DNA of 64,000 bases, taken from positions 124,001 to 188,000 of the forward strand of contig NIVC01002029.1 in NCBI GenBank assembly GCA_002269645.1. Reading direction: 5' to 3'. The notes below the pieces were generated by a model. That model saw nothing but the letters and a program-made list of their open reading frames with translations. It did not search any database and was not told the origin of the DNA. Every line of letters starts with the position of its first letter. The first letter of the stretch is position 1. Shown here piece by piece: positions 1-64,000 of the stretch. This stretch comes from Macrostomum lignano. Lineage: Eukaryota. A program made the translations under genes and the position numbers.

Positions 1-1
1 C

Positions 2-358
2 GGCAACAACGGATTCGATCGGACGAGCCGGCAGCGCGTCATCAGCAACTGCCTGACCGAGGACGAGGCCGAGGACAGCAGCAGCGAAGCGGCCGCCTCC
101 GACTGGGACTCCAGCAGCGTCGGAGACTCCGACCCGGGGCGCCCGGCCGATCCTCGGGTCCGGCAGGATTCCTCGGAGCAGCAGAAGCTTGGCCTGGCGT
201 TCCTGTCTGAGGCGAGGGAGATTTTCGTGGCGCTGAGTCGGGCGGCGCCAGAGCGCCTGGTAGACAGCGCCGCCCGACTGAAACCCGAGGAGCGGCTGCG
301 GGTCGAGGCGATGGCGGCGGCGAGGGAGGCGGCCGGCGAGCCCGAGACTCAGCTCTGA
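2..358 (+). CDS. 3' end of a gene entering the window; probably an importin-beta family member (IPO7/8/9-like C-terminus)
   Basis: GC-rich open frame from 2 to TGA at 356-358: GNNGFDRTSRQ...acidic stretch...IFVALSRAAPERLVDSAARLKPEER. The IF...P...L..E.R spacing matches the terminal helices of importin-7 as I recall them. Family call is tentative. Confidence 0.45.
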   Translation, partial: GNNGFDRTSRQRVISNCLTEDEAEDSSSEAAASDWDSSSVGDSDPGRPADPRVRQDSSEQQKLGLAFLSEAREIFVALSRAAPERLVDSAARLKPEERLRVEAMAAAREAAGEPETQL

Positions 359-361
359 CCA

Positions 362-597
362 GCTGATTAGCTAATTAGGACTGTCTGAACAACTAATTAG
401 GACTGTCTGACCAACTAATTAGGACTGTCTGACTAACTAATTAGGACTGTCTGACCAATATAATTAGGAGTGTCTGACCAATTTAATTAGGACTGTATGA
501 CCATTTTAATTTAGGGCTGTCTGACCATCTAATTAGGACTGTCTGACCATCTAATTAGAACTGTCTGACCAATTTAATTAGGACTGTCTGACCAACC
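362..597. repeat. ~20-21-bp minisatellite CTAATTAGGACTGTCTGACCA, ~11 copies
   Basis: Visible tandem array starting right after the stop at 358. Confidence 0.9.
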
Positions 598-1793
598 GAT
601 AAGAAACGTCTGATCAGCTGATTAGTATGTTTTGATACTCTATCAACTTTCTGCCATTTTAAATGCAATTGTTTTAGCAATTACTACATCTAGTTATTGA
701 TGTTTAATTGACAATTTGTATTGGATTTCATTCTTACATTGTTTTTATTCCATGCACTTGCGATACTACTACTTGTACTACTACTAAATGGCTAACTCTA
801 TACTACTTATCAGTAACAAGCAGGCCAACCAACCGCACTATATAGCTAGTTGAATGTTTATCGCTGCGCGATGGCCCTTAATCATTGCAAAGTTTCTGTT
901 CCGCAGCTTCTGTTCTACATCATCTTTTTTTAAGCAGTTCAGTTCTATGGGTAACTTACAGGTAAAGAAGGTAAGGATTTGTTATATTCCATTATGCTTT
1001 TCTGACATTCCATTCAACGCCTGCTATTTATTGCCACGAACTAGTCCCAGTTTAAATAAATCTTTATTTCTAAGAAATTTTTGTTATAGTAACTGTCCCG
1101 CTCTGTTTTAAAATAGCTGATTTCTTAGAAACCAACATTCCACTGCTGCGGTCGGATCACGCACACTCTAGGAAAGCGAGAAAAATAATGTATTTTTATT
1201 TATATTTTTTGCCGTTTAGTGAGCTTTGATTATTAAATATTGGTATTCGGAATTCTGTGAACAAATTTTCAGTGTTTTAAAAAACCGCCTTTTCGTGACA
1301 GTTTCATTTATACATGTTTATTGTTTTACTGACTGGCTGCGCTTTGTAATACATTTATTTTTTCTATTATTTTCTTCTAAGGGAAGTTTAATTATCTAGG
1401 CTTGAGTGAGCTCAGTAGTTTAATCTACTCAATAAATCAGCCAGACACATGTACATGTCATGATGAAAATAAAATGGAGCTATCTGTGACTAGTGGCGTC
1501 TTTATATAAATTTACTCTGGCATTGAAACAGGCTCTTGGGCCAGAGAGTTTAAGTATTGTGCACAGTTGTTCCTTATTTTGCACAAAGTTTATCGGCAGT
1601 TAATTATTTTACGATTGATGTTACACACGGTTATATTGTACCATAGACGCTAATTATCATCAGAAAAGTTAATAGAAACTCAGAGATAATACTCTGCTAG
1701 ATATGTAAGCTCTAGTCATTTTATTCAAACAGCATTTTAAAACTTCTGACGCAAAAAAGGTACAGAGTAAAGGCTGAAAATTTTATTCGAACT

Positions 1794-1832
1794 ATGCACT
1801 ACTTGACGTACTCTCTGATGCTGCACTTGTTG
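1794..1832 (+). CDS. NCSTN: Nicastrin exon 1 (signal peptide, MHYLTYSLMLHLL)
   Basis: ATG at 1794, GTAAGA donor at 1833, phase 0. Joined to 2819 it gives a signal-peptide-like MHYLTYSLMLHLLWGQGQT ahead of the region aligning to mature nicastrin. Confidence 0.6.
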
Positions 1833-1991
1833 GTAAGACTTGTTTTCACTGTTATTGCTGATGGCCTTTTAAACCAGGTAAAAATAATCTTCAATGAGAT
1901 GTACTGTACAAGCGGAGCTTCGATAAGCCACCAAGCCCCACCCCAAATCAGATGTACACTCAAGCCCTCCTCACTCCGATAAACCGCCAGG

Positions 1992-2731
1992 TAGGGGTCA
2001 CAATCCCGGGATTTAGGGCTTTTTCCGGGATCCCCGGATCCTGGGATTCACAGTGTCGGGATTCAATCCCGGAAAGTAAATGCTATGTTTTTATAATGTC
2101 TGATATAATAGCAATTAGCAAGACATAAGTCTTTTATGGCAGTTAGGTAAAATATGGAACATCATGCTTCCATGTCCACTCTCCGTTGCCCACTTTGTAA
2201 AATTTTTTATGTTGTTTTGAGTTCAGTCTTGTTTAAATAATTTAACGTTGATTTTAAACTTTGAACTCATCGTGCATGTCGTGACAACCTGACAACGTGA
2301 ATGCCCACTGCCCAGACAGTAGTAGGTTGTGATTGTTAATGTAATATATACATTCATATTGCTTTGCACAGTGATACATGTATATATTGCATAATCTAAT
2401 ACATGTTATACATAATATATATGCATATTAAAATATTGATATTACGAGTAATAATATACTACTATAATATTTAATATACTACGAGTATGATAACGTCATT
2501 GTTATAATGTTGTATATTACATTACCAGCCTAGCATAACCCTTTAGCTCCTACCATAACTGTTAGCGTTATAAAAATGTCATTCGCAGCATTTTTATAAC
2601 ATTATAACCATGTTATAACAAGGATGGTACTGGAAAATATCAATCCTGGGATAATCCCGGGATCCCGGGATTCGACATTTCCTAATCCCGGGATCCCGGG
2701 ATTAACAGAGTACGGGATTTTTTTACCCCTA
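1992..2731. mobile_element. hAT-type non-autonomous element (MITE) in nicastrin intron 1
   Basis: Ends TAGGGGT...ACCCCTA; perfect 8-bp TSD CCGCCAGG at 1984-1991 and 2732-2739; clustered ATCCCGGGAT subterminal repeats at both ends; no transposase. Confidence 0.88.
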
Positions 2732-2818
2732 CCGCCAGGCGCCAAGCCCTACCCTAAAATCAGATGTACACACGGTCCACAACAGTCCAACCCGCCAATC
2801 TCCCCAACACTTGAACAG

Positions 2819-3262
2819 TGGGGCCAGGGCCAGACGTTGAGGCACAAGCGAGTGTACCGGTCTGTGGGCAGTCACAGTCTTGGCTACTGCGTCCAGATGG
2901 TGACTGGCAGCAGCCGACAGCCAATCGGCTGCCAGAGCCGCATCGGCGGCAATTTCGGTCAACTTCGATGGTGGCTTGACGAAGCCGACCAGTTGAACAG
3001 CGCGGGGGACGCCGCTACTGGCGCCGGCAGGCACTTGGTAGCGGTCGTCAATGACTCGGAGTTCCAGCGTCAGTGGCGGAGAAACTTCGCCGATTGGGGC
3101 AGCGTGAGCGGCGCCATCGTGTTGATGCAGTCGGAAGCTGAGGCTGAGGCTGGCAATCAGACAGCTGCCGCTGTGCGGTGGAGCGGCGGCTGGAACCTGC
3201 CCGACGAACTGCAGGTCGTAGCGGCCCAGGTGCCAATCCCGTTCCCGGCCGTGCTAATTACG
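2819..3262 (+). CDS. NCSTN: Nicastrin exon 2 (small lobe)
   Basis: KRVYRSVGSHSLGYCVQMVTGSSRQPIGCQSRIGGNFG resembles human [42 protein letters not shown]...PFPAVLI resembles WNSLGNG...FPIFLL. Acceptor AG 2817-2818, donor GTAGGT 3263. Confidence 0.85.
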
Positions 3263-3435
3263 GTAGGTGTGCAGATTAGTATCTTATTACATTCTGGACT
3301 TCCGGGTAACGAATGGCGCTGAATGGCTTTTCGCCATAGACAAATCTGCGCTATAAAAATGCACTACAGAGACGGAACAGCTGGGACACAACCGCGTTCA
3401 TCCCCACCCCTCGCTCCTTCTGCCGTCCCGCTCAG

Positions 3436-3831
3436 GCGGACACCCTCGAGGCCGCCGCAGGCCAGTCGTTGCCGAGCCTTCGCCGACTGGCCCGTCTACA
3501 TGCTGGGCTGCACTTTGGCTACTCGGGCCTCACCAACAGCCGTCGGTGCCGCAGGCGCCAGCAGGCCAGGCTCACAGCCGCCCTGGGCCGCTACCTTACC
3601 GGCGAGCTCCAGCCCGGAGCCAATCTGCTGTGCGACTCCCTCGCCGAGGAGTCCTTGGCCTGGACGGCGGCCGAGCTGCCCAGGGCTGTCAGCCGCGGGA
3701 ATCGCAGCGTCCTGCTAGTTGTCGCCAGGCTGGACCAGTTCAGTGTCTTCGCCAACTGGCAAGTCGGCGGCGAGCAGCTGCACAACAGCCTGGCTGTGGC
3801 TGCGTCTCTGGCCGGGGCTCTGGCCGCCTGG
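3436..3831 (+). CDS. NCSTN: Nicastrin exon 3
   Basis: LCDSLAEESL...VLLVVARLDQFSVFANWQVGGE resembles VCDPLSDYNV...[22 protein letters not shown]. Acceptor CTCAG ends 3435, donor GTGAGT 3832, phase 0. Confidence 0.9.
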
Positions 3832-3844
3832 GTGAGTTGTCTTA

Positions 3845-5059
<1,215 letters not shown>

Positions 5060-5061
5060 AG

Positions 5062-5886
5062 CCCCTGCCGCCGTCAATCCCGCAGCCGGAGGTCACGGCA
5101 CCGCGCCAGTCAGCCTGGGCCGGTCGTGACGTGGCCCTGCTGCTGCTGACTGGTGAGAGCTACGGCCACCTGGCCAGCCGGCACCTGGCAGACCAGTTGC
5201 TAGGCAACGGGCTGCTAGGCGGCCGCGGCGAGCCGGCAGCCGTGAAGGCGGATCACGTGCACAGCATCGTGGAGCTGGGACCGCTGAGTCAGGCTGGTGG
5301 CAACCTGAGCAGCTTCAAAGACAACGAAAGTCCGCCCGCCTGGTCGGCTCTAAGCATCCTTCGCCCAGCAACAAAGCGACCCGGCTTGTTGCTAACCAGT
5401 TTCCATGGAAACCAGTCAGCAGCTTTTAAATCGTCGCTAATCGAAGCGTCTCAAACGCTGCTCAGAATGTCGGTCGGCTTCCTGCTCTCCGGCCAGGTCG
5501 GCTCTTCAAACATCTCCCAGCCCGCTGAGCTCAGCGCGGCCGCTGCTGCCCGACTGGCTGAGGCCGAGGACTGCCTGCGCCTGCGGGTCGGCCGGCGCTG
5601 CAGCGCCATCTTCGACGGCCCGGACCTCCAGCAGGGCCGGCAGGCGCTGGCCCGCAGTCTGCACCGCTGGCGCAGGGGTGTCGGCGTCGCGGCCAGTCTG
5701 GGCCCGGAAGGTCCGATCGCCAGTGCCGCCAACTCGGCGTTGAAGCAGTTGGGGCACGCCGTGGGGACGCGACTGCTGCTGAGCAGCCTGCTGCTGCGGT
5801 TCACCCTGCGGCCGCGGCGGCCGGGGCAGCCGGACGGATGTCCGAAAATTCCTAAGGACGATAGTGCGCCGGTCAGGGGCTACTGG
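5062..5886 (+). CDS. NCSTN: Nicastrin exon 4 (large lobe, DAP region)
   Basis: RDVALLLLTGESYGHLAS...VHSIVELGPL resembles RNVMFVFFQGETFDYIGS...VDSFVELGQV. Acceptor TCAG ends 5061, donor GTGAGT 5887. Confidence 0.9.
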
Positions 5887-5898
5887 GTGAGTGCATAG

Positions 5899-6168
5899 AT
5901 TAGCAATCCATCTGTGTAGATAGACTAGCAATCCATCTAAGTAGATAGACTAGCAATCCATCTAAGTAGATAGACTAGCAATCCATCTAAGTAGATAGAC
6001 TAGCAATCCATCTAAGTAGATAGACTAGCAATCCATCTAAGTAGATAGACTAGCAATCCATCCAGAGGCAGACTAGCAATCCACCCAGAGGCAGACTGGC
6101 AATCCACCCAGAGGCAGACTGGCAATCCACCCAGAGGCAGACTGGCAATCCACCCAGAGGCAGACTGG
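5899..6168. repeat. 25-bp then 23-bp units with a TAGCAATCCA / TGGCAATCCA core, nicastrin intron 4
   Basis: TAGATAGACTAGCAATCCATCTAAG changes to CCAGAGGCAGACTGGCAATCCAC. Confidence 0.9.
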
Positions 6169-6190
6169 CTTTATTACCCCTTTCCAACAG

Positions 6191-6484
6191 GTGCTGCTAA
6201 ACGGCAGCCGGCACTGCCAGTTCAGCTCTCTGGCCAGTTTCTGGCTGGGCCCGGACAATCCGGACAATGAGTCATTGCCGGACTGGTCAATGTCCGTGAC
6301 GGACAGTCAGCCCAAGCTAGTTCTGTTTGTGACCGCCTCGGCCAGGGTTCAGTGGCTCACGGCTGCCTTTGGCTTCGTGCTGGGCCTGCTGTGGACTCAC
6401 CTGACCGCCGCGGCGGCTCTGCACTGGCAAGAAATGCAACAAAAAGAATCGCCGAGCCAAGAGGCCGCTCAGCTGAAGAAGTGA
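6191..6484 (+). CDS. NCSTN: Nicastrin exon 5 (TM helix and short tail)
   Basis: PDWSMSVTDSQPKLVLFVTASARVQWLTAAFGFVLGLLW resembles [37 protein letters not shown]. Acceptor CCAACAG ends 6190, stop TGA 6482-6484. Assembled protein about 665 aa. Confidence 0.88.
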   Translation: MLLNGSRHCQFSSLASFWLGPDNPDNESLPDWSMSVTDSQPKLVLFVTASARVQWLTAAFGFVLGLLWTHLTAAAALHWQEMQQKESPSQEAAQLKK

Positions 6485-6584
6485 TTTACACTAAAGTTTA
6501 CGATGTATTGCTTCGATTTCAACTAATAACAATGACTTATTACTATTGATTAGCAATACGCACATAGCAATACACCGTAAATAT

Positions 6585-7455
6585 AGATTAGCAATTCACT
6601 ATGGAGATACTCGTAGGATTAGCAATCCGCTATAGGAATAGATTAGCAATCCACAACAGGAATAGATTAGCAGTCCACTATAGGAATAGATTAGCAATCC
6701 ACTATAGGAATAGATTAGCAATCCACTATAGAAATAGATTAGCAATCCACTATAGGGAATAGATTAGCAGTCCACTATAGGAATAGATTAGCAATCCACT
6801 ATAGAAATAGATTAGCAATCCACTATAGGGAATAGATTAGCAATCCACTATAGGGAATAGATTAGCAATCCACTATAGGGAATAGATTAGCAGTCCACTA
6901 TAGGAATAGATTAGCAATCCACTATAGGAATAGATTAGCAATCCACTATAGAAATAGATTAGCAATCCACTATAGGGAATAGATTAGCAGTCCACTATAG
7001 AAATAGATTAGCAATCCACTATAGGGAATAGATTAGCAGTCCACTATAGAAATAGATTAGCAATCCACTATAGGGAATAGATTAGCAGTCCACTATAGGA
7101 ATAGATTAGCTGTCCACTATAGGGAATAGATTAGCAATCGACTATAGGAATAGATTAGCAATCCACCATAGGAATATATTAGCAATCCACTATAGGAATA
7201 GATTTGCAATCCACTATAGGAATAGATTAGCAATCCACTATAGGAATAGATTAGCAATCCACTATAGGAATAGATTAGCAATCCACTATAGGAATAGATT
7301 AGCAGTCCACTATAGGGAATAGATTAGCAATCCACTATAGGGAATAGATTAGCAATCCACTATAGGAATAGATTAGCAACCCACTATAGGAATAGATTAG
7401 CAATCCACTATAGGAATAGATTAGCAATCCACTATAGGAATAGATTAGCAATCTA
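6585..7455. repeat. 24-25-bp array TAGATTAGCAATCCACTATAGGAA, ~35 copies
   Basis: Seen directly, downstream of the nicastrin stop. Confidence 0.95.
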
Positions 7456-8057
7456 TTCCACGACCACGACCACACCACACCAATATCCACGACCACAGTG
7501 AATATAGATTAGCATTCCACCGGGGAGATGCTTATGGAGCTGGATCGGGTGTAAAAATAAAGCAAAGAAGAAGACTGACTTAACCACCTAGACGAAGGCT
7601 CGATTTATTAAGTAACAGAATGTACTTTTAGCTTCGTACTATGGCTACTACTATTGTTTATTAACATTATTTAGTTGAGAATCTAGTACGGTAATGGAAA
7701 CTGGTAATTGGCTAGCTGATATAATAATTATATAAATATGGTTTCAATTTAAACAAATAATGATCAAACGCTGTTTACGTTGCATTCGAAAATGAATTAG
7801 AGTCATTATACTTCGAGAAAATGCTAAATCCAGGATTACAGTAAAAATGCAGCTAGTTAGTCGGGCGCAAACCATGTCAGTCAGATGAGTACGAGTTGCC
7901 GTCAGCTTCTCCTGAAATATTGAGTAATAAATTATGACTTGGAAACATTTGAGTCATGTAAATATTTGGTAAAGTAGAAGTAGAAGTAGCCCTGACTCTA
8001 TTCCACAGGCTGCCTTGGGGTTGGAAGAGGGGAAATCAATATAGCTTGAATGAAATA

Positions 8058-8975
8058 TTCCTTTTTGCGGCCTAGTTGGTACTGCAAGCTTTCAGTTTAA
8101 TCATAGATACGGAAATCAGGCTTGCGAGACTGAAAATTTTCTGTCTATGGTCAACACTCGCTCTGGCATAGCGGAGTTCAATTTAATCATGGGGCATCAA
8201 TTTGATCATTCTATGCATTCAATGCACATTTTTACAGTTAGCGAAACCTGTTTTTAACTTGTTTTTACATCATATGATCTTCGGAGAGACTATGACGGCA
8301 GTTAGGTTCCAGACGTTCATCAATGATCTGGTGCAAAGCGTGACGAGTCGTGGTGATGTACCTGATGGCGAGGAGTCTGTGTGATCATGGATGGAGCCCG
8401 TTTTCATCATGGAGTGACAATCCCAGATCAATTTCAGCCCGTTTGGCGCCTGGTGACATTGCCTCCTTACTTGCCATTCCTCAATCCTGTGGAAAACGCG
8501 CACGCCTGCCTGAAGGCAGCCATCAAACGCCAGCTGGCTCAACCACAACTGCAAGAAGAGCTGGACACTCCGCCTGATGGTCATTCGCTACGAGAGTGGC
8601 GAATCCTTGTCCTACAGAGGGTTGCAGAGGACGCAACCCGTGAAGTGACCGTTGCCAAATGCGGAGGCTGGTACCGGCAGATGCTGAGGTTTATTCCAGC
8701 CTGACTCGACTACATCCGACGCTAAAGCTTTTATTTGTTTATTGTGTTGTTCTGTTTTAGATTTTCTCAATGATAAGTAAACGACTTGTGTTACAGCACT
8801 GGATATCTAACGTTATATGATTAGAATGATCAAATTGATGCCCCCAGGATTAAATTGAACTCCGCTATGCCAGCGAGTGTCGACCATAGACAGAAAATTT
8901 TCAGTCTCGCAAGCCTGATTTCCGTATCTATGATTGAATTAAAAGCTTGCAGCACCAGCTAGGCCGCAAAAGGAA
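8058..8975 (+). mobile_element. Internally deleted IS630/Tc1-mariner element with ~155-bp TIRs and a frameshifted DDE fragment
   Basis: 8058-8213 is the inverted copy of 8822-8975, flanked by TA. VIMDGARFH...LPPYLPFLNPVE at 8381-8494 matches the IS630/Tc1 motif DNxxxH...LPPYSPxLNPIE. Frameshift near 8380. Confidence 0.88.
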
Positions 8976-8981
8976 TATTAG

Positions 8982-9600
8982 TATGTACACCCATCGACAA
9001 CCACCCTATGCCCTCTCTGCGCTTCCTTCCTCTCTAGAGTTAATTCTGACTGGCTGGGCGCAGAGCAGACAAAAAGAAATTTAATGGACTGGGGGAGGGA
9101 AAGCAGTATAGCTTGAATGTACATTTATTGACAACCACCCCACGCCCTCTCTGCGCTCCCTTCCTCTCTAGAGTTAATTCTGACTGGCTGGGCGCAGAGC
9201 AGACAAAAAGAAATTTAATGGACTGGGGGAGGGAAAGCAGTATAGCTTGAATGTACATTTATTGACAACCGCCCCACGCCCTCTCTGCGCTCCCTTCCCC
9301 TCTAGAGTTAATTCTGACTGGCTGGGCGCAGAGCAGACAAAAAGAAATTTAATGGACTGGGGGAGGAAAAGCAGTATAGCTTGAATGTACATTTATTGAC
9401 AACCACCCCACGCCCTCTCTGCGCTCCCTTCCCCTCTAGAGTTAATTCTGACTGGCTGGGCGCAGAGCAGACAAAAAGAAATTTAATGGACTGGGGGAGG
9501 GAAAGCAGTATAGCTTGAATGTACATTTATTGACAACCACCCCACGCCCTCTCTGCGCTCCCTTCCTCTAGAGTTGATTTTGATTGGCTCGGCGAAGTAC
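8982..9600. repeat. 134-bp tandem repeat, ~4.5 copies
   Basis: Near-identical ORFs at 9040, 9174 and 9308 (period 134). The first, degenerate copy is interrupted by the Tc1-like element. Confidence 0.93.
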
Positions 9601-10005
9601 AGACAAAATGAAACTTAATCGCGGACTCACTCCAAAGGGAGCTGCTTAGCTCTAAAGTAACGCATTTCCTGTGGTCGTCCTAAAATTGTGGAACATTTAA
9701 ATGAATAATTAATTTTGTTTGAAAAAAATACGTTTAAAAAATATGTTTTAAATTCTACCCCTGGTTAGTGGATAGGGACAATATAGCAAATTTCATGCTA
9801 ATCTACTTTAGCTACGAGCGTACATTAAGTTTAATTAACCTTAATAAATTTTATTGTCAATGCATGCAAAAGTATAAATTACGATAAATCAGAAGGTTTC
9901 TATATTAAACTACTAACAGTAAGCGAAATATCTATTGTTCACATTGACTGGAATAATGATAAAAAAGTGACTAATTTTGCTAGCGAACTACTAATAGTAC
10001 GAGTA

Positions 10006-10583
10006 CTATAAAACTGCAAAGCATGGCAAAAAAAGGTAAAAAAAACAATAATGATTTTGCTGGCGATATGCACTGACCGGGTTAGGGCTGAGGCGGAAGC
10101 GATCTCTTCTACCGGTACCCAAGCGGCTGCAGCGGCCTCTGCCGCACCTACCGTCTCTTTGGAACCTGCTGCCGCCGCCGCCACCGACGCTTAGCTGCAC
10201 CGTCTCGGCGACAAACGGCGACAACGACATCGAGCCGCTGCCCCCATCGAGTATCGAAGCTGCCCGCTGTGGTGTCGGAGTCGACGACGGCGACAGATCG
10301 TCGGGATCGGACTCCGGGATCCGGGTGAGTCGAGGAGCTCGCCGACGCATCAGTCGGCGATGGCCGCCATCGCTTCCACCGCCGCGACTTCCAAAGCCGC
10401 CGCCAACGCTGCCGCCGACGCTGCTGCCGACGCCGCCGTTGGCGTTTCGACGACCGGCTCCGGCGATGCAGCGGCTCCACAGCAGGACGGCCACCGCCAG
10501 GGAGACGGCCACCGCCGCGCAGGCCAGCATCGCCCACAGAGTTGTCATGCCGACGTCCAGCTTGTAGGAGGCGGCGGGGTCCG
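10006..10583 (-). CDS. IGSF9: IGSF9-like exon 7 (TM + cytoplasmic tail)
   Basis: Hydrophobic LWAMLACAAVAVSLAVAVLLW followed by a Gly/Ser-rich tail. The 3' end is uncertain: a GTAGGT donor at 10151 could lead to an exon I did not find. Confidence 0.7.
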
Positions 10584-10632
10584 CTGCCGGATGGGGGAGA
10601 AAGAAGGGAGTTGAAGCTGGCGGGTGTGGCGG

Positions 10633-10910
10633 AATGAGGTGGGTGTCGGATTGAGGTGGGTGTCGGATTGAGGTGGGTGTCGGAGTGAGGTGGGTGTCGG
10701 AGTGAGGTGGGTGTCGGAGTGAGGTGGATGTCGGATTGAGGTGGGTGTCGGATTGAGGTGGGTGTCGGAGTGAGGTGGGTGTCGGATTGAGGTGGGTGTC
10801 GGAGTGAGGTGGATGTCGGAGTGAGGTGGGTGTCGGACTGAGGTGGGTGTCGGACTGAGGTGGGTGTCGGACTGAGGTGGGTATCGGACTGAGGTGGGTG
10901 TAGAAGTGAG
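10633..10910. repeat. 17-bp array GAGGTGGGTGTCGGA(T/G/C)T, IGSF9 intron 6
   Basis: Seen directly. Confidence 0.93.
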
Positions 10911-10947
10911 GTTGCAGATGCAGAGCCCCCCAGGCCTTCCAGCTCAC

Positions 10948-11178
10948 CGGAAAACAGCGCAGTGTCCAGGCTGAGCTCCGGGCAGGGCTTACTGCACTTT
11001 AGGCTGCCGCAGGCCACGGCTCTCAAATGAAGGAAAGCGACGCGACGCTCAGTCAGCAGGGCGGCCGCGTCCACAGTCAGTTCAGTGAGGGGCGCCGACA
11101 CGGGCGGCAGGCTCTGCCAGCGCCGGCTGTCTGAATGGAGAGTCAGGGCAGGGCCGGTGGGAGCTCGTCGTTTACAGA
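10948..11178 (-). CDS. IGSF9: IGSF9-like exon 6 (end of FN3-2)
   Basis: CTCTCAG acceptor and GTGAGC donor, phase 1-1. Reads RWQSLPPVSAPLTELTV...FLHLRAVAC, in frame with track ORF 10148..11101. Confidence 0.75.
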
Positions 11179-11204
11179 CTGAGAGAAAGTAAGTTTAACC
11201 GAAC

Positions 11205-12035
11205 ATCTGCCTCCACTGTCTCCCAAGTCACTCCACTGTCTCCCATGCCACTCCACTGTCTCCCATGTCACTCCACTGTCTCCCATGTCACTCCCATGTC
11301 TTCCATGTCACTCCACTGTCTCCCATGTCACTCCACTGTCTCCCATGTCACTCCACTGTCTCCCATGTCACTCCACTGTCTCCCATGTCAGTGGAGTGGA
11401 GTGAAGTGGAGTGGAGTGGAGTAGAATGTCACTCCACTGTCTCCCATGTCACTCCACTTTCTCCCATGTCACTCCACTGTCTTCCATGTCACTCCACTGT
11501 CTTCCATGTCACTCCACTGTCTCTCATGTCACTCCACTGTCTCTCATGTCACTCCACTGTCTCCCATGTCACTCCACTGTCTCCCATGTCACTCCACTGT
11601 CTCCCATGTCACTCCCATGTCTTCCATGTCACTCCACTGTCTCCCATGTCACTCCACTGTCTCCCATGTCAGTGGAGTGGAGTGAAGTGGAGTGGAGTGA
11701 AGTGGAGTGGAGTGGAGTAGAATGTCACTCCACTGTCTCCCATGTCACTCCACTGTCTCCCATGTCACTCCACTGTCTCCCATGTCACTCTACTGTCTCC
11801 CATGTCACTCCACTGTCTTCCATGTCACTCCACTGTCTCCCATGTCACTCCACTGTCTCCCATGTTACTCCACCATCTCCCACTGTCTCTTATATCACTC
11901 CACTGTCTCTCTGTCACTTCATTGCCTCCCATGTCACTCCACTGCACCACTGTCACTCCAATGCCCCCACTGTCACTCCACTGCCTTCCCTGTCACTCCA
12001 CTGTCTTGCATGTCACTCCACTGTCTCCCTGTCAG
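11205..12035. repeat. 20-bp array ATGTCACTCCACTGTCTCCC with two inverted (GTGGA)n inserts
   Basis: Inserts at about 11391-11425 and 11672-11720. Confidence 0.93.
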
Positions 12036-12519
12036 TCCACTGTTTTTTTTTCTATTTATAAATAACCGGTCTTAAAAGATAGTGTGAAAGTGTACCAAGC
12101 ACTCAAATTTACCTATTATAATGTCTTATCTACAGTATAATGATTAATTATCATTTAATACAACCCAGAGATTCGACAGACATCCTGAACCGGTAGAGGT
12201 CAGACTTGCAAGGGCAATCAGACTGATTGCTAGATCATATTTGAGCAAACAGTGTTCTGGTAGCCTCGGGATTAGATTAATAATCGTTGGCTCATATTGA
12301 GACCAGGTAGGTCCACGTGACAGGTTGGCGGCTTTGCCTGTTTAAACATCACAGATTTCAGGCCGTGTTTAGCCAGTGGACTCTGAGTCAGTGAAAGATG
12401 AGCTGCCTCCTTTGGCGTATGGAAGTTTTCTATTTATTTGATTGTGTTTGCGCCACTTTTTGAGATGGTTTTGGTTTTAGCGCCGAGATAACTGTGATAA
12501 CTAGGATAACCGATAGTTT

Positions 12520-13430
12520 TAGCGCCATTGAGATTGTTTCGGCGCCATTGGGATAGTATTGGCGCCATCCAAATAGTTTTGGCGCCATTGGGATAGTTTC
12601 GGCGCCATCGGATAGTTTTGGCGCCACTGGAATAGTTTTGGCGCCATCGGATAGTTTTGGCGCCACTGGGATAGTTTTGGCGCCACTGGGATAGTTTTGG
12701 CACCACTGGAATAGTTTTGGCGCCACTGGAATAGTTTTGGCGCCACTGGAATAGTTTTGGCACCACTGGAATAGTTTTGGCGCCACTGGGATGGTTTTGG
12801 CGCCACTGGGATAGTTTTGGCGCCACTGGAATAGTTTTGGCGCCACTGGGATAGTTTTGGCGCCACTGGGATAGTTTTGGCACCACTGGAATAGTTTTGG
12901 CGCCACTGGAATAGTTTTGGCGCCACTGGAATAGTTTTGGCACCACTGGAATAGTTTTGGCGCCACTGGGATAGTTTTGGCGCCATCAGGATAGTTTTGG
13001 TGCCACTAGAATAGTTTTGGCACCACTGGAATAGTTTGGGGGCCACTGGAATAGTTTTGGCACCACTGGGATAGTTTTGGCGCCACTGGGATAGTTTTGG
13101 CGCCATCAGGATAGTTTTGGCGCCACTGGGATAGTTTTGGCGCCACTGGAATAGTTTTGGCGCCACTGGGACAGTTTTGGCGCCACTGGGATAGTTTTGG
13201 CGCCACTGGGATAGTTTTGGCGCCATTAGGATAGTTTTGGCGCCACTGGGATAGTTTTGGCGCCACTGGAATAGTTTTGGCGCCACTGGGACAGTTTTGG
13301 CGCCACTGGGATAGTTTTGGCGCCACTGGGATAGTTTTGGCGCCACTGGGATAGTTTTGGCGCCACTGGGATAGTTTTGGCGCCACTGGGATAGTTTCAG
13401 CGCCACTGTGGCAGTTTCGGCACCATGGGC
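12520..13430. repeat. 20-bp array GGCGCCACTGG(G/A)ATAGTTTT
   Basis: Seen directly, IGSF9 intron 5. Confidence 0.95.
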
Positions 13431-13478
13431 ATAGTTTTGGGATATTAGGTATTTGGATGGCCAATCAGACTCCCTCAC

Positions 13479-13789
13479 CAGAGGCAAACTGCACCAGGCT
13501 GTACAACACAGGCGGCTCAGTCGAGTTGCCCATCTGCCAGCTGATTTTCACTCGGCCGCCTTTGACAATTTCAGCTGCCAACCGCACCGGCGCAGCTGGC
13601 AGATGCGGGTACAGCCCCGTGATGTCCTCCTGGGTGACGTAACTCTGGCTCAGCGGCTTCGTGGCCGCGTACCGCCTCTCGGACTCCAGGCTGCGGCCCG
13701 ACTGGCACACGGCTCGAACAAAGAAGGCGTAGTGCGACTCGGGGATGAGACCGAATAGGCTGGCCTGGGAGGCACCTGGCACCGGCACC
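13479..13789 (-). CDS. IGSF9: IGSF9-like exon 5 (end of FN3-1, start of FN3-2)
   Basis: VPVPG...GLIPESHYAFFVRAV resembles LPVPPG...TLEPETAYQFSVLA; RVKISW. Phase 2 in, phase 1 out (GTGAGG). Confidence 0.85.
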
Positions 13790-13824
13790 CTGCTTGCGGG
13801 GCGGGGGGGAGGGGGACTGTTGGC

Positions 13825-14845
13825 GGAATCTCACTGGAATCTCACTGGAATCTAATCTAAATCTCCACTTAAATCTTAGCGGAATCTTGGTAAGAGTTTC
13901 AAAAAAATCTCTCTGGAATCTCACAGGAATCTCAAAGGAATCTCACAGAATCTCACTGGAATCTCACTGGGATCTCACTGGAATCTTACAGGAATCTAAA
14001 ATTTCACTTATCTCACTGGAATCTCAAGGGAATCTCATTTTAATCACTCTGGAATCTCATTTGAATCACTCTGGAATCTCATTTGAATCACTCTGGAATC
14101 TCTCTAGAATCTTACTGGAATCTTTTTAGAATGTCACTAGAAATTCACTGTTGTCTCTTTTAAATCTCACTGTAATCTCTCTAGAATCTCACTGAAATCT
14201 CACCGGAATCTCACAGGAATCTCACAGGAATCTCACTGGGATCTCATTTGAATCTCACTGGAATCTCACTGGAATCTCACTGGAACGTCACAAGAATCTC
14301 ATTTGAATGTCAATGGAATTTCATTGGAATCTCATTTGAATGTCACAGGAATCTCACAGGAATTTCATTCGAATATCACTGGAATCTCACTGGAATCTCA
14401 TTTGAATCTCATTTGAATCTAACTGGAATCTCACTGGAATCTCATTTGAATCTCACTGGAATTTCATTTGAATTTTACTAGAATCTCATTGGAATCTGAT
14501 TTGAATCTCACTGGAATCTCATTTGAATCTCACTGGAATCTCATTTGAATCTCACTAGAATCTCATTCGAATCTCATTTGAATCTTACTGGAATCTCACT
14601 AGAATCTCATTCAAATCTCATTTGAATCTCACTGGAATCTCACTAGAATCTCATTCAAATCTCATTTGAATCTCACTGGAATCTCATTGGAATCTCACTG
14701 GAACGTCACTGGATTCTCATTTGAATCTCACTGGAATCTCATTGGAATCTCACTGGAACGTCACTGGATTCTCATTTGAATCTCACTGGAATCTCATTGG
14801 AATCTCACTGGAACGTCACTGGAATCTCATTCGAATGTCATTGAA
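13825..14845. repeat. 11-bp array GAATCTCACTG / GAATCTCATTT
   Basis: Fills IGSF9 intron 4. Confidence 0.93.
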
Positions 14846-14920
14846 TTACTCCAGAAACGCATAGAGTCGCATATAGTGTTAAAATTGCACAGGAGTTACT
14901 GAATAACTGGCATATCAGAC

Positions 14921-15371
14921 CTGAGGGTCGCCCAGCTCTGCAGCTTGACCTGCTTGTACCAGACGGCGTAGCTCAGCTCCCGACCACCGTCGTAACCGGG
15001 CATCCAGCTGAGATGCGCGCTGAACGGGTCGGTGACCACCGTCAGGTTGTACGGCGGCCTCTCTGGCCGAGCTTCTACCAGCAGCTGGGACTCGGCGAAG
15101 AGCTGCGCCAAGCTGTTGTTCACCAGGCACTGGTACCTGCCGGAGTCCGTCAGCCGCAGACGGCGGATCGTCAGCGCGTTCGGCAGTCGCTGAATTCGTC
15201 TACTGGGGTCGTCGGTGAAGTCGTCGTCTGGGAGCTGCAGCGGGTCGGCATCTTTGAACCAGAGCACCTCGGCGCCGATGCCCAGGCTGTCCAGGTTGCA
15301 GAACAGGCTGGCCTCGCCGCCAACCAGCTGCTGGATGACCGTCTGCGGCCGTTCCCGCATGTACGGCAGGC
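14921..15371 (-). CDS. IGSF9: IGSF9-like exon 4 (Ig5 + start of FN3-1)
   Basis: DSGRYQCLVNN; AHLSWMPGYDGG resembles ANVSWEPGYDGG. Acceptor CCCCCCAG, phase 1; donor GTCTGA, phase 2. Confidence 0.88.
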
Positions 15372-15389
15372 CTGGGGGGCGACGAAACA

Positions 15390-16040
15390 CTGCACCGTCA
15401 CTGTGACTCACTCTGCACCGTCACTGTGACTCACTCTGCACCGTCACTGTGACTCACTCTGCACCGTCACTGTGACTCACTCTGCACCGTCACTGTGACT
15501 CACTCTGCACCGTCACTGTGACTCACTCTGCACCGTCACTGTGACTCACTCTGCACCGTAACTGTGACTCACTCTGCACCGTCACTGTGACTCACTCTGC
15601 ACCGTCACTGTGACTCACTCTGCACCGTCACTGTGACTCACTCTGCACCGTCACTGTGACTCACACTGCACCGTCACTGTGACTCACTCTGCACCGTCAC
15701 TGTGACTCACTCTGCACCGTCACTGTGACTCACTCTGCACCAGCACCCGCATCAGCAGTGACTCACTCTGCACCAGCACCCGCATCAGCAGTGACTCACT
15801 CTGCACCAGCACCCGCATCAGCAGTGACTCACTCTGCACCAGCACCCGCATCAGCAGTGACTCACTCTGCACCAGCACCCGCATCAGCAGTGACTCACTC
15901 TGCACCAGCACCCGCATCAGCAGTGACTCACTCTGCACAAGCACCCGCATCAGCAGTGACTCACTCTGCACCAGCACCCGCATCAGCAGTGACTCACTCT
16001 GCACCAGCACCCGCATCAGCAGTGACTCACTCTGCACCAG
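15390..16040. repeat. Compound 23-bp (x14) and 33-bp (x9) array built on the exon 3 donor junction
   Basis: Shared minus-strand core GTGCAGA|GTGAGTCAC. Confidence 0.97.
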
Positions 16041-16579
16041 TACCCGGATGTCGTGGCTCCAGTCGCCCCAGCCGAGCAGGTTGAGGCAGCGGGATTTCCA
16101 CACGCCAGCGTGTCCGGGCCGCACGGAATCGATTTGCACCTGCGGCTCGGACGTGCCGCCAGCGGACGAATAGTTGTGGGTCCAGACAACCTCGGACACT
16201 GGCGGGTTGGCCAGCACTGGGCAGTTAATCCGGCCAGGCTGCCCCACGGCTAGGAACTGAGTCCTCTGCTCTGAGCCTTCGAACAAAGGCGGATAAATGA
16301 CGTCAACATAGGCGCTGGCGTGCGGCGGGTTGCTACGGCCGTTGCTAGGGACGCAGCGGTACCAGCCGGTGTCGTGCCGCATCAGGGTCGGTATGACCAG
16401 GGTGCCGTTGTCGATGTAGTAGCGGTGGCGCAGGGCTCCGAGCAGGCGGAGGTCCCGGCCGGACCGGAACCAGGTGTAGCTGATGTTGCCCGGGTGTCCG
16501 GTGGCCGAGCAGGTCAGCTCGAGTCTCTGGCCGACCTTCTTTGTCACGTTGGCCGGGGACACTTGAATATAGACTCCGC
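16031..16579 (-). CDS. IGSF9: IGSF9-like exon 3 (Ig3 + Ig4)
   Basis: CSATGHPGNISYTWF...DTGWYRCVPSNGRSNPPHASAYVDVIYP resembles CRAEAYPGNLTYTWY...DSGKYTCVPSNSLGRSPSASAYLTVQYP; GRINCPVLANPP resembles GYIRCPVDAEPP. The 3' boundary is ambiguous because the donor is tandemly repeated. Confidence 0.9.
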
Positions 16580-16699
16580 CTGGAGAGGATTAAAGATTTC
16601 GGGGCTATTGTTGCTGGGGTCTTTCTAGAGCCGAAAATGAGATCAAGGTGCCAAGTTTAGAAGCTACCTGAGTTATCCCTAGATGTTAGCTCCACATCC

Positions 16700-16997
16700 G
16701 TAGATTTTAGCGCCCATCATTCTTAGATTTTAGCGCCACATCATCATTAGATTTTAGCGCCACATCATCCTTTTATGTTAGCGCCACATCATCCTTAGAT
16801 TTTAGCGCCACATCATCCTTTTATGTTAGCGCCACATCATCCTTAGATTTTAGCGCCACATCATCCTTAGATTTTAGCGCCACATCATCCTTAGATTTTA
16901 GCGCCACATCATCCTTAGATTTTAGCGCACATCATGATTTTAGCGCCACATCATCCTTAGATTTTAGCGCCACATCATCCTTAGATTTTAGCGCCAC
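16700..16997. repeat. 24-bp array TTAGATTTTAGCGCCACATCATCC
   Basis: IGSF9 intron 2. Confidence 0.93.
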
Positions 16998-17006
16998 TTT
17001 ACTCAC

Positions 17007-17312
17007 CCTCGATGAGCAGGGTCACGTGAGCTCGATCCGTCCCGAACTTGTTGCTAGCCTGGCACTCGAACAAGCCGCCATGTTGAAAACCCACCGATGC
17101 GATGCTCAGCTGCCCGGAGGCCGTCACCTGGATGTCGCTGCCGCCATCGTCGTCGTGGACGGTGTGAGCAACGTCGGGTCGGAGCCGACGCCCGTTGTGC
17201 AGCCAGGCGACGTCCGGCTGTGGGCGGCCGCGGGCCCGGCAGTTCAGCGTCAGGCTGGAGTGCGGCCGCCGGACAATCGCCGCAGGGAGCTGCGTGAGGA
17301 TTTTCGGCCTCT
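17007..17312 (-). CDS. IGSF9: IGSF9-like exon 2 (Ig2)
   Basis: LTLNCRARGRPQPDVAWLHNG...GGLFECQASNKFG, an I-set Ig domain. CGCAG acceptor, GTGAGT donor, phase 1-1. Confidence 0.9.
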
Positions 17313-17331
17313 CTGCGGATCGGTGGAAGGG

Positions 17332-17646
17332 ATGTACTGGGAATGTACTAGGTATGTACTGGGAATGTGCAGGGTATGTACTGGGGATGTACTGGGAATG
17401 TACTGGGAATGTACTGGGGATGTACTGGGAATGTAGTGGGATGTACTGGGGATGTACTGGGGATGTACTGGGAATGTACTGGGGATGTACTGGGAATGTA
17501 CTGGGGATGTACTGGGAATGTACTGGATATGTACTGGGAATGTACTGGGGATGTACTGGGGATGTACTGGGGATGTACTGGGAATGTACTGGGGATGTAC
17601 TGGGGATGTACTGGGGATGTACTGGGAATGTGCAGGGTATGTACTG
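17332..17646. repeat. 11-bp array GTACTGGG(A/G)AT
   Basis: Abuts the exon 2 acceptor. Confidence 0.93.
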
Positions 17647-18284
17647 CGGATAAGACACTGTGTGCACCCACTAAGCTGGGAGTGGAGCATCAGAAATTGA
17701 ATATTTGAACTTCAATTGAAGCGTAAAGCTTTGGCACTTTGGCACTAGGCGCAGCAATGCTGTACGCAGGCAGGCATGTACACTCTCTGGGCCTTGGGGG
17801 TCGGCACTCATGGGTGTGAATCGCCCTACCAGCTCCAAATGAATGCGTTTGCGAACGGAATCGAACTAAGGGTCGTGTCATTGGCTCCGAGTCCATAGCT
17901 GACACAGTCACCACCAACTCACACACAATGGCAGAAAATATCCCAACTATTCTACACTCAGCCAATCTGCTCAGAAAATGCACCAGAAAAAACCTGCACG
18001 AATCATTGAGTGAAAGTGAATTTACGGAATAGCCAAGTCTGTGTGAATGAATTGCCAATAAGCTTTGGTCCAGTTGGTGGCTAACTTCATTGAAACAATG
18101 GCTCATCAGTCTGTGAATTGCAGTTGGAGGGCACAGATGACTGGGCAGGAACTCCTTGATTGAAGATCAGAGTTAGAGCCATTGTGTTTTAATCACGGAT
18201 TGCTGCTGAGAAAGCAGTTATGCTATCTGCCTGCTGATTCTGGGAACATTAAGAGCTGGCGGCTTCACCGACAGAGAGTGACAG

Positions 18285-19070
18285 AATGAGGGACAGTCAC
18301 TGACAGACAGTGACAGAATGAGGGACAGTCACTAACAGACAGTGACCGATTGAGGGACAGTCACTGACAAAGAGTGACCGAATGAGGGACAGTCACTGAC
18401 AAAGAGTGACCGAATGAGGGACAGTTACTGACAAAGAGTGACCGAATGAGGGACAGTTACTGACAAAGAGTGACAGAAAGAGGGAGTCACTAACAGACAG
18501 TGACAGAATGAGGGACAGTCACTGACAAAGAGTGACCGAATGAAGGACAGTTACTGACAAAGAGTGACCGAATGAGGGACAGTTACTGACAAAGAGTGAC
18601 AGAAAGAGGGAGTCACTAACAGACAGTGACAGAATGAGGGACAGTCACTGACAAAGAGTGACCGAATGAAGGACAGTTACTGACAAAGAGTGACCGAATG
18701 AGGGACAGTTACTGACAAAGAGTGACAGAAAGAGGGAGTCACTAACAGACAGTGACAGAATGGGGAACAATCACTGACAAAAAGTGACAGAATGGGGAAC
18801 AGTCACTGACAGACAGTGACAGAATGGGGAACAGTCACTGACAGACAGTGACAGAATGGGGAACAGTCACTGACAAAGAGTGAAAAAATGGGGGACAGTC
18901 ACTGACAGACAGTGACAGAATGGGGAACAGTCACTGACAAAGAGTGAAAAAATGGGGGACAGTCACTGACAGACAGTGACAGAATGCGGGATAGTCACTG
19001 ACAAAGAGTGACAAAATGGGGGACAGTCACTGACAGACAGTGACAGAATGCCTGACAGACAGTGACAGAA
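18285..19070. repeat. ~32-bp array TGACAGACAGTGACAGAATGAGGGACAGTCAC with a 126-bp higher-order unit
   Basis: The AGGGAGTCAC variant recurs at 18481, 18607 and 18733. Confidence 0.9.
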
Positions 19071-20156
19071 TGCGGATGTGGCAGTCGCTCCAGCTGGCTA
19101 AAAATAGAGTGAAGTTTTACGAAGCCATTCAGAAAGCAGCCAGAGATTTTGCAAGTCTCAAAGAAATGGACAGCAGCTCTCAAGAGCCATCTATTCTTGA
19201 AGCATTTTGCCTGCGGCGGCAACGAAAAGAAGAGGCCGCCAATTCACGGGATTTTCAAACAGCTCGAAGCAGCAGCCACTTGACATGCTCTTGACTTTGA
19301 GTTTCTCCCAGTTGCTGTGCTGTGCTTGTCGAAGCGTGAAGCACTCCCTAACCTTCTAAACACCAGCCCTGCCAGCTCCAGACGGCACTCACCGAAGTCC
19401 ACTCCATCGCTGTAATTCACGCAGCCAGCAAGCAGCAAAAGAAACTGCAGCCTCCTAAACAACTTCATCAAGATTGCAGCTGTCAGTCGCGAGTTCGCAG
19501 TGTTTTAAAAAGCAAATTGAGAAAGGAATCTGCAGGGCTTTGGTTTCCTCAGCGTTGAGAACTGCGACTCAACCGCCTACTAAATGCAGTCTAGCGCACA
19601 ATTGTCCGGCTCCCCGCTGAGGGACAGATGATGATGGAGAATAGGAAGCTGGGGAGGCGGCAGGAAGCCAGGTGGGGTCCCTCTGCAGGTCAGCAGCTGA
19701 CTGATTTGAGCTGCACCTCTGGGCCAATTGGGATTCTGGCTGGCCATCCCTAATCCTGAAGTGCCCCACCCCTTCAACCTGTCCAGCCCTCAGCTTCTTC
19801 CTTTTTATACTCGGCTCAATAAGTGTGTGTGCAGACAAAAAACTTTTTCACGCGGTAGCCAGCTTCACACCTCTACTGTCGGAGCCGGGTGCCGAAGCCA
19901 TGCGAGAAAATAATTTATAACAGCGAGAACACGCCAGTTTAATTTTAACAAAAATTTTCCTATATAGTTCTGATGGACACAGCCTGGGCTATCAATCAGA
20001 TGGCTTCACTTGATTGCATTTTAATAGACTCGAATTGGGACTGGGGCCGCCGTTTTAAATTAACCTTCCTCTCTTGCTATCGAGCCAACCTTTGACAGGT
20101 TGTTGGCGTAAAGTACATTTGCAATGCAGTTAGAGTTAAGAGCTCAGAAGGTCAAA

Positions 20157-23100
20157 GTGTACATTCTAAATGGAACAGCAGGTGGGATGTACATTCTAAA
20201 TGGAACAGCAGGTGGGGAGTACATTCTAAATGGAACAGCAGGTGGGATGTACATTCTAAATGGAACAGCAGGTGGGGAGTACATTCTAAATGGAACAGCA
20301 GGTGGAGTGTACATTCTAAATGGAACAGCAGGTGGAGTGTACATTCTAAATGGAACAGCAGGTGGGATGTACATTCTAAATGGAACAGCAGGTGGAGTGT
20401 ACATTCTAAATGGAACGGCAGGTGGGGAGTACATTCTAAATGGAACAGCAGGTGGAGTGTACATTCTAAATGGAACAGCAGGTGGAGTGTACATTCTAAA
20501 TGGAACAGCAGGTGGGATGTACATTCTAAATGGAACAGCAGGTGGAGTGTACATTCTAAATGGAACAGCAGGTGGGATGTACATTCTAAATGGAACAGCA
20601 GGTGGGATGTACATTCTAAATGGAACAGCAGGTGGAGTGTACATTCTAAATGGAACGGCAGGTGGGGAGTACATTCTAAATGGAACAGCAGGTGGGATGT
20701 ACATTCTAAATGGAACAGCAGGTGGGATGTACATTCTAAATGGAACAGCAGGTGGGTGTACATTCTAAATGGAACAGCAGGTGGGATGTACATTCTAAAT
20801 GGAACAGCAGGTGGGATGTACATTCTAAATGGAACAGCAGGTGGGATGTACATTCTAAATGGAACAGCAGGTGGGATGTACATTCTAAATGGAACAGCAG
20901 GTGGGATGTACATTCTAAATGGAACAGCAGGTGGGGAGTACATTCTAAATGGAATAGCAGGTGGGATGTACATTCTAAATGGAACAGCAGGTGGGATGTA
21001 CATTCTAAATGGAACAGCGTACATTCTAAATAGAACGGCAGGTGGGGAGTACATTCTAAATGGAATAGCAGGTGGGATGTACATTCTAAACGGAACAGCA
21101 GGTGGGATGTACATTCTAAATGGAACAGCAGGTGGGATGTACATTCTAAATGGAACAGCAGGTGGGGAGTACATTCTAAATGGAACAGCAGGTGGAATGT
21201 ACATTCTAAATAGAACGGCAGGTGGGGAGTACATTCTAAATGGAACAGCAGGTGGGGTGTACATTCTAAATGGAACAGCAGGTGGGGTGTACATTCTAAA
21301 TGGAACAGCAGGTGGGATGAACATTCTAAATGGAACAGCAGGTGGGATGTACATTCTAAACGGAACAGCAGGTGGGGAGTACATTCTAAATGTAACAGCA
21401 GGTGGGGAGTACATTCTAAATGGAACAGCAGGTGGGGTGTACATTCTAAATGTAACATAATGTCGGGCGTAATTTCTAAATGGAACAGCAGGTGGGGAGT
21501 ACATTCTAAATGGAACAGCAGGTGGGGAGTACATTCTAAACGGAACAGCAGGTGGGGTGTACATTCGACTAAACGGAACAGCAGGTGGGGAGTACATTCT
21601 AAACGGAACAGCAGGTGGGGAGTACATTCTAAATGGAACAACAGGTGGGGTGTACATTCTAAACGGAACAGCAGGTGGGGTGTACATTCTAAATGGAACA
21701 GCAGGTGGGGAGTACATTCTAAATGGAACAGCAGGTGGAATGTACATTCTAAATAGAACGGCAGGTGGGGAGTACATTCTAAATGGAACAGCAGGTGGGG
21801 TGTACATTCTAAATCGAACAGCAGGTGGGGTGTACATTCTAAATGGAACAGCAGGTGGGATGAACATTCTAAATGGAACAGCAGGTGGGATGTACATTCT
21901 AAACGGAACAGCAGGTGGGGAGTACATTCTAAATGTAACAGCAGGTGGGGAGTACATTCTAAATGGAACAGCAGGTGGGGTGTACATTCTAAATGTAACA
22001 TAATGTCGGGCGTAATTTCTAAATGGAACAGCAGGTGGGGAGTACATTCTAAATGGAACAGCAGGTGGGGAGTACATTCTAAACGGAACAGCAGGTGGGG
22101 TGTACATTCGACTAAACGGAACAGCAGGTGGGGAGTACATTCTAAACGGAACAGCAGGTGGGGAGTACATTCTAAATGGAACAACAGGTGGGGTGTACAT
22201 TCTAAACGGAACAGCAGGTGGGGTGTACATTCTAAATGGAACAGCAGGTGGGGAGTACATTCTAAATGGAACAGCAGGTGGAATGTACATTCTAAATAGA
22301 ACGGCAGGTGGGGAGTACATTCTAAATGGAACAGCAGGTGGGGTGTACATTCTAAATCGAACAGCAGGTGGGGTGTACATTCTAAATGGAACAGCAGGTG
22401 GGATGAACATTCTAAATGGAACAGCAGGTGGGATGTACATTCTAAACGGAACAGCAGGTGGGGAGTACATTCTAAATGTAACAGCAGGTGGGGAGTACAT
22501 TCTAAATGGAACAGCAGGTGGGGTGTACATTCTAAATGTAACATAATGTCGGGCGTAATTTCTAAATGGAACAGCAGGTGGGGAGTACATTCTAAATGGA
22601 ACAGCAGGTGGGGAGTACATTCTAAACGGAACAGCAGGTGGGGTGTACATTCGACTAAACGGAACAGCAGGTGGGGAGTACATTCTAAACGGAACAGCAG
22701 GTGGGGAGTACATTCTAAATGGAACAACAGGTGGGGTGTACATTCTAAACGGAACAGCAGGTGGGGTGTACATTCTAAATGGAACAGCAGGTGGGGAGTA
22801 CATTCTAAACGGAACAGCAGGTGGGGAGTACATTCTAAATGGAACAGCAGGTGGGGTGTACATTCTAAATGGAACAGCAGGTGGGGAGTACATTCTAAAC
22901 GGAACAGCAGGTGGGGTGTACATTCTAAATGGAACAGCAGGTGGGGAGTACATTCTAAACGGAACAGCAGGTGGGGAGTACATTCTAAATGGAACAGCAG
23001 GTGGGGTGTACATTCTAAATGGAACAGCAGGTGGGGAGTACATTCTAAACGGAACAGCAGGTGGGGAGTACATTCTAAACGGAACAGCAGGTGGGGTGTA

Positions 23101-23190
23101 CATTCTAAATGGAACAGCAGGTGCGGAGTACATTCTAAACGGAACAGCAGGTGGGTGTACATTCTAAATGGAACAGCAGGTGGGTTGTAC
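20157..23190. repeat. 30-bp array GTACATTCTAAATGGAACAGCAGGTGGGAT, ~100 copies, with a 543-bp higher-order unit
   Basis: The diagnostic variant ATAATGTCGGGCGTAATT occurs three times, 543 bp apart. Confidence 0.97.
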
Positions 23191-23835
23191 ACTCCTAACA
23201 GATGAAAAAGCATCCGCAAAGTCCGTACTCAGATTTGCGAGCCCAGTTTCTGATTGACAGCTTGACCAGCCTAGCAGCAGCAGCAGCAGCAGCGGTCCTC
23301 TATCTATCTGTTTATTCATATCTTGCCGACTCCTCATATTCATATATCTAGCTGATCCGTCCTGGGCAAATGAAATTTCCAGTTCCTGGGGACAGCGGGG
23401 AAGTTTCTCGATGTCTGCTTCTCAGCTCCATCAGTTCATATCTTCCTGTGCAGTTGCAAGTGCAGCAAAAGAGCTCAGCGTGAGCAGTCGGATGACCATT
23501 TAAATCAATCATCGCCCCGGTCGCTTCTGGCCCACTGCTGCCACCGAAGCGCCAGGATTGACGGAATTGCAAAAGATGTCAATATAAGTATTATAAATAT
23601 ATATGTACGTATGTATATATGTATATATGTATATGTTATCAATGCATTTTTGTGGAGCAGAAACTTTAGTACGCTCGTATACACATGCTAATACTAATAC
23701 CTTTTCACTTCACTGCATGAAGACAAAGCTAAAGAATTAATATTATCTTTAGTAGTTTTCGTGTCTGTATAAATTGTGTTCGAAGAATCTCATTTTTAGA
23801 TATGAAAAAAATTCGTGTGAGTGCAACTATGATTC

Positions 23836-24005
23836 TCGTGAGGTGGATGCAATGTACATTACAGGGGAAGAGAGTAAATCGATATTATCGTGAGGTAGCT
23901 CCAATGTACATGATCGGGGAAGAGATTAAATCGATATTATCGTGAGGTAGCTGCTATGTACATTACCGGGGAAGAGAGTAAATCGATATTATCGTGAGGT
24001 AGGCG
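23836..24005. repeat. 52-bp repeat, ~3 copies
   Basis: TCGTGAGG at 23836, 23888, 23940 and 23992. Confidence 0.85.
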
Positions 24006-24664
24006 CAATGTACTTTATCACGAAGTGAATGCATTGTACATTATCACGACGCGTTGGCGTGTGTAGCTTTGTTTTCGCAGATGAAGTTTACATTTTAGTC
24101 GGCCAAACGCTAACAAAAATACACTTTCAAATGCGGTCAATTTTTAGCGAGTTCGTGACAAGTGCCTGCCATGTGACTCCATTCGAATCGCGTAATTAAT
24201 CAAGTCTAATTCAATCAGGACTAGACGGCCTAGAACTTTAGAGAAATTTTTATCCAGACCTTGCATACAAAGCCAGCTCTCTCCTCGGTTGCCAAGCCGC
24301 AAAATTACCAGAACGTTCCGGGGAACTTTTAGCGGCCCCGAAAAAGATTACTATAGTAGCTTAACTAACTGGCAAACAGGACAGGACAGCCGGGCCTCAA
24401 AGGAGGGAGCCTCCGCTTCACGCTTGAGCGCCAACGCGGGGGTTCTCAGGCTTCGGGTCATGCGTTCGAGCTGGATTTTGGTTCAACAGAGAGCTCTCTT
24501 GTGACGACCCTCTGAACAACACTGACAAGTCTTTTATAGTTCCCCAGTGCAGCCCACAGTTCTGCTCTGGCCTACTAAAAGGCAATTCAAGTGCACTCGA
24601 ACTAATGCGCTTTTCTTGAGACTGGGCTGTTTAAATCAATTTCTATTGCTGTTATTGATCGACT

Positions 24665-26458
24665 GTCATGGGAAATCCTGTTCGGGAAATCCTGTTCGGG
24701 AAATCCTGTTCGGGAAATCCTGTTCGGGAAATCCTGTCTGGGAGATCCTGTCTGGGAAATCTTGTCTGGGAAATCCTGTCTGGGAAATCTTGTCTGGGAA
24801 ATCCTGTCTGGGAAATCCTGTCTGGGAAATCCTGTCTGCGAAATCTTGTTTGGAAATCCTGTCTATGAAATCTTGTTCGGGAAATAATGTCTGCGAAATC
24901 TTGTTCGGAAATCCTGTCTATGAAATCTTGTTCGGGAAAAATTGTCTGGGAAATACTTCCTAGGAAATCCCGTCTGGGAAATCCTGTCTGGGAAATCTTG
25001 TCTGGGAAATCCTGTCTGGGAAATCCTGTCTGGGAAATCCTGTCTGCGAAATCTTGTTTGGAAATCCTGTCTATGAAATCTTGTTCGGGAAATAATGTCT
25101 GCGAAATCTTGTTCGGAAATCCTGTCTATGAAATCTTGTTCGGGAAAAATTGTCTGGGAAATACTTCCTAGGAAATCCCGTCTGGGAAATCCTGTCTGGG
25201 AAATCTTGTCTGGGAAATCCTGTCTGGGAAATCCTGTCTGGGAAATCCTGTCTGCGAAATCTTGTTTGGAAATCCTGTCTATGAAATCTTGTTCGGGAAA
25301 TAATGTCTGCGAAATCTTGTTCGGAAATCCTGTCTAGGAAATCTTGTTCGGGAAATAATGTCTGGGAAATACTTCCTAGGAAATCCCGTCTGGGAAATCC
25401 TGTCTGGGAAATCCTGTCTGGGAAATCCTGTCTGGGAAATCATGTCTGGGAAATACTGTCTAGGAAATCCTGTCTGGGAAATCTTGTCTGGGAAATCCTG
25501 TCTGGGAAATCTTTTCTGGGAAATCCTGTCTGCGAAATCTTGTTCGGAAATCCTGTCTAGGAAATCTTGTTCGGGAAATAATGTCTGGGAAATACTTCCT
25601 AGGAAATCCCGTCCGGGAAATCCTGTCTGGGAAATGCTGTTTGGGAAATCCTGTCTGGGAAATCATGTCTGGGAAATGCTGTTTGGGAAATCCTGTCTGG
25701 GAAATCATGTCTGGGAAATCATGTCTGGGAAATCCTGTCTGGGAAATCTTGTCTGGGAAATCCTGTCTGGGAAATCCTGTCTGGGAAATCCTGTCTGGGA
25801 AATCATGTCTGGGAAATCATGTCTGGGAAATCCTGTCTGGGAAATCATGTCTGGGAAATCTTGTCTGGGAAATCCTGTCTGCGAAATCCTGTCTGGGAAA
25901 TCCTGTCTGGGAAATCTTGTCTGGGAAATCCTGTCTGCGAAATCTTGTTCGGAAATCCTGTCTATGAAATCTTGTTCGGGAAATAATGTCTGCAAAATCT
26001 TGTTCAGAAATCCTGTCTATGAAATCTTGTTCGGGAAATAATGTCTGCGAAATCTTGTTCGGAAATCCTGTCTATGAAATCTTGTTCGGGAAAAATTGTC
26101 TGGGAAATCCTGTCTGGGAAATCATCTCTGGGAAATACTGTCTAGGAAATCCTGTCTGGGAAATCCTGTCTGGGAAATCTTGTCTGGGAAATCCTGTCTG
26201 CGAAATCTTGTTCGGAAATCCTGTCTAGGAAATCTTGTTCGGGAAATAATGTCTGGGAAATACTTCCTAGGAAATCCCGTCCGGGAAATCCTGTCTGGGA
26301 AATGCTGTTTGGGAAATCCTGTCTGGGAAATCATGTCTGGGAAATGCTGTTTGGGAAATCCTGTCTGGGAAATCATGTCTGGGAAATCATGTCTGGGAAA
26401 TCCTGTCTGGGAAATCTTGTCTGGGAAATCCTGTCTGGGAAATCCTGTCTGGGAAATC
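24665..26458. repeat. 14-bp array GGGAAATCCTGTCT with 208-bp sub-blocks
   Basis: ORF starts at 24887, 25095 and 25303 show the 208-bp period. Confidence 0.95.
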
Positions 26459-26884
26459 CCAACTGAGAAATCAGTCCGCTTATACCAGATCCCGTCTGAA
26501 ACTGTTATTGCGCCCAGGTTTCTGCAAAGAAGATTAATGCGAGCCTGCGGCTTTCTTATTGAGGGACTTTATTATCAGATTAACGAGGCTATTTCTTTCT
26601 ATTCACCGCCGGAATCATGATTTTTTCTTGAGAGAATATTCCCTAATCCTCGCTTTATGATTTCATATTTTAAACTGCTCTAATTGTGAGCGCTGATAAA
26701 TGAGTCGAATAAAACGATTCATTATCTCGGACTAGAACGGGGAGAGGGACGGACTTTGTGGATCCCGTGACTCCATTGGGCAGTGGCGTACGCAGAAAAT
26801 TGTATTTGAGATTGGGGGGTCCGAGCCTCAGGGGCGCCAATATATTGGGTGTCTTGTAGTGGGCGCCCCCGTTTTTTAGGTTGA

Positions 26885-29800
26885 CAGCCCCTGTCTCTTA
26901 GGTGGCCGGCCCTGTCTCTTAGGTGGCCGGCCCTGTCTCTTAGGTGGCCGGCCCTGTCTCTTAGGTGGCAGCCCCTGTCTCTTAGGTGGCCACCCATGTC
27001 TCTTAGGTGGCCGCCCCTGTCTCTTAGGTGGCCGGCCCTGTCTCTTAGGTGGCCACCCCTGTCTCTTAGGTGGCCGGCCCTGTCTCTTAGGTGGCCGGCC
27101 CTGTCTCTTAGGTGGCCGGCCCTGTCTCTTAGGTGGCCGCCCCTGTCTCTTAGGTGGCCACCCCTGTCTCTTAGGTGGCCGCCCCTGTCTCTTAGGTGGC
27201 CGGCCCTGTCTCTTAGGTGGCCGGCCCTGTCTCTTAGGTGGCCGCCCCTGTCTCTTAGGTGGCCACCCCTGTCTCTTAGGTGGCCGCCCCTGTCTCTTAG
27301 GTGGCCGCCCCTGTCTCTTAGGTGGTCGCCCCTGTCTCTTAGGTGGCCACCCCTGTCTCTTAGGTGGCCGGCCCTGTCTCTTAGGTGGCCGGCCCTGTCT
27401 CTTAGGTGGCCGGCCCTGTTTCTTAGGTGGCCGGCCCTGTCTCTTAGGTGGCCGGCCCTGTCTCTTAGGTGGCCGCCCCTGTCTCTTAGGTGGCCGCCCC
27501 TGTCTCTTAAGTGGCCGCCCCTGTCTCTTAGGTGGCCACCCCTGTCTCTTAGGTGGCCGGCCCTGTCTCTTAGGTGGCCTTCCCTGTCTCTTAGGTGGCC
27601 GCCCCTGTCTCTTAGGTGGCCGCCCCTGTCTCTTAGGTGGCCTTCCCTGTCTCTTAGGTGGCCGCCCCTGTCTCTTAGGTGGCCGCCCCTGTCTCTTAGG
27701 TGGCCACCCCTGTCTCTTAGTTGGCCGCCCCTGTCTCTTAGGTGGCCACCCCTGTCTCTTAGTTGGCCGGCCCTGTCTCTTAGGTGGCCGCCCCTGTCTC
27801 TTAGGTGGCCGCCCCTGTCTCTTAGGTGGCCACCCCTGTCTCTTAGGTGGCCGGCCCTGTCTCTTAGGTGGCCGGCCCTGTCTCTTAGGTGGCCGGCCCT
27901 GTCTCTTAGGTGGCCGGCCCTGTCTCTTAGGTGGCCGGCCCTGTCTCTTAGGTGGCCGGCCCTGTCTCTTAGGTGGCCGGCCCTGTCTCTTAGGTGGCCG
28001 GCCCTGTCTCTTAGGTGGCCGCCCCTGTCTCTTAGGTGGCCACCCCTGTCTCTTAGGTGGCCGCCCCTGTCTCTTAGGTGGCCGCCCCTGTCTCCTAGGT
28101 GGCCGCCCCTGTCTCTTAGGTGGCCGCCCCTGTCTCTTAGGTGGCCGCCCCTGTCTCTTAGGTGGCCACCCCTGTCTCTTAGGTGGCCGGCCCTGTCTCT
28201 TAGGTGGCCGGCCCTGTCTCTTAGGTGGCCGGCCCTGTCTCTTAGGTGGCCGGCCCTGTCTCTTAGGTGGCCGGCCCTGTCTCTTAGGTGGCCGGCCCTG
28301 TCTCTTAGGTGGCCGGCCCTGTCTCTTAGGTGGCCGGCCCTGTCTCTTAGGTGGCCGGCCCTGTCTCTTAGGTGGCCGGCCCTGTCTCTTAGGTGGCCGG
28401 CCCTGTCTCTTAGGTGGCCGGCCCTGTCTCTTAGGTGGCCGGCCCTGTCTCTTAGGTGGCCGGCCCTGTCTCTTAGGTGGCCGGCCCTGTCTCTTAGGTG
28501 GCCGGCCCTGTCTCTTAGGTGGCCGGCCCTGTCTCTTAGGTGGCCGGCCCTGTCTCTTAGGTGGCCGCCCCTGTCTCTTAGTTGGCCACCCCTGTCTCTT
28601 AGGTGGCCGCCCCTGTCTCTTAGGTGGCCGCCCCTGTCTCTTAGGTGGCCACCCCTGTCTCTTAGGTGGCCGGCCCTGTCTCTTAGGTGGCCGCCCCTGT
28701 CTCTTAGGTGGCCGCCCCTGTCTCTTAGGTGGCCGGCCCTGTCTCTTAGGTGGCCTTCCCTGTCTCTTAGGTGGCCGGCCCTGTCTCTTAGGTGGCCGGC
28801 CCTGTCTCTTAGGTGGCCACCCCTGTCTCTTAGTTGGCCGGCCCTGTCTCTTAGGTGGCCGCCCCTGTCTCTTAGGTGGCCGCCCCTGTCTCTTAGGTGG
28901 CCACCCCTGTCTCTTAGGTGGCCGGCCCTGTCTCTTAGGTGGCCGGCCCTGTCTCTTAGGTGGCCGGCCCTGTCTCTTAGGTGGCCGGCCCTGTCTCTTA
29001 GGTGGCCGGCCCTGTCTCTTAGGTGGCCGGCCCTGTCTCTTAGGTGGCCGCCCCTGTCTCTTAGGTGGCCACCCCTGTCTCTTAGGTGGCCGGCCCTGTC
29101 TCTTAGGTGGCCGGCCCTGTCTCTTAGGTGGCCGGCCCTGTCTCTTAGGTGGCCGCCCCTGTCTCTTAGGTGGCCACCCCTGTCTCTTAGGTGGCCGCCC
29201 CTGTCTCTTAGGTGGCCGCCCCTGTCTCTTAGGTGGCCGCCCCTGTCTCTTAGGTGGCCACCCCTGTCTCTTAGGTGGCCGCCCCTGTCTCTTAGGTGGC
29301 CACCCCTGTCTCTTAGGTGGCCACCCCTGTCTCTTAGGTGGCCGGCCCTGTCTCTTAGGTGGCCGGCCCTGTCTCTTAGGTGGCCGGCCCTGTCTCTTAG
29401 GTGGCCGGCCCTGTCTCTTAGGTGGCCGGCCCTGTCTCTTAGGTGGCCACCCCTGTCTCTTAGGTGGCCGGCCCTGTCTCTTAGGTGGCCGGCCCTGTCT
29501 CTTAGGTGGCCGGCCCTGTCTCTTAGGTGGCCGGCCCTGTCTCTTAGGTGGCCGGCCCTGTCTCTTAGGTGGCCGGCCCTGTCTCTTAGGTGGCCGGCCC
29601 TGTCTCTTAGGTGGCCGGCCCTGTCTCTTAGGTGGCCGCCCCTGTCTCTTAGGTGGCCACCCCTGTCTCTTAGGTGGCCGCCCCTGTCTCTTAGGTGGCC
29701 GCCCCTGTCTCTTAGGTGGCCACCCCTGTCTCTTAGGTGGCCGGCCCTGTCTCTTAGGTGGCCGCCCCTGTCTCTTAGGTGGCCGCCCCTGTCTCTTAGG

Positions 29801-29915
29801 TGGCCGCCCCTGTCTCTTAGGTGGCCACCCCTGTCTCTTAGGTGGCCGCCCCTGTCTCTTAGGTGGCCGCCCCTGTCTCTTAGGTGGCCGGCCCTCTTAG
29901 GTGGCCGGCCCTGTC
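26885..29915. repeat. 21-bp array CCCTGTCTCTTAGGTGGCC(GG/GC/AC), ~143 copies
   Basis: Seen directly. Confidence 0.98.
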
Positions 29916-30654
29916 TTTTAAGTGGGTGTCCCCGTAAAATAGCTACTTTGTTTTATTTACAATTAGAAAGCTCAAAATAGGTGAGATGTTGTGAATTGAG
30001 TGCAAAATAATACTGTAAACTTCTTACATCCCGCAAATGCATTTTGTAGCGAGAACAAGCCTTCAAAGTGAAATAAGCAAGATCCTGTTATTTCTTTAGC
30101 TGCCCATGATTGGAATTTACATGACCGCGCCGAGCACCCGATGTGGCGACACCCTCCAACCCTTTGGGAGGCGCTCTCAGCGCTCTCGAGAGTGAGCAGT
30201 GCGCGGTCACAATGCTGAGATTGATTGGGTGGGGAGCCACCTCCCCCGGATCTCCTCAAACTTATCCGAGCCACCACTTCTCCCCTAAACGCCCCGAGAG
30301 TTCTTCCCTTCGATCCAGCCAGCACGCCAAGGGTCGGGCAAGGAGGAGCTCGCGCGATAAAAAATAACCAGTGTGTTCCTTCTTATCCCTTCCTTCGACT
30401 TCTCTCTTTTTTGCAGTTTTTTTCTCTATACGACCTCCAGGAGGAGCAGCCGGGGTTCTCACTGGCGATAATTGAAGAAATGCTGGTTCCCTATAGATAA
30501 CATAATGCGATAGACAAATTTTGGCGGTTACTTATGAACTGCAAATGCACCTGGTGGGGTTTTTAATTAAAAAAATGCATAATGGCAACTAATGCTTCGT
30601 CAGTCAGCCATTACATTTTTATCGGGTTGGAAAATAATACTTTCGAGTTGTTCA

Positions 30655-31640
30655 CGAGACTCACTCTTTAAAGAGTTGAAATCCACGAGAATCACTCTTT
30701 AGAGAGTTGAAATCCGTGAGAATCACTCTTTAGAGCGTTGAAATCCATGAGAATCACTCTTTAGAGAGTTTAAATCCACGAGAATCACTCTTTAGAGAGT
30801 TGAAATCCGTGAGAATCACTCTTTAGAGAGTTGAAATCCATGAGAATCACTCTTTAGAGAGTTTAAATCCATGAGAATCACTCTTTAGAGAGTTTAAATC
30901 CATGAGAATCACTCTTTAGAGAGTTTAAATCCACGAGAATCACTCTTTAGAGAGTTGAAATCCATGAGAATCACTCTTTAGAGAGTTGAAATCCATGAGA
31001 ATCACTCTATGAGAATCAATCTCTGATAATTACTTTGAAGAATCACTCTGGAGAATCACTCTGGAGAATCACTCTGGAGAATCAATCACTCTGGAGAATC
31101 ACTCTGGAGAATCACCCTGGAGAATCACTCTGGAGAATCACTCTGGAGAATCACTCTGGAGAATCAATCACTCTGGAGAATCACTCTGGAGAATCACTCT
31201 GGAGAATCACTCTGGAGAATCACTCTGGAGAATCACTCTGGAGAATCACTCTATGAGAATCACCCTGGAGAATCACTCTGGAGAATCACTCTGGAGAATC
31301 ACTCTGGAGAATAATTCTATGAGAATCACTCTGGAGAATCACTCTGAAGAATCACTCTGGAGAATCACTCTCTAATAATCACTCTGGAGAATCATTCTAT
31401 GAGAATCACTCTGGAGAATCACTCTGGAGAATCACTCTGGAGAATCACTCTCTAATAATCACTCTGGAGAATAATTCTGGAGAATCACTCTGGAGAATCA
31501 CTCTGAAGAATCACTCTGAAGAATCACTCTGGAGGATCACTCTGAGAATCACTCTGAAGAATCACTCTGGAGAATCACTCTGGAGAATCACTCTGAAGAA
31601 TCACTCTGGAGGATCACTCTGAGAATCACTCTCTGAGAAT
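30655..31640. repeat. Compound 31-bp then 13-bp array sharing GAGAATCACTCT
   Basis: The switch occurs at about 31020. Confidence 0.93.
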
Positions 31641-32379
31641 GAGACTTTAAAAAATATGTCTAAAGAACTCATCCGGCACAACAGGGGGGGGGGCACACGC
31701 GTCACTTGTCGGAAAAATGAATATGCTCGCATTAGACCCAATATAAGATCCGAGCTCGGGAAGTCATCGAGTCGCCAGGGGCCGAGTCGGGAGTCCCAGC
31801 GGTTGGCCAGCTTGAGCAGCTCTGACGATCTTTCCCCATGGGATCGGCGGCCGTGAGGAGCCGGAGTGGTCCCCTGGCCGCTGTTCCCCATTTTCCTCCC
31901 TAATTCCTTTGCCTTCTCTCCCTCTTTCTTTCGAATGCTTCGCCTTTAACAGGACGCCGCACCGACCCCGGGGAGAAGGCTGGACAGCGGCTTCATCGCT
32001 GCTTTGAATAATTGCAATTTGGCCCCGGCTGAGAAGGCTGGCGGGCGGCAGATGCTAGCGAAAATATGAGGAGAGCCATTTTTCTCAGCGATGTGGAGGA
32101 AGGGGCGACTCTCGTGTCTCCATTTTTTTCTTTCCCTTGCTTCCTTCGGGAAATTTAGGCGACCAAAAATCGACTCGACAAATTTTGAGTCACGTGATTC
32201 GCTAGGGACAGGAGACTCAGTAATTTGGCAACGGATCACTTCGGCGTCAGCTAATTTATTGCTTCCAAGCCAGGTTGACCGAGCCAAAATTTATGATCTT
32301 AAAGTGACTTCCTATTTGAAGAAGAGAGATTCTTCGAACACCCGGAATCACTCTAGTCATACCCGGGATCCTTTAGAAC

Positions 32380-32560
32380 CCCTCTGGGGAAACCCATCTG
32401 GGGAAACCCCTCTGGGGAAACCCCTCTGGGGAAACCCCTCTGGGGAAACCCCTCTGGGGAAACGCCTCTGGGGAAACCCCTCTGGGGAAACCCCTCTGGG
32501 GAAACCCCTCTGGGGAAACCCCTCTGGGGAAACCCCTCTGGGGAAACCCCTCTGGGAAAC
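32380..32560. repeat. 14-bp array GGGGAAACCCCTCT, ~12 copies
   Basis: Next to the exon 1 donor. Confidence 0.93.
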
Positions 32561-32587
32561 CTTGAAAATGTAGCAGAAATGACTCAC

Positions 32588-33014
32588 CGTAGACGAACAG
32601 GTAGATGGTGCACTGATCCTTGGCCTCGCCGGGATCCTCAACGCGAAACTTCACGTAACACCGGTAGACGCCCTGGTCGCTGACCCGCACATCCTTCAGC
32701 TTCAGGCTGGCCTCCGAATACACCGATAGGCGGCCAACAAACTCGGTGGCAAGCGTGGGCTCGAAGGACTCAAACCTGTCGAACACGGCCTGCTGCAAGC
32801 CGTCACGGCGCCACTGCACCTGGTGCGGCACCAGCACGTTGGCGTTCGCCGGGTAGCGGAGCTGGCATTCGAACAGCACGTCGCTGCCAACGGCCACCTC
32901 CTTGGCAATCTGGCGCCGAGTCCGCGACAGCAGCGGCTGCATGGCGTGGCCCAGCCGACCGGCTTGTAGAAGCAGCAGCAGCGACAGCAGGAGCAGCAAG
33001 CCACCCGGAGCCAT
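32588..33014 (-). CDS. IGSF9: Turtle/IGSF9-like receptor exon 1 (signal peptide + Ig1)
   Basis: MAPGGLLLLLSLLLLL signal; GSDVLFEC...VQW...FVGRLSVYSEASLKLKDVRVSDQGVYRC resembles IGSF9B Ig1 (YAGRASLHDKASLRLEQVRSEDQGWYEC). Donor GTGAGT, phase 1. Confidence 0.88.
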
Positions 33015-33549
33015 TATTCGCCCAATCGCTACCTTACTACTGTAGCGGCCTTGTCCGCGAACTCTAAGCCGGAGACTGATCGGATTTATTAGCAGGCGGA
33101 TTAGTCAAACAAACTGCATATCTCAGCCCAGCCTCCGGCGCAGAGCGGACTCCGAACTCAGCAGCTTTCTAAGCATCCCGGAGGGTCGGCGGTGTGTCCG
33201 GTGCAAACAGGAGGTGCAAAAAACACAGCAGGAGGCCGGGCATTGGACGGGGGTGGACCGGAGCCGGTAGCCCATTGGCCGGTGGCCCTGCTGGAACTTT
33301 GAGCTATACAGGATGGCTGGGATTTTAATCCCTCCGGCCCCTGAAAAGAGCACCGATGCTTGTTCTGGTCGCTTTCAGTCTTTAATTGTACAAGCGGTGA
33401 GCACTGCTCACAAGACAGGAGACAATGCTCAGATTGAGTCCTTGCAGTTTTACAACCCCCAACCCCTCGGGGACACTTTTATAGGGAATTTATTGGGGAT
33501 TCAATTTTAAGCGGAAATGCATTAGAGGTAGTGGGGTTGCTAGGAACTT

Positions 33550-36500
33550 CAGATCCCATAGATGAGAATCTCCCACTGCATCCAAATCCCATAGGTGAGG
33601 ATCTCCCACTGCATCCAAATCCCATAGGTGAGGATCTCCCACTGCATCCAAATCCCATAGGTGCCTCCCACTGCATCCAAATCCCATAGGTGAGGATCTC
33701 CCACTGCGTCCAAATCCCATAGGTGAGGATCTCCCACTGCATCCAAATCCCATAGGTGAGGATCTCCCACTGCATCCAAATCCCATAGGTGCCTCCCACT
33801 GCATCCAAATCCCATAGGTGAGGATCTCCCACTGCGTCTAAATCCCATAGGTGCCTCCCACTGCATCCAAATCCCATAGGTGAGGATCTCCCACTGCGTC
33901 CAAATCCCATAGGTGAGGATCTCCCACTGCGTCTAAATCCCATAGGTGCCTCCCACTGCATCCAAATCCCATAGGTGAGGATCTCCCACTGCGTCCAAAT
34001 CCCATAGGTGAGGATCTCACACTGCATCCAAATCCCATAGGTGCCTCCCACTGCATCCAAATCCCATAGGTGAGGATCTCCCACTGCATCCAAATCCTAT
34101 AGGCAAGGATCTCACACTGCATCCAAATCCCATAGGTAAGGATCTCACACTGCATCCAGATCCCATAGGTAAGGATCTCACACTGCATCCAGATCCCATA
34201 GGTAAGGATCTCACACTGCATCCAGATCCCATAGGTAAGGATCTGACACTGCATCCAAATCCCATAAATGAGGATCTCCAACTGCATCCAAATCCCATAG
34301 GTGCCTCCCACTGCATCCAAATCCCATAGGTGAGGATCTCACACTGCATCCAGATCCCATAGGTAAGGATCTCACACTGCATCCAAATCCTATAGGTAAG
34401 GATCTCCCACTGCATCCAAATCCCATAGGTGAGGATCTCCCACTGCGTCTAAATCCCATAGGTGCCTCCCACTGCATCCAAATCCCATAGGTGAGGATCT
34501 CCCACTGCGTCTAAATCCCATAGGTGAGGATCTCCCACTGCATCCAAATCCTATAGGCAAGGATCTCACACTGCATCCAAATCCCATAGGTAAGGATCTC
34601 ACACTGCATCCAGATCCCATAGGTAAGGATCTCACACTGCATCCAGATCCCATAGGTAAGGATCTCACACTGCATCCAGATCCCATAGGTAAGGATCTCA
34701 CACTGCATCCAAATCCCATAAATGAGGATCTCGAACTGCATCCAAATCCCATAGGTGCCTCCCACTGCATCCAAATCCCATAGGTGAGGATCTCACACTG
34801 CATCCAGATCCCATAGGTAAGGATCTCACACTGCATCCAAATCCTATAGGTAAGGATCTCCCACTGCATCCAAATCCCATAGGTGAGGATCTCCCACTGC
34901 GTCTAAATCCCATAGGTGCCTCCCACTGCATCCAAATCCCATAGGTGAGGATCTCCCACTGCGTCTAAATCCCATAGGTGCCTCCCACTGCATCCAAATC
35001 CCATAGGTGAGGATCTCCCACTGCATCCAAATCCTATAGGCAAGGATCTCCCACTGCATCCAAATCCCATAGGTGAGGATCTCCCACTGCGTCTAAATCC
35101 CATAGGTGCCTCCCACTGCATCCAAATCCCATAGGTGAGGATCTCCCACTGCATCCAAATCCTATAGGCAAGGATCTCACACTGCATCCAAATCCCATAG
35201 GTAAGGATCTCACACTGCATCCAGATCCCATAGGTAAGGATCTCACACTGCATCCAGATCCCATAGGTAAGGATCTCACACTGCATCCAGATCCCATAGG
35301 TAAGGATCTGACACTGCATCCAAATCCCATAAATGAGGATCTCCAACTGCATCCAAATCCCATAGGTGCCTCCCACTGCATCCAAATCCCATAGGTGAGG
35401 ATCTCACACTGCATCCAGATCCCATAGGTAAGGATCTCACACTGCATCCAAATCCTATAGGTAAGGATCTCCCACTGCATCCAAATCCCATAGGTGAGGA
35501 TCTCCCACTGCGTCTAAATCCCATAGGTGCCTCCCACTGCATCCAAATCCCATAGGTGAGGATCTCCCACTGCGTCTAAATCCCATAGGTGAGGATCTCC
35601 CACTGCATCCAAATCCTATAGGCAAGGATCTCACACTGCATCCAAATCCCATAGGTAAGGATCTCACACTGCATCCAGATCCCATAGGTAAGGATCTCAC
35701 ACTGCATCCAGATCCCATAGGTAAGGATCTCACACTGCATCCAGATCCCATAGGTAAGGATCTCACACTGCATCCAAATCCCATAGGTAAGGATCTCCAA
35801 CTGCATCCAAATCCCATAGGTGCCTCCCACTGCATCCAAATCCCATACGTGAGGATCTCACACTGCATCCAGATCCCATAGGTAAGGATCTCACACTGCA
35901 TCCAAATCCTATAGGTAAGGATCTCCCACTGCATCCAAATCCCATAGGTGAGGATCTCCCACTGCGTCTAAATCCCATAGGTGCCTCCCACTGCATCCAA
36001 ATCCCATAGGTGAGGATCTCCCACTGCGTCTAAATCCCATAGGTGAGGATCTCCCACTGCATCCAAATCCTATAGGCAAGGATCTCACACTGCATCCAAA
36101 TCCCATAGGTAAGGATCTCACACTGCATCCAGATCCCATAGGTAAGGATCTCACACTGCATCCAGATCCCATAGGTAAGGATCTCACACTGCATCCAGAT
36201 CCCATAGGTAAGGATCTCACACTGCATCCAAATCCCATAGGTAAGGATCTGACACTGCATCCAAATCCCATAAATGAGGATCTCCAACTGCATCCAAATC
36301 CCATAGGTGAGGATCTCACACTGCATCCAGATCCCATAGGTAAGGATCTCACACTGCATCCAGATCCCATAGGTAAGGATCTCACACTGCATCCAAATCC
36401 TATAGGTAAGGATCTCCCACTGCATCCAAATCCCATAGGTGAGGATCTCCCACTGCGTCTAAATCCCATAGGTGCCTCCCACTGCATCCAAATCCCATAG

Positions 36501-37125
36501 GTGAGGATCTCACACTGCATCCAGATCCCATAGGTAAGGATCTCACACTGCATCCAAATCCTATAGGTAAGGATCTCCCACTGCATCCAAATCCCATAGG
36601 TGAGGATCTCCCACTGCGTCTAAATCCCATAGGTGCCTCCCACTGCATCCAAATCCCATAGGTGAGGATCTCCCACTGCGTCTAAATCCCATAGGTGAGG
36701 ATCTCCCACTGCGTCCAAATCCCATAGGTGCCTCCCACTGCATCCAAATCCCATAGGTGAGGATCTCCCACTGCATCCAAATCCTATAGCTAAGGATCTC
36801 ACACTGCATCCAAATCCTATAGGCAAGGATCTCACACTGCATCCAAATCCCATAGGTAAGGATCTCACACTGCATCCAGATCCCATAGGTAAGGATCTCA
36901 CACTGCATCCAGATCCCATAGGTAAGGATCTCACACTGCATCCAGATCCCATAGGTAAGGATCTCCCACTGCATCCAAATCCCATAGGTAAGGATCTGAC
37001 ACTGCATCCAAATCCCATAAATGAGGATCTCCAACTGCATCCAAATCCCATAGGTGCCTCCCACTGCATCCAAATCCCATAGGTAAGGATCTCACACTGC
37101 ATCCAGATCCCATAGATGAGGAGCT
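33550..37125. repeat. 33/29-bp array GATCTC(C/A)CACTGCATCCAAATCCCATAGGT(G/A)AG with a 1065-bp higher-order duplication
   Basis: Several ORF pairs are offset by exactly 1065 (33838/34903, 34211/35276, 34390/35455, 34511/35576). Confidence 0.96.
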
Positions 37126-38237
37126 GACACTGCCTCCAGATTCCAAAGGTACCTTTAAGCTACAACATTTCTGAGTATCCAATAAAGTTGAGGATCTCTT
37201 CGGATCGGTATCCAGACTCCCAGATCCCATAGGAGTCATTCAAGATGAAGTGCTTCAGCATTGCTGGCACCAAATGGGCCAGTTGTAAATAGGAAATGGC
37301 ACAGCCAGCTGTCTCCCATTTCTCACAACGAGAAGAGCCTCTCACAGGCCAGTTGAAAACCTGAAGAACGGCCTTTAAGATTCATTCAAAGGAAGAAAAA
37401 CTCTCAGTTGATGTAAAGGCTTTATTGATGAGGGAGAGTATGAGCGCAAATCCCTATTGTAGAAAAAAACAAGGGAACACGGCAATACGGGGGATAGCCG
37501 GGGCAATTACTCTGCAACTATGAAGTGCAACATCGCTGCCGAAGTAGAAGCGGGTATTTGTCAAGATGCCAAAAGAATTTCCAGGGCCAAGAATACGGAG
37601 AGAAGGCCAACTTTGAGATGGAGAGAGAGAGAGCTGGGAGTTGCAGAGAAGAGATGGCGGAGGAGGATAGCGAGAATCTTGAAGAATCCAGTTGGACCGG
37701 GATGGCGGGCGGGGCAATGACAAATCGGTATATACATGAACTATAGGCCCAGCGTTTCTCGATCTATCCTTCTATGCCAGGGGCCTCTGCAAGCAAATTA
37801 CAGGCGCACAGAGACTAATCTAATGCCGGGCACTCCTTGCCATCCCTTCTCATCCCCTCATCCAGTCCGCATACAACAACTTGTTTTGAGCACTCAACCT
37901 CGACTGCAGCTCTTCAGCCTAACAAATATATAAAACTTACTTTTGCTATCCTAAGCTGGATAGAATGAGCGAGTGATGGAGGGCGAGAAGGCAGATAGGG
38001 AGAGCTGTCATGTCGAACTGCTGCTGCTGCTTCTGGGGCTTAAGCAGATTTCTTTGATTGAATATTAGTTTGCGCGCTCTAGAGGGCTGCCAGAGGCGCC
38101 AATTCAAATTAATTGGCACCCGAAGGAAGAGCCGCCAAGCAGATTACGCAGTTTAAGGCTGGGTCAGGCGGCATCTCCGACATATTTTTGACGCAAGAGC
38201 TCTCGGGGCATTGGGGCAGGGTAGCGAATGCCATCCT

Positions 38238-41200
38238 AAATCAGTCTGCAGATTCCTGACTAAATCAGTCTGCAGATTCCTGACTAGATCAGCCTGCAGA
38301 TTCCTGACTAGATCAGTCTGCAGATTCCTGACTAGATCAGTCTGCAGATTCCTGACTAGATCAGTCTGCAGATTCCTGACTAGATCAGCCTGCAGATTCC
38401 TGACTAGATCAGTCTGCAGATTCCTGACTAGATCAGCCTGCAGATTCCTGACTAGATCAGCCTGCAGATTCCTGACTAGATCAGCCTGCAGATTCCTGAC
38501 TAGATCAGTCTGCAGATTCCTGACTAGATCAGTCTGCAGATTCCTGACTAGATCAGCCTGCAGATTCCTGACTAGATCAGCCTGCAGATTCCTGACTAGA
38601 TCAGCCTGCAGATTCCTGACTAGATCAGCCTGCAGATTCCTGACTAGATCAGCCTGCAGATTCCTGACTAGATCAGCCTGCAGATTCCTGACTAGATCAG
38701 CCTGCAGATTCCTGACTAGATCAGCCTGCAGATTCCTGACTAGATCAGCCTGCAGATTCCTGACTAGATCAGCCTGCAGATTCCTGACTAGATCAGCCTG
38801 CAGATTCCTGACTAGATCAGCCTGCAGATTCCTGACTAGATCAGCCTGCAGATTCCTGACTAGATCAGCCTGCAGATTCCTGACTAGATCAGTCTGCAGA
38901 TTCCTGACTAGATCAGTCTGCAGATTCCTGACTAGATCAGTCTGCAGATTCCTGACTAGATCAGCCTGCAGATTCCTGACTAGATCAGTCTGCAGATTCC
39001 TGACTAGATCAGCCTGCAGATTCCTGACTAGATCAGCCTGCAGATTCCTGACTAGATCAGCCTGCAGATTCCTGACTAGATCAGCCTGCAGATTCCTGAC
39101 TAGATCAGTCTGCAGATTCCTGACTAGATCAGCCTGCAGATTCCTGACTAGATCAGCCTGCAGATTCCTGACTAGATCAGCCTGCAGATTCCTGACTAGA
39201 TCAGCCTGCAGATTCCTGACTAGATCAGTCTGCAGATTCCTGACTAGATCAGCCTGCAGATTCCTGACTAGATCAGCCTGCAGATTCCTGACTAGATCAG
39301 CCTGCAGATTCCTGACTAGATCAGCCTGCAGATTCCTGACTAGATCAGCCTGCAGATTCCTGACTAGATCAGTCTGCAGATTCCTGACTAGATCAGCCTG
39401 CAGATTCCTGACTAGATCAGCCTGCAGATTCCTGACTAGATCAGCCTGCAGATTCCTGACTAGATCAGTCTGCAGATTCCTGACTAGATCAGTCTGCAGA
39501 TTCCTGACTAGATCAGTCTGCAGATTCCTGACTAGATCAGCCTGCAGATTCCTGACTAGATCAGTCTGCAGATTCCTGACTAGATCAGTCTGCAGATTCC
39601 TGACTAGATCAGTCTGCAGATTCCTGACTAGATCAGCCTGCAGATTCCTGACTAGATCAGCCTGCAGATTCCTGACTAGATCAGCCTGCAGATTACTGAC
39701 TAGATCAGCCTGCAGATTCCTGACTAGATCAGTCTGCAGATTCCTGACTAGATCAGCCTGCAGATTCCTGACTAGATCAGTCTGCAGATTCCTGACTAGA
39801 TCAGCCTGCAGATTCCTGACTAGATCAGTCTGCAGATTCCTGACTAGATCAGCCTGCAGATTCCTGACTAGATCAGCCTGCAGATTCCTGACTAGATCAG
39901 TCTGCAGATTCCTGACTAGATCAGCCTGCAGATTCCTGACTAGATCAGCCTGCAGATTCCTGACTAGATCAGCCTGCAGATTCCTGACTAGATCAGTCTG
40001 CAGATTCCTGACTAGATCAGCCTGCAGATTCCTGACTAGATCAGTCTGCAGATTCCTGACTAGATCAGTCTGCAGATTCCTGACTAGATCAGCCTGCAGA
40101 TTCCTGACTAGATCAGCCTGCAGATTCCTGACTAGATCAGTCTGCAGATTCCTGACTAGATCAGTCTGCAGATTCCTGACTAGATCAGCCTGCAGATTCC
40201 TGACTAGATCAGTCTGCAGATTCCTGACTAGATCAGTCTGCAGATTCCTGACTAGATCAGCCTGCAGATTCCTGACTAGATCAGCCTGCAGATTCCTGAC
40301 TAGATCAGTCTGCAGATTCCTGACTAGATCAGCCTGCAGATTCCTGACTAGATCAGTCTGCAGATTCCTGACTAGATCAGTCTGCAGATTCCTGACTAGA
40401 TCAGCCTGCAGATTCCTGACTAGATCAGCCTGCAGATTCCTGACTAGATCAGCCTGCAGATTCCTGACTAGATCAGCCTGCAGATTCCTGACTAGATCAG
40501 TCTGCAGATTCCTGACTAGATCAGCCTGCAGATTCCTGACTAGATCAGCCTGCAGATTCCTGACTAGATCAGCCTGCAGATTCCTGACTAGATCAGCCTG
40601 CAGATTCCTGACTAGATCAGTCTGCAGATTCCTGACTAGATCAGCCTGCAGATTCCTGACTAGATCAGCCTGCAGATTCCTGACTAGATCAGCCTGCAGA
40701 TTCCTGACTAGATCAGCCTGCAGATTCCTGACTAGATCAGTCTGCAGATTCCTGACTAGATCAGTCTGCAGATTCCTGACTAGATCAGTCTGCAGATTCC
40801 TGACTAGATCAGTCTGCAGATTCCTGACTAGATCAGTCTGCAGATTCCTGACTAGATCAGTCTGCAGATTCCTGACTAGATCAGTCTGCAGATTCCTGAC
40901 TAGATCAGCCTGCAGATTCCTGACTAGATCAGTCTGCAGATTCCTGACTAGATCAGTCTGCAGATTCCTGACTAGATCAGCCTGCAGATTCCTGACTAGA
41001 TCAGCCTGCAGATTCCTGACTAGATCAGTCTGCAGATTCCTGACTAGATCAGCCTGCAGATTCCTGACTAGATCAGCTGCAGATTCCTGACTAGATCAGC
41101 CTGCAGATTCCTGACTAGATCAGCCTGCAGATTCCTGACTAGATCAGCCTGCAGATTCCTGACTAGATCAGCCTGCAGATTCCTGACTAGATCAGTCTGC

Positions 41201-42533
41201 AGATTCCTGACTAGATCAGCCTGCAGATTCCTGACTAGATCAGCCTGCAGATTCCTGACTAGATCAGCCTGCAGATTCCTGACTAGATCAGCCTGCAGAT
41301 TCCTGACTAGATCAGTCTGCAGATTCCTGACTAGATCAGCCTGCAGATTCCTGACTAGATCAGCCTGCAGATTCCTGACTAGATCAGCCTGCAGATTCCT
41401 GACTAGATCAGCCTGCAGATTCCTGACTAGATCAGTCTGCAGATTCCTGACTAGATCAGTCTGCAGATTCCTGACTAGATCAGTCTGCAGATTCCTGACT
41501 AGATCAGTCTGCAGATTCCTGACTAGATCAGTCTGCAGATTCCTGACTAGATCAGCCTGCAGATTCCTGACTAGATCAGTCTGCAGATTCCTGACTAGAT
41601 CAGTCTGCAGATTCCTGACTAGATCAGCCTGCAGATTACTGACTAGATCAGTCTGCAGATTCCTGACTAGATCAGTCTGCAGATTCCTGACTAGATCAGC
41701 CTGCAGATTCCTGACTAGATCAGCCTGCAGATTCCTGACTAGATCAGCCTGCAGATTCCTGACTAGATCAGCCTGCAGATTCCTGACTAGATCAGTCTGC
41801 AGATTCCTGACTAGATCAGTCTGCAGATTACTGACTAGATCAGTCTGCAGGTTCCTGACTAGATCAGCCTGCAGATTCCTGACTAGATCAGCCTGCAGAT
41901 TCCTGACTAGATCAGCCTGCAGATTCCTGACTAGATCAGCCTGCAGATTCCTGACTAGATCAGCCTGCAGATTCCTGACTAGATCAGCCTGCAGATTCCT
42001 GACTAGATCAGCCTGCAGATTCCTGACTAGATCAGTCTGCAGATTCCTGACTAGATCAGCTGCAGATTCCTGACTAGATCAGCCTGCAGATTCCTGACTA
42101 GATCAGCCTGCAGATTCCTGACTAGATCAGTCTGCAGATTCCTGACTAGATCAGCCTGCAGATTCCTGACTAGATCAGCCTGCAGATTCCTGACTAGATC
42201 AGCTGCAGATTCCTGACTAGATCAGCCTGCAGATTCCTGACTAGATCAGCCTGCAGATTCCTGACTAGATCAGCCTGCAGATTCCTGACTAGATCAGCCT
42301 GCAGATTCCTGACTAGATCAGTCTGCAGATTCCTGACTAGATCAGCCTGCAGATTCCTGACTAGATCAGCCTGCAGATTCCTGACTAGATCAGCCTGCAG
42401 ATTCCTGACTAGATCAGCCTGCAGATTCCTGACTAGATCAGTCTGCAGATTCCTGACTAGATCAGTCTGCAGATTCCTGACTAGATCAGCCTGCAGATTC
42501 CTGACTAGATCAGCCTGCAGATTCCTGACTAGA
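38238..42533. repeat. 24-bp array CTGCAGATTCCTGACTAGATCAG(C/T), ~178 copies
   Basis: Very homogeneous, essentially one dimorphic site. Confidence 0.98.
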
Positions 42534-43019
42534 TAATCACCAGAGAATTAAGCACAACACAGCAACTCAACCCGAGTCTATGCGCAAGGCCACTATTATA
42601 AATAAATCTGTCTGATATATTAATTAGGTTTCTATCTGTGAGTGGGTTGGGGCTGGCGGGCCTCGCTTTACTGCCAGAGCATAGCGAATGGATTTGGCCA
42701 GATGGAGGATCGATTCTGGGCCGGCGGGAGGCGGGCCGCAACCTCCCCCAATTTAATCGATGCTAGTGCATCCTTTTTATCTGTTTGTATCCCCCCAGCT
42801 GGTTCGGTGTGCAGCTAAGGTTTATCTTTATATTATTATTATTGGATTGCGACACTATCACGGCTTTACGGCAGTTAAACTGCTCACATTTCAAACTGAG
42901 ATTGAGAGGAATGGATAGAGGTAGATAGTGGATATAGGGACATAGCAATACAGACAGGTAGACAATAGATTGAACAACTGGAGTGTGGATAGGAGTAGAG
43001 TAGATAGAGGCAAATAGAA

Positions 43020-43245
43020 AGTGGATAAGAGGCCAATATAGTGGATAGTGTAAGATACAGTGTGGATAGAGGCAGATAGAGGGTGGATAGTGCAAGATAC
43101 AGTGTGGATAGGGGCAGATAAAGTGGATAGAGGTAGATAGAGAGTGGATAGTGCAAGATACAGAGTGGATAGGGGCAGATAAAGTGGATAGAGGTAGATA
43201 GAGAGTGGATAGTGCAAGATACAGAGTGGATAGGAGCAGATAGAC
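43020..43245. repeat. Purine-rich ~61-bp repeat of GTGGATAG subunits
   Basis: Seen directly. Confidence 0.8.
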
Positions 43246-43546
43246 ACGTAGTGTAGCGGATAAGGCTAGATTAAAGTACACTAAAAAAGTAGAAAGACAT
43301 TTCCAATCAACCAGAATTCAGGCTCCTACAACTGACAATTAATAAAAAATGCTGTCAATGAGCGTTCAATAGATTCGAAAACCGATAGCAAAATGCATTT
43401 ATTATTAAAAAATTGCAGTGCAATACCCGAATGCTTTTACATGCATATAGATATAAGGCTTTGAAAAACTGCATTGCACCAAAAACATTACAAATCATTG
43501 TATTGTGCTGCGATGGCTCAACAATGAATGGTGTAATTCTTATCCG

Positions 43547-44390
43547 CAGTGACCCACTCTCTGTACCTGGACCCAGAGCAGTGTGACCCACTCTCTGTAC
43601 CTGGGCCCAGAGCAGTGTGACCCACTCTCTGTACCTGAGCCCAGAGCAGTGTGACCCACTCTCTGTACCTGGGCCCAGAGCAGTGTGACCCACTCTCTGT
43701 ACCTGGGCCCAGAGCAGTGTGACCCACTCTCTGTACCTGGGCCCAGAGCAGTGTGACCCGTTCTCTGTACCTGGGCCCAGAGTAGTGTGACCCGCTCTCT
43801 GTACCTGGGCCCAGAGTAGTGTGACCCGCTCTCTGTACCTGGGCCCAGAGTAGTGTGACCCGCTCTCTGTACCTGGGCCCAGAGCAGTGTGACCCGCTCT
43901 CTGTACCTGGGCCCAGAGCAGTGTGACCCGCTCTCTGTACCTGGGCCCAGAGCAGTGTGACCCGCTCTCTGTACCTGGGCCCAGAGCAGTGTGACCCGCT
44001 CTCTGTACCTGGGCCCAGAGCAGTGTGACCCACTCTCTGTACCTGGGCCCAGAGCAGTGTGACCCACTCTCTGTACCTGGGCCCAGAGCAGTGTGACCCG
44101 CTCTCTGTACCTGGGCCCAGAGCAGTGTGACCCGCTCTCTGTACCTGGGCCCAGAGCAGTGTGACCCACTCTCTGTACCTGGACCCAGAGCAGTGTGACC
44201 CACTCTCTGTACCTGGGCCCAGAGCAGTGTGACCCGCTCTCTGTACCTGGGCCCAGAGCAGTGTGACCCACTCTCTGTACCTGGGCCCAGAGCAGTGTGA
44301 CCCGCTCTCTGTACCTGGGCCCAGAGCAGTGTGACCCGCTCTCTGTACCTGGGCCCAGAGCAGTGTGACCCACTCTCTGTACCTGGACAT
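43547..44390. repeat. 34-bp array with the perfect palindrome CTGGGCCCAG, ~25 copies
   Basis: Unit GACCC(A/G)CTCTCTGTACCTGGGCCCAGAGCAGTGT. Confidence 0.96.
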
Positions 44391-44954
44391 GAAATTTATC
44401 TTCATACCCTAAAAAGGACTTTGTGGAGCACACAATAGGTGATGCGTACATTGGTATAAAAATTAATGGTGATAAGGGATGATTAAATATGCGCAAAAGT
44501 GCAAGTGCGAAAGCGTGTTGCAATTTAAATTAGCAGAAAATTAACAATTAGTAAATAAGTAAAGAGCGCGAGTGCGAAAGTACAAATAAGTTGTTAAACA
44601 GTAAGAAAATGATGAAAGCCAATACAGATGAAAGTTTTCTGGAAACAGAGAGCTTGAAAAAATATGCATTTAAATTACTGACCAACTGGTTATTTAAATA
44701 TCAGCATAAATGCTTACTATAGCCAGTAGAAAACGGATTTTAAAAATTTGAGCAATAAAAATAGATAAACGAATGTCTGGCTAATTAAAACAGTTTAACC
44801 AGAGCAATAAATTATGATGAGCGAAGCAATTATCTATTAGAGTTAAAATTTTATTACTTTCTTTATTGCTGAACGATATCGATCGCATGAATAAAACCCA
44901 AAACTGAGTTAAAGCCTTTAACTTAAAGATGCTAATTAAAACTGTACGTTAATT

Positions 44955-45680
44955 AACTAAATAAACCCAAAGTGGCAAAGGTGCTAATTACACCTGAGCG
45001 CTAATTAATTAAATCAACCCAAATCTGCAAAGGTGCTAATTACACCTGAGCGCTAATTAATTAAATAAACCCAAATCTGCAAAGGTGCTAATTACACCTG
45101 AGCGCTAATTAATTAAATAAACCCAAAGCTGCAGAGGTGCTAATTACACCTGAGCGCTAATTAATTAAATAAACCCAAAGCGGCAGAGGTGCTAATTACA
45201 CCTGAACGCTAATTAACTAAATAAACCCAAAGCTGCAGAGGTGCTAATTACACCTGAGCGCTAATCAATTAAATAAACCCAAAGCGGCAGAGGTGCTAAT
45301 TACACCTGAGCGCTAATCAATTAAATAAACCCAAAGCGGCAGAGGTGCTAATTACACCTGAGCGCTTATTAATTAAATAAACCCAAAGCTGCAGAGGTGC
45401 TAATTACACCTGAGCGCTAATTAATTAAATAAACCAAATGCGGCGAAGTTGCTAATTACACGTGAACGCTTATTAATTAAATAAACCCAAAGCTGCAGAG
45501 GTGCTAATTACACCTGAGCGCTAATTAATTAAATAAACCAAATGCGGCGAAGTTGCTAATTACACGTGAACGCTAATTAATTAAATAAACCAAATGCGGC
45601 GAAGTTGCTAATTACACCTGAACGCTAATTAATTAAATAAACCCAAAACGGCAAATTAGCAAATGTGCTAATTACAGCTG
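44955..45680. repeat. 52-bp array with an AGGTG-CTAATTA-CACCT hairpin, ~14 copies
   Basis: Begins about 75 nt past the CDC6 stop. Confidence 0.93.
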
Positions 45681-45756
45681 CGGGGTAAGCACACTCAAAG
45701 CTGAATTAGGTCAGGTGTTAATTGCCGCTGTTTTACGCCATACAAAATTAATTTAA

Positions 45757-45996
45757 TTATCGCGCAGGCCCAACATCGGCCAGCAGGCCGGGGTCGGCGA
45801 CAAGCTCTTCAACGTCGCGATCGTCCAGACGAAGCGCAATGCGGGACATCCGGGCCTCGGCTGCCTTGGTGAGGCGCAGCACGCCGGTGTCGTGCAACGA
45901 CTGGCAGTAGGACGGCAGCTCGTCCCACAGAGGCGGCGGCATCTGGCGAGCCGAGCAGAGCTCGCGCAGACTCGAGTCCAGCTCCGCCAGCGTTGC
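45757..45996 (-). CDS. CDC6: CDC6 exon 4 (winged helix)
   Basis: CCGCAG acceptor, phase 0; CQSLHDTGVLRLTKAAEARMSRIALRLDDRDVEELV; TAA stop. Total 516 aa. Confidence 0.9.
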   Translation of the reverse strand, partial: ATLAELDSSLRELCSARQMPPPLWDELPSYCQSLHDTGVLRLTKAAEARMSRIALRLDDRDVEELVADPGLLADVGPAR

Positions 45997-46204
45997 CTGC
46001 GGGCATTGCGAGAGTGAATTAAAACAAGGTCATCCCAGGTCAACAGGGAGGTCAGCAGGTTCACTGGCAAAAAAATTCGGCGGTCGCTAGAAAAAATAGG
46101 TCACTTCAGTTTCTAGGAAAACAGTTGGTTTGAATGTAGGAATTCTAGGAAACTGACACATGCTTGAGCTGACATAAATTTCGCCGCAGAATATCATTTC
46201 TCAC

Positions 46205-47007
46205 CTGTCGTTGACCCCGCCGACGAAGCCGCAGCGCCGCGGCAGCCGTCAGCCGTAAGTGCAACGGGAGTCGCCGTTGCGGCGTGTCCGGGGTAGCCAG
46301 ACTGCTGGAGCCGCCGACCACGGCGGCCAGCGGCGACGCAGTCGCGGCTTTCAAAGCTTCGCCAACGTGTCGCACAGTCGGCGAACCATCGGCCAGTTCA
46401 ACGGATCGGCGGCAGACTTCCAGGAGGCGTCGGGCATCTCCGGTGCTGGCGGCGATTCGGCCAGCTGCCAGTCGGACAGCGTCGGCGGTTTCGGCAGCCA
46501 GCGCGGCCGGGGCCGCGGCGAATCGGGCGGTGACGATGGCGAGCAGGTCGGCTCGGGTATAGGGCGAGAAACTGAGCTGGCGAAGGCCGGCTGGCCGGGA
46601 CACGGTGGCCGAGGCGGGGAACAGCCGGTCGCACAGGCTCAGCGAGTTGGCCACGCCTAGTACGCGAAGCCGGTTGCCGTCGCCAGCTCCGGCCAGACTG
46701 TCCGGCCAGCGAAAGATTCGCCGAAGATTGGCCAAGTCAATCTGGTCGATTTCGTCCAGCACCAGAGACAGCGACTGCTGCTGCTGCTGCAGGAAGCGCC
46801 TGATGGCCGCCTCCGCCAGCTTCAAAGAGCCGGCGCCGCCATCTCCGCCGCTGTTAGCGGAGCTATTTTTAGCATCAACCAGCTGGGCCAGCTGAGCAGA
46901 GAATGACTTGGCGGATTCGCCAGTCTCCATGCAGTTGTGCAGAATACAGCGGACGCCTTTGACAGATTGCAGCTTGCGAACGGCGGTTTTAACGGCGGCA
47001 GTTTTGC
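46205..47007 (-). CDS. CDC6: CDC6 exon 3 (AAA+ core)
   Basis: Completes GAPGSGKT; Walker B LVLDEIDQI; VLGVANSLSL; FSPYTRADL; GDARRLLEVCRRSVELA resembles human GDVRKALDVCRRAIE. Confidence 0.95.
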
Positions 47008-47139
47008 CTGCGGTTTTTTAGCAGAGGAAATCATTGCCAGTGTTATGAAGAGCTTTATTAAACTACAGACCTGCTAGCTTATGATAAGAAGTAGCGAATC
47101 TAGAGTTTTACAATAGGATGTTCCTATAATAGGGATCTT

Positions 47140-48099
47140 CAATAACGATGTACAGCTTCAATAAGGATGTACAGCTTCAGTAAGGATGTACAGCTTCAGT
47201 AAGGATGTACAGCTTCAATAAGGATGTACAGCTTCAATCAGTATGTACAGCTTTAATAAGGATGTACAGCTTCAATCAGTATGTACAGCTTCAATAAGGA
47301 TGTACAGCTTCAGTAAGGATGTACAGCTTCAGTAAGGATGTACAGCTTCAGTAAGGATGTACAGCTTCAATAAGGATGTACAGCTTCAGTAAGGATGTAC
47401 AGCTTCAGTAAGGATGTACAGCTTCAGTAAGGATGTACAGCTTCAGTAAGGATGTACAGCTTCAGTAAGGATGTACAGCTTCAGTAAGGATGTACAGCTT
47501 CAGTAAGGATGTACAGCTTTAATAAGGATGTACAGCTTCAATCAGTATGTACAGCTTTAATAAGGATGTACAGCTTCAATCAGTATGTACAGCTTCAATA
47601 AGGATGTACAGCTTCAGTAAGGATGTACAGCTTCAGTAAGGATGTACAGCTTCAGTAAGGATGTACAGCTTCAATAAGGATGTACAGCTTCAGTAAGGAT
47701 GTACAGCTTCAGTAAGGATGTACAGCTTCAGTAAGGATGTACAGCTTCAGTAAGGATGTACAGCTTCAATAAGGATGTACAGCTTTAATAAGGATGTACA
47801 GCTTCAGTAAGGATGTACAGCTTCAGTAAGGATGTACAGCTTCAGTAAGGATGTACAGCTTTAGTAAGGATGTACAGCTTCAGTAAGGATATACAGTTTC
47901 AATAAGGATGTACAGCTTCAGTAAGGATGTACAGCTTCAGTAAGGATGTACAGCTTCAGTAAGGATGTACAGCTTCAGTAAGGATGTACAGCTTCAATAA
48001 GGATGTACAGCTTCAGTAAGGATGTACAGCTTCAGTAAGGATGTACAGCTTCAGTAAGGATGTACAGCTTCAATAAGGATGTACAGCTTTAATAAGGAC
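47140..48099. repeat. 19-bp array AGGATGTACAGCTTCAGTA, ~50 copies, CDC6 intron 2
   Basis: Seen directly. Confidence 0.96.
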
Positions 48100-48153
48100 T
48101 TCAGGAAGGCCATCTAGACATCAATGGCGTGTGAAGTATCAAGGATGTCTCAC

Positions 48154-48429
48154 CTGAGCCCGGCGCCCCGCAGACATACAGCACGCTATGGCCGGCCTTG
48201 CCCCTGAGAAAAGTCTCCAGAGTTTCCAGCTCAGCTTGCCGACCAACCAAACTGACATCGTCCCGCTCAGAGATGGCACTCTGCAGCAGCTGTTTGAGCT
48301 CAACAGACTGAGCGCTGGCCCTGAGCAGGGTAGACTTGCGCAGGTCGCACTCGGCCTCTTCTTCATCACGCTGCGGATGCTGCTTTGCTTTTAACTTATT
48401 AGGAGTTGCTCTTGTTGCTGCTGCTGCCG
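48154..48429 (-). CDS. CDC6: CDC6 exon 2 (AAA+ start, first half of Walker A)
   Basis: LVGRQAELETLETFL...LYVCGAPGS|G. TTTCAG acceptor, GTGAGA donor. Confidence 0.92.
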
Positions 48430-48644
48430 CTGAAAGAAAGAGAGAGAGGGGGGGCATGGCAGGTTTCGATGAGCGGTGGCTACAGACTTGTGAAACTCGA
48501 GTCTAAGAGTCTTGCCCTCCAAGCCAAGGAGCATATTGAATGCTCATTTTTTAAATACGACTTGTCTGTCCTATGGCGCGCTTTGTGCTAAAGAAAGATT
48601 TCTCCTCCTGCCCTGAATATCTTCTTAAGGTACCAATTGCAGAG

Positions 48645-49235
48645 GAGACGCCAGCTATAGAGGGGGCGCAAGCTACAGAGAGAGCGCCAGCTACAGTGGG
48701 GGGCGCCGGCTACAGTGGGGGGCCGCCAGCTACAGTGGGGGGCGCCGGCTACAGTGGGGGCCGCCAGCTACAGTGGGGGGCGCCGGCTACAGTGGGGGGG
48801 GGCGCCAGCTACAGAAAGGGGACGCCAGCTACAGTGGGGGAGGGCGCCAGCTACAGAAAGGGGACGCCAGCTACAGAGAGAGCGCCAGCTACAGTGGGGG
48901 GCGCCAGCTACAGAAAGGGGACGCCAGCTACAGTGGGGGAGGGCGCCAGCTACAGAAAGGGGACGCCAGCTACAGAGAGAGCGCCAGCTACAGTGGGGGG
49001 CGCCAGCTACAGTGGGGGGGCGCCAGCTACAGAGAGGAGACGCCAGCTACAGAGAGGAGACGCCAGCTACAGAGAGGAGACGCCAGCTACAGAGAGAGCG
49101 CCAGCTACAGTGGGGGGCGCCAGCTACAGAAAGGGGACGCCAGCTACAGTGGGGGGCGCCAGCTACAGAGAGGAGACGCCAGCTACAGAGAGGAGACGCC
49201 AGCTACAGAGAGGAGACGCCAGCTACAGAGGGGGG
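48645..49235. repeat. G-rich array GCGCCAGCTACAG(TGGGGG/AGAGGA/AAAGGG), CDC6 intron 1
   Basis: Variable 17-21-bp units. Confidence 0.92.
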
Positions 49236-49316
49236 GGGGCATGCCTGCACACATACTCAGGGGGAAAGCTGCTGCAGACAAGTCAACGCCCCTGCTCCCA
49301 CTCCAAATAAGCTCAC

Positions 49317-49548
49317 CTTCAACAGTCGCATTTTCCTTCTCCAGCTGCTCGTCATCAATTTCAGCTATTGACTTCTTCTTGCCCTTCATCGGCTTGCTCT
49401 TGGCCTTAGCAACCGACTGTCGCCGCCCAGTCCGCTGTTGCTTAGCCTTTGTCGGTGTCTCGAATAATTCCTCAGACTGGCCTGGGGCCACCTCCGACAG
49501 CGGCTGCTGCTGCTGTTGAAGCACAGACCTTCTTCTGGTTGTTGGCAT
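49317..49548 (-). CDS. CDC6: CDC6 exon 1 (disordered N-terminus, TPTK CDK-type site)
   Basis: ATG 49548, GTGAGC donor, phase 1, compatible with exon 2. Confidence 0.75.
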
Positions 49549-49593
49549 AGCGATATTGGTGTCGGATTTATTTTGAATTTAATCAACGTTTCG

Positions 49594-49610
49594 CTGAAAT
49601 TAGAAATATT
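49594..49610 (-). promoter_or_regulatory. Candidate trans-splice (or 5'UTR) acceptor upstream of CDC6
   Basis: ATATTTCTAATTTCAG ending 45 nt before the CDC6 ATG. Confidence 0.5.
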
Positions 49611-49801
49611 GTTGAGAAATCGTAATAATCGTTACTAATGCTGTAAAATATTTAATTCGACTACTACTACTAGATAAAATAATAATTAAACAAAATAGAC
49701 GCAAAAGTTCCCTTTTCCAACAATAAGCATACTACTAATACCAAAGAACACCAAAAGAGCACCAAAGAACGCGACAGTAGGAAAATGCGATTAGGCACAG
49801 T

Positions 49802-49807
49802 TTTATT
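49802..49807 (-). promoter_or_regulatory. Polyadenylation signal of NGDN
   Basis: AATAAA 35 nt after the NGDN stop, followed by a GU-rich TCTTT(T)GGT x3 element at 49740-49769. Confidence 0.7.
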
Positions 49808-49842
49808 AATTCTATAACAACGGGAGTTCACTTGTTTTATTT

Positions 49843-50790
49843 TCACTTTCTCTTCTTTTTGGCCCCCTTTTTAGCCAGTTTGCGGGCCAGTTTCCCGCGC
49901 GGACCCTTGGCCCGCCTGCCGCCGCGGTCCTCGTCCAGGCCGGCTGGCAGCAGGCCGCCCAGAGATTCGAAATCGCTGCCTAACCGTTTAGCCCGCAATT
50001 CCAGCTGCCTCTGCCGTTTGGTGACGGACAATCGAGTCAAATTCGCTTCCTCGTAGCGTCTGCGAGCTTCCGCTTCGCGCAGACGGCCGCTAGCGCCGGC
50101 GCCGCGCCGTTCCGACAATTCAACAGGCGCGTCGTCCATCTGCTGGCGAAGCTCCTCAAGCACATCCAGTTGAATAGCCCGACGCTTGGCTCGCCGATCG
50201 GCATCCGTGTTGGATGCGCGCCGATTCGAACCACTGGCCGCCGCCGCCGCCGCTCCCTCGTCGTAGAACATCGGCGTAACCTTCGGCGGCACGTACTTGC
50301 CAGCACCGGCTGCTGAGGGCTTGGAGGCTTCGGCCAGCTTCTTCTTCTTCAGCTGATTCTGCTTGGCTCTCCTTGCCGCCTCATCGCTGTCGTCCCCGCT
50401 GTCTCCAGCATCTTCTTCATCCGAGGACAGCCGGAAATTCTCCAGCCTGGCAGCCGTCGGCTCGGCCGCTTCATCAGCTCCGGCCAGCTGCGCCAGCCTG
50501 TCAATCTGGTGCCGGACGCGAGTCTCCACTGGCCGGGCGCACTCCAGCAGGCACCGCAGCTGGCACAGCCGTTCGACTGTCCGCTGCGGCGGAGGCTGGC
50601 CGGCCAGCCGGTCGGCTATGAGCTGCATCAGGTTGGCGGTGTACAGCTCCATAGCCTGGCATTTCAGCGCCACCAGGCTGACGGCTTCCGTGGTTGGCTG
50701 GCTGGACCAGTCTCGGCCGGACACTAAGTCGGACAGTTCGGCCAATGCGCCGGACACCTGATTGTAGAGCGGAGCTAGTTCTGCGTCCAT
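49843..50790 (-). CDS. NGDN: Neuroguidin (Sas10/Utp3/C1D family, Lcp5 orthologue), intronless
   Basis: RLCQLRCLLECARPVETRVRHQIDRL resembles RLVEIRTVLEKLRPLDQKLKYQIDKL; KYVPPKVTPMFYDE resembles KYVPPRLVPVHYDE; YEEANLTRLSVTK; basic C-terminus. First ATG in the frame is at 50790. Confidence 0.92.
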   Translation of the reverse strand: MDAELAPLYNQVSGALAELSDLVSGRDWSSQPTTEAVSLVALKCQAMELYTANLMQLIADRLAGQPPPQRTVERLCQLRCLLECARPVETRVRHQIDRLAQLAGADEAAEPTAARLENFRLSSDEEDAGDSGDDSDEAARRAKQNQLKKKKLAEASKPSAAGAGKYVPPKVTPMFYDEGAAAAAASGSNRRASNTDADRRAKRRAIQLDVLEELRQQMDDAPVELSERRGAGASGRLREAEARRRYEEANLTRLSVTKRQRQLELRAKRLGSDFESLGGLLPAGLDEDRGGRRAKGPRGKLARKLAKKGAKKKRK

Positions 50791-50874
50791 GCAAAAAAAC
50801 ACATGATGGGCTTTTGTTAACTACTTACATAAGTAGTACTAATATCCTGCACTGTATTCTAAATCCCCCAAATC

Positions 50875-51040
50875 CCACAGCCTAAACTAATCCCTAAAAA
50901 TATCCCACACCCTAGACTAAATCCCTAAAAATCTTACACCCTAGACTAAATCCCTAAAAATCTTACACCCTAGACTAAATCCCTAGAAAATCTTACATCC
51001 TGGACTAAATCCCTAAAAAATGCCACACCATAGACTAAAT
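50875..51040. repeat. ~29-bp repeat CTAGACTAAATCCCTAAAAATCTTACACC, ~6 copies
   Basis: In the NDUFS2-NGDN spacer. Confidence 0.88.
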
Positions 51041-51673
51041 CCTCTAATTTTGTAACAAGACACGAGTGACAATCTCTGTCGCAGTCACGGTGCACTAAAA
51101 GTATGCACATGAGTAAGTGTAAGCGGCATTACAACTTGGACAATATTTATATATATAGAGTATATTTAATTTTATTCAAATTCTGTCCATATTTTTAAAC
51201 ACAGAGCCACTACTTAGCATACAGGTGGGCTGGGCGGTACGGGATCTGCCATAGAGGTGCAATAAAGTTCCTACAGTATAGTTACACATCATACTCATTA
51301 AAAGCTAATTATAGACAAAAACTGATAACTGGGAAGCTAAAGAATGGAAATGGGAGGGCAGGAGGGGAGACGCAAAAATGACACACTAAGGCTACTACTG
51401 AGAGACCCAAAGTAAGTAGTACTTATAAAAACAGAAACTAATAGAGATATATCTATGACAAAAATTCAATAAGAATCCGATCTGGTCTGACCCATTTATT
51501 TTGCTTTACGAGTCCATAAATTTAGACTATAAAAAACTTATGTGTGCTCTACTATGAGTAGCAAACTCAGCAATACACGCTATATTTATCCAGACCAGAG
51601 TAATTCACACTGACAGCTTGAGTTTACCCAATTAATATAATTAGTTTATATCAACAATCTGTCAGTAAATCTT

Positions 51674-51895
51674 TCAACGGTCAACTTCGCCGAACACAAC
51701 GTCCAGTGTGCCGATGATAGCCACAATATCGGCCAGCATGTGACCCTTGCCCAGCTTGTGCAGTCCGGCCAGGTGGGAGAACCCGGGCGCTTTGATTTTG
51801 CACCTGTACGGCTTGTTGCCGCCGTCGGAGACCAGGTAGACACCGAATTCGCCTTTTGGCGCCTCGATTGCCGTATAGGTGGCGCCGGGTGGCAC
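51674..51895 (-). CDS. NDUFS2: NDUFS2 exon 3
   Basis: [21 protein letters not shown]...KIKAPGF...DVVFGEVDR stop. Total 466 aa. Confidence 0.97.
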
Positions 51896-51934
51896 CTGTG
51901 GATTTGGGATAACGCGTCCAAATTTCAGTATTTG

Positions 51935-52675
51935 GATCAGAGTAGAGTGAGATCAGAATTGAGTGGGATCAGCATTGAGTGGGAGCAGAGTGGAATGGGA
52001 TCAGAATCGAGTGGGATCAGCATTGAGTGGGAGCAGAGTGGAATGGGATCAGAATCGAGTGGGATCAGCATTGAGTGGGATCAGTATAGAGTGGGACCAG
52101 AGTAGAATGGGATCAGTATAGAGTGGGATCAGAGTAGAATGGGATCAGAGTAGAATGGGATCAGCATTAAGTGGGATCAGAGTAGAATGGGATCAGTATA
52201 GAGTGGGATCAAAGTAAATGGGATCAGTATAGAATGGGACCAGAGTATAATGGGATCAGCATTGAGTGGGATCAAAGTAGAATGGGATCAGCATTAAGTG
52301 GGATCAGAGTAGAATGGGATCAGTATAGAGTTGGATCAAAGTAGAATGGGATCAGTATAGAGTGGGATCAAAGTAGAATGGGATCAGCATTGAGTGGGAT
52401 CAAAGTAGAATGGGATCAGCATTAAGTGGGATCAGAGTAGAATGGGATCAGTATAGAGTGGGACCAGAGTAGAATGGGATCAGCATTGAGTGGGATCAGA
52501 GTAGAATGGGATCAGTATAGAGTGGGATCAGAGTAGAATGGGATCAGCATTAAGTGGGATCAGAGTAGAATGGGATCAGTATAGAGTGGGATCAGAGTAG
52601 AATGGGATCAGCATTGAGTGGGATCAAAGTAGAATGGGATCAGTATTGACTAGGATCAGAGTAGAATGGGACCAG
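51935..52675. repeat. 16-bp array GGGATCAG(AGTAGAAT/TATAGAGT/CATTGAGT), NDUFS2 intron 2
   Basis: Alternating variants. Confidence 0.94.
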
Positions 52676-52712
52676 AACCCATTAGTTGCTCACACAATTT
52701 AATCAGTCTTAC

Positions 52713-52943
52713 CTGATAGCCCTCGGTAAAGAGTTTAAAATGGTGAATAAGCGCCTCCATGGACTCCTTCATCTCGGCACGCCTAGGCGGCACAATTTTT
52801 CGATCGTCGACTTTCACCTCGCCAGGCGGCAGCTTGTTGAGGCACTGTTCGATGATTTTCTGGGACTGGCGCATCTCTTCCATGCGGCACAGGTAGCGGT
52901 CGTAGCAGTCACCGTTGCGACCAATGGGAACGTCGAATTCAAC
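52713..52943 (-). CDS. NDUFS2: NDUFS2 exon 2
   Basis: [27 protein letters not shown]...[16 protein letters not shown]; CCGCAG acceptor, GTAAGA donor. Confidence 0.97.
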
Positions 52944-53034
52944 CTGCGGCAGTGGGCAACGGACGAATTAGATAAAAAATAGATTAGAAGTTAGACTATT
53001 AAAATCGCGTAGTGTCAGACTACATGGACTCTAA

Positions 53035-53238
53035 CGGTGTCACACTAGTGTTGTCAGACTCTAGTGTTGTCAGATTAGTGGGTGTCAGACTCTAGTGGTG
53101 TCAGACTCTAGTAGTTTCAGACACTAGTGGTGTCAAACCGGTGTCAGACTCTAGTGGTGTCAGACTCTAGTGGTGTCAGACTCTAGTAGTTTCAGACACT
53201 AGTGGAGTCAAACCGGTGTCAGACTCTAGTGGTGTCAG
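53035..53238. repeat. 16-bp array TGTCAGACTCTAGTGG, NDUFS2 intron 1
   Basis: Seen directly. Confidence 0.9.
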
Positions 53239-53401
53239 TTGAACTAATGAAGGTAAATAGAAGGGGGTCAAAGTCTGGAGGTTGTGACGGGTTCAAAAAT
53301 CGATCGGGGTCAGCTGAGTCCATGGGGTGGGGAATCCAGTGGACTCAAAGTCAAAACGTGTACAGGATTGGACCCGCCAAGCAGCCAATTTATGCGCTCA
53401 C

Positions 53402-54349
53402 CTGATCGTAGGCATCGTATGGCTGGGATTTGCGCAAGTCCCAGCAGATGCCGGAGCCGCGAAGCATCACCCCAGAGAAGCCATAGTTGAGCGCATCCTC
53501 CGCGCTGATCACACCGATATCCTTGGTTCGCATCACCCAGATGCGATTCTCAGTTAGCAGATCATCCACCTCGTCGATTCGCTGTACAAACTTCTTATTC
53601 CAATCGTAGATATCCTCGAGCAGGCCGACTGGCAGGTCCCGGTCCACGCCGCCGGGCCTGACGTAGGCGGCGTGCATTCTGGCGCCGCTGACTCGCTCGT
53701 AGAACTCCATCATCTTTTCGCGCTCCTCGAACATCCAGAAGAATGGCGTCATGGCGCCAACGTCGAGCGCGTGAGTGCCGATGCCCATGAGGTGGTTCAT
53801 GATTCTGGTCAGCTCGCCGAACAGCACCCGGATCCACTTGGCCCGGGGCGGCACATCAATATTGAGCAGTCGCTCAACAGCCAACGAGAAGCACTGCTCG
53901 TTGCACATCATTGACACATAGTCTAATCTATCGAAATAAGGCAGCGCCTGAGTGTAAGTCTTGTACTCGATCAGCTTCTCAGTGGCCCGGTGCAGCAGGC
54001 CGATGTGCGGATCGGCTCGCACGACAGTCTCACCGTCCAGGGTGAGCACCAGCCTGAGCACACCATGAGCAGCCGGGTGTTGCGGACCAAAATTTATCGT
54101 CATATTTAGCACCTGCTTGTCCCGATCCTCCATAGCGCCAGTCTGCGGCAGGAACGGCTCCCATTTGCTGGCCCATTTCTGGTCAGGATGAGTGGCTAGC
54201 ATGACTTGCTTGTCGATGGTTCGCCTGTCGGCAACGTACTGCTCAGCATAGCCGCGCCGGCACTGCTGCTGAGCTGGCAGCGGCTGGCGCAGCAGAGCCA
54301 GCTGGGTGAGCCTGCTGCTGGCCTGGCGTAGCAGGGCGGTGGCCGACAT
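53402..54349 (-). CDS. NDUFS2: NADH:ubiquinone oxidoreductase 49 kDa subunit, exon 1 (with mitochondrial presequence)
   Basis: [41 protein letters not shown]; Arg/Leu/Ala-rich presequence; GTGAGC donor, phase 0. Confidence 0.98.
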
Positions 54350-54459
54350 TGGTTTTTTAAAATAAATATTAACTGTGTATATTCAGTGTATTAGCAGTAT
54401 AGTTCAGCTGAGTCTGTTGTAAGTCGGCTGAAGTAGTAAGTGCATTAATATTTAAATAT

Positions 54460-54767
54460 TATTAATTATTATTGTTGATTACATGTCATAATTAAACCAG
54501 ATGTGCAGCCGACAGCTTGGCCGCAGCTTTTGTATGGCGCATCTGAAGGCTGCATACGGCTGTTCAGTCCAAGGACTGGGGGGGTCGCCCCACACATCCT
54601 CAATTACCCCAGCTAATGCTGGCACCCATTTTACAGCTGGGTGAACTGAAGCAATGCAGAGTTAAGTGTCTTGCTCAAGGACACAAATTGTTCCAGTGGG
54701 ATTGGGAATCGAACCCCTGACCTTTAAGTTATGAGTCTAATGCTCTAACCATTAGACTACAACAACC
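54460..54767 (-). mobile_element. tRNA-derived CORE-SINE
   Basis: Minus strand: tRNA-like head with A box TAGTCTAATGG, CAT anticodon loop and B box GGTTCGATTCC. Next comes TGTCCTTGAGCAAGACACTTAAC...CAGCTGTAAAATGGG, resembling the MIR CORE domain, then an (AAT)-rich tail. Confidence 0.78.
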
Positions 54768-57393
54768 TATATATTTAAAAATATAAATAAAATTTTAAAG
54801 TATTTTAAATTCATTGGGATGATAACTAGCATTAGACACAATATTCAAAAAAGTAATGCCAATACCTGAAAGTCTGGTACTTTATGGCATTACTTGGTTT
54901 TTTAAAAAAGCAAGGTTTTAAGGCAAAGAAAGCAAGCTTAGCATTGTTTTAAATGAAGAAACTTTGGTAAAACAAATAAAATAAAATTACCAAATTAAAA
55001 AGAAACAATTGCCACTTTATTCAATCAATTAGCTACTTTAGACAGTCTTATTTATATATATTAGTACTATTATCATTTGAGTATAGTGTTGCAGCCTGCT
55101 AATCTGCAATTGCTGCACCTGCATGCTTAATCCTTTAGTTTGATAAGGGGTTGGGTGCACTTAGTCATCTAAGCAGACTGACTGCTCTAAGCAAAGCTAG
55201 ACTTAAAAGCCTTACCTTTGATTAGGCAATATCTTGCCCTACTGCTCTCTATATGTAAACCTAAATAAATTACATCACTTTTCTTCATTTTACTCAACTT
55301 GGCCTTGCTCTGAGCACCTAAATAGTGGATTTATTTATTTATTTCTGATTGTTTACTTGTTTACTAAATTACCTGTGCTACTACTAGTGTATTACTAGTA
55401 TATTTACGATTATAAAAATTATAGAATCAATTGACAATCAACATATAATCAATTGATAGTAAATCTATTGCAGAGCTTGCAGCATAATAATTGATAAATA
55501 AATAATATCCTTTTAATGATGATTAATAACTACCAACTAATTATAAAGCATATATAGCCAAGGATATTTCTTTAAAATTATAAAAACTTTTCAAGAAAGA
55601 AAACATTTGTAACTTTTTACTAGATTAGCTAGATTAGACCTAATTATTTTACCTTTATTGACCTAAATATATAGTATTTATTATTTTTTAAAGTATTTAA
55701 CTATTTCATTTATTTTAAAGAAATTTTATATATTTTTTAATTTTCAAATTTTAAATAGCATTGATTGGGAAAATTTAAAAATTATACGAAGTTATAGGCT
55801 TAGAAATCCAATGCTAATAAAAATATTGGCTTCCAATACTCCAATACCTAAAAGGTATTGCCAATAGTATTAGAATATCACATAATCAAAATTGTGCCTA
55901 ACACTGATGATAATAAATTTTATTAGGCATATCTTTTCTATAATTGGCTTATTAAGAAAACTAACAATTTAAATATGCTAAATTTTGCTTACTATAAGTG
56001 GAAAAAAATAAAGCAATTGGTTATAATGAAAATACAAAAAATGTATTTTGTATAGTCTTACCATGTATTTTTTTAATTCTAAGACTGACTTTAAAAGTAT
56101 TATTGTAAAGGTTTCGACTATTTTGGCTATAGGCCCATTATATTTATTCTTATTTTTATTAGTAAATAAGGATAGAAAAGGCCTAAAAGTATTGAAAATA
56201 CTAGTGAAAAAAGTTTTTGGGAACAGATAATCAATATCTAAATAGACAAAATATTATAAAAATGTTGGAAATTTTAGATATGAAAAGTTTTATGTTTAAA
56301 CTGGCAAAATGTTCATAGGACATTTAGGTGAATACTACACTCCAGATCATATAGTATACACCCAAAAATTGGGCATGCATTGGCCTTGTATGACAAAAGT
56401 TAGGCATATATAGTTGGCATGCATGACTTCTAAAATAGTGTGCCTGGACACCTGGCATGCACAATATAGAATTGTATAAATTTCAAGTTTTCTAGCTTTT
56501 AGGCTCATTAATTAGATATTTAAATAAATGTTTGTGAGTATTTATTTTTTACTAGAAAAAGTAAAGGTAAGAAAAATAAATAAATATTATTTTTATATTT
56601 AAAATTATTTATTTTATTTTAAATTTAGAATTTTAAATTATATTAAAATTATAGCATACAAAGAGACCTAGAATATACCATTGGCATACAACTTAATGAA
56701 TCCAGGACTATTTGTCTACATTGGGCAAATGGCCAATGGACTATGTCTGCCGGTGCTAAATAATGGATGTGGTACATAGGTTTTTGGACACTTTGGCAAC
56801 AGATGTTTTAGCAACATCATAAAACATCTAAATAATACGTACAATAGAGTTCCTAATTTTGATATATTGTGTCACTAAAATACATTGCAAAAAATTGCCA
56901 TAAAATGTGCACTATTATAATCCAGACTAAGGCAGTAGTCTTATCTACTTCTTATCTACTATTCTCTTATCTACTTTTTCTCCACAGTAAAACCATGCCG
57001 CAGTAAAAAATGGAAGCCATTGTATTGGACATAATCTACACAAATGAAATTACCTTGCTATTGAAAATCCCTATAAACTAAATCTCTAAGGTTTGTATAT
57101 TTGACTTTTTATAAAGTCAATCTGATTCTAAGAAAGTATATACTTTTAACAAAGCCAACTTTTTTCGTTTTTAAAAATTCTAGAATATAATTATTTATAT
57201 TAAGTTTGTTATTTTGCTTGAAAAATGCATTCAAAAATGAAAAAATGTGTATAACTTCGGCTTACATGTTGAAAACATTTTTTGCCTTGGTGTACAAATG
57301 TTTTCTTATACTTTTTCTCCCACTAGACCAGGCGTACATTAAAATGCAATCCAAACTATGGCCTTTTGCTCTTGGTAGGCAGTAGGCTTATGG

Positions 57394-59162
57394 GGCATAA
57401 ATTTACTTTTGTTCGTGAATTTTTTTCTTTTAAAATGGTGCCAATGACATGGAATGACAAATGGGAGTTGTCTATAGCCCATATTAGCTGCATAGAGTTG
57501 TTTGGGGCACAAAAATTTGGCAGAGTTTTATTGAGCCCTCACTATAGTTTGGACTTTAGAGACTCTTCTGATTTGCAAATGGCTGGACTGCCCCTAAGAC
57601 CATCATGGATTGGGCCACTGAATGAAGTTCTGCCAGCACAGGCACTAACGGAACTAAATATGAATTCAAGGGATCTGATGGAAGTGACAGCAAGTACTGA
57701 CGAGACTATGTGGTGGCTCACTTGTCATGGACTATTAGCCAACCAATGGACCTGCCCATGTGCCGCGCATACACCGATGAATCTGCAGCACAATGGAAAG
57801 CAATTCATTAATGGCTATGCCTAGGACTGTAAAACCTGTTGAAACCAAGAGAGCATATGCAAGGGCTCCTTTTTGGAGGCTAGCCATCTGGACTTGCAAT
57901 AGCTGATCACCCTATTGCAATGCTGGGCCAAAAACGAGTCCATGTCAACCATCATGCACAAGTGTTGCATCAGTAGCCGCACTGCCATCAACTGGCTCAA
58001 CTTCATTCGTGACGTCTATTGCCAATACTTTGTGAATCACATGATGCAGCTGGGTGGCCCTGGTCACATGGTCGAGATTGACAAAAGTTGGTTCTTCTAC
58101 CGCAAGTATTACCAGGGAACCTATCATGACAGTCACTGGGTGCTTAGAATGATGGAACAAGGCTCGCCCAAGTGTGTCATGGTCATTGTACTAGACAGGT
58201 CTGCTGCTGTACTGCTGCCCATCATCTAGCAGTATATCCTACCTGGCATGCGGATCCTGACAGATGGCTAGCAAGCATATAATCAAGTGGCAAATGCTGT
58301 CAGTGGTCTTGGTAATCATGGTGTCATTAATTATAGGCTCCACTTTGTGGACTCCAATGACCCCACACTGCACACAAACACAATTGAAGGGACATGGGGC
58401 AATTGCAAAGCAAAATTCTGGGCCATGCATGGCACTAGCAATGCCCTCTTTGCAGGGTTTTTTGTGCGCAGAGTGTGCATATGCACCCTAAATTTTAAAA
58501 TTGCACCCTGAAATTAAAAAAGTAGGTGTAGTTTAGGTGCGGTCTTATAACCATTTTTTAAAGGCTTAACCATGCTTAAGTTATTTTTCATGCACTGCTT
58601 TAAAATATGAAACAAAATAACTCTTTAAATCCTATTAAGTCATATATATAGGCAATATAGCCTATGGCTATAGCCTTATGTAAGATATTAAAATATATAT
58701 TCCCAGTTGTCTGAAACAAGACTCAAGAGAAATTGCACTCTGAGCCTTAAAATCGCACCTTGAAATTTGGCACAAGGTGCGATTTTGCACCTTGTCTCTG
58801 GCAAAAAACCTAGCCTCTTTGAATCGCACATCCAAGAGTATCTATGGCGACGCTTTTACCCAGGGCCTACTAAGGCTTTTGGCAGCATTCTGTACTGGAT
58901 TTGTAATTATTACCCAGTTTAGGAATCTGAGACAGTCAGGACTACATTGAACTAAACTGAGTAATGCTCAGTGCCATTTAAAAATGTTTCCCACCAGTTG
59001 TTACCAGTTGATGTTATGAGCTAAATAAAACTTAGCTGAATTTTTGTGCCCCAAACATCTCTATACAGCTAGTACAGGCCATAGACAACTCCCATTTATC
59101 ATTCTGTGTCATTGGCACCATTTTAAAAGAAAAAATTTTGCGAACAAAAGTAAATTTATGCC
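57394..59162 (+). mobile_element. Merlin (IS1016/IS1595-like) DNA transposon, inactivated
   Basis: About 140-150-bp diverged TIRs beginning GGCATAAATTTAC at 57394 and ending GTAAATTTATGCC at 59162. Flanks GCTTATGG / ACTAATTG match 5/8, a possible decayed TSD. Encloses an ISXO2-like transposase. Confidence 0.85.
57660..58511 (+). pseudogene. Merlin/ISXO2-like DDE transposase pseudogene
   Basis: One frame: LLANQWTCPC...GGPGHMVEIDKS.F.RKY..G...WV...ILPG.RILTDG*QAY...FVDSNDPTLHTNTIEGTW. Five in-frame stops (57822, 57840, 57900, 58227, 58269) and no frameshift. Confidence 0.9.
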
Positions 59163-59191
59163 ACTAATTGGCTAATTGGCTATAGACTTTA

Positions 59192-59584
59192 CGAAGAGCT
59201 TGCGTGCATGGCCGCCGTTCACGTAAGCTCAGAATTGCGTGCACGGCAGAGCTATATCTTATAGGCTTATACAGTAAGTCATATACTATTTGAATTAATA
59301 TTCAAGTTAACAAAAAAACAATGAATTAAGATTAAATTTGCAGTCCATGGTGTACGGGGGATAAAACATTATAAAACAATATAGTAAAAATATTTTTTAA
59401 TTAGGTTTGCAATGCCAATGCGTGGATTTAAGGGCCCCAGTCCCGGCCAATTGCCGGCTGCCGTGCACGCAATTACAACACTAGGTGTACGGCTGCATAC
59501 ATGCAAATAAAGCACTAGGTAGATAGCCGCCGTGCACGCAATTCTGAGCTTACGTGAATGGCTGCCGTGCACGCAAGCTCTTCG
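59192..59584. mobile_element. MITE with ~63-bp TIRs and a 9-bp TSD (Mutator- or Merlin-type)
   Basis: CGAAGAGCTTGCGTGCA... and ...TGCACGCAAGCTCTTCG ends; perfect TAGACTTTA at 59183-59191 and 59585-59593; internal CCGTGCACGCAATT repeats. Confidence 0.88.
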
Positions 59585-62085
59585 TAGACTTTATAACTTT
59601 GTAGTATACAGAGATTGCCAAGATAGCAGGTAAGACTGAGACCAAGTTGTAAGTAGTTGTAAGTCCAAAACAATTTATACAGTGTATAAAAATGCCCTTT
59701 AGTAGTTTAATTTTAGTTTAGCATAGGGTATAGGCCTAGGCCTAGTCCTAGTCGCTACCAACATAGCTAAATTTTGATCAAAAAGGAATATCTCCTTTAA
59801 AATAATAATAAGGCTCACCTAGGACTAGGTTCAAAAAGTCAGGACAGGGCAGGCATGACCAGCCAACATGAGGCGTGACCGGCGAACACATTTTGGTTGA
59901 AAATAACTGATAGCTAGGCCTAGCATTCGACCCGGAATTCGCGCGAAAGACGGAGCTAAGGCCTAAGCGACAGACGGAGAAGACATCATAAAACTGAAAT
60001 AAAAAATTATACAACAGACAGAAGTACTATAAAACGACGAGTGTGTTTGAGACGAGTAGACGACTGGGTCTGAGACTTAGGCTAGTCAGTCTTAAGGCTG
60101 GGCATGAATGGCCTGCGCATTCGGCATTCAGCGCCGCCGGCGCGCGAATAATAATTGATTTTTGGGATTTGGCGTGTTTGTAAATGTGCATGTCTCAGAA
60201 TTTGTCAGTTAAACAAAAAGTCAATGACTCTAAATTTGTTTTAAAAAAGGAAATAATGGTATCGAAAATTATGAGAAAAAATTTCAATACAAAGTTACAT
60301 TAGGCACTTGATATTAGGATGTCTTAATAAACTTATTTGTATTTGGTTATTTTTAATCGTATTGCGCTACATCTGACTAATGCTTACGTTGTTGCGCCTT
60401 AAAAACAGGATGCAGCCATAGGTAATTCTCTGTCTGAGTTCAAGGTACCCGCGAGCATGAATAGCGAAATTTCAGATTTCATTATATTTTAATAAGGTGA
60501 GCTACGGAATCACGGCAGATTTAATCGCAAAATCTTAGAATAAACATGACATGTACTCGTAAATTCGTTTTTTGGTGATAAATGCACAATTTGAACACTT
60601 AGTTTTTCTAATGGTTCTTGATAAAACATATTATTAAAATTAGACAAGATTTATTTTTTTTTCAAGTCGACGAAAAAGTCGCTGCTGACAATAAATACTA
60701 TCTAGTAGAAATGATCGCCTAATTCTACTCTCGTGATCGATCGAAGATACTATACATCTAGAAATTAGAGTGTTCAGAAATACACTCAGAGATACACGTA
60801 GCAATACCGATTTCTTCCGTGTATATGCTACGCGCATGTCTTGAATCCAAGGACTACTACTAGACTTGAAGGGCGCAAACACTTGCAAATCGCGTGCAAA
60901 AATAGCTGAAGGCCGATTATTAATGTCTGTTTCTCTAAATCGATTGCACGTAGGTTATTTTTTCGCTAGATTGTTCAGCTTTTTGTCGCCTACCATGCAC
61001 GAAGTCAGGCAGTTTAGTTTTTCCACTAGATGTAGATGCAAGAAAATCCTGTACAATGTAGACATCCTATTTTTGGGCATATGGTAGCTTTATTCAAATC
61101 TTCGAGTTTAGGAAGCAAAATTATAACGAGAGTGTAACGTCCTTTATACATGTACATGTATAACGAAGTGTTCCTAGTGGTACTTGTTTGACTCTAGGAT
61201 GCTTAATTAGGTACTTCATTGTACCTAAGGTGCAAAATTGTTGCATGTAAATTATAAGTGCACGATAGTGACGACTGGTGAACAACTTTAAGTCACTTTT
61301 GCATTCGAATTTTTGTCAGCAAAGCTGCAGATCGAGTCAGCCACGGCAGATGGCCTATAAAGCATTCGAACGTTTGCAATGTTAACACATTGCTGCTGTG
61401 CAAAGAACCGTGAGAAAAAACCACTGTAAATATGCTTGGATACTGCTTGGAGGAATGTATGAAAAATGAAAAATAAAATAAAATAGAGTGTCATGCTTCT
61501 GTATTATATATCTGATCTGATTGAATTATTACTAAATTAAAGGCCATTAAAGTCAACAAAATAAAGATCAAACAATACACAAACGATCATATGCAAATAC
61601 ACCGTGAATAAACTACGTAGATAATAATAGATAATTGCATTCCAGGGCGTAGCCGGGAGGGGGGGTCGGTGTTTCCAATTAGACCGGCAAAAACTTTTCG
61701 CTTCTGTTCCCTGTTAGCAATTCCTCAACAACTACATTGGCATCCCTTGGTGCGATGGTGACCCTATACTGTACCAAGGTCACATTTCAAGCTCTCTCGC
61801 TGTCCATCCCGCGCTGGTACCCCTAGTTAAACGATCCTCCAGCTACGCCCGTGCTACAAGTACAGTACGTGCCGATTAAAATTAGTTTCCATGCACAAAA
61901 AATATAATGGTCGGCAGCAGGCAACAAGTGAAAGACGTGCCAATAAAAATTTCGAAGCTTAAAATTTTCTAATAATTCAATAAGCCGTGATAGAATCATA
62001 CTGTACAAATAAAAAAATATCGATATTAATACATATAAAGCATGTATTAGGGATGAATAAGTTATTTTAAATATCAAGCAATAAA

Positions 62086-62118
<33 letters not shown>

Positions 62119-62524
62119 GGCACAACAAAAATTTATTAAAAATTGCCAAATGAATTTCCAAATATAGATAAAAGAAGATAAACTAAGTAAATTTTAAGGA
62201 TTAATATGTTGGAAATCTGCTATATTGTTGACTCGCATCAGTCACTTATGCTTGGGTTCCAATGTGGGGTCACTCTGAAACTATAGACACCGCATGAGAC
62301 AGTCGATCAGGGCGTGCCTGTGCGAGTGCGTTCCTGCCTGTGTACGTGACGTGTGTGCTCAAGGATCAGCGAAAGAGACATCTGCTTGTCGCCTTGATAG
62401 TGCCCGAAGCCTACATGTGACTTAACAAGATAGTACTAATTACCGTTTACATATATATATGTGTGAATCATTTTCCCTTTAGAAGAAAATAATTAAACAT
62501 TAAATTAGAAGCCAAATATTAGAT

Positions 62525-62809
62525 TTAGTTCATTATAACTCCACTGACAGTTTGAGTTGGAGCACTGCCATCCGCGCTGTTACTCGATGCATCCGCCTCT
62601 GTTTGTGGCATCCTAAAGATGGCCAGGCGGCGTTTCAAGTCGTAACTGAACAACGTCACCACTGCACCGTTGGTTGACCGGACGAAGAACACGTCTGTGT
62701 GCGCCACGAACTTGGCGCTCTCTCGACCGGAGCGCCAGACGCGCAGAGTCTGATCACGGGATCCGCTGATCACCGGGCTGGCCAGGTCGGTAAAGTGGCA
62801 GCAGCGGAT
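62525..62809 (-). CDS. WD40-repeat protein, probable last exon
   Basis: A 79-nt intron joins GHTDL to IRCCHFTDLASPVISGSRDQTLRVW, completing a WD40 repeat. Confidence 0.8.
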   Translation of the reverse strand: MRCCHFTDLASPVISGSRDQTLRVWRSGRESAKFVAHTDVFFVRSTNGAVVTLFSYDLKRRLAIFRMPQTEADASSNSADGSAPTQTVSGVIMN

Positions 62810-62888
62810 CTGGGGTAATTGTGCCGGGTAGAAAACTCCATTTTGGATTCGACTCGTTGGAATCAGCAAGTCGTCATAAAGCTCTCAC

Positions 62889-63140
62889 CAAATCCGTGTG
62901 CCCAGCGAGGATCTGCAGGCAGCTGTAGTCTTTGAGAGACCAGATTTTTAGCAGGCTGTCCAGCCCGCACGAGGCGAAGGCGTCGCCAGTCCTGTTGACT
63001 TTCAGTGCTACAATCTCGTGCTCGTGTGCTGACTTGATGATGGTCACGTGATGGAAGCGCAGTACGGAACCCTCGGACTCAACGCGTTGTCGAGCTTCCA
63101 GACGCGACATTTCCGGTACTGCAAACTCAACGTCCGCTGG
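62889..63140 (-). CDS. WD40-repeat protein exon
   Basis: AHEHEIVALKVNRTGDAFASCGLDSLLKIWSLKDYSCLQILAGHTDL is a canonical WD40 repeat. Phase 0-0. Confidence 0.85.
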
Positions 63141-63484
63141 CTGCGGGTGCAACAATTTTTAAAGAGTTTCTAAGGGTCTAAAATGCTCTTGCGAAAAATT
63201 ACGAAGCTTAGAGAGTTTTGAGATTCAACACGTTTGCTAAGATCTTATATGTCCTAAGGTACTAAAGGTCCCGAGGGTCCTGAAGGGAAAGCTTTACTTA
63301 ATTCTTGGTCGAAGGATCAAGAAAATCTAATAGAAGGATGCGAAGATCACTAAGCAGCTATACATATAAATAAAAGACCGACACAAATTAGTCGGACGGA
63401 AGCTCAGGCTATTGCTGAAGAGCTCAGACTAACGAGATCTAAAATAACTCAGAAAAAATCAATATGCACCAGGACCAATCTCAC

Positions 63485-63979
63485 CTTCCACAGGCAGATG
63501 GAGCCATAGACTAGTCCGAAGATTGCCAGCGATTCGCCAGTGAACACAACGCTCTCCTTGCGTGTCAGCACCTTCAGATTGAGGCCCAACGGTTTTGCAA
63601 CGCTGACAGCTTCGACTGCACCGTTTGTCGCCTCTGGCTGCTCCTCGAGAGACCAAACGCTGATAAAGATTCGAGGATTGACTCCGATAGCGTGTCGCGA
63701 GTCTGGCGTAAAGATAAGATGCACAGGTGTCTTGTCAATGCGAACGGAGCGCAAGTAGGCCAGGCTGGCAATGTCGTACAGGTGACAGTCGCATCCACCT
63801 GTCGCATTGTCGCTGCGCACGATCACCAGGCGCCGGGTGGCGCGAACCCGATTGCCGCTGTGGCGCAGGGTGCAGATTTGGCGCCGTTTTATCATGTGAA
63901 ATATGCGGATCTGGGGCCGCTCCCAGGAGCTGGAGTGGACCAGGTAAGCGGCGTAGCTATGCGATGGAATTATTCGCAC
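63485..63979 (-). CDS. WD40-repeat protein, internal exon (gene enters from beyond the window end)
   Basis: TTGCAG acceptor and GTGAGA donor, 165 codons. Beta-propeller-like segments (HLYDIAS, IFTPDSRHAI, GSICLWK). Confidence 0.7.
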
Positions 63980-64000
63980 CTGCAAGAGAGCATGGAGTTT

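What the first reader, a model, noticed from the sequence alone, without database searches (positions are those of the whole stretch)
57394..59162. Merlin transposon apparently killed only by C->T/G->A changes at CpG and CpA: a RIP-like signature in an animal
Seen: five stops and no frameshift in ~280 codons. Relative to Merlin/ISXO2 consensus motifs as I recall them, every lesion is a transition. CpA/TpG type: W->TAG (57822, 58269), probable Q->TAG (57900, 58227), DGY->NGY, KYH->KYY, WVxG->WVLR, VPDR->VLDR and NH->NY. CpG type: probable R->TGA (57840), SIR->SIC, DES->DKS, HRG->xQG, ER->EQ and PGT->PGM. The two TIRs differ the same way (CGTGAA/CGCAAA, GACAAA/GATAAA, TGCATA/TGTATA, TATAGC/TATGGC), and the flanking 55-60 kb DNA looks CpG-poor and TA-rich by eye. 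Established: 5mC deamination erodes CpG, DNMT3 enzymes also methylate CpA, and fungal RIP converts CpA to TpA in repeats but is not described in animals. Inference: a TE-targeted methylation/deamination defence with strong non-CpG activity. Ancestral codons are inferred, not observed.
Basis: partly seen in the sequence, partly recalled or inferred. Interest (0 to 1): 0.76.

Follow-up and report, generated by a model that had tools for sequence, protein, structure and literature searches.

The report
Dead Merlin transposon, mostly CpG decay
This is an old, broken Merlin DNA transposon in the flatworm Macrostomum lignano, worn down mainly by the ordinary loss of methylated CpG sites; an extra excess of C-to-T changes before A is real in this one copy but too thin to call a fungal-style (RIP-like) defence.

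Summary
The element is real: a 1,769-bp Merlin/IS1595-type transposon (57394-59162) with 143-nt inverted ends. One reading frame carries five stops and no frameshift.

The host is Macrostomum lignano, which the literature says keeps DNMT1 and DNMT3. At conserved codons, 19 of 23 one-step changes are C>T or G>A.

Rates per available site:
- CpG 7/15
- CpA 9/48
- CpC 3/39
- CpT 0/17
- A>G 0/114

Most evidence points to ordinary CpG decay:
- CpG observed/expected is 0.27 and CA/TG is enriched.
- The inverted-end "CpA-type" differences are CpG sites hit in both arms. A sister locus still has CG at one of them.
- RIP indices are clearly negative.
- Transition-made stop codons must arise at CpA or CpG anyway.
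- Neighbouring tandem repeats, duplicated loci and flanking DNA show no CpA bias.

Four other decayed Merlins from other hosts show CpA 4/168 against 9/48 here (p = 2e-4). The inverted ends and a whole-gene comparison do not reproduce this excess.

Verdict: ordinary methylation-driven decay plus an unresolved single-copy hint of non-CpG deamination. It is not RIP.

The parts
57394..59162 (+). Whole decayed Merlin (IS1595-like DDE) DNA transposon, 1,769 bp including a nested insertion
   Evidence: Inverted ends. The single-frame transposase remnant matches Pfam DDE_Tnp_IS1595 at 1.4e-11. The best homologue is 56% identical.
57394..57536 (+). Left terminal inverted repeat, 143 nt
   Evidence: 88% complementary to the right arm, with 17 differences and no gaps.
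59020..59162 (-). Right terminal inverted repeat, 143 nt
   Evidence: Position 59037 is T here and C (CpG kept) in the sister locus L002.
57579..58452 (+). Transposase reading frame, part 1 (ATG 57579). Holds in-frame stops at 57822-57824 TAG, 57840-57842 TGA, 57900-57902 TAG, 58227-58229 TAG and 58269-58271 TAG. The DDE residues are kept: D at 58080-58082, D at 58263-58265, E at 58386-58388.
   Evidence: Translation; alignment A1; codon table.
58445..58452 (.). Target-site duplication CCTCTTTG of the nested insertion, copy 1
   Evidence: Read from the sequence; coordinates computed.
58453..58813 (.). Nested 361-bp non-coding insertion (MITE-like, ends CAGGGTTTTTTG / CAAAAAACCTAG) that interrupts the transposase frame
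   Evidence: Removing it together with one copy of the duplication restores the frame and the homologous C-terminus (...HGTSNALFESHIQEYLW...). It is also present in sister locus L002.
58814..58821 (.). Target-site duplication CCTCTTTG, copy 2
58822..58922 (+). Transposase reading frame, part 2, ending at the natural stop TAG 58920-58922 (...WICNYYPV*)
   Evidence: The C-terminus aligns with the homologues' ...WIRHYYPV.

Best explanation
An old, immobile Merlin transposon lies in the intergenic DNA upstream of the NDUFS2 gene of Macrostomum lignano. It has decayed neutrally in a genome that methylates cytosines.

The dominant mechanism is spontaneous deamination of 5-methylcytosine at CpG (CG>TG or CA) in the germ line. 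This sits on top of a generally GC>AT-biased background.

Shown: the stops and most missense lesions are C>T or G>A. Inferred: the ancestral codons, and methylation as the cause.

Part of the apparent "CpA" class has ordinary explanations. Any stop made by a transition must arise at CpA or CpG. CA/TG is the commonest C-containing dinucleotide. The inverted-end examples are double-hit CpGs. What remains is a modest CpA>TpA excess at conserved codons of this one copy. I treat it as unresolved: chance, or low-level non-CpG methylation.
For: **The element and its host**
- Element anatomy.
- NDUFS2 is 99% identical to M. lignano PAA89658, and the window is 100% identical to NIVC01002029.1.
- Literature: M. 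lignano keeps DNMT1 and DNMT3 and has low-level 5mC (PMC11292947; PMC9246332; PMC10658182).
- CpG loss by C-to-T in methylated transposons is established (PMC7431005).

**CpG decay is the main signal**
- The per-site rate is highest at CpG: 7/15 in codons and 8/20 in the inverted ends.
- Merlin CpG observed/expected is 0.27 and CA/TG is 1.51.
- There are four TG/CA double differences between the arms, one confirmed by CG retained in L002 at 59037.
- Asymmetry against the closest intact relative's DNA is confined to CpG: 22 against 7, p = 0.008. CpA gives 35 against 32.
- The intact relative has 34 CpG; this copy has 16.

**No RIP-like signal nearby**
- RIP indices are negative.
- The inverted ends outside CpG show 5 transitions to 4 transversions, like the background.
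- Flanking DNA and minisatellites show no CpA preference.
Against: - CpA>TpA at conserved codons is 9/48 here. It is 4/168 in four other decayed Merlins and 0/42 in an intact one, using the same method (p = 2e-4). CpC+CpT, CpG and transversion rates are the same in both sets.
- Non-CpG C>T against A>G is 12 against 0, compared with 10 against 8 in flanking DNA (p = 0.01).
- Non-CpG C>T against transversions is 12 against 4, compared with 10 against 16 in flanking DNA (p = 0.03).
- There are no small indels in 972 nt of coding sequence plus 286 nt of inverted ends, despite roughly 6-8% substitutions. This suggests substitution-heavy decay.
- These points leave room for an extra deamination process outside CpG.
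Confidence: 0.65

Rival explanations
1. Methylation directed at transposons or at this domain, with real non-CpG (CpA) activity. A DNMT3-type enzyme would methylate CG and, more weakly, CA in this element in germ-line or stem cells. Deamination would then give CG>TG and CA>TA.
For: - The rate order at conserved codons is CpG 7/15 > CpA 9/48 > CpC 3/39 > CpT 0/17, with A>G 0/114.
- The CpA rate is 8-fold above four decayed Merlins from other hosts, while the other classes are equal.
- One CpA-type event (57810, TG>TA) is directly seen as recent against the sister copy.
- DNMT3 is present according to the literature.
Against: - This is a single copy with nine events, and the pattern was noticed before it was tested.
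- Within the copy, CpA against CpC+CpT gives p = 0.06.
- The inverted ends show CpA 3/40 against CpT 2/24.
- Whole-gene asymmetry in the CpA context is nil, 35 against 32.
- CA/TG is enriched and TpA is low at 0.73.
- There is no CAC or CAG motif preference.
- An adjacent foldback element keeps its CpGs, so methylation is not aimed at every transposon.
- No methylome is available.
Confidence: 0.2
2. A RIP-like, repeat-induced point-mutation system. Duplicated DNA would be recognised and hit by bursts of C>T at CpA and CpG.
For: C>T or G>A dominates (19 of 23), with CpG and CpA contexts leading. This superficially resembles the RIP dinucleotide preferences of some fungi.
Against: - RIP product index is 0.68, substrate 1.72 and composite -1.04. 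The thresholds are >1.15, <=0.75 and >0.
- Dozens of tandem arrays in the same window stay 90-98% identical, with equal C>T rates at CpA, CpC and CpT.
- The 10-kb sister locus (98.4%) and the homeolog (about 94-95%) show transitions roughly equal to transversions and no C>T burst.
- The Merlin differs at only 3 sites between the sister copies.
- RIP is described as fungus-specific (PMC7882544).
Confidence: 0.03
3. Editing by an AID/APOBEC-like cytidine deaminase acting on single-stranded transposon DNA.
For: There is an excess of C>T and G>A outside CpG (12 events).
Against: - The 5' neighbours are mixed (T3, C4, A4, G1), with no TC, CC or WRC motif.
- Events fall on both strands (8 on minus, 4 on plus) and are not clustered.
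- Cut-and-paste elements have no reverse-transcription intermediate.
- A survey found no such editing in invertebrates or in DNA transposons (PMC4866542).
Confidence: 0.03

Closest known systems
Merlin superfamily of eukaryotic DNA transposons (related to bacterial IS1016/IS1595; Pfam DDE_Tnp_IS1595)
   Same: It has the DDE transposase domain with the D, D and E residues retained, an N-terminal Cys-rich region, long terminal inverted repeats and a single-ORF layout. Its homologues come from many animals.
   Different: The closest protein in 5.8 billion sequences is only 56% identical. No M. lignano Merlin protein is annotated. The 8-9-bp target duplication is no longer recognisable. The copy is dead and carries a nested insertion.
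CpG decay of methylated transposons in animal genomes (5mC deamination; e.g. PMC7431005)
   Same: CpG observed/expected is 0.27. TG/CA is in excess. CpG has the highest rate per site. Double-hit CpGs are visible between the inverted ends. The sister copy retains CG at one such site.
   Different: The host is a flatworm whose methylation pattern is not described (PMC9246332). Depletion is patchy: the left flank and the Merlin are depleted, while the right flank and an adjacent foldback element are not.
Fungal repeat-induced point mutation (RIP)
   Same: C>T transitions inactivate a transposon through stop codons. CpA and CpG contexts are prominent.
   Different: The RIP indices are negative. 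Nearby repeats and duplicated segments are untouched. There is no AT-rich collapse of the element (GC 0.44). No burst is visible between the sister copies.
Non-CpG (mCA) methylation by DNMT3 enzymes in vertebrate pluripotent cells, oocytes and neurons
   Same: The context order CpG >> CpA > others would fit the excess seen at conserved codons.
   Different: No methylation data exist here. No CAC or CAG preference is seen. Significant germ-line mCA mutagenesis is not established in invertebrates. The signal is absent from the inverted ends.
APOBEC editing of retroelements in vertebrates (PMC4866542)
   Same: Deaminase-type G>A and C>T changes create stops in mobile elements.
   Different: There is no 5' motif, no strand bias and no clustering. 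This is a DNA transposon in an invertebrate, and both of those served as negative controls in that study.

Membership tests
Merlin / IS1595-like DNA transposon | DDE transposase of the IS1595/ISXO2 type | tested here: met
   Pfam PF12762 at 1.4e-11, 45 bits against a cutoff of 27. The D, D and E columns are retained.
Merlin / IS1595-like DNA transposon | Terminal inverted repeats flanking the transposase gene | tested here: met
   143-nt arms, 88% complementary, at the exact ends 57394 and 59162.
Merlin / IS1595-like DNA transposon | 8-9-bp target-site duplication | tested here: inconclusive
   The flanks GGCTTATGG and ACTAATTGG match at only 3 of 9 positions, or 6 of 9 with one gap. No empty site was found in homeolog L001.
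CpG-methylation-driven decay | CpG depletion with a matching TpG/CpA excess | tested here: met
   CpG observed/expected is 0.27 and CA/TG is 1.51. The intact relative has 0.57 and 1.39.
CpG-methylation-driven decay | C>T rate per site highest at CpG | tested here: met
   CpG 7/15 in codons and 8/20 in the inverted ends, against CpA 9/48 and 3/40 and other contexts at 8% or less. L002 keeps CG at 59037.
CpG-methylation-driven decay | Host has DNMT1/DNMT3 and 5mC at the locus | not testable with these tools
   The literature says DNMT1 and DNMT3 are retained and 5mC is low.
Repeat-induced point mutation (RIP) | RIP indices: TpA/ApT >1.15, (CpA+TpG)/(ApC+GpT) <=0.75, composite >0 | tested here: not met
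   The values are 0.68, 1.72 and -1.04. Thresholds are from PMC7882544.
Repeat-induced point mutation (RIP) | Duplicated DNA in the same genome is hypermutated | tested here: not met
   Minisatellite arrays show equal C>T at CpA, CpC and CpT, about 3 per kb. Sister and homeolog loci show transitions roughly equal to transversions.
Repeat-induced point mutation (RIP) | CpA>TpA clearly above other non-CpG contexts | tested here: inconclusive
   9/48 against 3/56 (p = 0.06) within the copy, and 9/48 against 4/168 in other Merlins (p = 2e-4). Against that, the inverted ends give 3/40 against 2/50 and the whole-gene asymmetry is 35 against 32.
Repeat-induced point mutation (RIP) | RID/Masc1-type methyltransferase in the genome | not testable with these tools
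   No proteome-wide search of M. lignano was available.
AID/APOBEC-type editing | 5' motif (TC, CC or WRC), strand bias and clustering | tested here: not met
   The 5' bases are T3, C4, A4 and G1. The strand split is 8 to 4. Events are spread over 57720-58419.

The most novel reading that the evidence does not exclude
Macrostomum lignano methylates some transposons in its germ line or stem cells at CpA as well as CpG, presumably through DNMT3. Deamination then leaves a CpG+CpA C>T mutational footprint on transposons. That would be a non-CpG, methylation-driven inactivation signature not described in an invertebrate. It would resemble RIP in outcome, though not in its dependence on repeats.
Probability: 0.15. 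Interest if true: 0.6.

Novelty: new member of a known kind. Interest (0 to 1): 0.27.

Why it matters
As it stands, the finding is a routine dead transposon.

Its modest value is indirect sequence evidence that parts of the M. lignano genome have undergone CpG-specific decay. These parts are an AT-rich intergenic domain and the Merlin inside it. [quoted passage not shown]

If the CpA excess proved general across transposon families, it would point to mutagenic non-CpG methylation in an invertebrate germ line. The genome assembly plus one methylome would be enough to test that.

Tried and rejected
**1. More copies of the family for a true consensus**
- Two protein searches found no relative above 56% identity and no M. 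lignano Merlin.
- A metagenome scan for the inverted-end sequence found nothing.
- The homeolog L001 has neither the element nor an empty site.
- Only one sister copy (L002, 3 differences) was recovered.

**2. A second dead coding transposon in the available M. lignano DNA, to replicate the codon test**
- Stop-to-stop segments of L001 and of both flanks gave no transposon domains.
- The Pfam tool refuses translations that contain stops.

**3. Reading Wasik et al. 2015 for methylome details**
- The paper is not held.

**4. Explanations considered and rejected**
- UV dipyrimidine damage: only 5 of 9 CpA events have a 5' pyrimidine.
- Transcription-strand asymmetry: 4 events on plus against 8 on minus, the wrong direction.
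- A method artefact: the intact P0001 gives 0 C>T in 113 opportunities.
- Five of five transition stops as evidence on its own: probability 0.07-0.2.

**5. Exact look-up of the NDUFS2 exon ORF**
- Nothing was found. The host was identified by homology instead.

Full report
**What is there**

Positions 57394-59162 are bounded by 143-nt inverted repeats, 88% complementary and without gaps. Between them lies a single reading frame. It starts at ATG 57579 and ends at the natural stop 58920-58922. It carries five in-frame stops: TAG 57822, TGA 57840, TAG 57900, TAG 58227 and TAG 58269. There is no frameshift.

The frame is split by a 361-bp non-coding insertion (58453-58813) flanked by an 8-bp duplication, CCTCTTTG. 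Removing it restores the conserved C-terminus.

The product matches Pfam DDE_Tnp_IS1595 at 1.4e-11 and keeps the D, D and E columns. The closest protein among 5.8 billion is only 56% identical. So this is a decayed Merlin-type transposon from a family without close described relatives. Its target duplication is no longer recognisable, and no empty site could be found.

**Host and locus**

The neighbouring ORF 53390-54349(-) is the first exon of NDUFS2 and is 99% identical to Macrostomum lignano PAA89658. The window is 100% identical to contig NIVC01002029.1 of GCA_002269645.1 (L003).

A sister locus, NIVC01001326.1 (L002), is 98.4% identical over window 53027-63010. It carries the same Merlin, the same nested insertion and all five stops. 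A third locus, L001, is about 94-95% identical. Its homology ends near 57256, and it has no Merlin.

The literature states that M. lignano retains DNMT1 and DNMT3 and has low-level 5mC (PMC11292947; PMC10658182). It also states that genome-wide patterns are unknown in free-living flatworms (PMC9246332).

**The mutation spectrum**

I aligned the pseudo-protein with 15 homologues (A1). I took columns conserved at 80% or more and inferred the nearest ancestral codon. Of 23 one-step changes, 19 are transitions. All 19 are C>T or G>A. Four changes are transversions.

Rates normalised by the number of possible non-synonymous changes of each class:

| Class | Observed / possible |
|---|---|
| CpG | 7/15 |
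| CpA | 9/48 |
| CpC | 3/39 |
| CpT | 0/17 |
| A>G | 0/114 |
| Transversions | 4/585 |

The method is not biased. The intact relative P0001, analysed on its own DNA, gives no C>T in 113 opportunities. One event is seen directly: 57810 is A here and G in L002, so D>N is recent.

**Why most of this is ordinary CpG decay**

1. CpG has by far the highest rate, 47% in codons and 40% in the inverted ends.
2. Eight of the 13 transition differences between the inverted ends are four TG/CA double differences. This is the pattern expected when one ancestral CpG decays on the same genomic strand in both arms. L002 still has CG at 59037, which confirms the inference. Outside CpG the arms differ by 5 transitions and 4 transversions, like the background.
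3. The Merlin has CpG observed/expected 0.27, CA/TG 1.51 and TpA 0.73. The intact relative's gene has 0.57, 1.39 and 0.67. So CpG was lost and CA/TG was gained.
4. A site-by-site asymmetry test against P0001's DNA shows a net C>T flow only at CpG: 22 against 7, p = 0.008. CpA gives 35 against 32.
5. CpG-type differences also occur between the sister loci and between the arms of an adjacent foldback element. CpG hypermutability is therefore regional and not special to this element.

**Why it is not RIP**

- The RIP product index is 0.68, the substrate index 1.72 and the composite -1.04. Published thresholds are >1.15, <=0.75 and >0 (PMC7882544).
- The same window holds dozens of minisatellite arrays. 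Their singleton variants, polarised by the array consensus, show equal C>T rates at CpA (3.0 per kb), CpC (3.2) and CpT (3.5), with A>G at 2.0.
- Flanking DNA polarised with L001 gives CpA 4/423, CpT 4/384, CpC 2/272, CpG 1/188, A>G 8/1908 and 16 transversions.
- Duplicated segments at 98% and 94% identity are not hypermutated. The Merlin differs at only 3 of 1,769 sites between the sister copies.
- Any stop codon produced by a transition must come from CAA, CAG, TGG (mostly CpA/TpG context) or CGA (CpG). The contexts of the stops are therefore close to forced.
- Five of five stops by transition has probability 0.07-0.2 under the local bias.
- An APOBEC-like process is unlikely. There is no 5' motif, no strand bias and no clustering. 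Such editing was absent from invertebrates and from DNA transposons in a large survey (PMC4866542).

**What remains unexplained**

I ran the same codon test on four other decayed Merlins from unidentified hosts (L005-L008).

| Class | Four other copies, pooled | This copy |
|---|---|---|
| CpG | 32/92 | 7/15 |
| CpA | 4/168 | 9/48 |
| CpC | 10/153 | 3/39 |
| CpT | 4/66 | 0/17 |
| A>G | 6/430 | 0/114 |
| Transversions | 19/2228 | 4/585 |

The M. lignano copy matches the others in every class except CpA: 9/48 against 4/168, p = 2e-4.

Against the local flank, non-CpG C>T is also high. Relative to A>G it is 12:0 against 10:8 (p = 0.01). Relative to transversions it is 12:4 against 10:16 (p = 0.03). 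The second comparison weakens to p = 0.07 if the five two-step columns are counted. There are also no small indels in 972 + 286 nt.

On the other side:
- CpA against CpC+CpT within the copy gives only p = 0.06.
- The inverted ends show CpA 3/40 against CpT 2/24.
- The whole-gene asymmetry is nil.
- No CAC or CAG motif is seen.
- The pattern was noticed before it was tested.

I therefore treat the CpA excess as a single-copy hint. It is compatible with weak non-CpG methylation and equally with chance.

**Verdict**

This is a new but ordinary member of the Merlin superfamily, killed by a nested insertion and by deamination-type transitions. CpG decay in a DNMT1/DNMT3-bearing flatworm is the main cause. 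The RIP analogy fails its defining tests. The idea of strong non-CpG activity is neither established nor excluded. Multi-copy consensus spectra and one methylome would settle it.

Noticed in passing
window 1-53238: About 30 distinct minisatellite arrays (periods 8-134 bp, up to 179 copies, 75-100% unit identity) fill most of the first 53 kb. They create long spurious ORFs of up to 994 aa. Real exons lie between them: an Ig V-set exon at 32376-33014(-), a Cdc6/ORC-like lid at 46148-46930(-) and a weak nicastrin-like hit at 2624-3319(+).
   Followed up: partly
window 58453-58813: A 361-bp AT-rich nested insertion sits inside the Merlin frame, with an 8-bp target duplication (CCTCTTTG) and short imperfect inverted ends (CAGGGTTTTTTG / CAAAAAACCTAG). 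It also contains internal AAATTGCACCYTG repeats. It is probably a MITE. Its superfamily was not determined.
   Followed up: partly
window 59181-59595: A foldback or MITE-like element lies 19 bp to the right of the Merlin, with 67-nt arms 91% complementary. It is CpG-rich (observed/expected 1.17, 21 CpG). Two of its six arm differences are CpG>TpG or CpA. The sister locus keeps CG at 59559 where the window has TG.
   Followed up: partly
window 54350-63400: CpG content switches sharply. The left flank 54350-57393 has GC 0.29 and CpG observed/expected 0.25. The right flank 59163-63400 has GC 0.40 and CpG observed/expected 1.09. The Merlin sits at the boundary. This suggests mosaic methylation domains.
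   Followed up: no
window 56907-61498 against L002: The two sister loci differ at only 6 sites across this 4.6-kb block (0.13%), against about 0.9% on either side. The Merlin alone has 3 differences where 15.7 are expected (Poisson p = 1e-4). This suggests recent gene conversion or recombination between the copies rather than anything specific to the transposon.
   Followed up: partly
window 54518-54519 against L002: There is a TG against CA double difference between the sister loci. One ancestral CpG decayed independently in both, which is direct evidence of ongoing CpG hypermutability in unique DNA near the NDUFS2 start.
   Followed up: no
L001 about 3812-6411: The homeologous locus carries about 2.6 kb not present in the window, between the counterparts of 57191 and 57200. 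Synteny is lost beyond window 57256. No protein domain was found in its longest open segments.
   Followed up: partly
L006 and L008 (ENA contigs carrying P0012 and P0009): These database "proteins" are decayed Merlin copies. Their in-frame TGA stops were read as W by the gene caller, which used an alternative genetic code. Apparently intact metagenome ORFs of this family can therefore be pseudogenes.
   Followed up: partly
L002 1-1359: There is a run of N (an assembly gap or masked stretch) at the end of the sister locus. This is why its alignment with the window stops at 63010.
   Followed up: no
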